Shown: one piece after another, positions 1-64,000 of the stretch
Layout: the number at the start of each line of letters is the position of its first letter
Position numbering within the stretch: position 1 is the first letter of the stretch
Assembly: GCA_963677925.2 (NCBI GenBank)
Contig: CAXXYH010000003.1
Coordinates: 1,152,001 to 1,216,000, forward strand
Direction of reading: 5' to 3'
DNA length: 64,000 nt
DNA from: Spirochaetia bacterium
GTDB lineage: Bacteria; Spirochaetota; Spirochaetia; UBA9216
Program-made: the position numbers and the translations under genes
Notes under the pieces: model-generated
Seen by the model: the letters and a program-made list of their open reading frames with translations, nothing else
What the model was told of the DNA's origin: nothing
Databases searched by the model: none

Positions 1-909
1 TGATGAAACAAGTGAGGAGGAATCAATACGGCCCTGAGCCAGAAGTTCCAGGCTTTCCGGGATTTCTGTTGTATAGATCATCGAGCCTTTAATGGTAAGT
101 TCTTTTCTTACAATTTTTACAGTTGATACCGGATATTCAAGCGCAGGCAGACCGAGTGTTACAATCACGGCACCGGGGGCTGCAAGTTCAATGCATTCAT
201 TCAGTCCTGCAGGAGATCCGGTGGTTTCGAATATAACATCAAATTCTCCCTGATGTGAATAAAGCTCATCACTGTCGCCGAAAACACGTGCGGCTCCCAT
301 GCTCCTCGCAAGTTCAAGCCTTGAATCCAATAGATCGCTGCTTGTAATATTATCACTGTATGCCTTGGCAGTCTGAAGACAGAGCTGACCAATTACTCCG
401 GCACCCAGAACAAGAACCCTGTCTGCTTTTTTTATTCCGGCTTTCTTGATTCCATGGAGACAAACGGCAAGAGGTTCAGCAAAAACCGCAACCTCATCCG
501 GCATTTCCTCAGGAACCTGAAATACCGCCGATGCGGGAACTACCGCATATTCCGCAAATACACCGTCAATATCCACACCGAGCCGGATTTTACTGCTGCA
601 GATATTTGTAAGCCCCTTCCTGCACATTTCACAGACACCGCAGAAATAATTCGGGTGTATGGTAACCCGCTGCCCCGGGTGCAGATGTCTGACATTATTT
701 CCTGCCGCATCGATAAGACCTACAGCCTCATGACCGGGAATCAGAGGGAAGGGAGCTTCAAGCTTTCCATGAAACATGGAGTTATCGGATCCGCAGATTC
801 CGCCGAGTTTTACCTGAACGCGAACTTCATCAGGTCCGGGAACAGGAACCTGAACATCATTTACTTCTATATTACCAATTGCTTTTATAACAGCAGCTTT
901 CATTTTCAT
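1..909 (-). CDS. Zinc-dependent medium-chain alcohol/polyol dehydrogenase (partial, runs off window start)
   Basis: Own translation (absent from ORF track): MKMKAAVIK...GICGSD...PLIPGHEAVG...CGVCEMCRKGLTNIC; the 3' part read near position 1 is in the same frame. Start may be 903. Confidence 0.9.
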   Translation of the reverse strand, partial: MKMKAAVIKAIGNIEVNDVQVPVPGPDEVRVQVKLGGICGSDNSMFHGKLEAPFPLIPGHEAVGLIDAAGNNVRHLHPGQRVTIHPNYFCGVCEMCRKGLTNICSSKIRLGVDIDGVFAEYAVVPASAVFQVPEEMPDEVAVFAEPLAVCLHGIKKAGIKKADRVLVLGAGVIGQLCLQTAKAYSDNITSSDLLDSRLELARSMGAARVFGDSDELYSHQGEFDVIFETTGSPAGLNECIELAAPGAVIVTLGLPALEYPVSTVKIVRKELTIKGSMIYTTEIPESLELLAQGRIDSSSLVSS

Positions 910-938
910 ATCCTTCAACGTTGCAACAGGGTATTAGT

Positions 939-1859
939 TTAGACACTGAAAATCAAGCCCGCATGTCTGGATCTCTGCCGGATTGCATAAAACTCACTTA
1001 TAATCCCGGCCATTTCCGGGCATCGAAGATAACCGTAGGATTTATGAGGATTTCTCTCACCTTCAAATTCATAGTTATTCCGGATAAGCGTATCCTGAGG
1101 TTGTATCCCGTGACGGTTCGGCAGAAAATCATCATTAAGAATATAATTAATTGCAACACGGTCCTTGAAATCTGCCAGATTATACCAATTCCGTATAATA
1201 TTATCAGGCGTTCTTAAAACAGGATCTGTCCCCGGATATTCTGAAATAAGCTTGCTTTTAACTACAGGATTACCAAGCGGTGATCCTATGGTAACCAGTG
1301 TATCAATCTTAACATCGGGCACCCATCTGGTAAGAACATCCCAGGCAATTATTGACCCCATTGAATGAGCAACCAGCATAATTTTCTTTCTCCGGTTTTT
1401 TCTAATGCAGTCAGCCAGCCTTCCGCAAATTTCATCACGTTTTCTGTAATCCTTTTCGTTGAAGTAGGCATCAAGATCCTTAAGGAAATGACGTATTATA
1501 AAATCTGTAATTCTCGAGAAATTGGGAGAACCGTCGTCCTCAATAAAAATCTTTTCGAGCTGTTCGTTGAGCATTTTTCTGAACCCTGGATTTTGATCAC
1601 GTATTTCTGTAACCGAATATGCCCCGCCCCCCCGAACATAGGGTTCTTTTAAAAATAATTCACTGCCTTTATCTGTAATATTCGGGTCTAAAGCATTCGG
1701 ATGCAGCAGTGAGGCCCAGTAAACCATGCTGAAATTAATAAATCTGTACCGTAAGGAATCACCCAGACCCTCTATGACAGAAGCCTTCCACCACTGCTCA
1801 AGCTGGCGGTACGGGGGTTTGTTTCCCAGACCATGGATTCCTATGATTATTCTGGACAT
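939..1859 (-). CDS. Alpha/beta-hydrolase fold protein
   Basis: IHGLG oxyanion motif, AHSMG nucleophile elbow, TIGSPL, C-terminal PHKSYGYL. Confidence 0.75.
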   Translation of the reverse strand: MSRIIIGIHGLGNKPPYRQLEQWWKASVIEGLGDSLRYRFINFSMVYWASLLHPNALDPNITDKGSELFLKEPYVRGGGAYSVTEIRDQNPGFRKMLNEQLEKIFIEDDGSPNFSRITDFIIRHFLKDLDAYFNEKDYRKRDEICGRLADCIRKNRRKKIMLVAHSMGSIIAWDVLTRWVPDVKIDTLVTIGSPLGNPVVKSKLISEYPGTDPVLRTPDNIIRNWYNLADFKDRVAINYILNDDFLPNRHGIQPQDTLIRNNYEFEGERNPHKSYGYLRCPEMAGIISEFYAIRQRSRHAGLIFSV

Positions 1860-1994
1860 TTTTGGAGTACCCTCACTTTATAATATCTGTAAACCAGTGA
1901 TGCTATATTGCAATAAAGCTGAAGGTTTTCACAAGACTTTTTAGAGGATATCGGCCCTTTTTAATCATTTATAGGCATCAGATATCAGAGCATT

Positions 1995-3059
1995 TCAAAA
2001 ATCAGCCATAACCCGGTTCTTTCCGGATTCCTTCCCACGGTACAAAAGGGCATCGACACGCTCAAACAGTGATTTCTGCGTATCTCCCTCTCTGCAGTGA
2101 GACACACCGAAAGTAACAGTGACATCAATTGCTGTCTCTGAGCATTGAATCGGTAATGAAACAACCTGCTTCCTGATTCGTTCCATGGTATCAACGGCCT
2201 GCTCTGCAGTAGTATTCTTCAGAATAAAAATAAATTCCTCACCGCCCCATCTTCCGATAAAATCATAGTTTCTTACACAGCTTCGGAAGCGTGCTGCCAT
2301 TTCGGTGAGTACCTCGTCACCGCACTGATGACCGTAAGTATCGTTTACTTTTTTAAAATTATCCAGATCTCCCAGGGCAACAGCCACACCCGTTGCTCCA
2401 TCTTTTGAGGAACATAAAAGTATTCTGGAAAGTTCATCCTCTACACTCCTTCTGTTGGGAAGCTCTGTTAAAGTATCGGTGTTTGCCATATGTACTACCC
2501 GGCCGTGATACTGTTTCAGTTCAGATTCTACATCTTTTAATGCCAGATGATAACGGTAGAAACTCAATGAAAGAACTGTAAACGCTGCAATGATGTTAAG
2601 CTCACGAAATACCATACGATGAGCAGCAGGAATTTCATAAAGTGAATTTCCATTTCCGAAAAATACCAGAATCAGAACGTAAAAAATGAGTATGGAAAAA
2701 CTGATGATCAGGCCGTGATTTCGTTTTATACTTGCGCTTGCCGAAATCAGAACATTAACAACAAGAAGATAATGATGTATACCGACTGAAATTCCCATAA
2801 AATAAACCATACCCGGAATATCAATGAGGAATGTTGCCAACCCCATGGTTACAGCAGCTGTAAACAATTCCAGTCTGGCAAGCATAAGGGCAGCACCGAA
2901 AAGCAGGATAATTCCCAGACTGAAATATAATGGAATTAAAAAACCCATCACCATATAGTAAAAAGTATACGGAAGGGTGAATAGCATCGCCATAAAATAG
3001 ATTGTTGACTGGTAGGTATAGACAGGGTCAAAGCGTTTTGACGATGTATCGTTGTTCAT
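1995..3059 (-). CDS. Membrane-bound diguanylate cyclase (GGDEF domain)
   Basis: Hydrophobic N-terminal helices; DTLTELPNRR, DLDNFKKVNDTYGH, RWGGEEF. ATG 3059 preferred over TTG 3089. Confidence 0.92.
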   Translation of the reverse strand: MNNDTSSKRFDPVYTYQSTIYFMAMLFTLPYTFYYMVMGFLIPLYFSLGIILLFGAALMLARLELFTAAVTMGLATFLIDIPGMVYFMGISVGIHHYLLVVNVLISASASIKRNHGLIISFSILIFYVLILVFFGNGNSLYEIPAAHRMVFRELNIIAAFTVLSLSFYRYHLALKDVESELKQYHGRVVHMANTDTLTELPNRRSVEDELSRILLCSSKDGATGVAVALGDLDNFKKVNDTYGHQCGDEVLTEMAARFRSCVRNYDFIGRWGGEEFIFILKNTTAEQAVDTMERIRKQVVSLPIQCSETAIDVTVTFGVSHCREGDTQKSLFERVDALLYRGKESGKNRVMADF

Positions 3060-3247
3060 AATTAAATTATATGAACTGAACAGCGGCAATCAAACCTTGA
3101 ATCAGTAAATTTACGCTTTTATTACTATTTGCATTCTGCTGTAAAGCAGAAGAAATTATAGCTGAGCACAGGCGGTTTCATAGCTCAGGCGGACCTGCCT
3201 GAGCACAGCTGTTAAATGCAATAATCAGATATGATCTTTGGATTAGA

Positions 3248-4168
3248 TTAAGCAAAATATGATTTTGCTATCTCCGCACCCACACGGGCATTATTGAAAA
3301 CAAGTTCAATGTTTGTATTAAGTGAAGCCTTTCCGGTTATTGTCTTAATTGCATCAAGCAGAAAGGGCGTTGCATCTTTCCCTGATATGCCCTTTGCGTC
3401 CATATCTGCAAGAGCCTTTTCTATTGCGCTGTCAATTGTCTTTTTATCTGCTTCAAATTCTTCGGGTACCGGGTTTGCTACAACCATACCGCCCTTGAGT
3501 CCGAGCTCTCTTTTTACACGGAACATGTCGGCAATATCCTTTGCGCTGTCGCAGGAAATCTCAACAGGGTATCCGCTGTCACGGGTAAAAAATGCAGGGA
3601 ACTTCGTTGTGCCGTAACCGACAACCGGAACACCGTATGTCTCAAGGTATTCAAGTGTGAGACCGATATCGAGTATTGATTTTGCCCCTGCGCAGACTAC
3701 TGCAACAGAGGTATTGGCCAGTTCCTGAAGGTCGGCCGATACATCAAAGGTCTTTTCAGCACCGCGGTGAACTCCGCCGATCCCGCCTGTAACAAAAACA
3801 GGAATACCTGCGAGGTCGGATATGATCATAGTTGCGGCTACAGTGGTAGCTCCGCAGAGTTTTTGTGAAACAACCCAGGGGATATCCCTTCTGCTGACTT
3901 TCAGAATATCACTGCTGTTTCCAAGTCTTTCTAGCTCATCATCCTCAAGCCCTACGGTGAGCACACCATCAAGAATGGCTATAGTTGCGGGGATAACGCC
4001 TCTGTCACGTACGATCTTTTCAACCTTCAATGCTGTTTCAACATTATCCGGATACGGCATACCGTGAGATATAATAGTTGATTCAAGACTGAGGACTGGT
4101 TTGCCCTCTGCCAGAGCCTGTTTAACTTCGTCCTTGATTTTTATATAGCTGCTGAAATTCTTTTCCAT
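3248..4168 (-). CDS. psuG: Pseudouridine-5'-phosphate glycosidase
   Basis: LESTIISHGMPYP, KVSRRD, TGGIGGVHRG, SADLQEL, GAKSILD motifs. Confidence 0.95.
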   Translation of the reverse strand: MEKNFSSYIKIKDEVKQALAEGKPVLSLESTIISHGMPYPDNVETALKVEKIVRDRGVIPATIAILDGVLTVGLEDDELERLGNSSDILKVSRRDIPWVVSQKLCGATTVAATMIISDLAGIPVFVTGGIGGVHRGAEKTFDVSADLQELANTSVAVVCAGAKSILDIGLTLEYLETYGVPVVGYGTTKFPAFFTRDSGYPVEISCDSAKDIADMFRVKRELGLKGGMVVANPVPEEFEADKKTIDSAIEKALADMDAKGISGKDATPFLLDAIKTITGKASLNTNIELVFNNARVGAEIAKSYFA

Positions 4169-4185
4169 TTGTCTGTAAACTCCTG

Positions 4186-5277
4186 TTATTCGATTATTTC
4201 CAGTATTTTTTCAGTTGATAGCGACGGATTAACTGTTTCATTGCACAGAACCGTCAAGGCTGATGCGGCTGATGCAAATTTGACTTTTTGATGCACGTTC
4301 ATGTCATTCAATGAACTATAAACCAGACCGGCCATAAACGCGTCACCGGCACCGTTGGAATTCGCCATTTTATAAGGATCCCTGCTGTAGAAACCGATTC
4401 CGTCTTCGGAACCGTAGCAGGTTCCCTTCACACCTCTGTTTATATAAACCTCACTGATACCAGCTGAAACAAGGCGACCGGCGGCTGCCTCAAAATCAGA
4501 ATCCGATTCAATTTTAATTCCGCTTATTATCTCAGCCTCATACCTGTTGCAGGTAAGGGTATGAATATTATGCAGAAGTCCTGCCAGTTTACCGGCCTTT
4601 GCGGTAGAGACAGGATCTACAAAGAACCTTGTATTACGAAAATTATTCAGAAGGTAATCAAGAACTTCTGCCGAGAGATTAGCTTCAACAACAACGGCAG
4701 AGGCGTTTTCTATCAGATTGTTATTTTTGTTTATATAATCAATATTTATCCGGTTGGTGATATCCATGTCAGACAGGGCAAGAACCATTTCACCTGCCTC
4801 GTCCTGGATTGACAGATAAATGGAACTGCGGCCATCATCAATAACCTTAACAGCATCCATATCTATTTTAAGTGTTCTGCAGTCAGCGAGTATTTTATCT
4901 CCGTAAACATCGCCCCCGACAGCCGATAGCATTTTTACACATACATCAAGCCTTGAAAGGTTTTCAGCAATATTACGCCCTACCCCGCCGAGAGACATTC
5001 TGACGGAACCGGGATTGCTGTCGTTGAATCGCAGGCTATGATCGGGAAATCCTGAGATATCTATATTTGCACCGCCAATTACAAGCGCATAGTTCTCTTC
5101 TCCAAGAATATATTTCTTACCCTTTATCATGCCCTTTCTTGTCAGGTTAAGAATATGAACCCCTACGGACGATCTGGTTATGCCAAGCCTGAGGGCAATT
5201 TCCTTCTGACTTATCCATGGATCTGATTTTATCAGCTCAAGGATTTCCTGTTCTCTCTTTGTCACAGCCGCTCCCAT
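4186..5277 (-). CDS. psuK: HTH-fused PfkB-family kinase, probable pseudouridine kinase
   Basis: N-terminal winged HTH (ISQKEIALRLGITRSSV), GGVGRNIAENL, NGAGDAF; directly upstream of psuG. GTG at 5265 after GGAG is an alternative start. Confidence 0.85.
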   Translation of the reverse strand: MGAAVTKREQEILELIKSDPWISQKEIALRLGITRSSVGVHILNLTRKGMIKGKKYILGEENYALVIGGANIDISGFPDHSLRFNDSNPGSVRMSLGGVGRNIAENLSRLDVCVKMLSAVGGDVYGDKILADCRTLKIDMDAVKVIDDGRSSIYLSIQDEAGEMVLALSDMDITNRINIDYINKNNNLIENASAVVVEANLSAEVLDYLLNNFRNTRFFVDPVSTAKAGKLAGLLHNIHTLTCNRYEAEIISGIKIESDSDFEAAAGRLVSAGISEVYINRGVKGTCYGSEDGIGFYSRDPYKMANSNGAGDAFMAGLVYSSLNDMNVHQKVKFASAASALTVLCNETVNPSLSTEKILEIIE

Positions 5278-5280
5278 AAC

Positions 5281-5322
5281 TAAACATATATTTATATTAT
5301 AAACTATTATTTATATTGTCAA
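5281..5322 (-). promoter_or_regulatory. Sigma70-type promoter of psuK-psuG overlapped by two imperfect 19-bp tandem repeats
   Basis: Minus strand TTGACA (5317-5322), 17 bp, TAATAT (5294-5299); repeats taaacatatatttatatta / taaactattatttatattg. Confidence 0.55.
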
Positions 5323-5371
5323 TTATGTAAATGTACAGAATAAATGTTCATTCATTAATTATATAAAAAAA

Positions 5372-5393
5372 GTCCAGAAATATATTTCTGGAC
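5372..5393. promoter_or_regulatory. Perfect 22-bp palindrome, candidate operator (copy 1)
   Basis: GTCCAGAAATATATTTCTGGAC is its own reverse complement; 59 bp upstream of the lipoprotein ATG; identical copy at 7353. Confidence 0.75.
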
Positions 5394-5452
5394 GACAGCG
5401 TAATCATTTTTTTATAGATTTATATGATTTTAATTTCAGGAGAATCAAAGAA

Positions 5453-7252
5453 ATGAAACAATTCAAGATCCAGTTTTATTTTCTCTCTATTTTACTTGTT
5501 CTGAACCTGTCAGGATGCGACCCGGATATTGCAACCGGAGTTGAAGACTCAGACGGCACAGGAACAGTTGAAACTGACAGCGGCATATCAGCCGATGCGG
5601 CAGCAGTGGCAGCAGATACTGCCGCACTTGATGAGTCGGATTTCACCTTCGCATCTGGAGACAGCAGGACAGACGTTACCGGAGACTTTACAGTCCCCAC
5701 CAGCGGGGACAGCGGGACAATCATCACCTGGACTGAGAAACAGGATACGGGTGATAACGTATCAGTTAATGCAGGTACAGTAACAGTAACCCGGCCGGCA
5801 GCCGGCAGCTCAGATGCGGAAGTAATTCTTACTGCCGCTGTAAGCATGGGGTCCGAATCAGCAACAGTTGATTTCACATTTACAATCAATCACATCCCGG
5901 ATGACGAAGCACTTGCGTTTGCCGTGAACAGTCTTACATTTGCTGATTTCATATTTGCAGGCATTGAAAATGAAAATACTGTTAAAAGCAGCTTTACCCT
6001 GCCGCTAACAGATGCCAACAGCAATGCAATCACATGGACTGAAACTACTGACAGCACAAATAACATCAGCATTTCCGGAAATACTGTCACAGTAACACGT
6101 CCCGCAAAATTCTATGAGCATGCCTCTGTCACCATCACAGCCGCGCTAACTTTCGGCAGCTCGAGTGATACAAAAGATTTTACAATACTGATATTGGCTG
6201 ACTACATGTCCGGAGTACACTTCAGTACAAATGTATCATCCTTTACGTATGAAACACCTGCAGAAAACTCTGCAGCGAGGATATTCAGACTCGCAGAGGA
6301 TTCAGAAACAAACTCGGTAGCAATCGTTGGAAACTATGCCTATGTAGCTCACGAGTACGGTCCTGCGGGAGATCCTGTCTATGTTTTTGATATCAGCAAC
6401 CCTGCAGATCCCAAGGCTGTATGCTATTTTGATTTAAACGCAAGTTTTTACAACATTACTGCTTCAGGAAACTATCTGTATGCGGTATGGAACAGGCAAA
6501 TCTTCCCGATTGATGTATCGGATCCTGTTAATCCGGAGGTAATGCGACCGGTTGAAATTGCGTCAACTGAACTTACATCGGTTCTTGACTTATATATTGA
6601 CGGCAGCACCCTGTATTACACCGGCGCTTACTCCTACAACACGTCAACTAGAGTTGGAGCAATCGATATTTCAAATCCAGCAGTACCGGTAATTATGGAT
6701 TATATTCTTTTCAGTGGCCGTCCATACAGAATGACCTGCAGCAACGGCTATGTCTACATTGCAAATGGGTATACTGCTGATGCATCGCTTTCTATAGTGG
6801 ATGGAACTGACCCAATGGATCTAAAACAGATATATCTTGGTGATCTTGATGATAACCTTTCCTATACCACCGGTATCAGTATCGATGGTGATTACCTCTA
6901 CGTTTCTGATGACGGGTATCAAATAGATGTTGTAAATATCACAGACCCGGCAGCACCTGTCTATGTTAAAACAGTGGAGCCAAGCGGAACTCGCAGCCTC
7001 GGAATTCTTTTGGTTTCCGGTAACTCCTTATACGGGGTAAACCGTGGAGATAGTTCAGTACTCAGGTTGGATATTTCAGGCACACCGGATATTACTGAAA
7101 AAACAAAAGTAGTATACGGCGGAGATTTAACAGGAAGTAATGTAACAGGTACTGACTTTGAAGTAAATGGCGGCTATCTGTATGTTACAGGAGTATATAA
7201 CCCCACATCAAACGATATTTGGAATGGTTTCGCGGTAATGCCGGATAATTAA
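5453..7252 (+). CDS. Surface lipoprotein with two Ig-like domains and LVIVD-repeat beta-propeller (paralog 1)
   Basis: Lipobox LSGC; two PTSG..ITW..VTRP Ig-like units; repeated GNYAYV...FDISNPADP units; AGGAG RBS. Confidence 0.85.
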   Translation: MKQFKIQFYFLSILLVLNLSGCDPDIATGVEDSDGTGTVETDSGISADAAAVAADTAALDESDFTFASGDSRTDVTGDFTVPTSGDSGTIITWTEKQDTGDNVSVNAGTVTVTRPAAGSSDAEVILTAAVSMGSESATVDFTFTINHIPDDEALAFAVNSLTFADFIFAGIENENTVKSSFTLPLTDANSNAITWTETTDSTNNISISGNTVTVTRPAKFYEHASVTITAALTFGSSSDTKDFTILILADYMSGVHFSTNVSSFTYETPAENSAARIFRLAEDSETNSVAIVGNYAYVAHEYGPAGDPVYVFDISNPADPKAVCYFDLNASFYNITASGNYLYAVWNRQIFPIDVSDPVNPEVMRPVEIASTELTSVLDLYIDGSTLYYTGAYSYNTSTRVGAIDISNPAVPVIMDYILFSGRPYRMTCSNGYVYIANGYTADASLSIVDGTDPMDLKQIYLGDLDDNLSYTTGISIDGDYLYVSDDGYQIDVVNITDPAAPVYVKTVEPSGTRSLGILLVSGNSLYGVNRGDSSVLRLDISGTPDITEKTKVVYGGDLTGSNVTGTDFEVNGGYLYVTGVYNPTSNDIWNGFAVMPDN

Positions 7253-7270
7253 AAACAAGGATAAAGTATT

Positions 7271-7303
7271 AAAGGCCGCCTGAACTTGAGGTGGCCTTTT
7301 TTT
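7271..7303 (+). terminator. Rho-independent terminator
   Basis: aaaggccgcct-loop-aggtggccttt followed by T-tract after stop of paralog 1. Confidence 0.8.
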
Positions 7304-7352
7304 CCCCGGACAGTACTTGCCGAATACATGGAAAAAAATGTTTGAAAAAAAA

Positions 7353-7374
7353 GTCCAGAAATATATTTCTGGAC
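7353..7374. promoter_or_regulatory. Perfect 22-bp palindrome, candidate operator (copy 2)
   Basis: Identical to 5372-5393, same 59-bp distance to the ATG. Confidence 0.75.
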
Positions 7375-7433
7375 GACGGCATCTGACAAATCGAGTAGAT
7401 TTAGCTGATTTTAATACCAGGAGAATCAAAGAA

Positions 7434-9224
7434 ATGAAACAATTCAAAATCACGCTTTATTTTCTCTCTATTTTACTTGTTCTAAACCTGTCAGGATGCG
7501 ACCCGGATATTGCAACCGGAGTTGAAGACTCAGACGGCACAGGAACAGTTGAAACTGACAGCGGAATATCAGCAGATGCGGAAGCAGTGGCAGCAGATAT
7601 TGCCGCACTTGATGAGTCTGATTTTACATTCATATCAGGCGACAGCAGAACCAGTGTAAGCGGAGACTTCAATCTTCCTACAAGCGGAAGCAGCGGCACT
7701 ATAATTACCTGGAGTGAGAAACAGGATACGGGAGATAACGTATCAGTTAATGCAGGTACAGTAACTGTAACCCGGCCGGCAGCCGGAAGCTCAGATGCGG
7801 AAGTAATTCTTACTGCCGCTGTAAGCATGGGGTCCGAATCGGCAACTGTTGATTTCACATTTACAATCAAGCACATCCCGGATGACGAAGCCGTAGCTGA
7901 AGCAATAGCCAATCTGACAACTGATAATTTCACATTTTCAGGATCTGAGAAGGCTAACGCTGTAAAAAGCAATTTCACCTTACCTCCCACAGATTCAAAC
8001 GGTAATACTATTACCTGGTCTGAAACCGCTGATACCGGAAACAACATTTCAATTGCCGGAGATACTGTCACGGTAACACGTCCGGGGGCATCCTCTGCAA
8101 ATAAATCTGTTACAATTACAGCAGAGATCACATCCGGTACAATAACCGATACAAAAGATTTTACAATACGCATTCTGGCTGATTACATGTCAGGAGTAAC
8201 CTTTAGTACGAATGTATCATCTTATTCCTACGTAATACCCACAGAAAACAGTAATGCACGTCTGTTCAGCCTTGCTGACAGTGCGACAAGCCAGGCGGTA
8301 GCTATAATCGGTGATTACGCATATGTTTCCTACGACTACAGCACACAGAATCACCCGGTTTACATTTTTAATATCAGCGATCCTTTGAATCCGACAGCTA
8401 TAGGTTATTTCGCGTTTAACACTCAAATAAAAACAATGTCTTTGACAGGAGACTATCTGTACGCAGCAGGCAGCTATAATGTTTACCCGATCGACGTATC
8501 AGATCCCGCAAATCCTGAGGTACTGAGACCAGTGAATCTTACTTCGTCGGTAATTATATCTATCAATGATACAATTATCGAAGCTGGTACCCTGTTCTAC
8601 GGAGGCTTTTACGATAGTTCTGAAAGCACAATCGGAAGCCTGGATATTTCCAACCCTGCAGAACCGGTTTCACTTGATTATATAAGACCGTCCGGAAGGT
8701 TTTTCCAGTTCAGCTACAGTAACGGATATCTTTATGCAGCCAACGGCTGGACAGCCGATACAACAGTCGCAATTATCGATGTTACAGATCCTGCGAATAT
8801 GAACCAGATCTATCTTGGGGATCTGGATGGGAATGCCGCATACGTAAAAGGTGTTGCAGTATACGGAGACTATCTTTTCTATCCATACGGCAGTATTATC
8901 AAAGTAGCTGATATTTCCAATCCGTCAGAACCCGTCTATGTAAAAACATTAAGTCCATCCGGAGCTTCCGGATTCCAACAACTTCATATATCCGGAAATA
9001 GATTATACGGTGTAAACGGTGGAAATTGCACTGTGAGCAGAGCCGATATTTCAAATATCCCGACTATCGGCTCATTATCAGCAGTGACTTACGGAAAAGT
9101 ACTGTCAGGCTCGCCGCTAACAGGTAACGATCTTGCCGTCAGCGGAGGATACCTATTCCTCGCCGGAGCTTATTATAACGATAACAGCTTTAACGGCTTC
9201 GTAATAATGCCGGATAATAATTAA
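7434..9224 (+). CDS. Surface lipoprotein with Ig-like domains and LVIVD repeats (paralog 2)
   Basis: Start set at ATG 7434 (AGGAG RBS, matches paralog 1 N-terminus MKQFKI); same architecture. Confidence 0.85.
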   Translation: MKQFKITLYFLSILLVLNLSGCDPDIATGVEDSDGTGTVETDSGISADAEAVAADIAALDESDFTFISGDSRTSVSGDFNLPTSGSSGTIITWSEKQDTGDNVSVNAGTVTVTRPAAGSSDAEVILTAAVSMGSESATVDFTFTIKHIPDDEAVAEAIANLTTDNFTFSGSEKANAVKSNFTLPPTDSNGNTITWSETADTGNNISIAGDTVTVTRPGASSANKSVTITAEITSGTITDTKDFTIRILADYMSGVTFSTNVSSYSYVIPTENSNARLFSLADSATSQAVAIIGDYAYVSYDYSTQNHPVYIFNISDPLNPTAIGYFAFNTQIKTMSLTGDYLYAAGSYNVYPIDVSDPANPEVLRPVNLTSSVIISINDTIIEAGTLFYGGFYDSSESTIGSLDISNPAEPVSLDYIRPSGRFFQFSYSNGYLYAANGWTADTTVAIIDVTDPANMNQIYLGDLDGNAAYVKGVAVYGDYLFYPYGSIIKVADISNPSEPVYVKTLSPSGASGFQQLHISGNRLYGVNGGNCTVSRADISNIPTIGSLSAVTYGKVLSGSPLTGNDLAVSGGYLFLAGAYYNDNSFNGFVIMPDNN

Positions 9225-9245
9225 TTCTTAACCTTTGACAGTTTT

Positions 9246-9277
9246 AAAGCCGTCCCTGCGTGGGCGGCTTTTGTTTT
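9246..9277 (+). terminator. Rho-independent terminator
   Basis: aaagccgtcc-loop-gggcggcttt plus T-rich tail. Confidence 0.75.
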
Positions 9278-9399
9278 AAACGATATTAACGCCTTTTTAT
9301 GCTTAGAATAAAACTTTAGATTTATCACATAATTTGCTTATACAGCTCAGATTCATATAATTAAACAGGAACTACATTGCCAACTCAGGAGGAGCAAAA

Positions 9400-11493
9400 G
9401 TGATCGGAATGAAGGATCTAAAAATTGGAATCAGGCTTATAGTCCTGCTTTCTTTTGTAACTGTATTAGTTCTTGGTACAATAATTATTTTCGTACAGGA
9501 TAGAATTACAAATCTTGCCATGATTGATGCAGAGAGTATAGGCAGTTCAATCTCATCAAAATACAGTGAGGCAGCCGCTTCAGACATTGACCAGGCACTG
9601 GTTACAGCCCTTGTACTTGCAAGAACAGCGGAAGGCCTGCTATTTGCCGAAAACGGAGATTTTTCAAGAGAAGAAGGCTACCGGATCCTTGAAAATGTAT
9701 TAGATAAAGAACCCAGTTTAATTGGAACTTATTTCCTGTTCGAACCTGACCAGTTCGACGGAAAAGACAGTGAATACGCAAATACAATCTATCATGATGC
9801 GAGCGGGAGGTATATTCCATATGCATATCGTGATGAATCCGGCAAGGTTAGTCTGGCACCGCTTGAACTGTATGAGGATCCTGTTGACGGAGCCTACTAT
9901 CAGGATCCAAAAAAGATGAATAAAACGGTGATTCAGCCTCCTTTTTACTATAACGTCGATGGTACCGATGTGCTTATGATCTCAATTTGTGTGCCTGTAA
10001 GGAATCCTTCAGGAATGTTTATCGGCATAGCCGGCTGTGATATAAGCATAGCAGATATAAATGACATATTACAAAACATAAAACCTTATAAGAATTCCGG
10101 TTCACTGACTGCAATCTGGGAAGATGGAACAATAGTCGCCGACAGGAATCCCGATATAGTTGGCGGAAATATAAATTCATTAAATATTTACAGTGCAGGA
10201 ACTATAAATAATATAATGTCAAACGAGGAATTTATAGCAATTGAAACAAGTTCTGTTGACGGCAGCCGTATAATGGTCTGCGGCAGCCATACTCCTCTGA
10301 AAGAAGAAAGTGTTTCAGTGTACATGACTGCCAATATTCCTTATGAGCTGATTATGGAGGAATCTGCAAACGCAATTTTCATTGTAACAGTTATAAGTAT
10401 TTCCGGACTGCTCCTTATTATCATTTTTATTACATTGATTTCACGGCAGATAAGCAGACAGCTGAATCTAGGCGTTAAGTTTTCAAGTGAATTATCAAGC
10501 GGTAATCTGAATGCTTCATTAGATATCGTACAAAAAGATGAAATCGGAGTTTTGGCGGAAAGCCTTAACTCTATGAAAAACCATCTCCTGAGAGTCGTCA
10601 CAGATGTAACAACCTCTGCAGATAATGTTCTTCAGGGCAGCGAGCAGCTCTCAAAAGCTGCAGAACAGATATCTCAGGGCGCTACCGAGCAGGCTTCTAC
10701 AGCAGAAGAAGTTTCCGCTTCAGTAGAGGAAATGAGTGCAAACATTCAGCAGAATACCGATAACGCAGCACAAACTGAGAAGATTGCAAATCAGTCTGCA
10801 CTGGATGCCGGAGAAGGCGGAAATGCGGTTCTGGAGGTTGTTGCTGCGATGAATGCCATTGCCCAGAAGATAGGAGTAGTTGAAGAGATAGCAAGACAGA
10901 CAAATCTGCTGTCCTTGAATGCTGCAATCGAAGCCGCCAGAGCCGGTGAACATGGAAAAGGCTTTGCTGTAGTTGCATCGGAAGTCGGGAAACTGGCTTC
11001 AGTCAGTCAAAACGCTGCTGTTGAAATTCAGGATTTGGCGAATGCAAGTGTAACCAAGGCCAACAAAGCCGGGGAACAGATTAAATCAATGATTCCGGAC
11101 ATTCAGCGAACCTCCGATCTGATTTCTGAAATAAGCGCTTCAAGCAATGAGCAGAATGCCGGCTCTGCACAGATTTCAGAAGCCATCCAGCAGCTTGATC
11201 AGGTAATTCAGCAGAATGCATCACTGGCAGAAGAAACTTCTTCCATGTCGGAGGAATTAACATCCCAGGCTATGCAGTTAAGAGAAATGATCAGCTTTTT
11301 TAAAATAGATAAATTCAGTCAGCATAATATTAATAAGAACAGGAAACCTGAGGTAAAAGCCGTAGAAAAACCTGTATCAAAACCTAAGCCGGTACCGGCT
11401 GAAAAAAAAGAAAAACCTATGCTTCCTCCTAAAGTAGAAACGACCAGGGATCTAACTGAAGATGCTGATGATGACGGATTTGAAGATTTTTAA
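9400..11493 (+). CDS. Methyl-accepting chemotaxis protein with Cache sensor domain
   Basis: Two TM helices, Cache-like periplasmic region, HAMP (DEIGVLA), [34 protein letters not shown]-terminal GFEDF pentapeptide. Confidence 0.95.
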
Positions 11494-11524
11494 TTAAATA
11501 ACCGATTCAACCGAAGGCTGAAAA

Positions 11525-12751
11525 TCAGGAATGAGTAAGCCTTCGGTTAAAACTGCTGATCAGTGAAAGAAACAGCATAAGTCCGCCTGTTATTAATAGC
11601 AGAAGCTCAATGGATACCGTTTCTGCGAGCGGACCGAAGAGAAGCATGGCCAGAGGCATCATCGATGTAAACAGCATTGTTGATACACTCATCACCCTGC
11701 CAAGGAACTCATCTTCCACAGTCTCCTGCAGCAGTACCATACTCGGAGTATTGTAGAAACCGAAGCCTATTCCGAATATTCCCATTATTCCTAGATAAAC
11801 CCAGAACGGCGGAGCAAAACCGAGAGCCACAGTGCAGAGAGCCATGATATAGACCGATAGAAGCATTGTCCGGAACCTATGCCTGAAACCTCCCCATACA
11901 GCGAGAATCCCGCCGCCGGCAAGCATCCCTGCCGAAAAGAAAACTTCAATCCCGGTAAGTCGCCATACATCGGGTCCATAGGTTCTTGAAGCCTGAAGCG
12001 GAGTCAGAAATGCCGCCGGGGAAATAAGAAAGAGAACAAGTGCAATAAAAACAAAAAACGGAACAAGATAATGATGATTTCCGATATACCTGAACCCGTC
12101 GATCATGTCGCTGAAGTATGAAATTTTATGATCATCAGCCTCAAGCTCTGCCGACTTATATTCCGGAACTATCAGTTTGAGAAAGAAAGCCAGAAGACAA
12201 ACGGCAATTACGGCGGTTACAACATCAATTAAAAATATAAAAAACAGCGGGGTAAAGGCCATCAGTATTCCGCTTACAACCGGTGAACCCAGGCCGACAG
12301 CGGACTGCATTGACGCAAAGATACCGTTGACCCGCATCAGCTTTTCCTTCGGTACAAACTGCGGAAGAAGCGCCCCCACAGCCGGCCCCTGGACTGCAGA
12401 ACCCACAGCACGCAGAGCCGCAGCGGCTATCAGTACCCAGACATTCTCGCCGATGAAGATAAAAATCAGTGCAGCCATAAGGGTAACAAGGGCTATCCCG
12501 CTGTCGCTTATGATTATCAGCTTTTTTCGATCATAACGGTCCGCCCAAACTCCGGCGAAGGGTGAAAGCAGAAATGTTGGAAGAAATCCGGCAACGATGT
12601 AGACTGTCATCATCGTACCTGAACCGGTCTTCAGGGTTACATACCAGATCATCGCATACTGAACAAGGGATGTTCCAAGAAGCGAAATTATCTGACTGGT
12701 TAGAAAGAGGGCTGCTCTGCCCTTCCATCCTGTCTGCTCATCTTTTTTCAT
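11525..12751 (-). CDS. MFS transporter (MefA/macrolide-efflux-like group)
   Basis: Multi-TM; motif A GVWADRYDRKKL; EFLGRVMS. Confidence 0.88.
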   Translation of the reverse strand: MKKDEQTGWKGRAALFLTSQIISLLGTSLVQYAMIWYVTLKTGSGTMMTVYIVAGFLPTFLLSPFAGVWADRYDRKKLIIISDSGIALVTLMAALIFIFIGENVWVLIAAAALRAVGSAVQGPAVGALLPQFVPKEKLMRVNGIFASMQSAVGLGSPVVSGILMAFTPLFFIFLIDVVTAVIAVCLLAFFLKLIVPEYKSAELEADDHKISYFSDMIDGFRYIGNHHYLVPFFVFIALVLFLISPAAFLTPLQASRTYGPDVWRLTGIEVFFSAGMLAGGGILAVWGGFRHRFRTMLLSVYIMALCTVALGFAPPFWVYLGIMGIFGIGFGFYNTPSMVLLQETVEDEFLGRVMSVSTMLFTSMMPLAMLLFGPLAETVSIELLLLITGGLMLFLSLISSFNRRLTHS

Positions 12752-12795
12752 AGAAGCTGATTATATACTCACTTCATGCGGCAGACAAGCTCTCA

Positions 12796-14421
12796 CTAGT
12801 GCAGACTGTGCTCTGTTTTTTCGAGGTAATAATCGTATCCGCCCTCGTAGATCCGCATTGCCCCGTTATCTATCTCAAACACCCGGTTTACCAGGTGTTT
12901 GAGGAAGTATCGGTCGTGACTGACAATCATAACTGTACCTTCAAACTCCTGAAGCGCCTCAAGCAGAACTTCACGGCTGGCAATATCAAGGTGGTTAGTC
13001 GGTTCGTCAAAGACTAGGAAGTTTACCGGCTGGGCAAGAATAGTGGCAAGCACTACCCTGCTCTTCTCACCGCCTGAAAGTACTGAAATTTTCTTGTCAG
13101 CGTCATCTCCGGAAAACTGGAAGGCTCCAAGCAGGTTTTTGATATAGCCTATGCTTGCAAGCGGAAGCCTGGAGCTGACCTCTTCAAATATAGTATTTTC
13201 CGGGTTCAGCAGATCTGATGAATACTGACTGAAATAGCCGAGGTTTACGCTGGCTCCCAGTGTGCTGCTGCCCTCAGTTGCTTCCGTCATTTCACAGATA
13301 ACCTTGAGAAAGCTGGATTTTCCGGCTCCGTTGACACCTGTTACAGCTATTTTATTCAGCCGCTCTACCGTTCCCGTGATTCCGCTGAATACGGGAGTCT
13401 CGCTGCCGTCATCATTAATCCATTTCTTTCCAAGCCCGTTCATCTCAACAACCTTGTCGCCGCTGCGTTTGACTGAATCAAAACTGAACTTCATAACCTT
13501 AGGTTCAGGCGGAACAACAATACGCTCAATCTTCTCGATTGTTTTGATTCTGGACTGAACCTGAGCTGCGTGCGATGCACGGGCGGCAAACTTTGCAATA
13601 AACTCTTCTTCCTTGGCAAGCATTGCCTGCTGCCGCTTCTGGGCTGCAACAAGCTGTTCCCTCCTGATAACCCGCTCACGCAGATAGAAATCGTAATCCC
13701 CGGAATAGGTGGTTATTGTGCCTGGTGAAACCTCAACAGTCTTTGAGCAGAGTCTTGTCATAAACTCACGGTCATGGCTGGTCATCACAAGGATTCCCTT
13801 GAATGAGTTAAGCCAGGATTCAAGCCAGACTATAGATTCAACATCGAGGTGGTTGGTAGGTTCGTCCATCAGAAGAACATCAGGATTGAGCAGAAGGATT
13901 CTGGCAAGGGCTATGCGCATTTTCCATCCTCCGCTGAAGCTTTCAACCGGCTGGTCACGCCTTTCCCCGTCTATCCCCAGACCGTCAAGAACGGTTTCAG
14001 CCCTGTTTTCAAGCTCGTAGCCGTCGAGGTCCATAAACTCCATCTGAATTTCACCGTAGCGTTCCATCTCGGAGTCGCTGAGTCCGCCGCTTTCAGGATC
14101 ACTCATCCGGTGTTCAAGATCGGCCAGCTGCAGGCTCAGTTCATACACCCGGCCTGCACCGGCAAGAGCTTCTTCCAGGGCAGTCCGTCCGCTCATCTCT
14201 CCGACGTCCTGGGAGAAATATCCAATTACCTTACCGGATTCAATATTTACGGTTCCTTCATCAGGAGTTTCCTCACCCGATATCAGCCTGAATATCGTGG
14301 TCTTTCCCGAACCGTTGGGACCGACCAGACCGATTTTTTCACCGGGGTTTATCTGAACATCAGCCCCGGAGAACAGGGTTCTGCCGCCGTAGCTCATGCG
14401 TATTTTAGAGAGATTTATCAT
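12796..14421 (-). CDS. ABC-F family ATP-binding protein
   Basis: Two ABC cassettes (GPNGSGKT, FSGGWKMR, DEPTNHLD; GVNGAGKS, LSGGEKSR), no TM segments. Confidence 0.93.
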   Translation of the reverse strand: MINLSKIRMSYGGRTLFSGADVQINPGEKIGLVGPNGSGKTTIFRLISGEETPDEGTVNIESGKVIGYFSQDVGEMSGRTALEEALAGAGRVYELSLQLADLEHRMSDPESGGLSDSEMERYGEIQMEFMDLDGYELENRAETVLDGLGIDGERRDQPVESFSGGWKMRIALARILLLNPDVLLMDEPTNHLDVESIVWLESWLNSFKGILVMTSHDREFMTRLCSKTVEVSPGTITTYSGDYDFYLRERVIRREQLVAAQKRQQAMLAKEEEFIAKFAARASHAAQVQSRIKTIEKIERIVVPPEPKVMKFSFDSVKRSGDKVVEMNGLGKKWINDDGSETPVFSGITGTVERLNKIAVTGVNGAGKSSFLKVICEMTEATEGSSTLGASVNLGYFSQYSSDLLNPENTIFEEVSSRLPLASIGYIKNLLGAFQFSGDDADKKISVLSGGEKSRVVLATILAQPVNFLVFDEPTNHLDIASREVLLEALQEFEGTVMIVSHDRYFLKHLVNRVFEIDNGAMRIYEGGYDYYLEKTEHSLH

Positions 14422-14657
14422 TAAAAGTCCTTGCTTATGTATTCCTGTTAATTCTGTACTGAGGGGAAAGTTTAACTATAATTATGCAGGATTGTCAAAG
14501 GGCAGAACTTTCAATTCTGATAAGTTTAACAGAGATAAGCATCCCGGAAATACTGACAGCCGCTTAAAATGAAAGCCGCGGCCGGGGCAGTAATAATCAA
14601 CACATTACTTATTTTTCGTATTTTCACTTAAACAATTCCTTTACTTTACATGTTAAA

Positions 14658-16250
14658 TCAGAAAGCGGTTATTTCAACCGGTGATGTTCTTGTTGTCTCA
14701 GTGCCGTCCCCAAGCTGGCCGAACCAATTGCTGCCCCAGGCATATAAATCCCCATCGGCTGACATTGCCATTGAATGCCCCGAACCGGAGCCGATGTTTT
14801 TAATTCCGCTGATTCCGTCAATTAATTCAGGACTTAAGCAGCTTCCCTCATCTCCATTCCCAAGGCCGCCGCTTGAATCGTTTCCCCATGACCAGACTTC
14901 TCCTGATTCCGTAAGTGCAATTTCATGGGTCGATCCTGAAACAACAGATACCACTCCTGTAATATCTGATACATTTACCGGTTCATAGCTGTATTTGTTT
15001 GAAAGTGAGCCATTACCGTCGCCCAGCTGGCCATAGCGGTTATAACCCCAGGCCTTCAGAGTTTTATCTGTCTGAATAACAAACACTGAGCACCAGTTGC
15101 TGCCGTCACTGTAGGTACCTCCGCATGAAATGCCGATAACACCTGAGACTCCGCTTACCTGAGAAGCATAATGTCTTTCCGAAACACCGCCTGCACCGAG
15201 AGCTCCGTATCCGTTCTCACCCCAGGTCCATACGGTTCCGTCATCCTTCAAGGCTACAGAAAGATGTCCGCTGGCACATATCTCCACAATATCTGAAAGA
15301 GGGGTTTCGCCATCTTCAAGAAGAACCTGAACCGGAGCAGTCCTGTCATCCGTCGAATTATCACCCAGCTGACCGTTCAGATTATCTCCCCAGGTGAACA
15401 CTGTTCCGCTCTCACCCAGAGCCATGGAATGCTCCATACCGGCACTGATAGAAACAATATCCTCCAAATCAAGCTTAACCGGAGAGCTCCTGTCTGCAGT
15501 ATCGCCAAGCCCCAGCTGCCCCTCTGAGTTTGCTCCCCAGCTCCAGACAGTACCGTCATTTTTAAGTGCAAGTGAATGCAAATCACCGGCAGCAACTTCG
15601 AGAATATCGGTTAAATCCGGGATTACAGCCGGTAGTACAGTATCGTCGGTTGATCCGTCTCCAAGCTGGCCGTTATAATTACGGCCCCAGCTTTTTACTG
15701 TTCCGCTATCTGTCACTGCAAGCGTAAAACTGCTGCCTCCGTCTATAATTATTCTGCTTGAAACAGCTGTATTTACTGTAAAACTCCTGATACCGCTTGT
15801 ATAAACCGAACCGTCAGAGCCTGTGACAGTACCGGACCAGTAGAAGGTTTTGCATTCGGTTATGACTCCCTTGCTCAGGGTATATGAAGGACTGTCTGTT
15901 CCGGACAGATTTATAAGCGGAGAAGAAAGGTCACTGTTCTCTGATAAAATAAACCCATACGAGGAAACAACAGAAGCAGATTTAGCCTTGATTGAAAATA
16001 CAGGTGTCGAAGTAGTAACTTCCGCCCCGTCTTCAGGTTCAAGAAGGATAATCTCATCTGCATCAAGGTAGTCCCCGATTCCGTCACCGTCTGTATCAGT
16101 TGATTCCTCGCCGCAGTAAAAGGTACTCTGCGGGTCTACAGAATTTTCAAAAACAAATGAATCCAGGTTCGCAGGACTTATTACATCACAGGCTGTAAAA
16201 AATACCGCAACAGCGGCAGGCAGCAGTACTTGTATGAGATACTTTTTCAT
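14658..16250 (-). CDS. Lipoprotein with RCC1-repeat beta-propeller
   Basis: Lipobox FFTAC; DTDGDGIGD Ca-binding-like motif; repeated WGxNxxGQLGxG. Confidence 0.9.
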   Translation of the reverse strand: MKKYLIQVLLPAAVAVFFTACDVISPANLDSFVFENSVDPQSTFYCGEESTDTDGDGIGDYLDADEIILLEPEDGAEVTTSTPVFSIKAKSASVVSSYGFILSENSDLSSPLINLSGTDSPSYTLSKGVITECKTFYWSGTVTGSDGSVYTSGIRSFTVNTAVSSRIIIDGGSSFTLAVTDSGTVKSWGRNYNGQLGDGSTDDTVLPAVIPDLTDILEVAAGDLHSLALKNDGTVWSWGANSEGQLGLGDTADRSSPVKLDLEDIVSISAGMEHSMALGESGTVFTWGDNLNGQLGDNSTDDRTAPVQVLLEDGETPLSDIVEICASGHLSVALKDDGTVWTWGENGYGALGAGGVSERHYASQVSGVSGVIGISCGGTYSDGSNWCSVFVIQTDKTLKAWGYNRYGQLGDGNGSLSNKYSYEPVNVSDITGVVSVVSGSTHEIALTESGEVWSWGNDSSGGLGNGDEGSCLSPELIDGISGIKNIGSGSGHSMAMSADGDLYAWGSNWFGQLGDGTETTRTSPVEITAF

Positions 16251-17812
16251 TATTTCGCTCCTTCACTCAAAGAGGCAATCTGTTCATCTATTTTATTTAT
16301 AGATGGTCTTACAAATAGAAAGGTCAGTCCGCCCGCAGCACCGGCACCGGAACATATCAGTGCAATATTCCGGTACAGCCTGTAGCTTTCAACTGCAGTA
16401 AGATTTGCACTTACTGCATCATGCAGAGTCTCTGCTTCAGAGGAAAGTGTGGCCGAATTATAGGCGGTGTAATTGCTGTCAAGTTCAGTTTTTTCTGATG
16501 CAATAAGAGCCTCAAAAACACCTGAGACAATTCCGGACGCCGCAGCAATACTGAAAGAGGAAATCATGCTTATATTCAGACGCCTGCGCGCTTCAATAGC
16601 TGCAGTTCTTTGAGCTTCCAGCTCTTCAAGCTTTTCCACAGTTAGAAATTGATCTGTGTGAATCAGAAGCGGAGATATTTCCTGAAGAGTACCGGCCTTA
16701 AGAGAAAGAGAATCGGTATATGTCTGATAATCGTCATGAGTGACCTCAAGAATATATTCTCCCGGCGGAACAGTTATTAAATCTTCAGTGAACTGATATT
16801 CTCCTGTATCATCAGATATAAGCCGGGATGATGAGTGCTCAGGCGCATTTAGTAATACATCGGCACCCTTAATTAAACTGAGACTTACAGCCGAAGTACG
16901 CCCGGTGATTATTTCGGTTTGTCCCTCGTAATACCAGCAGTTACCCCTGACTCTCAAACTGTACAGTCCCACAGGCAGATTTTTATTAAGCCCCGCTTCC
17001 AGCGGTATATCATCAAGAAAAATGGTATAGCCTTCCGCATTTTTATTGTTTATCTTCACAAGCAGATTCCCGCGCAGGAGGGCATTATCAGCAATAACTT
17101 CGGTAACATCGGTTGTATTTACATTTATCTGATTTTCAAAAACATATTCATTTGATTCCGCTTTTATAACATGAACTCCGAAATCTACTTCATTTATCAC
17201 CAGCGGGGTTTGTCCAACACTCTTCCCGTCAAGAGAAACCTCCAGCTCCATACCGTCAGGAGCAGTTATATATAAAGAGCCCTTTTCCTTAACTGCTAGA
17301 TCTGAACCTGCAATATATTTCAGACCGGCTATATTATAAGCGGCGGTAAATGACTGTTTCTGAAGATTCTCCAGATTATCAATATTAATAACCTCTGCTC
17401 TTTCAATATTTCCTTTCTCAACATCAACAAGCCTGATCGTAAGAACCATTGCTTCGCCGATACCGTCAAGAGAGCCCACAACAATCTTCTCTGCAGACAA
17501 AAGTTCACCGATCTCTATCGCACAGGAATCATCAGTACAGCCTGACAGACTGAATGCCTGAGCCTCAAGTATTTCTTCAACATCGGTATAGCTCATAACC
17601 GAAAAAGCCCCGGTCTTAATCAGTGCGGCTTCCAGAATATTTCTGCAGGTAGAGGCAATTGATTCAGATACACCCTTTGCCTCAATCGCCGGTACAGCAA
17701 GGACCTTTTTGTCTTCTGAAAATATAGCTGATGGAAAGCTGATAATCAGCAGAAGCAGAGCCAGAATAATCTTTCCTGATTTCATATTACTGACAGGTTT
17801 AACTTTTTTCAT
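16250..17812 (-). CDS. Exported PEGA-domain protein with CsgG/TolB-N-like N-terminal domain
   Basis: Signal peptide; EAQAFSLSGCTDDSCAIEIGELL; VSLDGKSVGQTPL PEGA motif; hydrophobic C-terminal segments; stop overlaps next ATG. Confidence 0.8.
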   Translation of the reverse strand: MKKVKPVSNMKSGKIILALLLLIISFPSAIFSEDKKVLAVPAIEAKGVSESIASTCRNILEAALIKTGAFSVMSYTDVEEILEAQAFSLSGCTDDSCAIEIGELLSAEKIVVGSLDGIGEAMVLTIRLVDVEKGNIERAEVINIDNLENLQKQSFTAAYNIAGLKYIAGSDLAVKEKGSLYITAPDGMELEVSLDGKSVGQTPLVINEVDFGVHVIKAESNEYVFENQINVNTTDVTEVIADNALLRGNLLVKINNKNAEGYTIFLDDIPLEAGLNKNLPVGLYSLRVRGNCWYYEGQTEIITGRTSAVSLSLIKGADVLLNAPEHSSSRLISDDTGEYQFTEDLITVPPGEYILEVTHDDYQTYTDSLSLKAGTLQEISPLLIHTDQFLTVEKLEELEAQRTAAIEARRRLNISMISSFSIAAASGIVSGVFEALIASEKTELDSNYTAYNSATLSSEAETLHDAVSANLTAVESYRLYRNIALICSGAGAAGGLTFLFVRPSINKIDEQIASLSEGAK

Positions 17813-17855
17813 AGATTTCCCTCTTGTACGTATAGGATGAGGCTACTATGAGTAT

Positions 17856-17899
17856 GTAAATGCTGAATTAACAGAATGTTAACAGCATGTGAACAAAAA
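17856..17899. promoter_or_regulatory. 11-bp-periodic direct repeats, candidate OmpR-family binding site (array 1)
   Basis: gtaaatgctga attaacagaat gttaacagcat gtgaacaaaaa in the divergent PEGA / response regulator intergenic region. Confidence 0.6.
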
Positions 17900-17937
17900 A
17901 AATTATAGTATTGACATGAAACGTTCAGAGTAAAATA

Positions 17938-18657
17938 ATGGATTCAATTATGAAAAATAGAAACATCAGTGTTCTGCTTCTGGAAGATAATCCCGCTCAA
18001 TACGCCTTGCTTTCCGCATATCTTGAAAAGGAAAACTTCAAAGTTGTTCATGCTGACTGCATTAAAACCTTCAAAAAGCTTATAGAGACTGAAAACATTG
18101 ATCTTGTCCTGCTTGATCTTAACCTTCCGGACGGTGACGGACTGCAGCTGGTAAAAAATATTAAATCAGTACACAGGCTTCCGGTTATCATAATTACATC
18201 ACGCGACACAATAGAAGACAGGGTTATCGGTCTTGAAACGGGTGCCGATGATTATATCTGCAAACCCTACCATCCCAGAGAACTTATAATCCGGGTTTAT
18301 AAACTTCTTAATTCTGAAACAGAAAGCGGTGCTGATGCTCCGGATAAAATAATGCTTAATGATTACCTTTTCGATGAGGAAGCTCACTGCTTCCTGGATA
18401 AAGGCCGAAACTGCATCAAGCTTACTCCTGGTGAATATACAATTATGACATCACTGTTAAAAAATAACGGGCGCATATTATCCAGAAGCCAGCTTATAGA
18501 TACCGCTTTCAGCAGAATTGAATATCCGACAGACAGAAGCATAGATGTTCTTATATCCCGCCTTCGAAAAAAATTCCCGCTAGCCACCGGCGAACCTGAA
18601 ATAATTGAAACGGTAAAAGGCTTCGGCTACCGGATAAACAGGAATGTTCTAAAATAA
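17938..18657 (+). CDS. OmpR/PhoB-family response regulator
   Basis: REC (LLED, DLNLPDGDG, GADDYICKP) plus winged helix (RSIDVLISRLRKK, ETVKGFGY). Confidence 0.95.
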   Translation: MDSIMKNRNISVLLLEDNPAQYALLSAYLEKENFKVVHADCIKTFKKLIETENIDLVLLDLNLPDGDGLQLVKNIKSVHRLPVIIITSRDTIEDRVIGLETGADDYICKPYHPRELIIRVYKLLNSETESGADAPDKIMLNDYLFDEEAHCFLDKGRNCIKLTPGEYTIMTSLLKNNGRILSRSQLIDTAFSRIEYPTDRSIDVLISRLRKKFPLATGEPEIIETVKGFGYRINRNVLK

Positions 18658-20568
18658 GTCTGCAAAAACACTCAGGAAGGGATATCCGCCGTTGACTGAA
18701 CTGTCGATATCCCAGATATCACCTGTACCTGTATCATCATCAGGATCCCCGGCAAAATCCCATGCTGTTTCCAGATCATCTCTTTCAGCTCCCTCACTGT
18801 CTGTAGTTTTGGTAAAAGTAGACCGGCTTGTCATTTCATAGCTTGTTTTTGCTGTCCCCTTCCCGGTATCAGTCATGCCGGTAGTTTCTGAATCATAAAA
18901 GCAATCAGTTACTGTTCCTGAATTAAGTCCTGCGACGCCTCCGGTATCACTGCTGCCGGAGACCGCTCCTGAAGCATATGAATAAGAAACTGTACTGTTG
19001 CTATTGTTACCGACAAGTCCACCTACTGAACCGTTCCCTGTGACAGTTCCTGCTGCATAGCAATTGGTCACAATACTGCTGTTTAAATTAAGACCGACGA
19101 GGCCGCCGACCTGAGTCAGTGAACCTTTAACGGTACATTCAGAATAGCAGCTTGATATTTCACCGCCGGAGTTATTCAGCCCTGCCAGACCGCCTATGTA
19201 ATAATATCCTTTACCTGTTACAGAACCGGCAGAACGGCAATACTCAATGACTCCGTCATAGTTTAACCCGGCTATTCCTCCGCAGTACCCCGTACCGGTA
19301 ATCGAAGAGTCAGAGTATGAATATTCAATATTTCCGTTAGAGTTATACCCAACCAGTCCGCCGCTGCGATACGAAGAACCGGTTACCGTTGCTGTACTGT
19401 AAGAGTTTGTAATTGTACCGCTATTATATCCGGCCAGACCTCCTGTATTGTAAACCCCGGAAACGGTTCCTGACGCGTAACAGCTGCTTATCTTACCGCT
19501 AAGATCTCCTGCAATAGCACCTGTATTTTCACCGCCTTCGACATCGGCATCAGTAAGCCCAAGCATGTATACATCTCCGCTCAGCGAGCCGAACAGCCCC
19601 TGATAGTCGTCACTTGAACTGATTTCAAGATTTGAGATCGTACGGTTATTACCGTTTAACTTGCCTGAAAATTTTGAACTTCCATCATTACCGTAATTTC
19701 CCAGAGGGGTCCAGCTCACAGCGTCAAGATCTATATCGTTCATAAGCATGAAGGCTCCGGAAAGTGAATTATTCATATTCTGCAGCTCTTGTGCGGTACT
19801 CACAAGGGTATAACTGTCTGAGCTTCCGGAGGCCGAGGTCCTGATGTAATTGATAACTGCATCAGAGCTGGTTTTATCATCATACAGGCCGGACATACTG
19901 ACAGTATAAATAGTTTCCGATTCCAGGCTGTCAAAAGTAAATGTCCCGGCACCGGGAGCGAAGTTACCGCTTGAGCTTGAATTACCATCAGTTATTTTAA
20001 AGACAATTCTATACAATTCTTCATCCTGCAGATCTGCCAGCGTAATTGCAATGGAACTTGAGGTCGTTGATATACCGGCAATATTATCCTGAGTAAGCGA
20101 ATCCGAATGATCGGCAGCCGTTTGCGGAAAAACAGCTGTAATAATACCGGAATCAGCAGCATTGCTGACCGAAGAAGCCCCGCTAACTGTAAAAAAATCA
20201 GCAGTCAGCCCTGTAAAAGTATAAGCATCTTTAGCGGTAAGCGTGATTGTCGATGTGTATACTGTTTCAGCCTCAAAGGCTGCAGGTGAATCCGACCAGG
20301 AAACCCTTCCGGTGTATTCATCAGTCTCTGTCACCGAGGTAACCGGAGTCTGTCCGAAAACCGGAACCGCTACACCGTTTATGTCATGGATTGTAATGAG
20401 AGTATCGCTGCCGTCATCTGTTGCAGAACTGTCTGTATCTGTATCTGCGTCCGTATATGTCAGTTCTGAATCAGGGTCATCAATTATCAGACCGTCATCG
20501 CATGCCATAAAGACAGCTGATAGAAACACTGCGAGTAAAATATAAAAAAAACTACATTTTCTTTTCAT
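18649..20568 (-). CDS. Lipoprotein with GLUG-motif repeats
   Basis: Lipobox VFMAC; FSGKLNGNNRTISNL; repeated GGLAGxN...I..CY..G.V.G; NGGYPFL. Confidence 0.88.
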   Translation of the reverse strand: MKRKCSFFYILLAVFLSAVFMACDDGLIIDDPDSELTYTDADTDTDSSATDDGSDTLITIHDINGVAVPVFGQTPVTSVTETDEYTGRVSWSDSPAAFEAETVYTSTITLTAKDAYTFTGLTADFFTVSGASSVSNAADSGIITAVFPQTAADHSDSLTQDNIAGISTTSSSIAITLADLQDEELYRIVFKITDGNSSSSGNFAPGAGTFTFDSLESETIYTVSMSGLYDDKTSSDAVINYIRTSASGSSDSYTLVSTAQELQNMNNSLSGAFMLMNDIDLDAVSWTPLGNYGNDGSSKFSGKLNGNNRTISNLEISSSDDYQGLFGSLSGDVYMLGLTDADVEGGENTGAIAGDLSGKISSCYASGTVSGVYNTGGLAGYNSGTITNSYSTATVTGSSYRSGGLVGYNSNGNIEYSYSDSSITGTGYCGGIAGLNYDGVIEYCRSAGSVTGKGYYYIGGLAGLNNSGGEISSCYSECTVKGSLTQVGGLVGLNLNSSIVTNCYAAGTVTGNGSVGGLVGNNSNSTVSYSYASGAVSGSSDTGGVAGLNSGTVTDCFYDSETTGMTDTGKGTAKTSYEMTSRSTFTKTTDSEGAERDDLETAWDFAGDPDDDTGTGDIWDIDSSVNGGYPFLSVFADLF

Positions 20569-20620
20569 CCCGAATACTCCGATTGTTATAAATTTCTATT
20601 CCTGAACGTACCAGCGGTGT

Positions 20621-20664
20621 GTAAACAGAAAAGCAACCGTATGTTAACAGTAGGTAAATATGTA
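20621..20664. promoter_or_regulatory. 11-bp-periodic direct repeats, candidate OmpR-family binding site (array 2)
   Basis: gtaaacagaaa agcaaccgtat gttaacagtag gtaaatatgta in the divergent GLUG / kinase intergenic region. Confidence 0.55.
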
Positions 20665-20729
20665 TTAAATTGATTGACATTGATAACAAGCTGAAAAATA
20701 ATACTGATAAAAGAAAAGGCAGCTCTGAA

Positions 20730-22874
20730 ATGACAGATAAAAACACGACTGATTCTCTATACAGAATAAACAGGCTCACCGGGGAATTTACAAATCGGCA
20801 GATTGAAAGCAGGTTCGCGGAAATCTCCTGGCCCGGTATTTCGAAAAAGCTTATTATTGCTTTTATACTCTGTGCTGCCAACTTTCTTATTTCCAATAAC
20901 ATCCAGGGGCCGGGAGAATTTCCGCAATACCGGACACTCATTGTCCCGATCACCAAAGCCTTTGCGGTATTCCTATTAGCTGCTGCTGTCGCTGTAAAAA
21001 AAAGCAGAAAGTATTACCTCTGGCTTCAGATTGCGGTCTCTCTATCAGAAATTTTCATCGGGATGCAGTCGGCGGCCAACCATTATTTTTTTCTTACATA
21101 CATCAACAAATTCTATGATATAGGTACATCATTTATTGTGTTCTATATTCTTATCTTCTATATAGTGGTTCCGAATAGGCTCTCAACAATCCTGATTACA
21201 AATGTCACAATTGCAGTACTGTTCACCTTTATAACGAATCTCAGCGGGCTTACATCTTTTTCAGACATTTTTTCCATATCCATGTATTTTGCAATTGCAA
21301 ATGCACTTGGCTATGTGATCACCCTATCGAATAACAGGGCAAGGCGCGAAGAATACCATCAGCGAATTCAGCTTAGAGCGGCTCAGGATGAAGCAATCGA
21401 TGCCAGAAAGATGGCCGAAGAAGCAAATTCAGCAAAGAGCCGCTTCCTTGCAATGATCAACCATGAGATGCGGACTCCACTGAATGTTGTTGTGGGCGGC
21501 ATACAGATACTCGAAAATGACGGACTGAATGCCGGTCAGCAGGACACCGTGACCATGATAAAGAATTCGGGTGAACTGCTGAAAGACCTCATAAGAAATG
21601 TGCTGGATTTTACCGATATGGAACGCAATCAGATTCAAATCAGAAGTGAAATCTTCTTACTTGATGATCTGTTAAAGGAGCTTCAAAACATTTACACCCT
21701 GATGGCCCTGGAAAACAAAATTGATTTTATTCTGATAGATGAGCTGAATGAGTTCAGGCCTGTAGAGGGTGACCCAATGCGGCTTCGTCAGATTCTTACA
21801 AATCTTTTAAACAATGCATTTAAATTTACAAGAGACGGCTCGGTCTGTCTGAAGATTGCACCTGAAGAAGCAGATGATTCACAGTTATTATCAGTCAGAT
21901 TTTCAGTTATCGATACCGGAATCGGTATCTCTGAAGACCAGTTCACAGAGATAATAAAACCTTTCACACAGGTGGAACAGACAGCCACAAGGAATTTTGA
22001 CGGCAGCGGACTGGGGCTGGCCATTTGCAGTGAACTTCTCAATGCAATGGGAAGCAGGCTTGAAATATCAAGTAAGGAAGATTCGGGCAGTACATTCAGC
22101 TTCATCCTTAGCTTTAAAATATCAAAGCTTCGAACCGGTGCAGTATCAGCTGTACCCGGAACATCCTGCAAAATTCTGCTTATTGATGATATTCCGGCTA
22201 ACTTGAAAATAGCCGGCAAACTTTTGGAGGCTCTGAATCAGAGAGTTGTATGCTGCAGCAGCGGGCAGGAAGGAATGGAATGGGTTACTAAGGAAGATTT
22301 TGATATTGTGTTTATTGATTTTCATATGCCGGAAATGGATGGCTTTGAAACACTGAAAATAATAAAGCAGAAAAAGCCTGATATAACCGCTTTCCTGATG
22401 ACTGCAGATACCAGAGAAGAAATTCAGAAACAGGGAGAAGAAGCAGGATTCTCCGGCATAATAAATAAACCGATTGATTCAGCACAATTGTATGAAGCAG
22501 TATCAGAAAGGAACCTGAATTGTAATTCAAAAAATAATAAAATCAGAATAATTTCCGGAGCCTCTAAAAGTATCAATACTGAATATCTTCTTCAGATGAA
22601 AAATGATCTGGGAGAAGAGGTTTTTGCTGATGTAATAAAATCATGTATTAAAAATCTGGAAGATACTGTAAAGCTGCTGGAAGATAAAGAATCAGGATAC
22701 GGGCCGCAGGAGCTCATTCATCAATTACTGGGTGTTGCCGGAAACTACCGTCTTAATGCTGTTGTAAAAACACTGAAGACCTTCAGGAGTGAACCTTCAG
22801 ATTTTAATCCTGAAAAGCTGACCGGTCAGCTGCGAACTGCAGTCACTGACCTCAGTGAGATGATATCCGAATAA
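20730..22874 (+). CDS. Membrane hybrid sensor histidine kinase (HisKA-HATPase-REC, possible Hpt)
   Basis: TM helices; FLAMINHEMRTPL; NLLNNAFKFT; DTGIGI; GSGLGL; DFHMPEMDG; C-terminal IHQLLGVAG. ATG 20730 preferred over TTG 20670. Confidence 0.93.
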   Translation: MTDKNTTDSLYRINRLTGEFTNRQIESRFAEISWPGISKKLIIAFILCAANFLISNNIQGPGEFPQYRTLIVPITKAFAVFLLAAAVAVKKSRKYYLWLQIAVSLSEIFIGMQSAANHYFFLTYINKFYDIGTSFIVFYILIFYIVVPNRLSTILITNVTIAVLFTFITNLSGLTSFSDIFSISMYFAIANALGYVITLSNNRARREEYHQRIQLRAAQDEAIDARKMAEEANSAKSRFLAMINHEMRTPLNVVVGGIQILENDGLNAGQQDTVTMIKNSGELLKDLIRNVLDFTDMERNQIQIRSEIFLLDDLLKELQNIYTLMALENKIDFILIDELNEFRPVEGDPMRLRQILTNLLNNAFKFTRDGSVCLKIAPEEADDSQLLSVRFSVIDTGIGISEDQFTEIIKPFTQVEQTATRNFDGSGLGLAICSELLNAMGSRLEISSKEDSGSTFSFILSFKISKLRTGAVSAVPGTSCKILLIDDIPANLKIAGKLLEALNQRVVCCSSGQEGMEWVTKEDFDIVFIDFHMPEMDGFETLKIIKQKKPDITAFLMTADTREEIQKQGEEAGFSGIINKPIDSAQLYEAVSERNLNCNSKNNKIRIISGASKSINTEYLLQMKNDLGEEVFADVIKSCIKNLEDTVKLLEDKESGYGPQELIHQLLGVAGNYRLNAVVKTLKTFRSEPSDFNPEKLTGQLRTAVTDLSEMISE

Positions 22875-22920
22875 ACCCCGGAGCCTGGCTCTCAGGATTT
22901 ATCCGATATTTCAGCTATGC

Positions 22921-24090
22921 CTATTTCTTCTTTCTGTCTTTCAGAAGCGCAGCGAATGGATTATAGGTATCAGCATCAGATTCAGGCTCCATATATTTTC
23001 TGCTTTCCTCATCGTTGAGGATTGTTGAAGCAGGCTTCAATGAAAGCCGTCTTTTACTCTTATCGATACTGTTTATAAGTACTGTAATGCTCTGTCCCGG
23101 TTTCAGTTTAGCCGCAGGTTTTCCAGATCTTGAATCACCCTCAAGTTCTGAAATGTGAATCAGTCCATCCAATCCGGGTTCAAGCGATACAAAGGCACCG
23201 AAGTTTGTTACCCGCACAACGATTCCTTCGCATTTTGCTCCTCTCTGATACCTTTCATCAACATCATCCCAGGGATCTGCCAGAAGAGCCTTCATGCTCA
23301 GGCTGATGCGCTCGGACTTCCAGTCGATACTGAGAATTGAAGCCTTAACTTCCTGGCCTGGTTTCAGTACAGCGTTAATATCCTCTACACGGTCACGGCT
23401 TATCTCTGAAACCGGCAGCAGAGCCTGAAAACCGTCAATATCAACAAAGGCTCCGAAATTCTGCAGGCGGGTTACTGTTCCGGTTACGGTCATGCCTTCT
23501 TCCAAGGTCTTTTTAAGCTCTGCAATCTGCTTTTCATGTTCAGCCTGTAGAATGGCTCTGTTTGAAACCAGAATATTACGTCCGCCCTCTTTATACTCAA
23601 TAATCTTAAAAGTAAGTGTTTTACCGATCCAGTCAGCAGCGTTTTCGATTCTCTTCATTCCCAGCTGGCTGTAGGGACAGAAAGCTCTGGAATCACCTAT
23701 AGTGATTTCAAATCCGCCCTTGATCTCCTTTTCAACCACACCTTCAACCGGTATTCCATTTTCAAAGGCGGTTTCCATTACTGCTTTTGCAGCCTTGTCA
23801 CCGCTTATTTTTGTTGTAAAATGCATCTCTCCGTTTTTTGCCGAGAGAAAAAAGACCTTTATTTTATCGCCGGTTTCAGCGGTAAGATTTCCGTCCTTAT
23901 CAATCAGTTCCGCCCGGTCCATCAGGCCTTCACTCTTGCCGTTCAGCTGAAGAAAAACTGTATCTCCGGAAATTGAAACAATCTCGGTTTCAATCTGCTC
24001 TCCGGGTCTCATTGATTTGTTTTCAGTAAAACTCTCCTCCAGCATTTGTGCAAAGTCATTTTCATAGTTTTCTGAGTCAGGTTTGTCCAT
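22921..24090 (-). CDS. Short (four S1-domain) ribosomal protein S1-like RNA-binding protein
   Basis: NFGAFVDIDG..LLPVSEIS, NFGAFVSLEPGLDGLIHISEL, RISLSMKAL. Confidence 0.9.
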   Translation of the reverse strand: MDKPDSENYENDFAQMLEESFTENKSMRPGEQIETEIVSISGDTVFLQLNGKSEGLMDRAELIDKDGNLTAETGDKIKVFFLSAKNGEMHFTTKISGDKAAKAVMETAFENGIPVEGVVEKEIKGGFEITIGDSRAFCPYSQLGMKRIENAADWIGKTLTFKIIEYKEGGRNILVSNRAILQAEHEKQIAELKKTLEEGMTVTGTVTRLQNFGAFVDIDGFQALLPVSEISRDRVEDINAVLKPGQEVKASILSIDWKSERISLSMKALLADPWDDVDERYQRGAKCEGIVVRVTNFGAFVSLEPGLDGLIHISELEGDSRSGKPAAKLKPGQSITVLINSIDKSKRRLSLKPASTILNDEESRKYMEPESDADTYNPFAALLKDRKKK

Positions 24091-24310
24091 ATTTGTTATT
24101 TACTCCATTTTCAGCGCTATTATACATAATAATAAAATATTTTTAAATCCTCTGCGGTGCCAAGTATCCATATCGGGCTTGAACATCTTTGCATATTCGC
24201 CTATAGTGTCACCTTCATAGCCGTGATACAGCCAAGGTTTATTCACGGTCCTTTCTTTTCCATGTTGTCCGGCGGGTAGAGATTGATAAAAAACCCGGAC
24301 CAGGAAATAA

Positions 24311-25708
24311 ATGAATAACAATAATTCTCACACAAAAACAAACAATCTGCAGGGTGTTTTCAATCTGCTGCGCCCCGAAATACAGAAGGCTGTAGCCCTT
24401 AAGGGTTATACTGAACCCTCCCCGATACAGGAACAGGCAATTCCGCATCTTCTTAAAGGATGTGATCTGCTTGGCAGCGCACAGACCGGAACAGGTAAAA
24501 CAGCGGCATTTTCGCTTCCCCTGCTTCAGAAACTTTCACAGAACAGCATACGGCCGCAGAAGGGCACTCCGAAGGCTCTTATTCTTGCTCCGACACGGGA
24601 ACTTGCAGCCCAGATTGGTGATAACATAAAATCATACAGCCGATTTCTGAGAGTGAGCCACGCCGTAATTTTCGGCGGAGTGAGTCAGCATCACCAGATA
24701 AAAGCCCTTAACCGAGGGGTTGATATCCTTGTGGCAACACCCGGAAGACTTCTTGATCTGATGAACCAGGGGTTTATTCATCTGGAGAATATTGAGGTCT
24801 TCATCCTCGATGAGGTTGACCGGATGCTCGATATGGGCTTCATCCATGACATAAAAAAGATTATTGCAGTGATACCTGAAGAACGTCAGACGTTGTTTTT
24901 CTCGGCTACGATGCCTCCCAAGATTATGATACTTGCAGAAACACTTGTAAAGAATCCGGTAATGATAGAAATCACACCGGAACAGCCGGCTGTCGAACGG
25001 ATAGATCAGAGAGTTCTGTTTGTTGATGAAAAGGATAAGGATGATCTGCTGAGGCTTGTCCTCAAAGACAGTGAAATAAGCAAGGCAATAATCTTCACCC
25101 AGATGAAACATGTAGCAAACCGGGTTGTTGATAAGCTGGCATCCGCCGGTATCGACAGTGCAGCAATTCACGGAAATAAAAGCCAGGCAGCCAGGGTAAA
25201 AGCTCTGGATGGTTTTAAGAAAGGTCAGATCTCTGTGCTTGTAGCCACCGATGTAGCAGCACGCGGGATTGATGTAGAAAACATAAGCCATGTTATAAAT
25301 TATGATATGCCGATGGAAGCTGAAACCTATGTGCACCGCATCGGCCGTACAGCAAGGGCCGGAGCCGACGGAATCTCAATATCGTTCTGCTGTGCCGAAG
25401 ACCGGGCCTACCTGAGGGCAATTGATAAACTGCTTGATGTTCCGGTTCCGGCCGACATCAACCATCAGTATCATTCCGATACAGCACAGAACTCAACCCT
25501 TCCCGCTCCAAAAAACTTCGGAAGAGGCAGAGCCGACCGCAGACCGGGCGGCCAGGGAGCACAGGGTCAGAGAAGGCCCGGCGGGCAGCCGGGTAAAAAC
25601 AGCCGGAATGCCTCAGGAAGAAATTATTCAGGCAGCAGAAACGGAAACCGTCCTTCCGGGAATTCCAACCGTTCAGGCAACCGAAGCCGAAACCGGAATC
25701 AGGCTTAG
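24311..25708 (+). CDS. DEAD-box RNA helicase (RhlE-like)
   Basis: Q motif, AQTGTGKT, PTRELA, DEVD, SAT, HRIGRTARAG; basic Arg/Gly/Asn tail. Confidence 0.95.
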   Translation: MNNNNSHTKTNNLQGVFNLLRPEIQKAVALKGYTEPSPIQEQAIPHLLKGCDLLGSAQTGTGKTAAFSLPLLQKLSQNSIRPQKGTPKALILAPTRELAAQIGDNIKSYSRFLRVSHAVIFGGVSQHHQIKALNRGVDILVATPGRLLDLMNQGFIHLENIEVFILDEVDRMLDMGFIHDIKKIIAVIPEERQTLFFSATMPPKIMILAETLVKNPVMIEITPEQPAVERIDQRVLFVDEKDKDDLLRLVLKDSEISKAIIFTQMKHVANRVVDKLASAGIDSAAIHGNKSQAARVKALDGFKKGQISVLVATDVAARGIDVENISHVINYDMPMEAETYVHRIGRTARAGADGISISFCCAEDRAYLRAIDKLLDVPVPADINHQYHSDTAQNSTLPAPKNFGRGRADRRPGGQGAQGQRRPGGQPGKNSRNASGRNYSGSRNGNRPSGNSNRSGNRSRNRNQA

Positions 25709-26499
25709 TCAGCTGAGGGCGGGTCTTTTTCACGGCCTGCCTGCACCAGCCATACGGCGGGGATAATAAAGAACGCGGCCATAACAGTTACCACAATTAT
25801 ACCGGAAATGTCAGCAGGGCCGCAGGAAACAAGCGGATTAAAAACCATAAAAATAATCAGTGTAACAAAAAGAAGGACAGCCTGAATAAATACCGGCAGC
25901 AGCATTTTATTTGATGACTGCCTGTTTCTGAAACAGACTGTGCCTGCAGCAAGCCAGATAAGTGAAATAACAACATCTGCAATACTTACCGCTGTTTCAG
26001 AGAGCAGTTCCCCGCCGGAAGCCCAGGCTGCAATTATTACAACGCCCCGGCCTATGAAGATAAAAGAGAAAACTATCAACACCATTGCCGAAAAAACCAT
26101 TTTAAACTTATTCCATGAAAACGGCTTAATCCTGCAGACAGCCGGTATAGCAGTATTATCAAATTTAACCAGCAATACCGAGACTACAGCTATACAGATG
26201 ATAGACGCACCTGTTGTGAACATAGTCCTTATCAGGAATAAAACCGGAATAGTATTATAAAGAATAAAAAGCAGCATTCCTGCCTGAAGCTCTATGTTTC
26301 GTCTGACGAAGCGGCAGATTAGACGAAGGATCAGATAAATTAAAATCAGAACTGCATTTATAATACCGGTTAAATACAGGCTGCGGAATGCGTCTTCACT
26401 GATGAAAGTCTTTTCCGGAAGCAGTATAGAAGTTACTGTCAGGGAGAGAAACAGCAGAGTTACAATAAGTTCCAAAGCCGACCAATTTTTTACTTTCAT
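25705..26499 (-). CDS. Hypothetical multi-pass membrane protein
   Basis: 264-aa hydrophobic ORF downstream of TetR, same strand. Confidence 0.7.
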   Translation of the reverse strand: MKVKNWSALELIVTLLFLSLTVTSILLPEKTFISEDAFRSLYLTGIINAVLILIYLILRLICRFVRRNIELQAGMLLFILYNTIPVLFLIRTMFTTGASIICIAVVSVLLVKFDNTAIPAVCRIKPFSWNKFKMVFSAMVLIVFSFIFIGRGVVIIAAWASGGELLSETAVSIADVVISLIWLAAGTVCFRNRQSSNKMLLPVFIQAVLLFVTLIIFMVFNPLVSCGPADISGIIVVTVMAAFFIIPAVWLVQAGREKDPPSAD

Positions 26500-26541
26500 A
26501 AGTACAGCTTATCATAGATTACTTTTAAGCTGTATTAAAAT

Positions 26542-27144
26542 TCAATCAGCTTTCAGTCCGTGCTTCATGAACTCTACAAAATCTTTCAGAAAATCAATTG
26601 ACTGCTTCAGTCCGTGTTCTTCATCTCTGAAAAATATGTCATCAAAGGATGCAAACAATGAACTCATAACCTTTTGTATAAATTCCGGTGAGAAGTTTTT
26701 TCTGAAACAGCCTGATTCATAATATTGTGCAATAAGAGAACTCAGTCCGGATTCTTCTGCAGCATCGAGATCTTTTAAAACCTGATTATAAAGCTCAGTC
26801 CCCTTCTCTCTTGAAAGCATTATTCCCAGTTTATGATATCCCGGATGAACTGCAGCAAATCGGACACCGCTTTCCGCCTGTTTCAGAAAAAGCTCAAATA
26901 TGTCCCGGGCCGTGGAATCATCACCGGTTTCAGCTTTTATGAATTTCCACTTTTGAGAACTTGCCTCCCTCAAAAGAAACAGGTACAGCTCATACTTATT
27001 CTGAAACCGGTAGTAGAAGGAGCCCTTTGCTATACCTGCATTTGAAATTATCCTGTTCACTGAAGCTTCTTCATAGCTGTGCCCTGTAAACTCTTTAAGC
27101 GCCTCTTCCAGGAGCCTGTTTTCATCAATTTCCTTTCTGGCCAC
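26542..27144 (-). CDS. TetR/AcrR-family transcriptional regulator
   Basis: ASVNRIISNAGIAKGSFYYRFQNKYEL HTH. Confidence 0.92.
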   Translation of the reverse strand: MARKEIDENRLLEEALKEFTGHSYEEASVNRIISNAGIAKGSFYYRFQNKYELYLFLLREASSQKWKFIKAETGDDSTARDIFELFLKQAESGVRFAAVHPGYHKLGIMLSREKGTELYNQVLKDLDAAEESGLSSLIAQYYESGCFRKNFSPEFIQKVMSSLFASFDDIFFRDEEHGLKQSIDFLKDFVEFMKHGLKAD

Positions 27145-28023
27145 TCATACCTCTCCAAGTTCCGGAATATATTTTTTAGTGAGAGTCATGACATCATCAA
27201 TATTCCGTCTGCTCCTGCTGTATCCTGATGAAGAAACTTCTTTACAGTTTTCATCAAAATATTTTCCCGTTTTGCTGCGGTACTGCTCAGAAACTGCAAG
27301 TTCGGTATAGGTTTCAGCCATCTTCCCGGGGCTGATAGATTTTCTGGCTTTGGCTGCATACACCTTTTTCATGAACTCCGACAGCTCCGGATGCCGGGAT
27401 ATATCTACCTTTACCGCCGTTACACGTATACAGTTGACTGTTACATTCGAATTCTCAAGCCTTTCCGCCAGACGATAGGTGTACATAAGCTGTGCAAGCT
27501 TGGACTGGTAATAGGCATTTACGATACTGAATTTTCTGCTTTTAAACTCCGGGTCTGCTGTATCAACTTTCATGAAAGGCTTTGCAAGTAGTCCCTTTGA
27601 TGAAACCGTCAGGACCCTGCCGTTTTCACTTTTTTTAAGCTTATCAAGCAGTAATTCAGTAAGAAGAACCGGGCCCAGATGGTTTGTAGCCCAGACGGTT
27701 TCAAGACCTTCAGAGTTTTCCTTCCGCTCCTTTTGTGTAACATTAAATACCGCAGCATTATGAATGATCACATCAAGCTTTTCAAACCGGCTGGAAAAAT
27801 CAGCTGCAAACGATTTGATTGATTTAAAGCTGCCCATATCAACTACGGCTAGTTCCGCGGAAAGCTCACGCCCCGATTCCATCAGCTCCCGCAGAGCCGC
27901 CTCTCCCCGTTCACGGCTTCGGCAGGCAAGAATTACATGCATGTTCTTCTGTGCTATCTGAAAAGCCGCCTGCCTGCCAATTCCGGCGTTGGCTCCTGTG
28001 ATTATGCAAATTTTCTTTTCCAT
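27145..28023 (-). CDS. SDR-family oxidoreductase (retinol-dehydrogenase-like)
   Basis: TGANAGIG, HNAA, TNHLG, YYQSK; GGAGG RBS. Confidence 0.92.
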   Translation of the reverse strand: MEKKICIITGANAGIGRQAAFQIAQKNMHVILACRSRERGEAALRELMESGRELSAELAVVDMGSFKSIKSFAADFSSRFEKLDVIIHNAAVFNVTQKERKENSEGLETVWATNHLGPVLLTELLLDKLKKSENGRVLTVSSKGLLAKPFMKVDTADPEFKSRKFSIVNAYYQSKLAQLMYTYRLAERLENSNVTVNCIRVTAVKVDISRHPELSEFMKKVYAAKARKSISPGKMAETYTELAVSEQYRSKTGKYFDENCKEVSSSGYSRSRRNIDDVMTLTKKYIPELGEV

Positions 28024-28038
28024 CAACTAAGCCTCCTA

Positions 28039-28072
28039 ATTAGACCTTCTAGTCTAGACTTATTGGTCTAAT
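28039..28072. promoter_or_regulatory. Double TetR-type operator upstream of the SDR-TetR operon
   Basis: ATTAGACC-ttct-AGTCTAGACT-tatt-GGTCTAAT, palindromic except the two 4-nt spacers. Confidence 0.75.
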
Positions 28073-28122
28073 GTAATACAGCATTACCACTTTGTCAATT
28101 TTTAAAGGGGATTTCTCTTAAA

Positions 28123-28857
28123 TTACGACCATAGAGAGGGAATAAATGGATTTGGAGGTCTGTTTCCCGACGAACCGCTCAGATTATGAGCACCAATCTG
28201 CACTGCAGCAGCATTCTTCCATTCTGAGACTTCCTGTTCGTTCAGATTGATATACTCAAGCCTTGTCTTATAATGAACATCGGAGCAGCCGCCGGCTTCA
28301 TCCCATGCAGAATAAAACGGTTTACAGCTCCGGCGGGCAAGTTCACCCATATGCTTTCTGTTAATGATAAACCAGTTCTGCTCTGTAATACAGGCATAGG
28401 ACCATAAGTCTTTGGTGGACCCACCGCATGATACTGAATGGATGTAAGCCATACGGCCGGCTTCAGCATCACCCCAGCCCTTTAGAATAAACTGCAGCGG
28501 AATGCAGAAACGCCAGGTTATGCCTTCAGGGAACCTGAATAACATCTGAAACTCGGCATTTCCGGCCTTTGCCCCCTTGATACCCTGGAACTTTACAGCC
28601 CGGGTTTCAACATTATAGTCCATTAAAACATTTATGGGCGAATTGCCGAGTCTTCTGAAACAGCTTACCCGGTTATTCATCCGTTCATTGGCTGCAATCA
28701 GAAGATCAACAGATCCGTTTTTATTACTATCACCGCTGTTAGCATGTTTCTCCAGATACTCATCCAGCATACGAAGAACCTGAATGGTGGGAATTAAAGG
28801 AAGAAGGGAGTTGCAGTTTCGACTGTCTAAAAATTTGAATTTCATAATTATTTTCAA
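28123..28857 (-). CDS. Hypothetical protein, C-terminal half resembling a degenerate GIY-YIG fold
   Basis: 244-aa ORF (ATG alternative 28845); MAYIH...YACIT..NW....KH...FYSAW pattern. Confidence 0.55.
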   Translation of the reverse strand: MKIIMKFKFLDSRNCNSLLPLIPTIQVLRMLDEYLEKHANSGDSNKNGSVDLLIAANERMNNRVSCFRRLGNSPINVLMDYNVETRAVKFQGIKGAKAGNAEFQMLFRFPEGITWRFCIPLQFILKGWGDAEAGRMAYIHSVSCGGSTKDLWSYACITEQNWFIINRKHMGELARRSCKPFYSAWDEAGGCSDVHYKTRLEYINLNEQEVSEWKNAAAVQIGAHNLSGSSGNRPPNPFIPSLWS

Positions 28858-28990
28858 GTATATCCCTTTAACAAAAAAAAATTATGTTTAAAAATATTAA
28901 TTTCAAATTTCAGTATCGTTAACGGAATTATTTACGTATAATCCAATAATTCAAAACATATACTTAAAAAATAATTGGAGGTATGTCAAT

Positions 28991-29674
28991 TTGACACAAA
29001 AAAATGCACTTAAAGGAGATATTCTCTGGGGATTTATTATTATTCTCTGGAGCGTCATGCTCGCAATTCCTGTAAGCCGAGAGACATTTATAAACTTAAC
29101 GTCAGCCCATCCTTATCTGGGAGGGTTCTTTAAATTCTTCATCCTGGCGACAATGGGCGATATGCTCGGAGGCAGAATGATCACCGGACAGTGGAAATGG
29201 GCCCAGGGCTTTGTTTACAAGGCTGTTCTCTGGGGGCTTCTTGGTATGGCTATTACCCTGGTTTTCACTGTTTTCTTTTCAGGTGCAGGAACAGCACAGC
29301 TCACAGGCAAGCTGCCCTTAGCCGGTAATAAAATTATTCATGCTTTCTTCGCAAGTCTGATAATGAATACATCATGGGGTCCAATGCTATACATCTATCA
29401 TAAGTTCGGTGATCTCTTCATCGATTCAAAGTATGAACATCCAAAGCAGAAAACCACTGTAACAGAACTTGTCGGTAAGGTGGACTGGAACGGCATGGTC
29501 AGCTTTTCATGGCTTAAAACATGCGGCTTTGTGTGGATTCCTGGCCATACAATAGCCTTCCTGCTTCCGGAGGAATACAGGGTTCTATGCTCAGCCTTTT
29601 TATCAATACTTCTGGGAATAATTGTTGCATTTTCAAAAAAGGGTGCAATAGAACCTGCAGAGGTTGATGCTTAA
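28991..29674 (+). CDS. Membrane protein, Mpv17/PMP22-like
   Basis: GGAGG RBS; KFFILATMGD; VWIPGHTIAFLLPEEYRV. Confidence 0.7.
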   Translation: MTQKNALKGDILWGFIIILWSVMLAIPVSRETFINLTSAHPYLGGFFKFFILATMGDMLGGRMITGQWKWAQGFVYKAVLWGLLGMAITLVFTVFFSGAGTAQLTGKLPLAGNKIIHAFFASLIMNTSWGPMLYIYHKFGDLFIDSKYEHPKQKTTVTELVGKVDWNGMVSFSWLKTCGFVWIPGHTIAFLLPEEYRVLCSAFLSILLGIIVAFSKKGAIEPAEVDA

Positions 29675-29691
29675 AGACCTCTATAATTAAT

Positions 29692-29730
29692 AAACCGGCT
29701 GCCTGTTCGATGTATCACGGCAGCCGGTTT
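29692..29730. terminator. Probable bidirectional terminator between convergent genes
   Basis: aaaccggctgcc ... ggcagccggttt 12-bp stem. Confidence 0.7.
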
Positions 29731-30713
29731 CAAATGTTGAAACCTGAATTAATAAGAAATGCCTTTAACCTGTCCCTGTACTCAGTATTTGCAAGCTCCC
29801 AGGCCCTGGCATGTTCGGCACCCTCTGCAATAAAGAGCTCTTTTTCACAGCTGCAGGCATCATACAGACGATAAACCATTTCAGTGGGCACAAAGGTGTC
29901 CGCCCCCCCGTGAATGAAAAACAGCGGAACCGATGCCTCTGCAACCTGAATGAGAGCAGAAGCTTCTTCAAAACTGTAGCCGGCTTTTTTCTTTGTATAT
30001 CTGCTGGTTCTTTTGACAAGTCCGGGATTATCAATATTTCTGAAATGCTTAAGCTGGTAAGTCAGTTCATCCTGAACACTGGTGTAGCCGCAGTCTTCAA
30101 CAATACAGACTACAGTATCCGGAAGCTGTTCGCCGCTGCTCATCATAACAGTTGCACCGCCCATGGATATTCCATGAAGAACAATAGAACTGTCGTCGCC
30201 GGTAAGCTTTGAAACCTCATCAGCCCAGTCTATAATATCAAAACGCTCATGCCAGCCGAATCCTATATAGTCACCGCCGGAGGCTCCGTGGCCCCTGGCA
30301 TCCACGGCAAGAACATTAAAACCGAGCTCATTAAAATAGTACCGTGCAAAGCTGCTCATTGAAAAAGCATCCATCGAATATCCGTGAACAAGAATTACTG
30401 TATTTTTCGTGAGTTTTCTGTCATCGGAAAGATACGGCAGCCAGTAGCCTGCAAGTTTTAGACCGTCACCTGAGATAATCTCTATATTTACGTAAGGCAT
30501 ATCGCCGAACCAGTTACGGTCAGTGCTGAATATGGATTCACCGGCTTCTTCCTCATCAGCACTCCCGTTGCTGTCGGAAGCCGGGGCAACGACAGTGCTT
30601 TTATCATTACGCTTAACTGCCACAGAATAGTAGAACCTTGCGCATGAGCTCAGTTCTGCGGTCAGAGTAAAAATTATCAATATAATCAGGAAAGAATTTT
30701 TAATACTTTTCAT
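29730..30713 (-). CDS. Exported alpha/beta hydrolase
   Basis: VHGY, DARGHGAS, GISMG, IHGGADTFVP, GAEH; N-terminal signal. Confidence 0.9.
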   Translation of the reverse strand: MKSIKNSFLIILIIFTLTAELSSCARFYYSVAVKRNDKSTVVAPASDSNGSADEEEAGESIFSTDRNWFGDMPYVNIEIISGDGLKLAGYWLPYLSDDRKLTKNTVILVHGYSMDAFSMSSFARYYFNELGFNVLAVDARGHGASGGDYIGFGWHERFDIIDWADEVSKLTGDDSSIVLHGISMGGATVMMSSGEQLPDTVVCIVEDCGYTSVQDELTYQLKHFRNIDNPGLVKRTSRYTKKKAGYSFEEASALIQVAEASVPLFFIHGGADTFVPTEMVYRLYDACSCEKELFIAEGAEHARAWELANTEYRDRLKAFLINSGFNI

Positions 30714-30801
30714 AATTTGTTTATACCACCCTGCTCAGATTAATAATTCAGGATTATTTAATCAACAGGTATAAATGAACCGTCCAGCAGTTCGGTGTGA
30801 A

Positions 30802-32844
30802 CTAAACCCTGAACCTGGCGGTCTGTGCTGTAAGTTCCTCTATGCTGCTTTTATTCTGCATGCTCAGTTCCGCTACCGATTCGACTGCATCAGTTATCTG
30901 CCCGGCTCCCACGGCCATCTCATTCATGCCCGAGCTGATGCCCTCTGTAACCCTGCTGAGATTAGCTATCTCGGTAAGTACTTCCTGTGCTCCAATCTTC
31001 ATTTCATTTGATTTATCATGGACCTCCCTCGATTCTCCCACCATTGTCTCAACAGCCTTCAGAACAAGCTTGTTTCCTGTCAGCTGCTCTTCCATTGCAG
31101 CCCTGAGCATCTCCTCCTGCTGTGTCACAGTTTTTATTTCATCATCCATTACGGAAAAATTCTGCATAAGCGAATTTGTGGAACCGCTGATTCTGCCGAC
31201 TGAATCCTTAATTCGGGAAAGAATTGCAGAAACAGTTTTCACCTGCTCTCCGGCAGATTCAGCAAGTTTTCGAACCTCATCTGCAACAACAGCGAAGCCC
31301 TTGCCTGAATCGCCTGCATGCGCAGCCTCAATGGCGGCATTCATTGCAAGGAGGTTGGTCTGGCTTGCGATACCTTCGATAACCTGGCTGATTTCAAGAA
31401 GCCCTTCAGACTCGGATTCTATCTGCCTGATATCATCGGCAACTGCAGAAAGACCATTCTTCCCGGCCTCTGAAGAACACTTCAGATTATTGAAAATCTC
31501 GGTATTCCGTATAAGAGTTCCGGCAATGGAATTCAGGTTTTCGATCATCTCCTCAGTAGCAGACGAGCTCTCTTCAATACTTTGAAACTGTTTTTCAATA
31601 ATATTATTGAGTCCTTCAATATTTATAGTTATCTGTTTCATAGCCTCAGAGGTTTCGTTCACACTTGACGCCTGGTATTGAGTCTGCTCTTTAACGCTTT
31701 CTATTGCGGCTGTGATCTGAGTAATGGCAGAGGAGGTTTCATTCATATTAGCTGCAAGTTTCTCACCGATTCCGGAAAGATCACCTGAATGCTGCTGAAT
31801 GGAAATAACAAGGTTCCTGATATTAGTAAAGGTACTGTTAAGAATACGCGTCATTCTTCCTATCTCATCATCTCTGATTTCCGAGAAACTGACTGCCAGG
31901 TTGGTACTTGAATCCTGGACAACTTCGGCAAGAGAAGCTTCAGTTTTAGTAAGCGGTTTTGTAAGCAGGGTTCCGAAGAGCAGCGCAACTATTAGAATCA
32001 GGACTGTGGAAACAGATAAAACTACTATAGTAAGCATTCTTGAGGTATTCATAAGCTGTATAAGGCTGCTCTGATCCTGTCCTATTCGTATCATACCCTG
32101 AATCTTCTCTCCGTCTGGATCTCTTAAAGGCAGAAAAGAGTACAGCGTCAGGCCCCGCTGTTCATCTACCCTTTCCTCACCATTCTGTATACGGCTGTAT
32201 ATATCAGCCTCTGTTTCCATTGACTCCTCAATGGGCTGTGCGTGTGAATACAGGGCTATGTCACCGAGAAAGACCGAACCAAGTTCTTCAAGAATATCAC
32301 TGTTAAGATTGATTCCGGCCTGAAGCGTTCCGATTATCTCGCCATTAAGCCGGAGAGGGGTAAAGGCTCTGATAGCAAGACCGCTGCTTCCGAATTCAAA
32401 ACCTCCAAGCGAATTACCCTTAAGAGCCTTTGCTATTGAGTCATTACCGCTTTTATCGTCGCCGAATTTACCGGGATTATGACCCCGGAAAAATACAGTC
32501 CCGTCCGCATTACCAATCTCAAATACTGTAACACCGTTATGGGCGTTCAGAGATTCAAAGACAGGTAAAACAAAACGGGCTGCAGCCTCACGGTCTTCAA
32601 AATACAAAGCGTTAAGCAGTTCAGCACTATCAGTATATCCGTCAATGATATTTTCAAGGTTTGTGACCTTGCTGTCAAAGAAATACCCGACAAATTTCAG
32701 GTTCTGGACCGATTTCTCGCCGGACTGAATTCTGATTACTTTGTTTGTCTGTGTGATTAAGATTAAAGATACGATAGATAGCGGAAGAAGACTGATTGCA
32801 AGCATTGCTGCCAGAATCTGCAGACGTATTGATTTCTTATGCAT
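30802..32844 (-). CDS. Methyl-accepting chemotaxis protein (Cache_3-like sensor)
   Basis: Two TM helices, [47 protein letters not shown]. Confidence 0.95.
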
Positions 32845-32980
32845 TTGGCTACCCTGAAACTTTCCTGATGTTTTCTAATAAAAGTATATGAGCTCAAATC
32901 CCAAAGTCAAACAATGGTATAAACTGTCCAAACCGGTTAAAATTAAAACAAAATCTTATTTATAAAACGGGAGAAATTGC

Positions 32981-33952
32981 TTGAATATAATTGAAGTAGA
33001 AAATCTCAGCAAAAGCTATGATGATTTCAAGGCAGTAAAGAGCATCAGTTTCACAGTCCGCAAGGGTGAGGTTTTCGGATTTCTCGGACCTAACGGAGCC
33101 GGAAAAACCACAACTATAAATATGCTGACAGGACTGGCCCGGCCAACATCCGGAAGCATCTCTATATCAGATCAGGATGGAATAAAAAACATCAAAAAGG
33201 TTCAGAAGATAATAGGAATTGTACCGGATGAAAGCAATCTTTATGATGACATGAGCGGATTTGAGAACCTGGTGTTCTGCGCATCGCTTTACGGTCTGAA
33301 AAGAAACGACAGGGAACAGAGAGCCCGGGAACTGCTGAAGCAGTTTTCACTTGATGATACCGGTGACCGTCCCTTCAAAGCCTATTCCAAGGGAATGAAA
33401 AGAAAGCTGACCATAGCGGCCGGAATAATTCACAGACCGGAAATTCTCTTTCTTGATGAGCCGACAACCGGTATTGATGTTGAAAGCGCAAGACAGATCA
33501 GAATACTGATTAAAGAGCTTAACGCAGCCGGAACAACTATTTTTCTGACAACCCATTATATTGAAGACGCCGAAAGGCTTTGTCACCGGATTGGTTTCAT
33601 TGTCGGCGGAAAAGTCATCAAGGTAAGTGAAGTCGGACAGCTGATGTCCGAAGCCCAGCAGGAACACATCATAGAGTTCAATGCCGCATCGGAGTTTCCT
33701 GACTTAAGCGGTGAACTGGAAGAAGCCTTTTCCGGTATTTCTGTAAAGAATATAAACGGCAACAGCATACGGGTCATCAGCGGTGAAAAACAGGAACTCA
33801 TGCCTTTTATGACCTTCTTTGATAAAAAGAACATAGGGATAAACGAGGCAAAAATAATCCGGCCGTCACTTGAAGAGGTCTTTGTTAAAATAACCGGAAT
33901 CGAAATAGCAAAACTGAAAAAAGAAAAAGAGCGCGGAGGTAAAAAGAAATGA
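32981..33952 (+). CDS. ABC-2 type exporter ATP-binding subunit
   Basis: GPNGAGKT, YSKGMKRKL, LDEPTTG, PSLEEVF. Confidence 0.93.
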   Translation: MNIIEVENLSKSYDDFKAVKSISFTVRKGEVFGFLGPNGAGKTTTINMLTGLARPTSGSISISDQDGIKNIKKVQKIIGIVPDESNLYDDMSGFENLVFCASLYGLKRNDREQRARELLKQFSLDDTGDRPFKAYSKGMKRKLTIAAGIIHRPEILFLDEPTTGIDVESARQIRILIKELNAAGTTIFLTTHYIEDAERLCHRIGFIVGGKVIKVSEVGQLMSEAQQEHIIEFNAASEFPDLSGELEEAFSGISVKNINGNSIRVISGEKQELMPFMTFFDKKNIGINEAKIIRPSLEEVFVKITGIEIAKLKKEKERGGKKK

Positions 33953-34683
33953 CAGCACTTATGGCCTATCTCAGCATCATTCGTAAGGATATGAAAAACT
34001 ATTATCTCAAACCGCCTAACATCAGCTGGGGAATCATATTTCCTATTTCCTGGACCCTGATGTTCTTCATGAAATCAAATACCGATGTAAGCATCCGCGG
34101 AATTCTACCGGGCGTAATGGCTGTATCTATACTTTTCGGGACTACATCCATGCTGGCTGTGACAATTACTTTTGAAAGAAAAAGCCGCTCCTTTGAAAGG
34201 CTGCTTCTTGCCCCCATCAGCCTGAATCTTCTTATGCTTGCAAAAACAACCGGGGCAATACTCTTCGGTATCCTCAATGCATTCATTCCCGTTCTGCTGG
34301 CATCATTTCTGACTGATCTTTCGGGAACTCAGTGGCTTACTGTACTTGCCGGGGTTGCGCTGATTGCGGTAACCTCAACCTTTCTGGGCCTGTTTATTGC
34401 TGTCTCGGTAAGCGAGGTATTTGAGGCGCAGACCTTTTCCAACTTTTTCAGGTTTCCAATGATGTTTTTATGCGGACTTTTCATTCCCATTGCTAATCTG
34501 CCGTTCTTCCTGCGCCCGCTTTCATACATCCTGCCGCTGACTTACGGAGAGGATCTTCTCAAAGGCGCAATTAATTCAGCCGCTGTAATTCCATCATGGA
34601 TTAGCCTTGCAGTTCTAATTGCATTCAGTCTGGTTCTATTTGGAATAAGTACTCATAATATAAAAAAGAGGTGGATCTACTGA
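33949..34683 (+). CDS. ABC-2 type exporter permease
   Basis: TM helices; FERLLLAP; FLCGLFIP..LP; overlaps ATPase stop. Confidence 0.9.
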   Translation: MTALMAYLSIIRKDMKNYYLKPPNISWGIIFPISWTLMFFMKSNTDVSIRGILPGVMAVSILFGTTSMLAVTITFERKSRSFERLLLAPISLNLLMLAKTTGAILFGILNAFIPVLLASFLTDLSGTQWLTVLAGVALIAVTSTFLGLFIAVSVSEVFEAQTFSNFFRFPMMFLCGLFIPIANLPFFLRPLSYILPLTYGEDLLKGAINSAAVIPSWISLAVLIAFSLVLFGISTHNIKKRWIY

Positions 34684-34694
34684 GAGAAAACGGT

Positions 34695-36614
34695 TTAAAT
34701 CATCTCGTCTTCGGAAACTGCCAGAGCATTTAAGGTCTGCTGAAGTTCACTCAGAGCATTGAAGACATCTTCCGCAGGCAGTAAACCGGATTCATAATTA
34801 CGGATGCTCAGCCGCAGCTCTTCCTGAATCTCGGCAAGCTTCTTTTTGCTTACAAGATTGGAAAGAAGCCCCGGAGCAGGATGGCCTGAGGCAAGAGCAG
34901 CCGCCAGCCTTGCTGAGGGGATGGCCGAAACCGCCTGCTGTCCCGTCTTTTTAGGGACCTGTCCGATCAGCTCCTCCCAAGGAGTATTTGAGCTAAGAAT
35001 ATTGATTTCTGATTTAAACCGCTCATCGAGGGGCTTCTGCAGCTCATTGTACAGAATATATGAAACCTTATACGGCATCAGCAGTTTATCATCCTGAATG
35101 GCCCTGTATATTCCCTTGAGGACCTCTTCATTGCCTTTAAGCATCTGTTCAAGACTCTCGGCGGCACCGGAACAGCTGTCCCAGTCGGAATGCCTTGCCT
35201 GAGGGATATATCTTTTATAATCCTTTTTGTTAAACAGTGCATCACGTCCGATAAAAGCCTTTTCAGATCCATCCGGATAATAGCGGTAAAGAAAAAGCGA
35301 CTGAAAATCATCAAGTGAACTGCCGCCTGCCAGAAAGTAGTTCTGAACAAGCCGGGCCGCATTATTCAAATCAAGGATGGACAGCAGCATGGACAGGCTC
35401 AAGCTCTGTCTGCTGCCCTTATAAAAAGAATCAATCCTTGAACTAAAAAGACTTGAATTGACCGAAAGCAGGCCGGCAAGTCCTGAAGCATTATGATTCT
35501 GCAGGGCCTTAACCTCCCAGTCTTCAAGCAGCGATGACAGATAGCCTGCAAAAAAGAATGAGGGAACAAAGATTCGTACCGGGATTTTTCTGTTTTCCCA
35601 GTTCACAGAAGCTGCCAGAATGACAGAATCGTCCAGCTTTCCCGGAGAGGATAGAAGTTTGCCTCCGGCACTGTCAAAGGCGGCTACAGATCGTAAAAAT
35701 GATGCCGATTTCTTTACCAGAGCAGTGAACAGGCTGTTAAAAAAACCAAGAGTCTGTTTGTCACGGTTTCCGGATTCAACACTGTAGGCAATTGAATAAT
35801 TTTTTCCGCCTGAAGCCAGCTGAAACTTGTACCAGATCATGTCTGCCGTTATACGCGATGCGGGATCCCCGACGGCAATTATCCCTTCAAAAACTACCGA
35901 GACATCCTTCTTTCCTATATTTGCTTCACGCGGAAGAAAGCAGCTGCCTGCTATAAACTCGAGCGGACTTTTCACCCTGAGCTTTACCTCGGGACTGTTC
36001 AGCTCTGCGAAGGCATCTCCGGTGACCTTTCTGCCTGCTGACTTCTCCTGAAGGGTCTTTTTAAAGACCGCATCACTTTTAAGCAGTGCTTCAATTGATT
36101 TTTTCAGTTCGCTGTTCAGGCTGATATAGAAAACAGCAGACCCTGCACGGCAGCTGTATATAGAAGATTCAGAAAGATTCCATAAAAGCTGATCACAGTT
36201 TTCATTGCCTAAAGGCTTCTGCACAGCAAAAGCGTTTCGAAGCTCTCCCCCTGCCTTTACTGAGCAGATAAATGGAAGGTTTCCGGTAATAAGGTTCACA
36301 AACCTTGTAAGCGCATCCCCGGCAGTATCACCATCGCCTGGTTTATAGAACCCTGCAAAAGATTTCAGAGCCGCAGCCGGAAAAATAACAGACATTACAG
36401 CGTTATCAGTTTCAGTATAAACATAGAGTACGCGGCCCGAACCTGCGGACTTTATATCCGCCTGAAATTTTCCAAAGGGCAGCATGGAGGCTGCCGCTTT
36501 TATTTCCTGACCGGCAACGGCCGTTAGGTTTCTGGAAACTGTATATGAAAGAAATCCGTCAATAAAAGGCTGATTCATTGATTTAAGCTTAGATTCTATA
36601 TCAAATTTTGTCAA
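34695..36614 (-). CDS. Hypothetical protein with possible FliG-C-like terminal segment
   Basis: 639-aa ORF; C-terminal QQAVSAIPSARLAAALA...NLVSKKKLAEIQEEL. Confidence 0.6.
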   Translation of the reverse strand: MTKFDIESKLKSMNQPFIDGFLSYTVSRNLTAVAGQEIKAAASMLPFGKFQADIKSAGSGRVLYVYTETDNAVMSVIFPAAALKSFAGFYKPGDGDTAGDALTRFVNLITGNLPFICSVKAGGELRNAFAVQKPLGNENCDQLLWNLSESSIYSCRAGSAVFYISLNSELKKSIEALLKSDAVFKKTLQEKSAGRKVTGDAFAELNSPEVKLRVKSPLEFIAGSCFLPREANIGKKDVSVVFEGIIAVGDPASRITADMIWYKFQLASGGKNYSIAYSVESGNRDKQTLGFFNSLFTALVKKSASFLRSVAAFDSAGGKLLSSPGKLDDSVILAASVNWENRKIPVRIFVPSFFFAGYLSSLLEDWEVKALQNHNASGLAGLLSVNSSLFSSRIDSFYKGSRQSLSLSMLLSILDLNNAARLVQNYFLAGGSSLDDFQSLFLYRYYPDGSEKAFIGRDALFNKKDYKRYIPQARHSDWDSCSGAAESLEQMLKGNEEVLKGIYRAIQDDKLLMPYKVSYILYNELQKPLDERFKSEINILSSNTPWEELIGQVPKKTGQQAVSAIPSARLAAALASGHPAPGLLSNLVSKKKLAEIQEELRLSIRNYESGLLPAEDVFNALSELQQTLNALAVSEDEMI

Positions 36615-36634
36615 ATCAGCCTTTAAAAAAACTT

Positions 36635-38329
36635 CTATTTAGCCTTCTTCTGACGCTTCAGCCTTTCCAGGATTCTAATCCCCTCACCCCAGGCAAGTTT
36701 ATCATCTGCAAGTTCATAATGCATTCCTTCAAGGATTGTAACCTCTACAATGTTGTCAGCCTTATCAATAAGCTGACGGCATTCATCGCTCAGATTAAGA
36801 AGGTGAAGTTTCTTGCCCAGCTGACCGTATTTATCTGCAACAAAATTGACTGCCTCCAGTCCCGAATGATCATGTACATGGGCATTGGCAAAATCGATTA
36901 CAACATCAAGGGGATCGCTCTGGTAGTCAAAGATATCCTTGAATGACTGAACCGAACCGAAAAACAGGGCTCCGTCCAAGCTGTATATCTTTGCGCCGAA
37001 CTGGTCTAAAGCGGATGAGGCTTCCATCTTTTTGCCCTTCTTCCAGGCAAAGACCAGGGCAGAGAGGATAATTCCGACGGCAACGGCCACCGCAAGATTC
37101 TCTACAACCGTTATTAGTGAGACAAGAATAATCACCAGTGCATCAGATTTCGGAATGCTCTTTATCACCCTGAAACTTGACCATTCAAAGGTGCCGATTA
37201 CAACCATGAACATGACGCCGACAAGGGCTGCCAGAGGAAGCTGTTCAATCAGGGCGGAACCGAAAAGAATAAACCCCAGAAGTCCGAGCGCCGCCGTAAT
37301 TCCTGATGTCCTTCCGCGTCCGCCTGCCCGGATATTTATTACGCTCTGCCCGATCATGGCACAGCCGCCCATTCCCCCGAAGAGGCTGTTAATGATGTTC
37401 GCAATTCCCTGTCCCAGGCATTCCTGATTGCCGAAGCCGCGTGTTTCAGTCAGCTCATCAACCAGCGTAAGCGTCATAAGAGATTCAATAAGCCCGACAG
37501 AAGCAGCCAGAACAGAAAACGGCAGTATTATCTTAAATGCCTGCCAGGTGAGCGGTATATTAGGCAGGCTGAACTTCGGAAGCCCAGCAGCAAGGGTGGT
37601 CCTTACCGGTCCGTCGGAGGGCGCATTATCCCTGACAAAATCAAGCACTGTCCTGACTTCAACTCCGGTTCGGTTTAATGCAAATCCTAACAGGCTTACA
37701 ACCACCAGAGCTGTGAGCGTAGCCGGAACAGCCTTTGTAAGTTTCGGCATAAAATAGCTTATTGCCATAGTCATAGCAATTAAGATACCCATAACAGTCC
37801 AGATAATAATCCTTTCGCGGCTGCTTTCAATATGTCCCAGATGAAACATCTCAAACTGTGATCGGAAAATTACGATTGCAAGTCCGTTTACAAAGCCCAG
37901 CATCACCGGATGCGGAACGAGCCTGATAAACTTACCAAGCTTGAGTACTCCGAACAGAACCTGAATGATTCCCATCAGCATGACAGCTGCAAACAGATAT
38001 CCGAGCGCTGACTGCATTGCCGCCTCACTGCTGAGCCCTGCCGACACAGCCACATCAATCTGCTGAGCAACCAGCGGTGCAAGAATAACAGCAACAGCAC
38101 CCGTAGCGCCGGAGATCATTCCCGGTCGTCCGCCTAAAAGAGCGGTAACAAGGCCCATTATAAAGGCCGCATACAGCCCTATAATAGGGTCTATCTTCAT
38201 AATAAAGGCAAAGGCAATCGCCTCGGGAACAAGTGCCAGTGCGACGGTAAGTCCTGAAAGGATATCATTTTTCAGATTACGCGGCTTTGTAACCTGTATA
38301 GGAAAAAAGAGATTGTTTGAGTTTTTCAT
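36635..38329 (-). CDS. SulP-family anion transporter with STAS domain
   Basis: DILSGLTVALALVPEAIAF, GGRPGMISGATGA, GCAMIGQS, DGALFFGS. ATG 38329 preferred. Confidence 0.95.
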   Translation of the reverse strand: MKNSNNLFFPIQVTKPRNLKNDILSGLTVALALVPEAIAFAFIMKIDPIIGLYAAFIMGLVTALLGGRPGMISGATGAVAVILAPLVAQQIDVAVSAGLSSEAAMQSALGYLFAAVMLMGIIQVLFGVLKLGKFIRLVPHPVMLGFVNGLAIVIFRSQFEMFHLGHIESSRERIIIWTVMGILIAMTMAISYFMPKLTKAVPATLTALVVVSLLGFALNRTGVEVRTVLDFVRDNAPSDGPVRTTLAAGLPKFSLPNIPLTWQAFKIILPFSVLAASVGLIESLMTLTLVDELTETRGFGNQECLGQGIANIINSLFGGMGGCAMIGQSVINIRAGGRGRTSGITAALGLLGFILFGSALIEQLPLAALVGVMFMVVIGTFEWSSFRVIKSIPKSDALVIILVSLITVVENLAVAVAVGIILSALVFAWKKGKKMEASSALDQFGAKIYSLDGALFFGSVQSFKDIFDYQSDPLDVVIDFANAHVHDHSGLEAVNFVADKYGQLGKKLHLLNLSDECRQLIDKADNIVEVTILEGMHYELADDKLAWGEGIRILERLKRQKKAK

Positions 38330-38436
38330 GTGGTAAAATAAATCCTTGATATGTAATAAATAACGAATCAAGAACTTAACAGATCAGAGAGTTTTATGCA
38401 ATAGACAGTCTGAAAATCAGGGGGACCTGCGACACA

Positions 38437-38468
38437 CCGACAGCCTCCGGTTTTGCAGCACTTTCTTT
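38437..38468. repeat. 32-bp direct repeat, copy A
   Basis: ccgacagcctccggttttgcagcactttcttt identical to 39523-39554. Confidence 0.92.
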
Positions 38469-38484
38469 ATAGACTCAACATTTT

Positions 38485-39450
38485 TTAACTTAAAAAATTA
38501 TTTATCATTGCTGTAATAAGAACTATAAACCAGATTACAAATATCAATCGGGAAATCTGAATCATTATTATTGTTGTAGGCGATTTTTTTAATATCTTAT
38601 CAAATTCATCCCGTCTCGGCAGAACAACACGGGTCCCTTTCTTCCTGAGCAGGATTCTTTCGATATCCATTACTCTTTCTTTTCTATGATTCATATACTT
38701 CACACCGCTTTGCAGCGTGATAGTAAATAACAGGGACGAGACAGCACCCAGCCCTGACACCATCAATAAGGGATAAAGCAAACTCCCGTTCGAGAGTGTT
38801 GAAATAGTACTTAATGCGACAAGTAATCCGCCGGATATATAGAATAAATTATTCAGTTTTGACCAGTTAAGTTTATCTTCATGCAGATACAGCTCAATTG
38901 CGGTATCGTACTGATGTTCGATTAATGAAATGTCATAGTCGACGGCATCTGAGAATCTATAGATGAATCTTATCATTCCATCTTCAGCTTCCACCTCCAG
39001 CACTTTTACAAACTGCAGTTTGAGATGAAAATTAACAGAGGCTTCATTATACGGTTCTTTTACTATAGAAACAAAAATCGGGACCTCAATCAGCTCCTTA
39101 AGGTATTCATAAAGCTGGGTAGCGATGCCCTTTCCTTTCATTTTCCGTGACACACATATCTGCTTTATAATAAAAAAACTGCTTTCTGAATATTCTATGA
39201 TACTTTTATTTACAATTAATGACCTGTCCAGGTCACTATCCATGTATCCAAAAGCAAACGCACAGACTTTTCCTCTTTTTTCAGTCACATAAAAATGCAC
39301 ATATTTTTTGAGCATATCAATATAGTCGTTTCGGGTAAATTCTGAAACTAAAAAACCTTCGTTATCTAAAGCATCATTCTGCAGTTTATTCTCTTCGGCA
39401 ATTGATATTATTGCATCAAGATCTGATATTTGAGCCTTTCGAATTCTCAT
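38485..39450 (-). CDS. GNAT acetyltransferase fused to a three-helix membrane domain
   Basis: IRKAQISDL, QICVSRKMKGKGIA, NEASVNFH; C-terminal HEDKLNWSKLNN followed by three hydrophobic segments. Confidence 0.8.
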   Translation of the reverse strand: MRIRKAQISDLDAIISIAEENKLQNDALDNEGFLVSEFTRNDYIDMLKKYVHFYVTEKRGKVCAFAFGYMDSDLDRSLIVNKSIIEYSESSFFIIKQICVSRKMKGKGIATQLYEYLKELIEVPIFVSIVKEPYNEASVNFHLKLQFVKVLEVEAEDGMIRFIYRFSDAVDYDISLIEHQYDTAIELYLHEDKLNWSKLNNLFYISGGLLVALSTISTLSNGSLLYPLLMVSGLGAVSSLLFTITLQSGVKYMNHRKERVMDIERILLRKKGTRVVLPRRDEFDKILKKSPTTIIMIQISRLIFVIWFIVLITAMINNFLS

Positions 39451-39515
39451 TTTAATTTCCCTAACTATACAGCTTTTATCAATTAATACGAATTCAGCCG
39501 AACCCGTTCTGATGA

Positions 39516-41726
39516 TTATACCCCGACAGCCTCCGGTTTTGCAGCACTTTCTTTTGAACCGTTTATCATAACTTCCTTTACTTCGGAAGCGGTAGTGCAG
39601 TTGAGCAGCTGACCGGCAATCCAGTCCTTGCTGAGTATTGCACCTACGGAAGACAGAAACTGCAGATGAGGACCCGATGCGCTTTTAGGAGACAGGGTCA
39701 TGATAAAAATTCTGGAAGGCTCTCCGTCAAGAGACTTGAAATCAAGACCGTTCTTCTTAAGTCCTATGGCAACAATAAGCTCATCAACTCCGTCGGACTT
39801 TCCGTGAGGAAGGGCAATGCCGTTCTGCATACCCGTACTCATTGAAGCCTCACGCTCCTTAACGGCAGCAAGGCAGTCATCATAGTCATTCACCAGACCT
39901 TCGTTATGCATCAGCCCAAGCATTTCCTCAATAAGACTGTCCTTGTCATCGCTTTCAAGCTCGAGTTTAATACAGTTCTCTCGGATGTTTTTAAAGTGAT
40001 TATCCTGAACCCTTGTCTGCTGTTCCGAGGCCAGGCTTTTCATTCCTTCAATAAGCTGTTCCGGTTTTACAAGCTCTTTGATGCGGTTTACCGTTTCGTT
40101 CATTTCAAGCAGGGCCTCGTAAACAAGACTCTTTACATAGTGAACATCAACAGGATCTGATACAATTTCAATGCGTTCATCATAATTGTGGAAGGTCAGA
40201 AAGATATCGTCACGCCGGACCTGGTTGATCTGATGGTCCTCTACACTGAACTCATGGATATAGAAATCCTCATCCCTTAGAAGCTGCATAATCCTGGCCG
40301 AGGCCATATGAGTCATCTCACGTGAAGGAAAATCAAACACCGTGCTTACAGTAGAAGAACCTTTTTCTGAAGTACGTGTACCCATCTTGCCGTTTTTAAG
40401 AAGCGACGAGAGCAGAGGCGGCGGTATCAGTGTAGTGATCAGGGTCATGAATATCGCAACACCGAAATGGCTGTGGGAAAGAATGCCCGATGATATACCG
40501 ATACCCGCAATAATCAGCGCTACCTCTCCCCGGGGAACCATCCCCACCCCTATGCGTGCAGCTCCCCGCAGATTGAAGTTGAGAAACAGTGCCGGAATAC
40601 CGCAGCCTATCAGCTTGGCAAGAATACCGAGAACCGAGAAGAGCAGGCCGTAAAGCAGGACCTCGGGCTTCAGGACTTCCTGAACATTAACAAGCATTCC
40701 CATTACACAGAAAAAGACAGGGACAAAGAACTCCTGAATGGGATGAATCTTCTCCTGAATAACAAAGCTCAAATCTGTACGTGAGAGCGAAAGACCCATT
40801 ACATAGGCCCCGATAATCATCGCAAGCCCCGCCTTCTCAAAGATGCCTGACAGAAGCAGGGCAAGGCCAAGGCTCATAACGGCGATTGAGTTCTCGGTGC
40901 GGAAGATCTTCAGGAATTTTCCGATGCGCCTGGCAAAAAGCAGACCAAGAACAGTAAAACCAAGCCACACCCCGACAGCTTTCAGCGCAATAAAACCGAT
41001 AACACTCCAGTGTACATGACCTCCGCCCGCACCGGTCATTACAGTCACAATACCCACAACAATCGCAAGGATGATAATGCCGAGAACATCATCAATAACT
41101 GCGGCGGCAAGGATGGTTACACCCTCGGGTGAGTCCATTTTACGCTGTTCAGAGAGTATACGGGCAGTAATTCCTACAGAGGTAGCCACCGATATTACGC
41201 CTAAAAACAGGTTAACCGGAGCAAGGAGTCCCTGACCTGTTAAGAATCCTCCCGCCCAGGCGCCGGCGAAAAAGGAAACAACTACCCCGCCTATTCCGAT
41301 AATAGCGCCCTTAAGCGAGTAGCGCAGAAAAAGTGATATATCGGTCTCAAGACCGGAGTGAAACAGTAATATAATTGAGGCAATAGTGGATATACCATAC
41401 AATTCAGGCGTCACAGAGAGGCTTCCGTTTACAATAGGGAAAAGGCCCTCATGAAAACCCGGCAGCGGAATCCCGCCAAGCAGATAGGGCCCGATTACTA
41501 TTCCCATCAGAAGTTCACCGAGAACGGACGGCATATTGATTTTCTTCATAAGAAAACCGCCTAGCCTGGCGGCGAAGAGGATTACTCCGATTTCGAATAC
41601 GAGTTCGGTCATTTTTTCGGTTAAAACTGATTCTTCATTTTCGGAGGCAAAGACAGGAACGGCTGAAACGAAAAGAATAATTATAAACAGAAAGATAAAT
41701 TTCTTCACACCTGACGCATTATTCAT
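39516..41726 (-). CDS. Cation:proton antiporter (CPA2) with C-terminal PTS EIIA (Fru/Ntr-like) domain
   Basis: LGELLMGIVIGP, ATSVGIT, AAVIDD, GMVPRGEV; ERE..MSTGMQNGIALPHGK; ATG 41726 after GGAG RBS. Confidence 0.93.
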   Translation of the reverse strand: MNNASGVKKFIFLFIIILFVSAVPVFASENEESVLTEKMTELVFEIGVILFAARLGGFLMKKINMPSVLGELLMGIVIGPYLLGGIPLPGFHEGLFPIVNGSLSVTPELYGISTIASIILLFHSGLETDISLFLRYSLKGAIIGIGGVVVSFFAGAWAGGFLTGQGLLAPVNLFLGVISVATSVGITARILSEQRKMDSPEGVTILAAAVIDDVLGIIILAIVVGIVTVMTGAGGGHVHWSVIGFIALKAVGVWLGFTVLGLLFARRIGKFLKIFRTENSIAVMSLGLALLLSGIFEKAGLAMIIGAYVMGLSLSRTDLSFVIQEKIHPIQEFFVPVFFCVMGMLVNVQEVLKPEVLLYGLLFSVLGILAKLIGCGIPALFLNFNLRGAARIGVGMVPRGEVALIIAGIGISSGILSHSHFGVAIFMTLITTLIPPPLLSSLLKNGKMGTRTSEKGSSTVSTVFDFPSREMTHMASARIMQLLRDEDFYIHEFSVEDHQINQVRRDDIFLTFHNYDERIEIVSDPVDVHYVKSLVYEALLEMNETVNRIKELVKPEQLIEGMKSLASEQQTRVQDNHFKNIRENCIKLELESDDKDSLIEEMLGLMHNEGLVNDYDDCLAAVKEREASMSTGMQNGIALPHGKSDGVDELIVAIGLKKNGLDFKSLDGEPSRIFIMTLSPKSASGPHLQFLSSVGAILSKDWIAGQLLNCTTASEVKEVMINGSKESAAKPEAVGV
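39523..39554. repeat. 32-bp direct repeat, copy B (last codons of the antiporter gene)
   Basis: Encodes KESAAKPEAVG on the minus strand; identical to 38437-38468. Confidence 0.92.
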
Positions 41727-41871
41727 TGTTAATCTCCCTCTCCAGTACACCAAATAAGCTGCAATCAACATCATAACGCGCACTGCATTTCTGCATAATA
41801 ATAGAAAACATCCGCTCAGTCTATTGCCGGCATGTCCTGACGGGGAGAAACACCGAAATTATGCATCTATT

Positions 41872-43491
41872 TCAATAGCTGTTAATCCTCTTCCTAAGCG
41901 GCAGGATTTGTGGTGGAGAAACTGATAGCTCATCTATTCCAGCTTCAATAAAAAACTCAGTAAGTTCCGGATAGGAAGCCATCTCTCCGCAAATTCCAAC
42001 CTCAATTCCCTTTTTATGAGCATTTGCTACAGTTAACTTTATTAAATCAAGAACTGCCTTGTGATTTCTATCAGTGTATTTTGATAGATAAGGATTCTGC
42101 CTGTCTATGCAGAGGGTATATTGAGTAAGATCATTCGTACCAATACTGAAAAAATCGACTTCTTCTGCGAGTTCAGAACTCAAAATTGCTGCAGCAGGAG
42201 TTTCAATCATAATGCCAATAGATAAATCTTGTCTGCAGCTTTGACCTTCACTTACCAGTTCTATACAGACCTCTTTAATTATTTTTTTTATTTTAACAAT
42301 TTCTTCAACACTAATAATCATCGGAAACATAACTGCAATATTCCCATATGCAGAGGCACGATATATAGCCCTTAACTGTGTTTTAAAAATCTGCGGTTTT
42401 TCAAAGCACAGCCTTATACCACGCATACCCAATGCAGGGTTAAACTCCGGGAGCAGCCCAAGATAATCAAGCTGCTTATCAGCTCCGACATCAAGTGTCC
42501 TGATAATAACTTCGGCCCCGCTCATATTCTCTGCAGCATTTTTGTAGATTAAAAACTGCTCCTCTTCCGAAGGAAGTTCTTCACGTTCTAAAAATATAAA
42601 CTCACTTCGAAAAAGCCCGATTCCTTCCGCATCATTTTCTTTAACCGCTTCAATATCTGATAAAGCTCCGATATTTGCATACAGCTTTATTGATTGACCG
42701 CTGGAGGTTATAGATTTCTTTCCTATGAATTTTTTTAGTTCATCCTGTTTCGACCCAGCCAATTCAATCAGCTTCCGGTATTTTAAGATCATATCAGGAT
42801 CAGGATTAATGATCAGCCTGCTTTTATCGGCATCAAGTATTGCCTTCTCAACCTTAAGGCTATCCGGAAAATCAACTCCGGACAGTGTAACAGCAGGTAT
42901 TCCCATTGTTCTTGCAAGAATTGCTGTATGAGAATTTATCGAACCATTTCGCATTAGAATGCCTAGAATCTTATCTCTATCAAGATGTACTGTTTCGCTC
43001 GGGGTGAGATCATCAGTAACAAGAATAACAGGTTCTTCATAAATATTACTTCTGGTTTGTTCCGGGTTCAGGATAAGCATTATCCTTGCTGTTATGTCTT
43101 TCACATCTGACTTTCTTTCTTCTATATAAGTAACGCCTGAGTCCTTCAGATATTCTTTAAAAAAATCTTCAGCAGAAAATACAGCAAATTCAGCGTTTAC
43201 TTTTTCTGAAGTTATCAAATCAATTACATAATTCTGATAGTCATGATCTTCGATCATCATTGACTGGATTTCGAAAATCTGAGCTGCAGATTCTCCTACT
43301 AATTCTACAGAATCAGCACACAGCTCCTGCAGCTGTGCTGCAGCCTGCTCGCATGCATATAAAAATCTTTTTATTTCAGATCCATAATCCTGAACAAGCT
43401 TTCGAGTAATATTGTTATCAATCTTTTTATAATAGTATACAGGGCCCATAGCAATTCCGGAAGAAACACTTTCGCCATTAAAGATAACCAT
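41872..43491 (-). CDS. ptsI: PTS enzyme I (PEP-protein phosphotransferase)
   Basis: SHTAILAR phospho-His, GIGLFRSEF, RTLDVGADK, NPALGMRGIR, SIGTNDLTQY, GICGE. Confidence 0.97.
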   Translation of the reverse strand: MVIFNGESVSSGIAMGPVYYYKKIDNNITRKLVQDYGSEIKRFLYACEQAAAQLQELCADSVELVGESAAQIFEIQSMMIEDHDYQNYVIDLITSEKVNAEFAVFSAEDFFKEYLKDSGVTYIEERKSDVKDITARIMLILNPEQTRSNIYEEPVILVTDDLTPSETVHLDRDKILGILMRNGSINSHTAILARTMGIPAVTLSGVDFPDSLKVEKAILDADKSRLIINPDPDMILKYRKLIELAGSKQDELKKFIGKKSITSSGQSIKLYANIGALSDIEAVKENDAEGIGLFRSEFIFLEREELPSEEEQFLIYKNAAENMSGAEVIIRTLDVGADKQLDYLGLLPEFNPALGMRGIRLCFEKPQIFKTQLRAIYRASAYGNIAVMFPMIISVEEIVKIKKIIKEVCIELVSEGQSCRQDLSIGIMIETPAAAILSSELAEEVDFFSIGTNDLTQYTLCIDRQNPYLSKYTDRNHKAVLDLIKLTVANAHKKGIEVGICGEMASYPELTEFFIEAGIDELSVSPPQILPLRKRINSY

Positions 43492-43513
43492 TTAAACACC
43501 TGTCCCGATTAAT

Positions 43514-43774
43514 TTAAAAATGCTCTTTGAGAAATTCAAGAACCGTCGCCATAGACACCTTCTCATCACCGCCGTCTACAACCACGGTTATAGTATCATC
43601 TTTTTTCACACCAAGCTTCATGAGTGCAAAAAGTCTATCTGCACCTGCAGTTTTTCCATCAGTCGTTTTTATTGACACCGATGAATCAAGCTGCTTGACA
43701 ACCTTCGCCAGCAAACCTGCCGGCCGGGCATGAATTCCGTTTTCATCTGTTATTATAAATGTTTGTTCTTTCAC
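43514..43774 (-). CDS. ptsH: HPr phosphocarrier protein
   Basis: GIHARPA with His15. Confidence 0.93.
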   Translation of the reverse strand: MKEQTFIITDENGIHARPAGLLAKVVKQLDSSVSIKTTDGKTAGADRLFALMKLGVKKDDTITVVVDGGDEKVSMATVLEFLKEHF

Positions 43775-44277
43775 TATCTGTCTCCTGTCTGCTTATCTGA
43801 TTTTTTTACTTTTATCAGATCATCACCTGCTTCAACACTTACTGATTTAACAGACACTACCTCAAGGTAATCTTCAGTATTAACTATCGTAACCGGAGTT
43901 GTAATATCATATCCAAGTTTTTCTATTTTTTTAATATTTATCTTCAGGAGAGGATCCCCAATGTTTACTTTATCTCCTTCTTTTACATAACTTTTAAAAT
44001 GCTTACCCTTTAATTCAACTGTATTCTGTCCAACATGAATTAAAACATCAACGCCATCGTCAGATTTTAATCCAACTGCATGAAAAGTTTCACAAAGGGT
44101 ATCAACAATTCCATTAACAGGTGAAAAAACCTTGTTCCCTGTCGGAATAACTGCTGCTCCCTCACCCATAACCTTTGAAGAAAATGCAGGATCACTAATT
44201 GACTCCAGAGGAACAACCTCGCCCTTAACTGGAGAAGGTATATTTATAATCATTGTATTTTGCATTTCTTTATCCAA
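43774..44277 (-). CDS. PTS EIIA component, glucose family
   Basis: DPAFSSKVMGEG, HAVGL, LIHVGQNTVEL. Confidence 0.93.
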   Translation of the reverse strand: MDKEMQNTMIINIPSPVKGEVVPLESISDPAFSSKVMGEGAAVIPTGNKVFSPVNGIVDTLCETFHAVGLKSDDGVDVLIHVGQNTVELKGKHFKSYVKEGDKVNIGDPLLKINIKKIEKLGYDITTPVTIVNTEDYLEVVSVKSVSVEAGDDLIKVKKSDKQTGDR

Positions 44278-44307
44278 AAAACACTCCTATCTTCTGCTGT
44301 ACAATTT

Positions 44308-45162
44308 TCAGGAATTTGAGTTTTTAATTTTTGTATTATTCACCATCCGTTCTATTCCCAGAATCAGGTATAGGCTATCGTCCGAACAAATATTCAAACT
44401 ATATTTATTCTTTACCCAGTCGGATATTTTAATTACAGATTTATAAGCTTCAGGATATTTTTCCCGTAGAATATTCAGAAGTTCATCATCCGAACTTTCA
44501 TTTATACTGCTGCTAATAAGTCTCTGGGCAAAAATTCTTATACTATTCACAAATCGCAAATAACCTACAGAGTCTTCATCCAGTTCAATATTAAAATCAG
44601 CTTTAACCATATCAGTTATTTCACCAATCATTTTAGTCATTTTCATAACATTGGTCATATCAATATCAGTTGAAGCATTTACAAAATGAAGAGCTATAAA
44701 TCCGGCTTCATCAATTTGGAAGTCAAGTCCGGTCTCATGTTTCAAAATATCAACAGCCATAACACCAATCTCAAACTCTTCACGATAATACCTCTTTATA
44801 TCCCACACAAGAGGATTCTGCAGAGTAATACCTTTCTTATAACGTTCAATAGCCATATTTATGTGATCCGACAAGGATACATATATACCATCATTCAGCT
44901 GCTTCCTGAATACATTAACAGCGTATTCAATAATCCGTTCAGTAATAAGAATATATTTCAAAGGTATTTCTGATAAAATTGCCTGAAACTTATCCAGGGA
45001 AATACCATCGGCAATAGTAAATATTTTTTCAACTTTTTCCGGGTCAATCAAATCACCGGCACGCTGCTGAAATCCGAGACCTTTTCCAAGGACAACTACT
45101 TCCCTGTCATTATCGTTCAATGCCACAACAGCATTATTGTTAAGTACCTTTCGTATTTTCAC
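44308..45162 (-). CDS. BglG/LicT-family transcriptional antiterminator
   Basis: CAT domain KVLNNN...VLGKGLGF; PRD1 LSDH100, IALH159. Confidence 0.95.
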   Translation of the reverse strand: MKIRKVLNNNAVVALNDNDREVVVLGKGLGFQQRAGDLIDPEKVEKIFTIADGISLDKFQAILSEIPLKYILITERIIEYAVNVFRKQLNDGIYVSLSDHINMAIERYKKGITLQNPLVWDIKRYYREEFEIGVMAVDILKHETGLDFQIDEAGFIALHFVNASTDIDMTNVMKMTKMIGEITDMVKADFNIELDEDSVGYLRFVNSIRIFAQRLISSSINESSDDELLNILREKYPEAYKSVIKISDWVKNKYSLNICSDDSLYLILGIERMVNNTKIKNSNS

Positions 45163-45228
45163 CTATTAACCCCAATATGCAGGCCATACAGTTAAAGTAT
45201 GGCCTGCCCAAATAAGTACTTTAAAATT

Positions 45229-46068
45229 CTAATACGCATCACCTAAAATATAATTAACACCCTTTTTAAGTTCACTGATCAGATCTCCTCCTTTACTGGC
45301 ATTGTCCTGATCAATCATAACTCCATACGGAAATAAATCAAGCTCCGATAGAAGTTCCATGACTGAAACATGATCAACAATTCCATCGCCGATACTGCAA
45401 AACGCTTCCTCTTTCTGAACTTCACTATAATTCGAGTTAATATCTTTAAAGTGAACGGCTATTATTCTATCCTTATATTCACGGATAAACTTTACAGGAT
45501 CACCGCCGCCGTACACAGCCCAACCTGTATCAATCTCTGCAGTTACACAGGGCCCGCTTTTTTTCATTATATATTCCATAACACTTATCCTACCATACTC
45601 GGTATCAGCACTGTGGAACTCCATATCATGATTGTGAATACTTAAAGTGATCCCCAATGGATTTAGTTTAAGATTGGCTTCGGTTATATCCAAAGCCAGG
45701 GCTGCAGCCTTATCCAGCTTTAATTCATCAAGCATGGGGCTGAAAATGAAATGCTTAATTCCTGTTTTCTTCGAGACACTCATAAGATCATCTATGCATT
45801 CAACAGCTGTCTTTTCAAGAAAACCGACATGTGCCGATGAAATTTCAAGACCAAGCTTTTTCATTCGCGGCTTCATCTCAAGTATGGTATCTGCCGACCA
45901 GATACAGAACTTCACCCTTCTTGAAGGAATTTCTTCGACTTTTTGCCAGTCGAGCAATACAAAGGGTTCAACCGCACTGAAACCGCAGCGTTTTATATTC
46001 TCCAGAGTTCCCCAGAGATCATCTTTCATTAATAATGCCGGTCCGTATAATCCACAACTTAACTGCAT
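45229..46068 (-). CDS. Sugar phosphate isomerase/epimerase (xylose-isomerase-like TIM barrel)
   Basis: HNHDMEF, EIDTGW, VHFKD, IGDGIVD. Confidence 0.85.
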   Translation of the reverse strand: MQLSCGLYGPALLMKDDLWGTLENIKRCGFSAVEPFVLLDWQKVEEIPSRRVKFCIWSADTILEMKPRMKKLGLEISSAHVGFLEKTAVECIDDLMSVSKKTGIKHFIFSPMLDELKLDKAAALALDITEANLKLNPLGITLSIHNHDMEFHSADTEYGRISVMEYIMKKSGPCVTAEIDTGWAVYGGGDPVKFIREYKDRIIAVHFKDINSNYSEVQKEEAFCSIGDGIVDHVSVMELLSELDLFPYGVMIDQDNASKGGDLISELKKGVNYILGDAY

Positions 46069-46108
46069 TCTGTATTCTCCGGTTTATAATATAACTGCTC
46101 CACCGGCA

Positions 46109-47473
46109 TTAATTACTGCTTTTTACAAGCATTTTGTCATTATAGCCGAAAATGTATGTTGCAGTAAAACTAAGAATCAGTGCAGAAAACATTCCTATAG
46201 CGCCAACACTACCATACATAGCTACAACCGCTGGTAATGTTAAAAGATTTCCAGATAAAAAAGCCGTAGCCAAAGAACCTGCTGTTGCAAGAAGAATCCC
46301 GCTAATTGCATTTGCTACGCATGCTATTACAAACGGTCTTTTATATTTCAAAACAACACCGTATATCGCAGGTTCAGTAACTCCACCCAGAAAAGCAGAA
46401 ATAACTGATGAGCCTGCTATCTGCTTAAGCTCTCGATCTTTGGTTTTAAAAAACACTGCAAGACAGGCTCCGGTTATAGCAAATCCTGTAGCAACTACAA
46501 TTGGCATAAGATTATCATATCCGTAGGCTGCATAATTATTCATCACAATTGGAATTAAACCCCAGTGAAGACCGAAAATGATCATAATCGGCCAGAAAAA
46601 ACCAAGAAGTGCACCTGCAACTGGTGGTGAAAAACCAAGAATTAAATCGATACCCTTTGCAAGATTGGAAGCAAGAATATCCGTAACAGGGCCAATCACT
46701 AAAAATGTCACTGGAAGAATAACAAGCAATGTAATGAAGGGTACCAGTATTCCCTGAATAACCTTCGGTAATACAAGCTTTAAAAGTTTTTCAAACCGGG
46801 ACTGAACATAAACAGCAATAATTACCGGAATTACCGAAGAAGTGTAGCGAATAAGTACAACCGGTATTCCAATGAAGGTTACTTCAGCGCCGCCGGAAGT
46901 AAGTGCAGTAATTGCAGGGTATACAAGGCCGGCTGCAATAGCCATTGAAATGTAGGGATTGGTTTTGAATTTTTTCCCAGCAGTATGCGCTAAAAAGAAT
47001 GGTAGAAAATAAAACACACCATCTGCCGCAGCAAAAAGAATTTTGTATGTAGTGCCCTCATTTGAAAGGATATTCGTAGTTACTAATAAAACAAGAAGAC
47101 CTTTAAGTAAACCTGCTGCCATGAATGCACCCATAAAAGGCATGAATATGCCTGATATGATATCAATTGCCTTTCCAAGAAAACTTTTATGATCGGCCTC
47201 TTCATCATCCCCCCCTAAATTTATAGAGGTTATCTTACCGATCTCTTCATATACATCGCTTACATCAGTACCAATTACTACCTGATACTGACCGCCTGCA
47301 ACAAGAACCTGTATAACTCCGTTAATCTGCTTAAGAGATTCTACGTCAACATTGTCCTTGTCTTTTACTTTAAATCTCAACCTGGTCATACAGTGATTTA
47401 AAGAAATAATATTTTGTTCTTCACCAAGTTCTCTGACAATATCTTTTGCCATTTGATTAAAATTTTTAGCCAC
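46109..47473 (-). CDS. PTS beta-glucoside-type EIIBC component
   Basis: HCMTRLRF, GQYQVVIG, FGLHW, GVTEPAIYGV. Confidence 0.95.
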   Translation of the reverse strand: MAKNFNQMAKDIVRELGEEQNIISLNHCMTRLRFKVKDKDNVDVESLKQINGVIQVLVAGGQYQVVIGTDVSDVYEEIGKITSINLGGDDEEADHKSFLGKAIDIISGIFMPFMGAFMAAGLLKGLLVLLVTTNILSNEGTTYKILFAAADGVFYFLPFFLAHTAGKKFKTNPYISMAIAAGLVYPAITALTSGGAEVTFIGIPVVLIRYTSSVIPVIIAVYVQSRFEKLLKLVLPKVIQGILVPFITLLVILPVTFLVIGPVTDILASNLAKGIDLILGFSPPVAGALLGFFWPIMIIFGLHWGLIPIVMNNYAAYGYDNLMPIVVATGFAITGACLAVFFKTKDRELKQIAGSSVISAFLGGVTEPAIYGVVLKYKRPFVIACVANAISGILLATAGSLATAFLSGNLLTLPAVVAMYGSVGAIGMFSALILSFTATYIFGYNDKMLVKSSN

Positions 47474-47557
47474 AACTACTCCTCCTGTTTTTTTGGTAAT
47501 CAGCTAAATAATAAACTCCATATAAATCGATAAATGCTCCTAAACCTCCTTTTGGAC

Positions 47558-47607
47558 AAAAAAAATAGGCAAGCCGACTTATCCCTGAGGATAAGCAGAC
47601 TTGCCTA
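47558..47607 (-). terminator. Conditional terminator upstream of EIIBC
   Basis: Minus strand TAGGCAAGTCTGCTTATCC-loop-GGATAAGTCGGCTTGCCTA followed by T8. Confidence 0.9.
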
Positions 47608-47625
47608 ATTTAATAGTAACAATCT
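47597..47625 (-). promoter_or_regulatory. RAT (ribonucleic antiterminator) element
   Basis: AGATTGTTACTATTAAATTAGGCAAGTCT matches the BglG/LicT RAT pattern GGATTGTTACT...AGGCAAAACC and overlaps the terminator 5' arm. Confidence 0.9.
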
Positions 47626-47690
47626 CTATTGACTAACAAGCTATCACAACAAAATGATAATGTCTATGCCAAATTATTCGAACACCGGAA

Positions 47691-49133
<1,443 letters not shown>

Positions 49134-49313
49134 TTACAGCAAGCGAGCTCTATTCATGCTCGCTCTGTGCAGAACACAATATAAACGTGAGTGATTTCAA
49201 TTACAATTATCCGTGATGCTTTCAAATAAAATATTTATTATTTTTTAATAAAAATCAGGAATAAATTGCTGCCCTGGACGTTTCCGCTGACTATTCATTC
49301 CTGATATAACAAA

Positions 49314-50204
49314 CTACAGCTTATCAAGATATGCTCTTATTGAATCAATATCATGGTTGACCTGTTGTTTAACTTCTTCAATCGAGTTAAATTTTTTAAC
49401 ACCTCTTATAAATACATGAACCTCAAGACTTATGATCTTTCCATATAAATCACCTGAAAAATCAAGTAAAAATGCTTCAATAGTCAGATAGTCATAATCA
49501 TCTACAGAAGGGCGTTTACCTATATTAGTGAGTCCTTTAACAGCCTTTCCGTCAATATCTGACAGCGTGCCGTAGACACCGTCAGAGGGAAGCTGCTTCC
49601 ATGGCTCAAAACCGATATTTGCAGTCGGCATGCCCACAGTACGCCCGAGAGCTTTTCCATGCATGACTTCACCCATTATAAGATATGGATGGCCAAGCAT
49701 TCTGTTGGCTTGCTCAAGAGAACCTTTGCACAGCACATCAAGTATTCTTTTAGAGGTAAGAGGTTTATTTTCAAACTCAACAGTATCAACTTCTATTAAC
49801 TTAAAACCATACTTTATAGAGCATGATTGAATCAGCTTAATTTGAGGATTCTGCTTCCCTGCAACAATGATTTCTGCCCCGGCAGTTTTACAAAGAAAAT
49901 CATTGATGAAATTTTCAATATCTGTTCCATCAAATTCATATTCTGCTGCAAATGAAATAATCTCATCAAGACCGGAATCTTTGAGTAAGGTATATTTTTC
50001 AAGCTTTGTAGAAAGTATTTTTTGTTTCTCCATAATTTCATCTGGATATTCAAAACAAACTATTGCAGGTTTTAATTTATTACTTTGAGCCAATTCTACA
50101 ACTTTATTTATAACACTCATGTGGCCCTGATGAATTCCATCAAAATCACCAAAAGCAATACATCTATTTTCTGTGCAAATTTCTTTATTGTTCAAAATTC
50201 TCAT
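49314..50204 (-). CDS. RibF-like riboflavin kinase / FMN adenylyltransferase
   Basis: GDFDGIHQGH; GEVMHGKALGRTVGMPTAN, GVY, NIGKRPS, IEAFLLDF. Confidence 0.85.
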   Translation of the reverse strand: MRILNNKEICTENRCIAFGDFDGIHQGHMSVINKVVELAQSNKLKPAIVCFEYPDEIMEKQKILSTKLEKYTLLKDSGLDEIISFAAEYEFDGTDIENFINDFLCKTAGAEIIVAGKQNPQIKLIQSCSIKYGFKLIEVDTVEFENKPLTSKRILDVLCKGSLEQANRMLGHPYLIMGEVMHGKALGRTVGMPTANIGFEPWKQLPSDGVYGTLSDIDGKAVKGLTNIGKRPSVDDYDYLTIEAFLLDFSGDLYGKIISLEVHVFIRGVKKFNSIEEVKQQVNHDIDSIRAYLDKL

Positions 50205-50327
50205 ATCAACTCTTTCAGATAAGATTTCATTTCTTTGGATTATAAAAACAGGAATTAACTCTGTTTAATATTGCAGGTAAATGCAGGGATTTCGAAGAAC
50301 TCCAGCCCTTCGAAATCCGTAAAAGTA

Positions 50328-51683
50328 TTATTTAACCAGGCTTGGAGAACTTTTCCTTGTTCCAATCAGAAAAATAATCATACCAATTGCAAAATATCCG
50401 GCAGTCCAGGCCCATAGCTGCCATCCTCCGGAGACAATTCCCGGGATATATGCACAAATTATTATAACAAATGTTGCTATTGGAAGAAAATTTCCACCTG
50501 GTGCCTTGAATACATCTTTAACATCAGGATTCTTTTTTCGAGCTGCAATGATGGTCAGACATACTATAGCAACAACAATAGCGTTACAAAGCGCACCAAG
50601 ATTGACTATCAGATTCGTAAACTTCGGAAAAGCTGCAACAACACCGACAACCACCATCACAACTATAAGAGAGTTGACCGGCATATTAGTGCTATTGCTC
50701 GTTTTGGCAAAAAACTTTGGAAGGATCCCGCTTTCTGCAGAAGCCTGCAGTGCCCTGGCGGATAATGCTATAACAACAATTATTGTAGTAAGAAGCGCCA
50801 GAACTGCAGATATTGAAATCAGTGGTACAAGCCATGGAATAGATGCAAGCTTCGTAAATGCGGCTGCATAAAGGGGAATATATGCCATACCGGGATTTTC
50901 CTGCAGAAAACCGGAGTTCACCAATCCAAGTGTAGCCAGAATTGTCAGTACATATAAGATTAAAACTACAGTCATTGCAATTGACATTGCCTTTGGAACA
51001 GTTTTATTTGGATTCTTAATTTCACCAACCATAAATGAAACTGAAACTATCGAACCAAATGCAACCATTGCTACTGGAATAGCTCCCATAAATCCAAATG
51101 TTCCTTCAGCTCCCTGAGTGAAAAATGGTTTTAATAAGTTTGAATCCCAATGTCCGGAAAACAGTGCAATACAAATAAATATTACCATTGTTACTGCCAA
51201 ACCAATGGTCAGGCCGGTGTTAATCTTTCCCATAGCCGTTATTTTAACCACGTTTAATATACCGCAGAATAAAACAGCTGCAATTGCCAAAGGCACCTGA
51301 TATGCTCCCAATGCAGGAAAACTTACACCTAGATAAATACTCACGTAAATCGCGGAAAAAGCAGCCCCTGCAATACATCCGAATAGATATGCCCATGAAG
51401 AAATCCAGCCCCATAATTTCCCCTGCTTTTCTGTTTTACCGAGAGACTTGGAGGGAAAAACAAAAATACCGCCTGAGTGCGGAAAAATAGTTGATAATTC
51501 CGCAGTTTGAAGACCATAGGCAAAAAGAATAATTGCAGCGATTATCCATGATAAAATTGCAGCCGGGCCTGCGTTTAAAATTGTAACACCGGATAATGAA
51601 AAGATTGCGCTACCAATCATTCCACCGATCAAGATTGATGAACTGTCCATCAATCCCAGCTTTCCTTGTTCCTTTTTTGACAT
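50328..51683 (-). CDS. APC-family amino acid permease
   Basis: IGGMIGSAIF, AELSTIFPHSGG, GEIKNPNKTVPKA. Confidence 0.92.
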   Translation of the reverse strand: MSKKEQGKLGLMDSSSILIGGMIGSAIFSLSGVTILNAGPAAILSWIIAAIILFAYGLQTAELSTIFPHSGGIFVFPSKSLGKTEKQGKLWGWISSWAYLFGCIAGAAFSAIYVSIYLGVSFPALGAYQVPLAIAAVLFCGILNVVKITAMGKINTGLTIGLAVTMVIFICIALFSGHWDSNLLKPFFTQGAEGTFGFMGAIPVAMVAFGSIVSVSFMVGEIKNPNKTVPKAMSIAMTVVLILYVLTILATLGLVNSGFLQENPGMAYIPLYAAAFTKLASIPWLVPLISISAVLALLTTIIVVIALSARALQASAESGILPKFFAKTSNSTNMPVNSLIVVMVVVGVVAAFPKFTNLIVNLGALCNAIVVAIVCLTIIAARKKNPDVKDVFKAPGGNFLPIATFVIIICAYIPGIVSGGWQLWAWTAGYFAIGMIIFLIGTRKSSPSLVK

Positions 51684-51740
51684 ACTAATCTATCCTCCTA
51701 ATCATTCCTTAAAGATTCAACCTGTTTTAAAACAATGTTT

Positions 51741-52772
51741 TTATGTTTCAATTACAATCCTATAAGTAGCCGGATCTATTGCCCGCTCAAAGGCGTAATC
51801 AATATTTGATAACGGAACAACCTCGGAAACAAGTTTCGATGCATCGATTATTCCGAATGAGAGCAGTCTAACTGCTGACATAAAATCCTGTGTGTTTGAA
51901 TTAACTGCACCTGTAATAATCTTTTCTGATGAATGAACTGAATTAACATCCAGTTCTATTGGTTTGCCTTTCGGGAAAGAGGAATACATAACTACAAAGC
52001 CATTATTTCCTGTCATATTGATACTCTGTTCTGCAAGCGATGTTAATGCAGCGGTACAGAACACAACATCCGCCCCCCTTCCATCAGTATATTCCTTGAC
52101 TTTTGCTACAGCATCCTCTTCACGCGAGTTTATAAGAATATCTGCACCCATGAGCTTCGCCATCTCCAGTCGCTTGTCATCAACCTCACAGGCTATAACT
52201 CTGGCACCTTTAAGCTTTGCCAGCTGGATATGGAAAGCACCCATGATCCCGTTTCCAACAACAACTACATCATTTCCAAGCTGTATATTTGCGTTATTAA
52301 TACTGTGTACACAACAGGCTAACGGTTCAGTCAGGGCTGCATATTTTAATTCAAGGTCATCGGAGACTTTGTACAGGGCTTTAGCCTCAATCAGCATGTA
52401 CTCTGCAAATCCGCCGGGACCGCCTACCCCTTCGTGGATATTTGCAATAAAAGCAGTCTCACATTTACTCTCATGACCTGTTCGGCAGTAATAACATTCA
52501 CCACAGGTTGTCAAAATCCTGGCGGCTACCTTGTCACCGATTTTCAGATTCTTAACTTTATCGCCTACCGCTGCAACTGTTCCGGCCGCCTCATGACCTC
52601 CCGCATACGGATATCTCTGAAAAATACCGTTATAGATTCTTTGTTCCAGCGTACAGATAGCGCAGTTGGTGATTTTTACAAGAACCTGCGATCCCTGTGG
52701 TTCCCTGATTTCTTTTTCATCAAAATTGAATTTCTTCACATCTGAATGAATTGCAACTTTGTATGTCTTCAT
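51741..52772 (-). CDS. Zinc-dependent (sugar/polyol-type) dehydrogenase
   Basis: GHEAAG, CGECYYCRTGHESKC, EPLACC, GNGIMG. Confidence 0.92.
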   Translation of the reverse strand: MKTYKVAIHSDVKKFNFDEKEIREPQGSQVLVKITNCAICTLEQRIYNGIFQRYPYAGGHEAAGTVAAVGDKVKNLKIGDKVAARILTTCGECYYCRTGHESKCETAFIANIHEGVGGPGGFAEYMLIEAKALYKVSDDLELKYAALTEPLACCVHSINNANIQLGNDVVVVGNGIMGAFHIQLAKLKGARVIACEVDDKRLEMAKLMGADILINSREEDAVAKVKEYTDGRGADVVFCTAALTSLAEQSINMTGNNGFVVMYSSFPKGKPIELDVNSVHSSEKIITGAVNSNTQDFMSAVRLLSFGIIDASKLVSEVVPLSNIDYAFERAIDPATYRIVIET

Positions 52773-52780
52773 CTTTTCTC

Positions 52781-53581
52781 CTAGAATTTCTTATTCAACT
52801 CTTTGAGAGCTGCATCAACACTGCAGTTTTCATGTATCATTTTTGCTATAGCACCTGCATATCTGGCAGGATCTTCATGTCCCCAGATATTTCTTCCCAT
52901 AGCTACACCCGCTCCGCCGGCATCAATCGAATCTTTAATTTCTGCGAGAAGTTTCTCTTCCGATACTTTTTTACTGCCCCCGAGAATAACTACCGGAACA
53001 TATACACTTTCACATAACTCATGAAATGTTTCCTGTGACCCCGTATACTCGGTTTTAATGACATCGGCGCCCATCTCAGCACCCATTCTGCAGGCGAAGG
53101 TTATATTCTCCGGAGTACGTGAATCTTCACCTCCCTCGAACCCCCTGGGAAGCATCTCAGCAACAACCGGAACACCCCACTGATCGGCGTCCAGTATATT
53201 TCTTGAAAGGTCATTCAGAATCTGGTCTTCCCATTTGGATCCAGGGAACCCCATGCTGATAACCGCATCAGCCCCAAGTCTTAATGCATCTTCAACTTTA
53301 ACAACAGTCTGCAGAGGCTTTGACTTTGAACCCAAAAATGAACATGAACCATCCAGGCGAAGAATTATCCCCCTGCCGTGAAACTTATCTGCAAATTTAG
53401 CAGCAAGTCCAACGGTAGACAGAAAGGCATCTGCTCCTGCTCTGGCGACTTCACTGATTATTTTTCCAGGTTCTTTCATGGCCGGCAGAACATTGAACAT
53501 ATTGCCATGGTCCATTGCCATGATAAAAACTTTTCTGTCTTCCCTGAATAGATGATTCATACGATGTGTTTTTGTTGACAT
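52781..53581 (-). CDS. Class I DhnA/LsrF-like aldolase
   Basis: MAMDHG, GADVIKT Schiff-base Lys, ILGG, GRNIW. Confidence 0.9.
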   Translation of the reverse strand: MSTKTHRMNHLFREDRKVFIMAMDHGNMFNVLPAMKEPGKIISEVARAGADAFLSTVGLAAKFADKFHGRGIILRLDGSCSFLGSKSKPLQTVVKVEDALRLGADAVISMGFPGSKWEDQILNDLSRNILDADQWGVPVVAEMLPRGFEGGEDSRTPENITFACRMGAEMGADVIKTEYTGSQETFHELCESVYVPVVILGGSKKVSEEKLLAEIKDSIDAGGAGVAMGRNIWGHEDPARYAGAIAKMIHENCSVDAALKELNKKF

Positions 53582-53608
53582 ATATATGCTTCCTATTTTT
53601 ATTCAATT

Positions 53609-53659
53609 TTTTTGGGTGTTACATATGCTCACCATGCGATCATTTGTAACACCCAAAAA
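53609..53659. promoter_or_regulatory. Inverted repeat, candidate operator of the SorC-family regulator
   Basis: tttttgggtgttaca-N21-tgtaacacccaaaaa (15-bp perfect arms) just upstream of the aldolase ATG. Confidence 0.7.
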
Positions 53660-53773
53660 CAGACTAACACAGCATACCTGAGAAGTAAAGCTTTTTAAGA
53701 AAAAATTTAAAGATTTATAACCTGGTTTTTTAAAGGGAGGGTTGCTGCTAAATATCCGGACAAAGAAAAGATT

Positions 53774-54703
53774 TTATTTTTTTAAATTTCGATGGACTGC
53801 AGCAGCAGTAATGGAATCTGTAACTAGTATATTTATCAGGTTTCCGCGTATAGCACCTGTGATAGCAGAAATTTTCTTTTCACCGCCGGCGATACCAATC
53901 CTGATAGGAATGTTTTTATAACTTTCCAAATCTATCGCAAATACCCGGCCGTTAAGATCACTCTGAATAACATTACCTTTATCATCAAAAAAGTGGGTAC
54001 ACACTTCACCAACTACATTTTTATCTTTTAAAGATTTTTTTTCCTGTTCCGACAGAAAATCTTCCTGTATGAACGAAGATTCCTCGGACATATCACCAAG
54101 GCCGACTACCGCAACAGTACAATTCTTCATTTTGTCATATACCTGAGCAAAAAAACTTTCTTTCAGCATTGAATCTCTGAGCTGCTTATTTTCGACAATA
54201 ATGGGAGCATACATAAAATATGGTGTTGCATCCAGGACTTCTGAAGACTGTCGTACGATGTCATCTGAATTTACATTTGACTCCCTGGCATTCAAACCGC
54301 CTACCAGTTGTGTAACAATCAGGTTCTTTTTATCAGATTTTTCTAAATTAGCTACAGCTGAAGAAAGGGCTCTGCCCCTGGAAAAACCAATAATATCATT
54401 ATCATTAATAATCCTGTCCAGATAAGCTGCAGCAGCAAGTCCGAGTGAGTTGTTTATGTCCTCGTCACAATTTAGAATTATTGCTTCGTTTAGACCCGAG
54501 CATGTCTCGAATTCAGTTTCATATTCAATATTTCGATCTTCAATATCCTGAATTACAATTTTAACAATACCTTTATCTAAACAATATTTTAATATCCGAT
54601 TAACTCTTTGTCTGGATGTCAGCATTTTCTTGGCAATTTCATTCTGAGTCATGCCTTTCCTGTAATAATAATGAGCAACCTTGATATATTCGTTAAGATT
54701 CAT
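53774..54703 (-). CDS. SorC/LsrR-family sugar-binding transcriptional regulator
   Basis: YYYRKGMTQNEIAKK..SRQRVNR HTH; QLVGG, VGEVC, AGGEKK, LVTD. Confidence 0.93.
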   Translation of the reverse strand: MNLNEYIKVAHYYYRKGMTQNEIAKKMLTSRQRVNRILKYCLDKGIVKIVIQDIEDRNIEYETEFETCSGLNEAIILNCDEDINNSLGLAAAAYLDRIINDNDIIGFSRGRALSSAVANLEKSDKKNLIVTQLVGGLNARESNVNSDDIVRQSSEVLDATPYFMYAPIIVENKQLRDSMLKESFFAQVYDKMKNCTVAVVGLGDMSEESSFIQEDFLSEQEKKSLKDKNVVGEVCTHFFDDKGNVIQSDLNGRVFAIDLESYKNIPIRIGIAGGEKKISAITGAIRGNLINILVTDSITAAAVHRNLKK

Positions 54704-54819
54704 AAATGTTCCTACCAGATTATACAATATCATTAATTTATTTTGTAAACTATATAAAATTATGTACTGTTGGGGAACGGAGTTGATGACGGTTCTTAAA
54801 TTATCAGCGCTATTGAATT

Positions 54820-54846
54820 TATAGGCTGATTTCTTACAGCCGATAA
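54820..54846 (+). promoter_or_regulatory. Sigma-28 (FliA)-type promoter
   Basis: TATA-N15-GCCGATAA versus consensus TAAA-N15-GCCGATAA. Confidence 0.7.
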
Positions 54847-54925
54847 GAACTTCTTCAATGTATAAATTAACTTTCTCTGTACTTTCCGACTGTCTATGGA
54901 TAAATTTAATATAAGGAGGAACATT

Positions 54926-55069
54926 ATGGAAATTGAACCTGTAGATCCTTCGACACCACCGCCGGAAAAGCCTGCCGAACAGCCGCTCCCGCCTCCGGAA
55001 GAAACAACCCCGGAAGCAGAGGTTATCGAGGACGATAAACTCGGAGAAAACGTAGATCTGCTTTCATAA
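54926..55069 (+). CDS. 47-aa Pro/Glu-rich small protein (not in ORF track)
   Basis: AAGGAGGA RBS then MEIEPVDPSTPPPEKPAEQPLPPPEETTPEAEVIEDDKLGENVDLLS*. Confidence 0.75.
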   Translation: MEIEPVDPSTPPPEKPAEQPLPPPEETTPEAEVIEDDKLGENVDLLS

Positions 55070-55280
55070 TATCAATCAGCATCCTGAGCAGTAATATGAG
55101 TTGGAGATTCTTGAACCACGGATATAGATGGTAGAGATATGTGGCCATACGGATAGACACGGACTGCGTTAAACCACATAGTCTGACTCAAACTAGCAAC
55201 CGTGAAGCGATAGAAGATAGATTAGATTTATAAGACGTCCTTGCCTCCAGAGAGCTTTTTAAGAAAAAAGGAGGCAGGTT

Positions 55281-55696
55281 ATGCTGTTGTATGAAGAATT
55301 ATCAAATAAAATTGTAGGGGCTTTTTTCAGGGTTCATAATGAACTGGGTCCGGGTTTGCTTGAATCATGCTATCATTATTGTTTTGCCTAAAGCAAAACA
55401 ATTAGAAGTTTTCAAAGAAAACTTCACATGCTCTTTACATTGAACTGAAAATCACCGGATTAAATGTTGTCTATAATGCCCCACTTAATGTGCATTACCG
55501 GGGTGAAGTTGTCGGTGAGTTTTTCTCAGACCTTGTGGTTAATAACAATATCATCATTGAAATCAAATCTGTTCAGGCGCTTTCATCTGCGCATGAAGCA
55601 CAGCTAATTAATTATTTACGCATAAGTAAGCTTAAGGTCGGTTATCTTGTTAATTTTCAGGGTTCAAGGGTTGTATTTAAGCGGTTTGTGGTTTGA
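55281..55696 (+). pseudogene. GxxExxY-family protein interrupted by a 50-bp insertion
   Basis: MLLYEELSNKIVGAFFRVHNELGPGLLESCYH, insertion with in-frame TAA, then HALYIELK...DLVV...IIEIKSV...HEAQLINYL...LVNF; deleting 50 bp gives an intact 121-aa ORF. Confidence 0.92.
55377..55426 (+). mobile_element. 50-bp twin-hairpin insertion (copy 1)
   Basis: T-ATTGTTTTGC-ctaaa-GCAAAACAAT-ta-GAAGTTTTC-aaa-GAAAACTTC-A; absent from the paralogous gene at this position. Confidence 0.75.
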
Positions 55697-55745
55697 TAAA
55701 CCGAAGTCAAAGATTAATAGTAATCGTGGTATAATCACGGTATAT

Positions 55746-56396
55746 ATGAAACGTTCAATTAAACATAGTAATATTCCGGAACAAGATTCGATGACTTCAA
55801 AGTTTTATGAAGAGAGGGCATCCATGCTAGCACTTGAGTATGCTGAAGCAGCCCCCGGTTTTACTGAAATCTTTAAAATACTCTTACCTGAAAATTCCGC
55901 AATACTCGATGCAGGCTGCGGGTCCGGGCGTGATCTTGCATCCCTTTCTGAATCCGGTTTTAACGTGACAGGGGCTGACTCTTCATCTGAGATGATAACA
56001 GCAGCAGAGAAGATGTATCCGCAACTCAAAGGCAGACTTAAACAGGCAGTATTACCTCTTCTTACCGGCATAACCGGCAGGTTCGACGGGATTCTATGCT
56101 CCGGAGTTCTTCAGCACATCCAAGATAAATATATACATGAGTGCTTCAGCACATTCAGCAGATTTCTACTACCCGGCGGGATATGTCTTGTAAGTTTTCC
56201 CGTCACCTACCCGGACATCCATCCCCATACAAAGCGTGATATAAATGGAAGGTTATTTATTATCCGCACGGGGGAACATTACAAAGAGTTCGCATCCGTA
56301 TACGGATTGATACTCAAAGAGCAGATTTTCAATCAGGATTCACTCGGGCGACCGGGAACCAGCTGGGGGTTGCATGTTTATCAAAAGAAGGGATAG
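55746..56396 (+). CDS. Class I SAM-dependent methyltransferase
   Basis: ILDAGCGSGRD, FDGILCSGVLQH, LLPGG, DSLGR..W; ATG 55746 or 55791. Confidence 0.9.
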   Translation: MKRSIKHSNIPEQDSMTSKFYEERASMLALEYAEAAPGFTEIFKILLPENSAILDAGCGSGRDLASLSESGFNVTGADSSSEMITAAEKMYPQLKGRLKQAVLPLLTGITGRFDGILCSGVLQHIQDKYIHECFSTFSRFLLPGGICLVSFPVTYPDIHPHTKRDINGRLFIIRTGEHYKEFASVYGLILKEQIFNQDSLGRPGTSWGLHVYQKKG

Positions 56397-56399
56397 AAA

Positions 56400-57500
56400 A
56401 TGAAGTTTGAAGATAGAATCATACTTCCGGAATCAGATCTTTCGATTTCAAAGCTGGTTCAGGCTTTATCCCCTCAATATCTTACAGCAAGCTATAAGCT
56501 GTACTGGCTGCTTGGCATTCTCGACATCATCAAAGACTTTCCATCAGAAAGATCCATAAATATTGAATTTGATGATGTAATTAGAAGAATGATAGCACTC
56601 AGCTGGTACACAATACTTGAATACAGGCTTAATTTCGGAGCATCAGACACACTGGAAAAGGCTGTGCATTATATAGAAAGCAACACTGAACTTAACAGAA
56701 ATAGCTGTAAAAAAGAAATAGTAGAACTTCTTGAAAACTCTGCTGATTCAAAAATAATTGAAATTATACACAGCTTCAGCAAATATGTGCCCTACCGGTT
56801 TCTCACAACCTTCATCCCTAAACTGAACGGCATTCCGGATCATAAAAGAAATTCTGTAATTGAAGAAGCCTCAAAAACCACTCCTGATATTCCTTATGCA
56901 ATTTCAGGTAAAACATGTGTAATGGATCTTAAATGGCTTGAATACCTATATCTGAATAATTCAATAATTAAGGGCTGGGTCCAATACAAACTTGTTTCTT
57001 TTCTTCAGGCTAGAAATCCCAATGTTCCGGCAATAACAGAAAAGTTTGAAGCGCCTCATCAAAGAAACCTTGAAGCAGCACGGAAATACTGGACTGAGTA
57101 TATTTCCTTTAATGATTCAAGAGATATTTTCAGTCATCAGCCAATGAGGGCAACTGAAATAAGCATAGATCATTTTGTACCCTGGAGCTTTGTACTACAT
57201 GACAGAATCTGGAACCTCGCACCCACAAGCCGTGAATTAAACTCCAGTAAAAGCAATCATCTACCTATGTGGGAAAAATATTTCAAGTCATTTGCGGAAC
57301 TGCAGTTCAGGGCATTCAAATGGCATAGTAATAAAACCCCTTCCTCAAAAGTATTGGAAGATTTCATCTTAATAAAACCAGGTATAGCAGGCACTGATAT
57401 AAGCAGAGAATCATTTTTCAGTATTCTGGAAAACACTCTTCAACCGGCTTATCGTATAGCTGCCAATCAAGGTTTTAGTGTTTGGGAAAATAAAGGTTAG
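56400..57500 (+). CDS. HNH endonuclease domain protein
   Basis: SIDHFVPWS..HDRIWNL...NSSKSN; N-terminal TASYKLYWL. Confidence 0.88.
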   Translation: MKFEDRIILPESDLSISKLVQALSPQYLTASYKLYWLLGILDIIKDFPSERSINIEFDDVIRRMIALSWYTILEYRLNFGASDTLEKAVHYIESNTELNRNSCKKEIVELLENSADSKIIEIIHSFSKYVPYRFLTTFIPKLNGIPDHKRNSVIEEASKTTPDIPYAISGKTCVMDLKWLEYLYLNNSIIKGWVQYKLVSFLQARNPNVPAITEKFEAPHQRNLEAARKYWTEYISFNDSRDIFSHQPMRATEISIDHFVPWSFVLHDRIWNLAPTSRELNSSKSNHLPMWEKYFKSFAELQFRAFKWHSNKTPSSKVLEDFILIKPGIAGTDISRESFFSILENTLQPAYRIAANQGFSVWENKG

Positions 57501-57523
57501 CATTATTAAATATATTTATCTTA

Positions 57524-60268
57524 TCATTTACAGATTTCTTTTAATTTACTAACAAGCTTTTCTCTTTCACCACTTTCATTAGTTTTAAATCTTAGTATAG
57601 GTATACCATATATATCTAAAATTCTATCTTTCATTCTATCGCGCTCAGCCTGCCTAGACCCCTTTTTATGAAACTTATACCCATCCACCTCAATAGCGAG
57701 TATAGATTTTTTGCTAATTTTATTGTAAAGCAAGAAATCAAGATGAGTTGAACTATGCATAGCATAATTTTTTTCTTCACTACTTAAGGGCATAGTATCC
57801 CGAATCAACATATTTAATTGCTGATGGCAAATAACATCACAATTTAAATAGTTATTTTCGTTTATTACATCCAAAATTAATGAATACATTAAATTTTCAG
57901 AATCATATTCTGATATTCTTTTTTTATTTTTCAAGTAACTAATACGTTTTTTAGTATATTGCTGATATAAAAGATCAAAAACTGAATAAATAGTACTTTC
58001 ATTCATGCTTAGGTTATTATATTCAATATAGCCTATCAAATCATTTATATTGCTATCTGAAGACAGTTTGTTTCCTGAAGTAACAACACATAGATTCTTT
58101 TTAGCTCTAGAGATCGCAACATTCAATAAGTATGGATTATCAGAAAAATCCGTTACCTTATCATCTACAGAACTGATTATGATAGAATCTTTTTCTCTAC
58201 CCTGGAATTTATGCACAGTCGCAATATCTATCTTAATATCTGAAAAACTTTGTTTTAATGCAGAGACTTGACTTCTGTAAGGGGCTATTATACCTATATC
58301 TTTATTCGGATAATTATTATACGGTAGAATTTCATGCTTAATAACGTCTATTTGTCGTTGATTCATTAAGCCTCTTTGGTGATTTCCAATTACAGTTTTA
58401 TAAACTGAAACCACATTCTCTTCATCATTATCTTTTGTCATTATTAATAACTTTCCATCATAAAATTTTTGATTACAAAAGTTAATTATTTTAGGATGGC
58501 ATCTGTAATGTTCTCGAAGAAGCGTCTCTGGAATATCTGTTATAATTTCACATACAGACTTCAAGAAGCTATTTTCTATAAAATTATAACCAGAGTTTAT
58601 ATTAAAACTATTAAAAATTGAAGAAAGTTTTGATTTTTCACTTTCAGATATTACATTTGGAAGCTGTTTCAAATCGCCAACAATAACAGCATTTTGTGCA
58701 CAGGATAAAGCTAAAGCACCTGTCGCAATATCAACCTGCGAAGCTTCATCCATTATTAGATAATCATATTCTGCACTTGAAGATAAACTACTCCTCGAAG
58801 AGTAGGTGGTACTTAAAACAATTGGGTATTCGTTAATAAAACTCTTTGGATATTTCCATAGGTCCTCCACAGAAAACCTTTTTCTTTGGGATTTCTTTCC
58901 ATACTTTTCAAATAAAAGAGATCTAAGATATTTCATAGACATCTCTGTTAACTCTTTTAATAGTTTTTTTTCATTCCGCATTTCAAGCGCTTTCTTATAT
59001 TTATAGATACTTAAATTAAGTTCATTAATCTTATTTGTATAGAAAAGGAACTGCAGTAGTCTCGAAATTTTATTTATACCATTCTTATAAAATTTCCAAT
59101 TCGCAATTCCATAAATGTAACAACATCTAATTTTAAAATAAAAAGATGGAGATCTACCTTTTTCTGAATACTTTTCACATTTATGTAGTAATTCAAATAA
59201 AATCTGACTATCAAGAGGTATCTTTACCTTTGTTTCATTTAAAATGGTTCCAGATTCTTTTAAAAATCTTTTAAAATGAGAAAATTCTAAATTTACGTCT
59301 GATAACTTTTGACTATCATAAGCAAGTAACTCATTGAGATGAAAAATTTCATTTAGTTCAGTTGAGCTTTTATGAATTTCCTTAATAAGTTCTCCTCCTC
59401 GAGCCGATTCCAAACCCCAGTCTTTTATCACTGTTGGATATTCACCAGTCTGCCTATTTATGAACTGTGTTTTATTATTTGAATTTCCGAGAGGAGCTAC
59501 AAGAAAATCTAAAAGATATTCAGGAGAAGACAGTTTATCTAAGATATTTTCTATAGCAGAGTTATTATTTGATACAACTTGTACTGTTTTTTCTGAAATT
59601 AGTAGGTTTGCTATTATATTTAAAATCGTTTGTGTTTTTCCAGTACCAGGTGGTCCTTGAATCACACTTATCTGAGAAGATAACGCATTTGTTACTGCTT
59701 TAAATTGACTAGCATTACACCCAAAAGGGAAAATGGGTATATTAAATTTTAGTTTTTTTATTAAAAATTTTTCCGGATTTAAATAAATATTTAATACTTT
59801 GTTTTTTTCTATTGTCTTTATTTTTTCATAATGCTTGGAAAGAATTTTTGTGCCATCTTCAGCTCTAAGACTTACTAAATCTGATATTCTAGTAAGATAA
59901 TTAAGTACACAACTTTGCTTTTCATCATTTAAAATATTTTTAATTATTGAAATATCTTCACCATGGAAATCTACAAAATGCTTATTCTTAAAATAAATAT
60001 GATAATAGGAGAACTGCTTTCCATCGTTAAAGACATACACTGCTTCAATATCTTTAAGTTCCTTACCAAAGTGTTTAAATTGGTAGTTATCTGGATTTAA
60101 AATAATAGGATTCCTAAGCCAATTCACATGTTCTGCTCTATATGTATAAGCTTTACCCTCCTTAAATTTTATTATAAATTTTGATTTTTCTGGAAGATAA
60201 TTACAAAATAAGACTTCTGGTGTAACTATTCTTCCCTTTGCTATAATCATATTTTGTCTTAAATCCAT
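57524..60268 (-). CDS. SF1 (DNA2/Upf1-like) helicase with C-terminal DUF2726/Vsr-like nuclease domain
   Basis: QGPPGTGKT, DEASQ, VGDLKQL, EHYRCHP, HKFQGRE, NVAISRAK; HLDF...IEVDG..FH...RDRMKD. Confidence 0.9.
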   Translation of the reverse strand: MDLRQNMIIAKGRIVTPEVLFCNYLPEKSKFIIKFKEGKAYTYRAEHVNWLRNPIILNPDNYQFKHFGKELKDIEAVYVFNDGKQFSYYHIYFKNKHFVDFHGEDISIIKNILNDEKQSCVLNYLTRISDLVSLRAEDGTKILSKHYEKIKTIEKNKVLNIYLNPEKFLIKKLKFNIPIFPFGCNASQFKAVTNALSSQISVIQGPPGTGKTQTILNIIANLLISEKTVQVVSNNNSAIENILDKLSSPEYLLDFLVAPLGNSNNKTQFINRQTGEYPTVIKDWGLESARGGELIKEIHKSSTELNEIFHLNELLAYDSQKLSDVNLEFSHFKRFLKESGTILNETKVKIPLDSQILFELLHKCEKYSEKGRSPSFYFKIRCCYIYGIANWKFYKNGINKISRLLQFLFYTNKINELNLSIYKYKKALEMRNEKKLLKELTEMSMKYLRSLLFEKYGKKSQRKRFSVEDLWKYPKSFINEYPIVLSTTYSSRSSLSSSAEYDYLIMDEASQVDIATGALALSCAQNAVIVGDLKQLPNVISESEKSKLSSIFNSFNINSGYNFIENSFLKSVCEIITDIPETLLREHYRCHPKIINFCNQKFYDGKLLIMTKDNDEENVVSVYKTVIGNHQRGLMNQRQIDVIKHEILPYNNYPNKDIGIIAPYRSQVSALKQSFSDIKIDIATVHKFQGREKDSIIISSVDDKVTDFSDNPYLLNVAISRAKKNLCVVTSGNKLSSDSNINDLIGYIEYNNLSMNESTIYSVFDLLYQQYTKKRISYLKNKKRISEYDSENLMYSLILDVINENNYLNCDVICHQQLNMLIRDTMPLSSEEKNYAMHSSTHLDFLLYNKISKKSILAIEVDGYKFHKKGSRQAERDRMKDRILDIYGIPILRFKTNESGEREKLVSKLKEICK

Positions 60269-60278
60269 CGTACTTCTT

Positions 60279-63200
60279 CTAACCAACACCTAATTTGACA
60301 GAATCTTTCCAAAGCACAGGCGGAAGTGGATGCTCTAAGCGCCAGGTTATGCTCATCGGTTGACTACCGTAATAGGAATCGAAATTTACTAACCCTAGAT
60401 TAATAAACCCCATAGCTCGACCATATTCATCCTCAGATTGCTCTCGAACAAAAAGGACTATCTTTTTCCCATTTTTACTTTGTTCAATATATGATAAGCC
60501 CTTGCCCTTTTCAGGCCTAGCGGAGTTCTGAGTCTGCCAATGAAATAGAACATCATTGATTGCGTAATCATGGTACAGAGTTGTAGGTGAAAATTTCTTC
60601 TCTGTCTTTTGCAAAGTTACAAAAAGCAGCTCGCAATTAAGAGATTTAATTTCAACAGAACCTTCTCGACTGCTTGATTTTTTACTGAAAGAATTTTCAC
60701 CAAAAGCCGCAAGAATTTCATCTCTTGTATACCTTGAATGGAGTTTTATTGCTATTGGAAATCCCAGATCAAGAGGCATTTCATAAACTTCAAGTTTATC
60801 CAGAATATTATCTATTACATCTACACATTCGTTTCGAAGGAGCTCATCTCTTCTTATAGCTGATAGCGATTCCTTTAAATTTCTCATTCCAATAAGTGCT
60901 CCAGGTTTCTGCCAAAAATCATAATGGACCATCATAGCCATTTGATTCTCTTCTTCTGATGATGTATCTCAGTGCCCAGTCATGAAAAAATCTTTGAGAA
61001 AAAGGAGGTATGAAACCGAGGTGCTTTGTAATAACCTTTTAGACAATCCTTTAAATATGGCTTGTTCAATTTCACGATCTAAGAGATCAGAAGAAAGTCC
61101 TGCTTCAATACAAAGCCTATTCCAACCCCCTCCACCATCAATTTTGATTTTATAAATATCTTCTATGGAAACTTGAGGATTGTGTATGAGAAAATTTCGA
61201 AGTGATAATTCAACTGAAGAATGTTGATTATATACCTGTATCCAAGAAATCAGCTTGTTACGATTTACAATCGCATTTTTTATATTCCGAAGAATGATTT
61301 CTTTAGCCTGTTTTTGTAACAATATTGAACATCCCAACGGTAGATGGGGAAAATTGTCTTCAATTTCATCAGTTATTGAATAATGTGATTTCCCAACAAG
61401 TGCCCGGAATTTTTGTGAAAAATCATATTCAGCATGAGCATTCCCAACAAAATCAAGAACGGTTAATGAATCCTTTCCTTGTGATAAACGCAAACCTCTA
61501 CCTAATTGTTGAAGAAATATTGTAAGACTTTCAGTTGGTCGCAAAAACAATACGGTGTCTATCTCTGGAATATCTACTCCTTCATTAAAAATATCTACGA
61601 CACAGAGAATATTTATTTCTCCCTTTGCCAACTGATCACGAAGCCTCACCCTTTCATCAGAATTATTACTTGTTAGTACGGAAGCTCTTATACCCTTCAA
61701 CAAGAATTTTTCAGCCATATATTTTGCATGTTCTTGTGTAACACAAAAGGCTAATGCTTTGATTCGATTAATATCATCAATTAAATCAAACATTGTTCTT
61801 ATTATATGACCAACTCGTTGATCATTAGCCATATAAATCCCCGTTAACTCCGAAGGCAGATAACGTCCCTTTACCCACGCCACATTGGACAAATCCACAG
61901 TATCATCAATTCCGAAATACTGAAAAGGACATAAATACCCATGATTGATAGCTTCTGGTAAACGAAGCTCAGCAGCAATTACATTACAGAAATCTGACCT
62001 TATATCAGTGCCATCATTTCGTTCAGGCGTTGCTGTTAAACCAAGTAAAATTTTGGGCTTAAAGAAATTGATAATATTACGATAGCTATCAGCTGCAATA
62101 TGATGAACCTCATCTACAATTATATAATCATAAAAATCAGGCTCAATTTCTAAGTGATCAATTTTACTACTCAACATTTGTACGGAGACAAATAAATGAC
62201 GATAATGCTCTGGTTTAGAATTTCCGACCCAGAGCTCACCAAATTGATGTGAACGCAGTATCATCTGAAAAGTAAAAAGGGATTGTCTTAGGATTTCCTC
62301 TCTGTGCGCTATAAATAATAATTTGGTTGCTGGATTTTCTTTATATATAGATCTGAAATCGAAAGCTGAAATAACGGTTTTGCCAGTACCAGTGGCAGCA
62401 ACTACCAAATTTCTGTATCTGTTGTGAACTGTTCTTTCAACCAATAATCTCTGTAAAATTTCTTTCTGATAAGCATGTGGTTCAATATCAAAAAAATGCT
62501 GTTGGTTCTCAAAGTCATTATTAGATTTTTTTTCATTTTTAAGCGCCTTCATTAGACGCTCTTTATCATTTATATCTTTTACATTGTAAATCTCAAAATC
62601 GCTTGAAGCCCAATAAGTTTCAAAAGTGGATTTGAATTTTTCAATTATGTGAGGAATTTCCTGGGTTGTTATCTTTAAATTCCATTCTAGCCCACTTGTT
62701 AAGGCTGCATGAGAAAGATTAGACGAACCAATATAACCAGTATGATAACCTGACTTCCTTCGAAATAGATAAGCTTTTGCATGCAAACGCTCTCTTTCTG
62801 TATTATAACTTAAGCGTATTTCTGTATTAGGTAATGCTGATAAAAAATCGACAGCTTTCTGGTCAGTTGCCCCCATATACGAAGTGGTAATAATTTTTAA
62901 TTTTGTTCCTTTACTAGTTGCCTCTTTAAGAGTATCAATAAATATTCGGATTCCTGTCCATTTAATAAAAGATACCAACCACCAAATTTCATCCGAAGAT
63001 AAAATTTCCCGTCTTAGCTCTGATTCTAAAGATAATCCAACATTACTACCAGTAAATAACTCGCTTTGAACTAAACCTGTCTTGGGTGTTATCTTTTCAA
63101 GATATTTTTTAAAATCTGCTGCTATCGGATTTTTAATTTCTAATAAACCTGAAAGTATATCGCCAGTAGTCACTAAAATATTTTCTGATATTTCAACATT

Positions 63201-63449
63201 TTTCAAATAGTCAGAAAGCCATCTTATTATCGAATTTGATAATTCAAGTTGATTCAAGAGTCTGTCATCGTTATTTGGAAATAATTCAAGCGCAGTATGG
63301 ATAACTTTTGATAAAAATCTGGTTAAATATTCAGAGGCTTCCGCACGATCAAGAACTTTTTTTTCAATATAATATTGCTCATTGCTATTATTTAAACGTT
63401 CTTGAAGTAATTCCGTAATTAGCTTTTCATAGATACCTGATTTTAACAA
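60279..63449 (-). pseudogene. PLD nuclease-SF2 helicase-DUF3427 protein (SauUSI-like type IV restriction enzyme) with one in-frame TGA
   Basis: LHAKAY...GSSNLS, ATGTGKT, DEVHH, LTATPER, QQLGRGLR; ORFs 60969-63449 and 60279-60941 share a frame, joined by TGA-DTSSEEENQ; C-part has YHDYAI...FHWQTQN. Confidence 0.88.
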
Positions 63450-63550
63450 TTTTTGATCCTTTATAAATTACTTCTAAAACATTATCGATTGTTCTATTTT
63501 ATCTTTAAATTCGAGTGGAATACAGAAAAAGATATAATTTTATTATATTT

Positions 63551-63919
63551 TCACACTACAAACCGTTTCCACACAGCCTTTTCACCCATAAAATTAACCA
63601 GATAACCCAGCCTGCAGCCTGAAATATGCAGATAATTAAGCAGTTGTGCTTCATGAATTGAAGCAAGCGATTTCACTGCCTTTATTTCTATTAAAATCTT
63701 ATTTTCAACAACCAAATCTGCATAATACTCACCAACCTGATGCCCCTGTAACTGACATTAAACGGAGCATTGTAACAAACCGATAGCCCCTGGGATTTTA
63801 GTTCAAAGTACAATGCATTATGGTAACAGCTTTCAAGCAGCCCCGGCCCCAGTTCATTGGGCACACTTATACATGCACCCACAATTTTATTTGATAATTC
63901 TTTTATAGAGTTTCTTCAC
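63551..63919 (-). pseudogene. GxxExxY-family protein, frameshifted
   Basis: ELSNKIVGA..NELGPGLLESCYHNAL...ADLVVENKILIEIKAV...HEAQLLNYL...KRFVV*; +1 at the A-run 63901-63904 and -1 at the G-run 63743-63746. Confidence 0.9.
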
Positions 63920-63969
63920 TGACAGTTTTCACCGAAAACTGTCAAATCTTTTGTCTTTGACAAAAGATT
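63920..63969 (-). mobile_element. 50-bp twin-hairpin insertion (copy 2)
   Basis: Minus strand AATCTTTTGTC-aaa-GACAAAAGATT-TGACAGTTTTC-ggt-GAAAACTGTCA between GAGG RBS and start of GxxExxY copy 2. Confidence 0.75.
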
Positions 63970-64000
63970 CAGCCTCACTGTTTTTGTTTAAACAGGCAGG

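Follow-up and report, generated by a model that had tools for sequence, protein, structure and literature searches.

A twin-hairpin insert in a GxxExxY gene of Spirochaetia and an apparently undescribed family of structured mini-elements

The Interrupted GxxExxY Gene

The window is the 64,000-nucleotide stretch of DNA C3:1152001-1216000, taken from G000, a Spirochaetia genome of 5.04 Mb in 4 contigs. The gene g1 lies on its forward strand, and its 5' leader (55100..55280) closes with a hairpin, CCTTGCCTCC...GGAGGCAGG, that would sequester the Shine-Dalgarno sequence ahead of the ATG at 55281. This leader architecture is conserved upstream of nearly all GxxExxY genes of the spirochaete family, and a covariance-model search with E up to 1 returned no Rfam match for these leaders. 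Codons 1-32 (MLLYEELSNKIVGAFFRVHNELGPGLLESCYH; 55281..55376, + strand) include the GxxExxY motif and align with positions 1-27 of the TIGR04256 profile (E 7e-7, 29.6 bits). Codons 33-121 with the stop codon (55427..55696, + strand) are in the +2 frame relative to the 5' part, carry the D...E-x-K core (SDLVV...EIK), and align with profile positions 29-116 (E 1.1e-27), where they score 96.7 bits against an NCBIfam cut-off of 35 bits; for the intact paralogs, the scores are 138.5 bits (g3) and 142.2 bits (g4). By these profile matches, the host gene is assigned to the GxxExxY family (TIGR04256; PD-(D/E)xK superfamily). The function of PDDEXK_3 is given as unknown in PMC3424549.

The two parts of g1 are separated by a 50-bp insert at 55377..55426 (+ strand). 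Cutting these positions out in silico yields a 366-nt open reading frame, stop codon included, and its 121-residue product aligns end to end with those of the four G000 paralogs g2 (C3:1215551-1215916, which is window 63551-63916, - strand), g3 (C3:1535279-1535629, intact), g4 (C3:2093427-2093786, intact), and g5 (C4:384895-385257). The original prediction had described this restored frame and its colinearity with 63551-63916 correctly; it had also treated that paralog as an intact open reading frame, which does not hold. The g2 locus is a GxxExxY pseudogene with a TGA just past its hairpins, a 1-nt deletion near codon 58, and further in-frame stops on read-through.

The insert consists of two perfect hairpins, as had been proposed. 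Its junctions read TGC TAT CAT / T ATTGTTTTGC CTAAA GCAAAACAAT TA GAAGTTTTC AAA GAAAACTTC A / CAT GCT, so that a T is followed by hairpin 1 (55378-55402), a TA spacer, hairpin 2 (55405-55425), and a final A, and a CAT codon lies on either side. In hairpin 1, 55378-55387 pairs with 55393-55402 in a 10-bp perfect stem with a 5-nt loop; in hairpin 2, 55405-55413 pairs with 55417-55425 in a 9-bp perfect stem, GAAGTTTTC/GAAAACTTC, with a 3-nt loop. Folded as single-stranded DNA, the insert reaches -16.0 kcal/mol, compared with -5.4 +/- 1.75 kcal/mol for shuffled sequences (z -6.05 on the plus strand, with 0 of 200 shuffles as good). The g1 reading frame enters the insert and meets a TAA as its fifth codon there, which ends translation after 36 codons.

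The possibility of chance palindromes or an assembly artefact is negligible. The sequence is AT-rich and of low complexity, as such an origin would have it. Against this, the twin hairpins tested have fold z-scores of -5.5 to -6.7, covariance-model E-values go down to 1e-11, and a structural scan found 14 twin-hairpin loci in G000, compared with 0, 0, 0, 0, and 1 in five local shuffles. The scan took perfect stems of at least 8 bp, loops of 3-7 nt, and a gap of at most 4 nt, with shuffling within 100-nt blocks. Nor do the 50 bp of g1 stem from faulty assembly: run X1, which may be the source of the window itself, has a 10,545-nt contig that spans 55283-56000 and agrees base for base, and homologous copies are present in several other assemblies.

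Related Copies and the Structure of the Family

The window holds a second copy, predicted at a different site of the paralog and found directly 5' of g2 at 63920..63969 (- strand; AATCTTTTGTC AAA GACAAAAGATT followed by TGACAGTTTTC GGT GAAAACTGTCA; fold z -5.69, covariance-model score 70.1 bits). It sits between the g2 coding region and a Shine-Dalgarno-sequestering hairpin, GCCTGCCTGTTT...AAACAGTGAGGC (63970..64000, - strand), in a leader that extends past the window end, and its orientation relative to the gene is the same as that of the g1 copy. A stretch homologous to this leader segment is found upstream of g3 and of the g1 ortholog in the sister species G001. The third G000 copy, at C3:1535643-1535695 upstream of g3, is 90.6% identical to that of g2. 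The flanks of these two copies are homologous, and the two therefore have one common origin; three independent insertions in G000 are thus ruled out. The compensatory changes reported between the g1 and g2 copies are real and comprise three pair changes in stem 1 and one paired insertion in stem 2, and both copies end in TCA.

A covariance model, R1, was built from eight copies, and the g1 insert is its best match (73.2 bits, E 1.4e-11). A scan of the kind that the original prediction had called for gave R1 matches at 15 distinct places in 6 of the 11 genomes of the spirochaete family. The order-level search covered the same 11 genomes and added nothing, and at class level 6 of 151 genomes had matches, five of them in this family and one, weak, elsewhere. 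Copy number per genome ranges from 1 to 7, with 3 in G000, 1 in G001, and up to 7 in G006, a member of another genus. A DNA search of 41 relatives also brought up an intergenic spacer of G006 that holds a copy 88% identical to the 50 nt, and more copies in G006 and G007.

The unit is uniform in architecture. Hairpin 1 has 10-11 bp with a free top and, mostly, an ATTG...CAAT foot; after a spacer of 0-3 nt comes hairpin 2, the stem of which is conserved in sequence (GAAGTTTTC-NNN-GAAAACTTC). Over 19 copies, in an alignment fitted to R1 and so biased toward the structure, standard pairs fill 97.4% of pair cells, compared with 75.4% +/- 1.4 in shuffled alignments and 31-64% with slid partners. Two-sided changes occur at 12 of the 19 pairs; they affect 9 of the 10 pairs in helix 1, and 6 of the 9 pairs in helix 2 are invariant. 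This covariation, together with related copies at unrelated loci, bears out the idea of a repeated element defined by its structure. Rfam searches with E up to 1 and up to 0.1 gave no match at either twin hairpin in the window, the hits being rRNA and tRNA only.

The 15 R1 places comprise 7 in or at GxxExxY genes, 4 directly 3' of tRNA genes, and 4 at other intergenic positions or contig ends. Two of the 4 post-tRNA places lie in 16S-23S spacers of G007, and an orthologous post-tRNA place is occupied in G000, G006, and G007 by twin hairpins with different sequences. The 3' ends of copies are alike (CTTCA, TGTCA, GTACA). Their left flanks differ (...TCAT/, ...GCTG/, ...GGGG/, and tRNA 3' ends) and share no common tetranucleotide. 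For the intergenic copy G006:C33, no empty site was found; the adjoining gene is kept in 6 other genomes, in which the spacer could not be aligned. At the place matching G006:C33, G004 has one hairpin only.

Beyond the Spirochaetia, a Cloacimonadaceae metagenome-assembled genome (MAG) has the same architecture in 9 rows at E up to 0.01, one of them directly 3' of a tRNA. The copies there have an identical hairpin-2 stem and a similar hairpin 1 (ATTTGC/GCAAAT), and no hairpins interrupt the GxxExxY genes of this MAG. A scan of the genome collection with hairpin 2 only gave 79 loci, mostly lone hairpins in coding regions (E-V-F-x-E-N-F) or terminators; a perfect neighboring hairpin was found by script at 9 of the 79 and by eye at a few more. 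The exact g1-type stems occurred at 0 loci in metagenomes, where 1 locus, which was set aside, fitted a looser pattern (ATTG...CAAT plus hairpin 2), and hairpin 2 occurred at 0 loci in viral contigs.

Recurrent Sites in GxxExxY Genes

A preference for GxxExxY loci had been predicted, and among the 11 genomes the link is strong and takes the form of three fixed sites that are used recurrently. Site A lies between the Shine-Dalgarno sequence and the start codon, site B follows ...ESCYH, and site C follows ...VGE; no target motif is common to the three. Among the 33 GxxExxY loci of the 11 genomes, 28 are uninterrupted and 3 contain internal twin hairpins (g1, G006:C39, and G006:C18a). The most heavily loaded gene, G006:C39, has an insert at site A, a 50-nt insert at site B in exactly the position of g1 (TAT CAT/.../AAT GCT), and a 55-nt insert with other stems at site C, between VGE and FYADL. 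Taking all three out leaves its frame open end to end; the gene has no in-frame start. An unrelated 88-nt insert with two stems, one codon upstream of site B, was found in G016:C439, from a different family of the class, in a gene that is otherwise open. No hairpins were found at the break of other truncated GxxExxY matches in the class (9 regions besides G016:C439).

Copies at the same site resemble each other more than their host genes do. The site-B copies of g1 and G006:C39 are identical at 38 of 38 stem bases and differ at 9 of 12 unpaired bases, and their coding flanks are 74% and 66% identical. The 55-nt site-C element occupies the same position in G006:C39 and in G006:C18a, a paralog from another clade, and is also found in the remnant G006:C18b. 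The C39 and C18a copies are 85.5% identical with a coding identity of 61-64%, and in C18a the foot has changed compensatorily from ATTG/CAAT to ACAG/CTGT. That the elements are more conserved than their host genes could mean that they function in place, rather than that they spread recently.

A tree of the GxxExxY family (30 rows, with g2, G006:C18a, and three partial loci left out) separates g1 from G006:C39: the two are not sisters, and uninterrupted genes branch off between them. For that reason, an ancestral insert would need several precise losses.

An element occupies site A in g2, g3, the G001 ortholog, G006:C39, and G006:C18a. In g3 and the G001 ortholog, a TTG stands 8 nt past GAGG and the frame is open through both hairpins into the gene; the loops of the two differ by synonymous or conservative changes. 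Judging from these frames, the two site-A copies are probably translated as an N-terminal extension, and at site A the hosts seem to have adapted to the element, which was not removed.

One alternative, which we hold to be rather unlikely, is that the twin hairpins are functional RNA or DNA structures that are moved between GxxExxY paralogs only by homologous recombination or gene conversion, as into g1. After tRNAs and in GxxExxY leaders, such structures could serve in processing, in stability, or in protein binding. The modules of these genes do recombine: in the G001 ortholog, a leader resembling that of g2 is joined to a body resembling that of g1, with 81% identity to g2 and 61% to g1 upstream and 92% to g1 and 70% to g2 in the coding part. 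The occupied post-tRNA place in G000, G006, and G007 with its differing sequences also fits this alternative, as does a dip in identity next to the g1 insert, where the 40 nt on the right side, and on that side only, are 78% identical to the ortholog, compared with 92-97% elsewhere. As a mark of a gene-conversion tract, the dip was set aside as ambiguous, since this stretch also varies across the family. Against movement by recombination, same-site copies have flanks that have diverged too far for ordinary conversion, with only 6 nt identical between the C39 and C18a flanks next to site C and coding identities of 61-66%. Copies are also present in unrelated intergenic DNA and in another phylum. 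Moreover, a structure within the reading frame destroys the product, which makes a function in place hard to see.

The Empty Site and the Age of the g1 Insertion

The empty-site ortholog anticipated by the original prediction is found in G001, a sister species in the same genus. In its syntenic gene, the site reads TAT CAT/AAT GCA, and the alignment sets 354 nt against 404 nt of the query, a shortfall of exactly 50. The insert is likewise missing from a contig of run X2, in which 55376 is followed directly by 55428. Comparison of the empty site of G001 (CAT/AAT) with the filled site of G006 (CAT/50 nt/AAT) shows that there is no target duplication.

Over the coding sequence, g1 and its G001 ortholog are 92.6% identical in nucleotides, with a dS of 0.22, a dN of 0.042, and a dN/dS of 0.19, and the protein branch of g1 (0.022) is shorter than that of the ortholog (0.068). 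The g1 insertion looks recent because of this low dN/dS and the shorter branch. No decay is apparent in g1, and the insertion is either harmless or very recent. From these sequence comparisons, we read g1 as a very young pseudogene. Decay is seen in other insert-bearing genes, with stops or frameshifts in g2 and G006:C18a and only a remnant left at C18b.

The interrupted genes g1, G006:C39 (with three inserts), and G016:C439 are otherwise lesion-free. This counts against the reading of g1 as a gene just knocked out, in that it fits very recent insertion and fits equally well working genes from which the insert is removed or in which it is skipped. In that second case, which we consider quite unlikely, the insert would be cut from the mRNA or passed over by the ribosome, the interrupted GxxExxY genes would be functional, and the elements would resemble tiny introns. 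It is favored by the exact 50-nt difference and the CAT on either side in g1, by the open and conserved halves of all three genes, by the lack of relaxed constraint on g1, and by stems that are far more conserved than the host coding sequence. A bioRxiv preprint (10.1101/2022.08.31.505936) adds a precedent, showing that a bypass cassette of 50 nt can itself belong to a mobile element, one that returns to a single site.

The details speak against it. The same preprint names, as features of bypass, matched take-off and landing codons with a stop or rare codon after take-off. Matched codons occur in G000 only, the G006 copy having CAT...AAT, and landing on the second CAT of g1 would leave the product one residue short in the conserved YxxAL spacing. 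No stop or rare codon follows take-off: the next codon is TAT in G000 and GAT in G006, and the first stops come 5 and 14 codons on. Thus, bypass of the T4 gene 60 type fits poorly. No frame is open through the insert in both copies, and read-through by frameshifting was rejected, as the +1 frame is open in the g1 insert but has a TAG in the G006 copy. For cutting and ligation, the RtcB-type ligase (PF01139), the one type searched for, is found in 0 of 5 carrier genomes, compared with 10 of 14 controls. Removal or skipping also sits badly with the missing in-frame start of G006:C39 and with the decay of other insert-bearing copies.

How the Element May Spread

The original prediction pointed to a transposase of the HUH (Y1) class, of the IS200/IS605 or RAYT kind, that would move a PATE- or REP-like twin hairpin in trans and without target duplication. 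The element is indeed made of hairpins, Y1 enzymes act on hairpins in single-stranded DNA, and a target duplication is absent at site B. This mechanism is nevertheless not supported. Pfam Y1_Tnp (PF01797) has 0 matches in G000; the same search was positive in 6 of 14 control genomes. Within the family, the domain is found in 3 of 11 genomes (G002, G004, and G005) and in 0 of the 4 with strong copies (G000, G001, G006, and G007); G002 and G004 have no R1 match, and G005 has one weak match. In the genomes that do have Y1_Tnp, the flanks of the insertion sequence copies show no related hairpins. The left flanks of twin-hairpin copies have no tetranucleotide in common, and the two hairpins of the unit differ from each other, whereas IS608-type ends are alike. 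A mechanism of the HUH kind is largely refuted for these genomes, and we regard it as highly improbable. Among the alternatives, structures moved by recombination rank ahead of removal or skipping, which in turn ranks ahead of an HUH enzyme.

Our preferred explanation, which seems reasonably likely from the sequence comparisons, is a DNA-level, non-autonomous element with site- or structure-directed insertion that has just knocked out g1. The twin-hairpin family would have dispersed as DNA in one Spirochaetia family and one Cloacimonadaceae genome, and a copy would have reached site B of g1 after the split from the sister species. The insert shifts the g1 frame and brings a TAA five codons on, so that g1 would now encode a 36-residue stub, with its catalytic two-thirds left without a native start. 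The spread behaves like homing and may proceed by a site- or structure-directed process of that sort. Selection acting on the folded strand may keep the stems perfect, or the way in which the element is copied may do so. What counts against this explanation is that no donor copy of the g1 subtype was found elsewhere in G000 (99.6% complete), that the searches found no moving enzyme, that a target duplication is absent, and that copy number is very low (1-7 per genome).

A more far-reaching variant, very unlikely in our estimate, would combine several of these elements. Tiny homing inserts at the three GxxExxY sites would be tolerated through removal from the message or ribosome hopping, and the GxxExxY nuclease would cut such hairpins in its own gene or mRNA and in tRNA and rRNA trailers. 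If true, a large orphan family of nucleases would thereby gain a function, and the T4 gene 60 gap or the archaeal protein-spliced introns would have a counterpart on bacterial chromosomes.

Significance and Comparison with Known Systems

Small hairpin repeats are common in bacteria. The combination seen here was not found described together in the literature searched: a unit of two different perfect hairpins, very few copies per genome, the lack of a cognate HUH transposase, occurrence in two phyla, and repeated insertion at the same positions of one nuclease family. In full-text literature searches, no account of hairpin inserts in GxxExxY genes came up. Should the spread prove truly site-directed, an unknown insertion mechanism is at work, and if the interrupted genes still function, they would present a new case of recoding or mini-intron removal; either case would offer a concrete handle on the role of GxxExxY proteins. 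If neither applies, g1 is still a clear case of a gene recently knocked out by a small structured insert.

The expectation that the element would match no described family held up against Rfam and against the defining tests for REP/RAYT, PATE, and MITE elements as to cognate transposase, copy number, and terminal inverted repeats with target duplication. By comparison with Rfam and these groups, the family is apparently undescribed; a general survey of bacterial stem-loop repeats, with 92 families, also exists (PMC2267715).

The 50-bp insert shares features with several known systems. Like the T4 gene 60 gap and the "byp" elements of Magnusiomyces mitochondria, it is a structured insert of about 50 nt in a reading frame, and in g1, it is flanked by identical CAT codons. 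The bypass preprint adds a further likeness, in that the mobile bypass cassette of T4 re-inserts at one site (bioRxiv 10.1101/2022.08.31.505936). Unlike these systems, the twin hairpin has no take-off stop or hungry codon and no homing-endonuclease gene, and the flanking codons in G006 are unmatched.

Rickettsia palindromic elements (RPEs) are 100-150 bp long and inserted in frame. They resemble the twin hairpins in being palindromic repeats tolerated inside coding genes, for which the site-A copies that are open in frame provide a parallel, and they differ from the g1 copy, which is 50 nt, frame-shifting, and stop-bearing. The IS200/IS605-derived PATEs and the MITEs are likewise small and non-autonomous, and PATEs also insert without target duplication. 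In contrast to both, the twin hairpin has no end-to-end terminal inverted repeats, no cognate transposase, and no tetranucleotide shared among its left flanks; each of its hairpins is self-paired, and its ends (ATTG... and ...CTTCA) are not complementary, which, along with the missing target duplication, sets it apart from MITEs.

REP, BIME, and REPIN sequences with their RAYT partners are closer. They, too, are short non-coding hairpin repeats, often at gene ends and after tRNA or operon ends, and in both groups structure is conserved more than sequence. The differences lie in the enzyme, since the carriers of strong twin-hairpin copies have no Y1/RAYT gene; in number, with 1-7 copies per genome as opposed to tens to hundreds of mostly extragenic REPs; and in build, with two different self-complementary hairpins in place of an inverted REP pair that forms one long hairpin. 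Twin hairpins also enter coding sequence at fixed sites, with 7 of 15 places in or at GxxExxY genes.

Double-hairpin elements (DHEs) of fungal mitochondrial DNA consist of two adjacent short hairpins, are dispersed, and have been reported within genes. The likeness to the twin hairpins is one of form only: DHEs are organellar and eukaryotic and have no sequence relation to the twin hairpins, which occur in free-living bacteria of two phyla and prefer one nuclease family. By analogy of architecture, the twin hairpin appears closest in form to these mitochondrial DHEs and also close to the REP-type repeats.

A structured leader of GxxExxY genes

Nearly all GxxExxY genes of this spirochaete family have in common a structured leader of ~150 nt, which lies ~130 nt 5' of the start in each case (window 55100-55280; also L002, L003, L007, L017 and L114-L142). 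The layout begins with cctcc...ttttcattgtac, followed by gTCAAGGnCAAGGCAAG and a variable perfect apical hairpin, and continues through CCTTGAc...gaaaagcgg to a hairpin that sequesters the Shine–Dalgarno sequence and then the ATG. The leader, for which a search of Rfam gave no match, is a candidate for a cis-regulatory or mobility RNA within the GxxExxY module. Just upstream of the leader of the gene split by the 50-bp insert (g1) is a small proline-rich ORF on the forward strand (window 54926-55069; 47 aa from an inner ATG), which has no Pfam match and is kept in the sister genome with 84% DNA identity.

Recombination between paralogous modules

The ortholog of g1 in the sister species (G001:C5:109051-109642; L006/L150) is a mosaic. 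Its leader and 5' twin hairpin share 81% identity with those of the GxxExxY pseudogene in the window (g2) and 61% with g1; its coding part shares 92% with g1 and 70% with g2. Because the leader is g2-like and the coding part g1-like, the paralogous GxxExxY modules recombine near the start codon.

The convergent g1 and g2 flank ~8 kb of defence-like genes (window 55697-63550) encoding a SAM methyltransferase, an HNH_4 endonuclease, an SF1 helicase with DUF2726, a DUF3427 protein and a PLD-nuclease/ResIII helicase. From the g1 stop to the resumption of synteny the distance is ~2.3 kb in the sister genome versus ~10 kb in the genome of the window.

Other split or partial GxxExxY genes

In another Spirochaetia family, a GxxExxY gene (G016:C439) is split by an AT-rich insert of 88 nt (about 424-519; L182) that is unrelated to the twin-hairpin family. 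This insert has two stems, of 6 bp and 11 bp, with large loops, and it sits one codon upstream of the site after ...ESCYH (site B); the frame is open in both halves of the gene. In one of the genomes that carry the twin-hairpin family, a partial GxxExxY copy (G007:C1:24789-24959; L185) starts exactly at the site after ...VGE (site C; |FFADL...) and shows no hairpin at its break. An intact gene nearby (G007:C1:22718-23062) has a C-terminal part of almost the same sequence as this copy.

Twin hairpins elsewhere

Outside the window, the same genome also has twin hairpins without sequence relation to the family (C4:1260729, C4:2169615, C4:2197603, C3:411341 and C4:400293). Three identical ones occupy rRNA-operon spacers, and others adjoin tRNA genes; in one case the tRNA is the one that has family members beside it in G006 and G007, two other carriers.

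In GC-rich Jannaschia genomes, the AT-rich hairpin GAAGTTTTC-NNN-GAAAACTTC is lined up with one or two further perfect hairpins of the GAAG...CTTC type (L072, L080), and an Anaerolineae MAG (L036) has a pair of hairpins resembling this arrangement.

The architecture of the family itself recurs in another phylum. A Cloacimonadaceae genome (G155) has it ~9 times, with an identical hairpin-2 stem and with one copy directly 3' of a tRNA; the loci in this MAG are L153, L157 and L159-L164, and L152 and L156 are in G156. These copies hint at horizontal spread or a host factor in common.

Follow-up and report, generated by a model that had tools for sequence, protein, structure and literature searches.

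Between the Shine-Dalgarno (SD) sequence and the body of a GxxExxY gene, close to the end of the window (the whole stretch of 64,000 nt that was analysed), lie 50 nt that form two abutting hairpins. This arrangement raises the question of what the twin hairpin is, how it came to lie there and what it does to the gene behind it. An earlier note had read it as one of two independent insertions into one gene family, which would uncouple the ribosome binding site from the start and silence translation. The insertion reading is right in kind, while a recent, silencing event is not supported by the sequence comparisons. With about even confidence we propose that the twin is an old, conserved and tolerated copy of a repeat, which probably acts as a folded spacer or attenuator at translation initiation and is not a knock-out.

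Anatomy of the twin hairpin and its host gene

The twin and its surroundings comprise the following features.

63970..64000, minus strand: leader, 3′ part, truncated at the window end; a hairpin in whose outer stem an upstream AGCCU is paired with the SD sequence GAGG (63976-63973), directly abutted by the twin
63945..63969, minus strand: hairpin A, the 5′ hairpin on the gene strand; 11-bp perfect stem, 3-nt loop, in-frame TTG codons inside
63920..63944, minus strand: hairpin B; 11-bp perfect stem, 3-nt loop, core GTTTTC-NNN-GAAAAC, which is conserved family-wide
63916..63918, minus strand: in-frame TGA, lying in the reading frame that links twin and gene body; TGT in the paralog c3 and TTA in the sister species
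63551..63915, minus strand: body of GxxExxY copy 2 (c2), PD-(D/E)XK, TIGR04256/PF13366; pseudogene with stop codon at 63553-63551

A repeat search of the window returned the arms 63920-63930/63934-63944 and 63945-63955/63959-63969, each of 11 nt and 100% complementary, without a spacer between the two hairpins (63920-63944 and 63945-63969). The twin described in the earlier note is thus confirmed. Each 25-mer occurs a single time in the window when the loop is written as N and up to 3 mismatches are allowed (0 of 100 shuffles). Perfect hairpins with a stem of at least 10 bp and a loop of 3-5 nt are present at three sites in the 64 kb, namely the two of the twin and 55378-55402 in copy 1. On the minus strand the order is cctgcctgtttaaacaaaaacagtgaggctg, hairpin A, hairpin B, gtgaagaaactctataaaagaattatcaaat, and the immediate flanks are gtgaggctg before and gtgaagaaactctat after the twin. 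The borders carry no direct repeat and the ends show neither terminal inverted repeats nor a target-site duplication, which agrees with the clean boundaries claimed before. A contig of sequencing run X1, possibly from the same sample, spans 55283-64000 with 0 differences to the window.

The position of the twin after the SD sequence was borne out, and the gene was reassigned to the minus strand. The GTG directly 3′ of the twin, taken earlier for the start, is no working start because its frame meets a TAA after 10 codons; the frame of the c2 body extends back through the twin. The body scores 79.4 and 52 bits in two frames, above the curated GxxExxY cut-off of 35, and carries a frameshift by loss of 1 nt in the G run 63747-63743. 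Since the frame is interrupted by both the TGA and this frameshift, each confirmed by the X1 contig with 0 differences, c2 is a pseudogene irrespective of the twin and lacks the intact reading frame expected of a GxxExxY/PDDEXK_3 gene.

The genome (4 contigs, 5.04 Mb) contains five GxxExxY (TIGR04256) loci, c1 to c5. Two of them, c4 and c5, are intact with SD-ATG leaders. The paralog c3 (C3:1535282-1535623) has an intact frame and scores 132.4 bits to PF13366 (cut-off 22). Copy 1 (c1) lies in the window in inverted orientation to c2.

55240..55278, plus strand: leader hairpin of copy 1, in which CCUUGCCUCC pairs with the SD sequence GGAGGCAGG and sequesters it (predicted; -18.8 kcal/mol, z -3.1)
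55281..55696, plus strand: GxxExxY copy 1, with a canonical SD-ATG leader without a twin; the coding part is interrupted by a second twin
55377..55426, plus strand: 50-nt twin in copy 1, located after the codons for CYH; the frame is shifted and a stop follows 5 codons on

As reported previously, c1 lacks an insert at the leader site and c2 lacks one at the CYH site. The insert of c1 is a different 50-nt twin and is the only lesion of this gene; no lesions were found in c3 or in the homolog of the sister species (G001:C5).

The 8 kb between c1 (plus) and c2 (minus), 55647-63449, look like a defence island encoding a methyltransferase, an HNH_4 protein, an SF1 helicase with DUF2726, a DUF3427 protein and a PLD plus ResIII helicase. 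Run X2, which comes from another study and keeps synteny as far as 55126, covers this block only in fragments at identities of at least 90%. Elsewhere in the window, a perfect palindrome with 12-nt arms (GTCCAGAAATAT/ATATTTCTGGAC) occurs twice, 2 kb apart, at 5372-5393 and 7353-7374.

Ancestry, selection and predicted folding of the leader twin

Genome-wide, 348 perfect hairpins with stems of at least 9 bp include 13 abutting pairs, one of which is a twin in the leader of c3 (C3:1535646-1535695), 320 kb from c2. It occupies the same site as in c2 and has identical stems and different loops. In the sister species of the same genus (G001), the twin precedes a gene with a c1-like body, and this body is free of the c1 insert. 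The same arrangement was found at the syntenic c1 locus of X2, which may represent the same organism as G001. The X2 contig follows the window from 54001 to 55126, continues with the reverse strand of 63992-63881 (the c2-type leader with its twin) and then with 55316-55376; in place of the 50-nt c1 insert it has one A, and runs on to 55698. Its four differences to 63920-63969 are all loop letters.

Comparison of c2, c3 and G001:C5 revealed 0 of 44 stem letters changed in all three pairs, while 5, 4 and 2 of the 6 loop letters and 7, 12 and 14 of the 60 nt downstream of the twin differ. In the c2 and c3 leaders, differences fall on 1 of 66 paired and 11 of 44 unpaired positions. The three genes have also lost the old ATG, which now reads AAG or TAG, and have in common one extra A before the ELSNK codons. 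This places the bodies of c3 and G001:C5 in one frame with TTG codons of the twin. A common origin of the c2 and c3 twins is likely, given that they have the site and the remodelled 5′ end in common; a later transfer of the module, as took place in the sister species, could also have produced the similarity.

Substitution rates were calculated from exons joined by script, with an N placed at the c2 frameshift. The pair c2-c3 gave dS 0.92, dN 0.14 and dN/dS 0.15, and c1 against G001:C5 gave dS 0.22 and dN/dS 0.19. Nucleotide parsimony with three outgroups assigned 15 synonymous and 12 non-synonymous changes to the c2 branch and 22 and 17 to the c3 branch, with 9 changes ambiguous. These counts, resting on approx. 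77 synonymous and 265 non-synonymous sites, correspond to a dN/dS of about 0.22 on each twin-bearing lineage. Such values point to purifying selection on both lineages for most of their history, and the low ratio on both branches implies that the death of c2 was recent. If the twin was already present in the common ancestor of c2 and c3, it did not silence the gene.

Traced from the TTG codons of the twin, the frames of c3 and G001:C5 stay open up to the stop codon. In c3 the in-frame TTGs are located 9 nt after GAGG in the 5′ arm of hairpin A, in the loop of A and at the junction of A and B. Translation from the first TTG would yield a protein of 137 aa without internal stop and with PF13366 at residues 21-132; an identical gene call of 137 aa is present for this genome in the protein database. 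When the N-terminal extension encoded by the twin was used as a protein query, this entry and one partial match with E 1.1 were the only results. The TTG start and the extension are thus suggested by one open frame in closely related sequences. For annotation, c3-type genes should be called from the TTG within the twin, and c1 and c2 as pseudogenes.

Folding of the c2 leader (L005:1835-1960, minus strand) predicted a structure of -39.4 kcal/mol with a z-score of -5.0. The predicted structure has the SD hairpin, A and B as abutting units; its energies range from -37 to -41 kcal/mol, with z-scores between -4.9 and -6.6, and none of 200 shuffles was as stable. The junction TTG of c3 is 27 nt away from the SD sequence in linear distance, which would shrink to a few nucleotides if hairpin A folds. 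Sequence and predicted fold of both c3 and G001:C5 would fit an SD sequence, a stable hairpin and an in-frame start brought near by folding.

The proposed course of events is as follows. The repeat would have entered a GxxExxY nuclease cassette without target duplication, directly after the SD-sequestering hairpin and approx. 3 nt before the old ATG. This event would be old, with the twin, the decayed ATG (AAG or TAG) and the extra A forming a 5′ module common to c2, c3 and the gene of the sister species, and the module would also have moved between paralogs by recombination. It would have been kept with invariant stems and free loops in genes that stayed under purifying selection, and the twin would most likely serve at the site of translation initiation, either as a spacer made compact by folding or as an attenuator. 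An in-frame TTG would then be used for the restart of translation, be it the one inside A, at a distance of 9 nt from the SD sequence, or the one at the A/B junction once A is folded; T4 genes 38 and 25 have split ribosome-binding sites of this kind. Only later would c2 have died from its TGA and frameshift. Constraint at the DNA level or arm-to-arm correction could preserve the stems without any translational role.

It is improbable, in our estimate, that a tiny mobile palindrome inserted recently and independently, separated the ribosome binding site from the start, switched the gene off and left it to decay. In favor of such an event, 31 of the 36 leaders compared have the typical GxxExxY arrangement, an SD sequence 5-8 nt before the ATG and no twin, the old ATG has decayed in all three twin-bearing copies of this genus, and c2 and two genes of another genus (C39 and C18 of G006) are damaged; the frame-breaking twin of copy 1, absent from the ortholog, fits as well. 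Against it stand the occurrence of the twin in c2, c3 and the sister species with diverged loops, the dN/dS of approx. 0.15-0.22 on both twin-bearing branches, the absence of a stop from the 137 codons of c3, and stems without a single change in 44 letters despite a c2-c3 synonymous divergence of 0.53 per site. Silencing by the twin, as inferred in the earlier note, is hence not supported, given purifying selection in the c2 and c3 lineages and the frames of c3 and G001:C5, which are intact through the twin. From the idea of independent insertions two parts stand: the twin is an add-on to the leader, carried by 5 of the 44 GxxExxY loci of the family, and copy 1 harbors a different member of the repeat at a different site. 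A recent date is not supported, since the twin is shared with c3 and the sister species. The note had held that hairpins constant in the leaders of intact, expressed orthologs would speak against it; the twin comes close to this, as c3 and G001:C5 read as intact by sequence.

Comparison of 200 nt upstream of the genes at 36 family loci revealed that most GxxExxY genes have a common structured leader of approx. 150 nt. Its head reads CCTCC...TTTTCATTTTAC, and it further contains a long hairpin (GTCAAGG...CCTTGAC), in which compensatory changes are seen, and another hairpin close to the SD sequence. Rfam has no family that matches the leaders at 10 loci. Hairpins beside the GxxExxY genes of G007 match TD-1/TD-2 below threshold. 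Short units of the CACGGA(T/C) type are repeated upstream of GxxExxY leaders (55106-55180 for c1; G000:C3:1535700-1535920 for c3; beyond the window end for c2).

The dispersed repeat family and its sites in GxxExxY genes

The 50-bp twin is a copy of a lineage-specific dispersed repeat of approx. 50 nt, composed of a variable hairpin A, typically ATTG...CAAT, and an abutting conserved hairpin B, (T)GA(A/CA)GTTTTC-NNN-GAAAAC(T/TG)TC(A). The core AGTTTTC-NNN-GAAAACT was detected in 33 of 401 genomes of the class (reversed-pattern control: 0-1 per genome). In the present genome (G000) it has 3 sites, all in GxxExxY loci, and it occurs in 6 of the 10 other genomes of the family. A second hairpin abuts on the same side at 12 of 15 core sites of the family; three core sites (L088, L089 and L095) were dropped. 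In an alignment of 13 twins, which were picked by hairpin B and not by A, both sides of helix A change in 10 of 11 pairs, and 86.7% of its cells are paired compared to 73.6% in shuffles, none of 500 reaching the observed value.

A model of two abutting stem-loops with the B core and a covarying A (R1) assigned 56.4 bits to the c2 twin (E 5e-8 per genome), which is a member of the training set. At E≤1 it returned 8 rows in G000, seven on the three GxxExxY twins and the eighth in a tRNA-Gln/tRNA-Glu spacer. At E<0.01 in 11 family genomes, 36 rows represent 34 distinct sites, of which 7 are in GxxExxY loci, all training rows, and 21 further distinct sites are outside the training set; these counts are rough because 150 of approx. 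800-4800 first-look candidates per genome were scored. The 44 GxxExxY loci make up approx. 26 kb of 45 Mb, or about 0.06% of the DNA. The check for a preference for GxxExxY genes proposed earlier thus revealed a strong one, including all 3 strong R1 hits of this genome, which is not exclusive.

Other abutting perfect hairpins of this genome do not qualify as members, with R1 scores below 17 bits except for C4:400293 (20.9 bits). Such pairs follow fusA-like and groEL-like genes, separate convergent genes, or are located in a flagellin-like leader and the 16S-tRNA spacer. In the 16S-tRNA spacers, three identical abutting hairpins with 9-bp stems (G000:C4:1260729-1260773, 2169615-2169659 and 2197603-2197647) score below 17 bits with R1. 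A 23-letter hairpin-B pattern matched 10 stretches in a collection of genome contigs, at least 3 of them from Spirochaetales/Spirochaetia MAG contigs. The c2-type pattern matched two metagenome stretches in unrelated contexts, one of which is an A+B-like twin after a short ORF.

GxxExxY-linked twins are found in the c2-type leader, in the leaders of C39 and C18 of G006, and as inserts after CYH in c1 and G006:C39. Including the VGE insert described below, three sites in the gene are affected: between SD and start, between CYH and N, and between VGE and Y, the latter two in conserved protein motifs. Comparison of the flanks of 13 twin copies displayed no shared direct repeat, flanking motif or end-to-end inverted repeat. 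Landing on ATG-like triplets was considered and rejected, as an ATG follows within 1-3 nt after the c1, G006 C39 YH and flagellar-promoter copies and not after others.

The distribution outside GxxExxY genes bears on a further alternative, which we regard as doubtful: the repeat might be a non-mobile module used by the host, for example to signal processing, stability or termination, or as a palindrome to which a protein binds. It would be native to the spacers of tRNA and rRNA operons, and the leader would have gained it through recombination. Consistent with this view, each of the two rRNA operons of G007 (L094, L096) has a B-type twin between its spacer tRNA and 23S, both species of this genus have a twin in the tRNA-Gln/tRNA-Glu spacer, and a tRNA-Arg/tRNA-Ser spacer contains a further one. 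Some copies come after tRNAs. Moreover, A precedes B on the sense strand at 11 of 12 sites with a readable direction of transcription, and no Y1-type transposase emerged as a candidate. The Y1_Tnp profile (PF01797) had 0 matches in the twin-rich genomes G000, G001, G006, G007 and G009 and matches only in G002, G004 and G005; at a genome completeness of 81-99.6% this falls short of proving absence. A native module is difficult to reconcile with presence and absence at orthologous sites, namely the copy-1 YH site and the region upstream of a flagellar promoter, where G006 has a twin, G004 one hairpin and G007 and G010 none. Furthermore, a copy inside a coding sequence destroys the frame, and the same site was hit in non-sister genes. 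Finally, rRNA operons are usually homogenised, and in the two operons of G007 hairpin B is the same while hairpin A differs.

The stems themselves are almost purely Watson-Crick: 453 scored pairs of 22 family members include 418 Watson-Crick, 5 G-U and 10 A-C pairs, after 17 of 39 rows had been dropped as opposite-strand or lower-scoring overlaps. They thus bear no strand-specific RNA signature. Such purity would be expected if the element were a DNA palindrome or if one arm corrected the other, and not for an RNA made from one strand.

The inserts within coding sequences were compared between relatives. The c1 insert is missing from the orthologous gene of a relative, and a gene of another genus, G006:C39, carries an insert with identical stems at the identical codon. 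The inserts of c1 and G006:C39 differ in 9 of 50 letters, all unpaired, and the flanks in 14 and 23 of 60. A second, distinct insert of 55 nt, which starts with TGA and also forms two hairpins, follows VGE and splits the name-giving motif in two distant paralogs of one genome, G006:C39 (L039) and G006:C18 (L037). These two copies differ in 8 of 55 letters including two compensated base pairs (flanks: 31 and 25 of 60). The leader twins of C39 and C18 sit in genes without a usable start or with an in-frame stop, and further lesions are present in 3 of the 6 insert-bearing genes (c2, C39 and C18).

In a quick maximum-likelihood tree of 36 family proteins, c1 groups with G001:C5 (support 97), G006:C18 with the insert-free G001:C6 (support 98), and the nearest neighbors of G006:C39 are two genes without an insert; the c4/c5 clade, with 14 genes, is entirely insert-free. 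Since the CYH and VGE inserts occur in non-sister genes, they reflect either several gains at one site, precise loss on many occasions or recombination in patches. This last process demonstrably occurs, as G001:C5 combines a c2-like 5′ module with a c1-like body.

A class-level relative (G016:C439, L041, minus strand) has an unrelated two-hairpin insert one codon from the CYH site, with 94 nt in place of 6 in homologs. Partial GxxExxY copies in G001:C7, G010:C304, G007:24789, G005:C101, G023:C614, G030:C44, G027:C98 and G016:C565 were examined as hairpin inserts and proved to be truncations or deletions instead. Break points of truncated copies in relatives cluster near profile positions 26-33, 53-60 and 82-88, the first two of which coincide with the two coding insert sites.

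An element without transposase and target duplication that lands at three GxxExxY sites and in tRNA and rRNA spacers might be made, moved or recognised by the GxxExxY nuclease itself, an idea that we consider speculative and rather unlikely. If true, it would describe a self-limiting selfish system, in which insertion into the leader attenuates the copies and insertion at a coding site kills them, and the invariant Watson-Crick stems and variable loops would reflect a DNA-hairpin intermediate. A nuclease that handles hairpins would also offer a first testable substrate for GxxExxY proteins.

Very little probability remains for an intron-like or bypassed element that is removed from the mRNA or hopped by ribosomes, leaving genes such as copy 1 functional: insert lengths of 50, 50 and 55 nt at fixed positions in conserved motifs, exon parts open in their own frames, the dN/dS of c1 and the conservation of the CYH insert in two genera agree with it, but the take-off and landing codons mismatch in G006 C39 (CAT...AAT), the CAT/CAT pair of c1 gives a protein one residue short, the take-off codon at the YH site is not followed by a stop, there is no in-frame restart codon behind the c1 insert, half of the insert-bearing genes have other lesions, and a recent insertion explains the low c1 ratio equally well. 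T4 gene 60 is translated by bypass over a 50-nt gap; a programmed bypass of this type was rejected for the copy-1-type insert from codons, stop and product length, and does not come into question for the leader copy. The c1 sequence has no single frameshift window either, because the 0-frame meets its stop at nt 13-15 of the insert, before the downstream frame becomes open, which is only after nt 29. Thus bypass, single frameshifting and internal restart are all rejected as a rescue of copy 1 on reading the sequence.

Comparison with known systems

Short hairpin repeats are common in bacteria, and the twin element is of this kind. Unusually, it is tied to a single family of small nucleases, which are functionally uncharacterised. 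Also unusual are its recurrence at the same codon in non-sister genes from different genera and its letter-perfect stems in the midst of diverging loops and a diverging gene.

REP, BIME and REPIN elements are short, dispersed and mostly intergenic non-coding palindromes, often paired and with covarying arms, that carry a GTAG-type conserved head and are linked to RAYT (Y1 HUH) transposases. The twin resembles them in size, dispersal, frequent pairing, covarying arms and lack of coding capacity. It differs in having no GTAG-type head, in the missing Y1_Tnp match in five twin-rich genomes and in its fixed sites within a gene family. Bacterial MITEs such as Correia/NEMIS and RUP are small non-autonomous insertions of variable presence in leaders and genes. 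The twin is likewise small, variably present between relatives and found in both places. In contrast to MITEs, it has neither terminal inverted repeats nor a target-site duplication, and 50 nt are well below the usual MITE size.

The literature on GxxExxY, PDDEXK_3/PF13366/TIGR04256 and Treponema palindromic repeats, supplements aside, yielded no description of the twin element; in a PD-(D/E)XK survey PF13366 is listed as 'Unknown' (PMC3424549). An Rfam cmscan of 63780-64000 at E≤10 gave 15 rows without a TD hit, the best being noise with E 0.26-0.62. The nearest known relatives, matched weakly, appear to be TD-1 and TD-2 (RF03155, RF03162, clan CL00124), multi-copy motifs of Treponema denticola whose function is given as unknown (PMC1950547; Weinberg et al. 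2007). The same paper reports them in T. denticola only and not inside genes (PMC1950547). Like the twin, they are multi-copy spirochaete elements of modular covarying hairpins. The TD-2 consensus contains two abutting hairpins, the first of which, GAGUUUUgcc...ggcAAAACUC, is similar to hairpin B and to some of the A hairpins. In another genus of the class, repeats that have the AGTTTTC-NNN-GAAAACT core match TD-1/TD-2 with E 4e-6 to 0.015, and one twin of the family (L092) matches TD-2 at E 0.083. All these matches remain below the gathering score, and the c2 twin is without the TD 5′ hairpin and spacer.

The closest parallel for the proposed folded spacer is provided by T4 genes 38 and 25, where a hairpin lies between the SD sequence and the start and its folding reduces the spacing from 22 to 5 and from 27 to 11 nt, as described in PMC3014915. 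According to this review the split sites were examined by mutation and probing (PMC3014915). A stable hairpin between SD and start is likewise predicted for the twin leader. In contrast to T4, the arrangement here is deduced from sequence, the start would be a TTG and a second hairpin follows it. If the leader copy indeed acts as a folded spacer, it would represent a natural insertion between SD and start that was survived by a shift to a new start codon.
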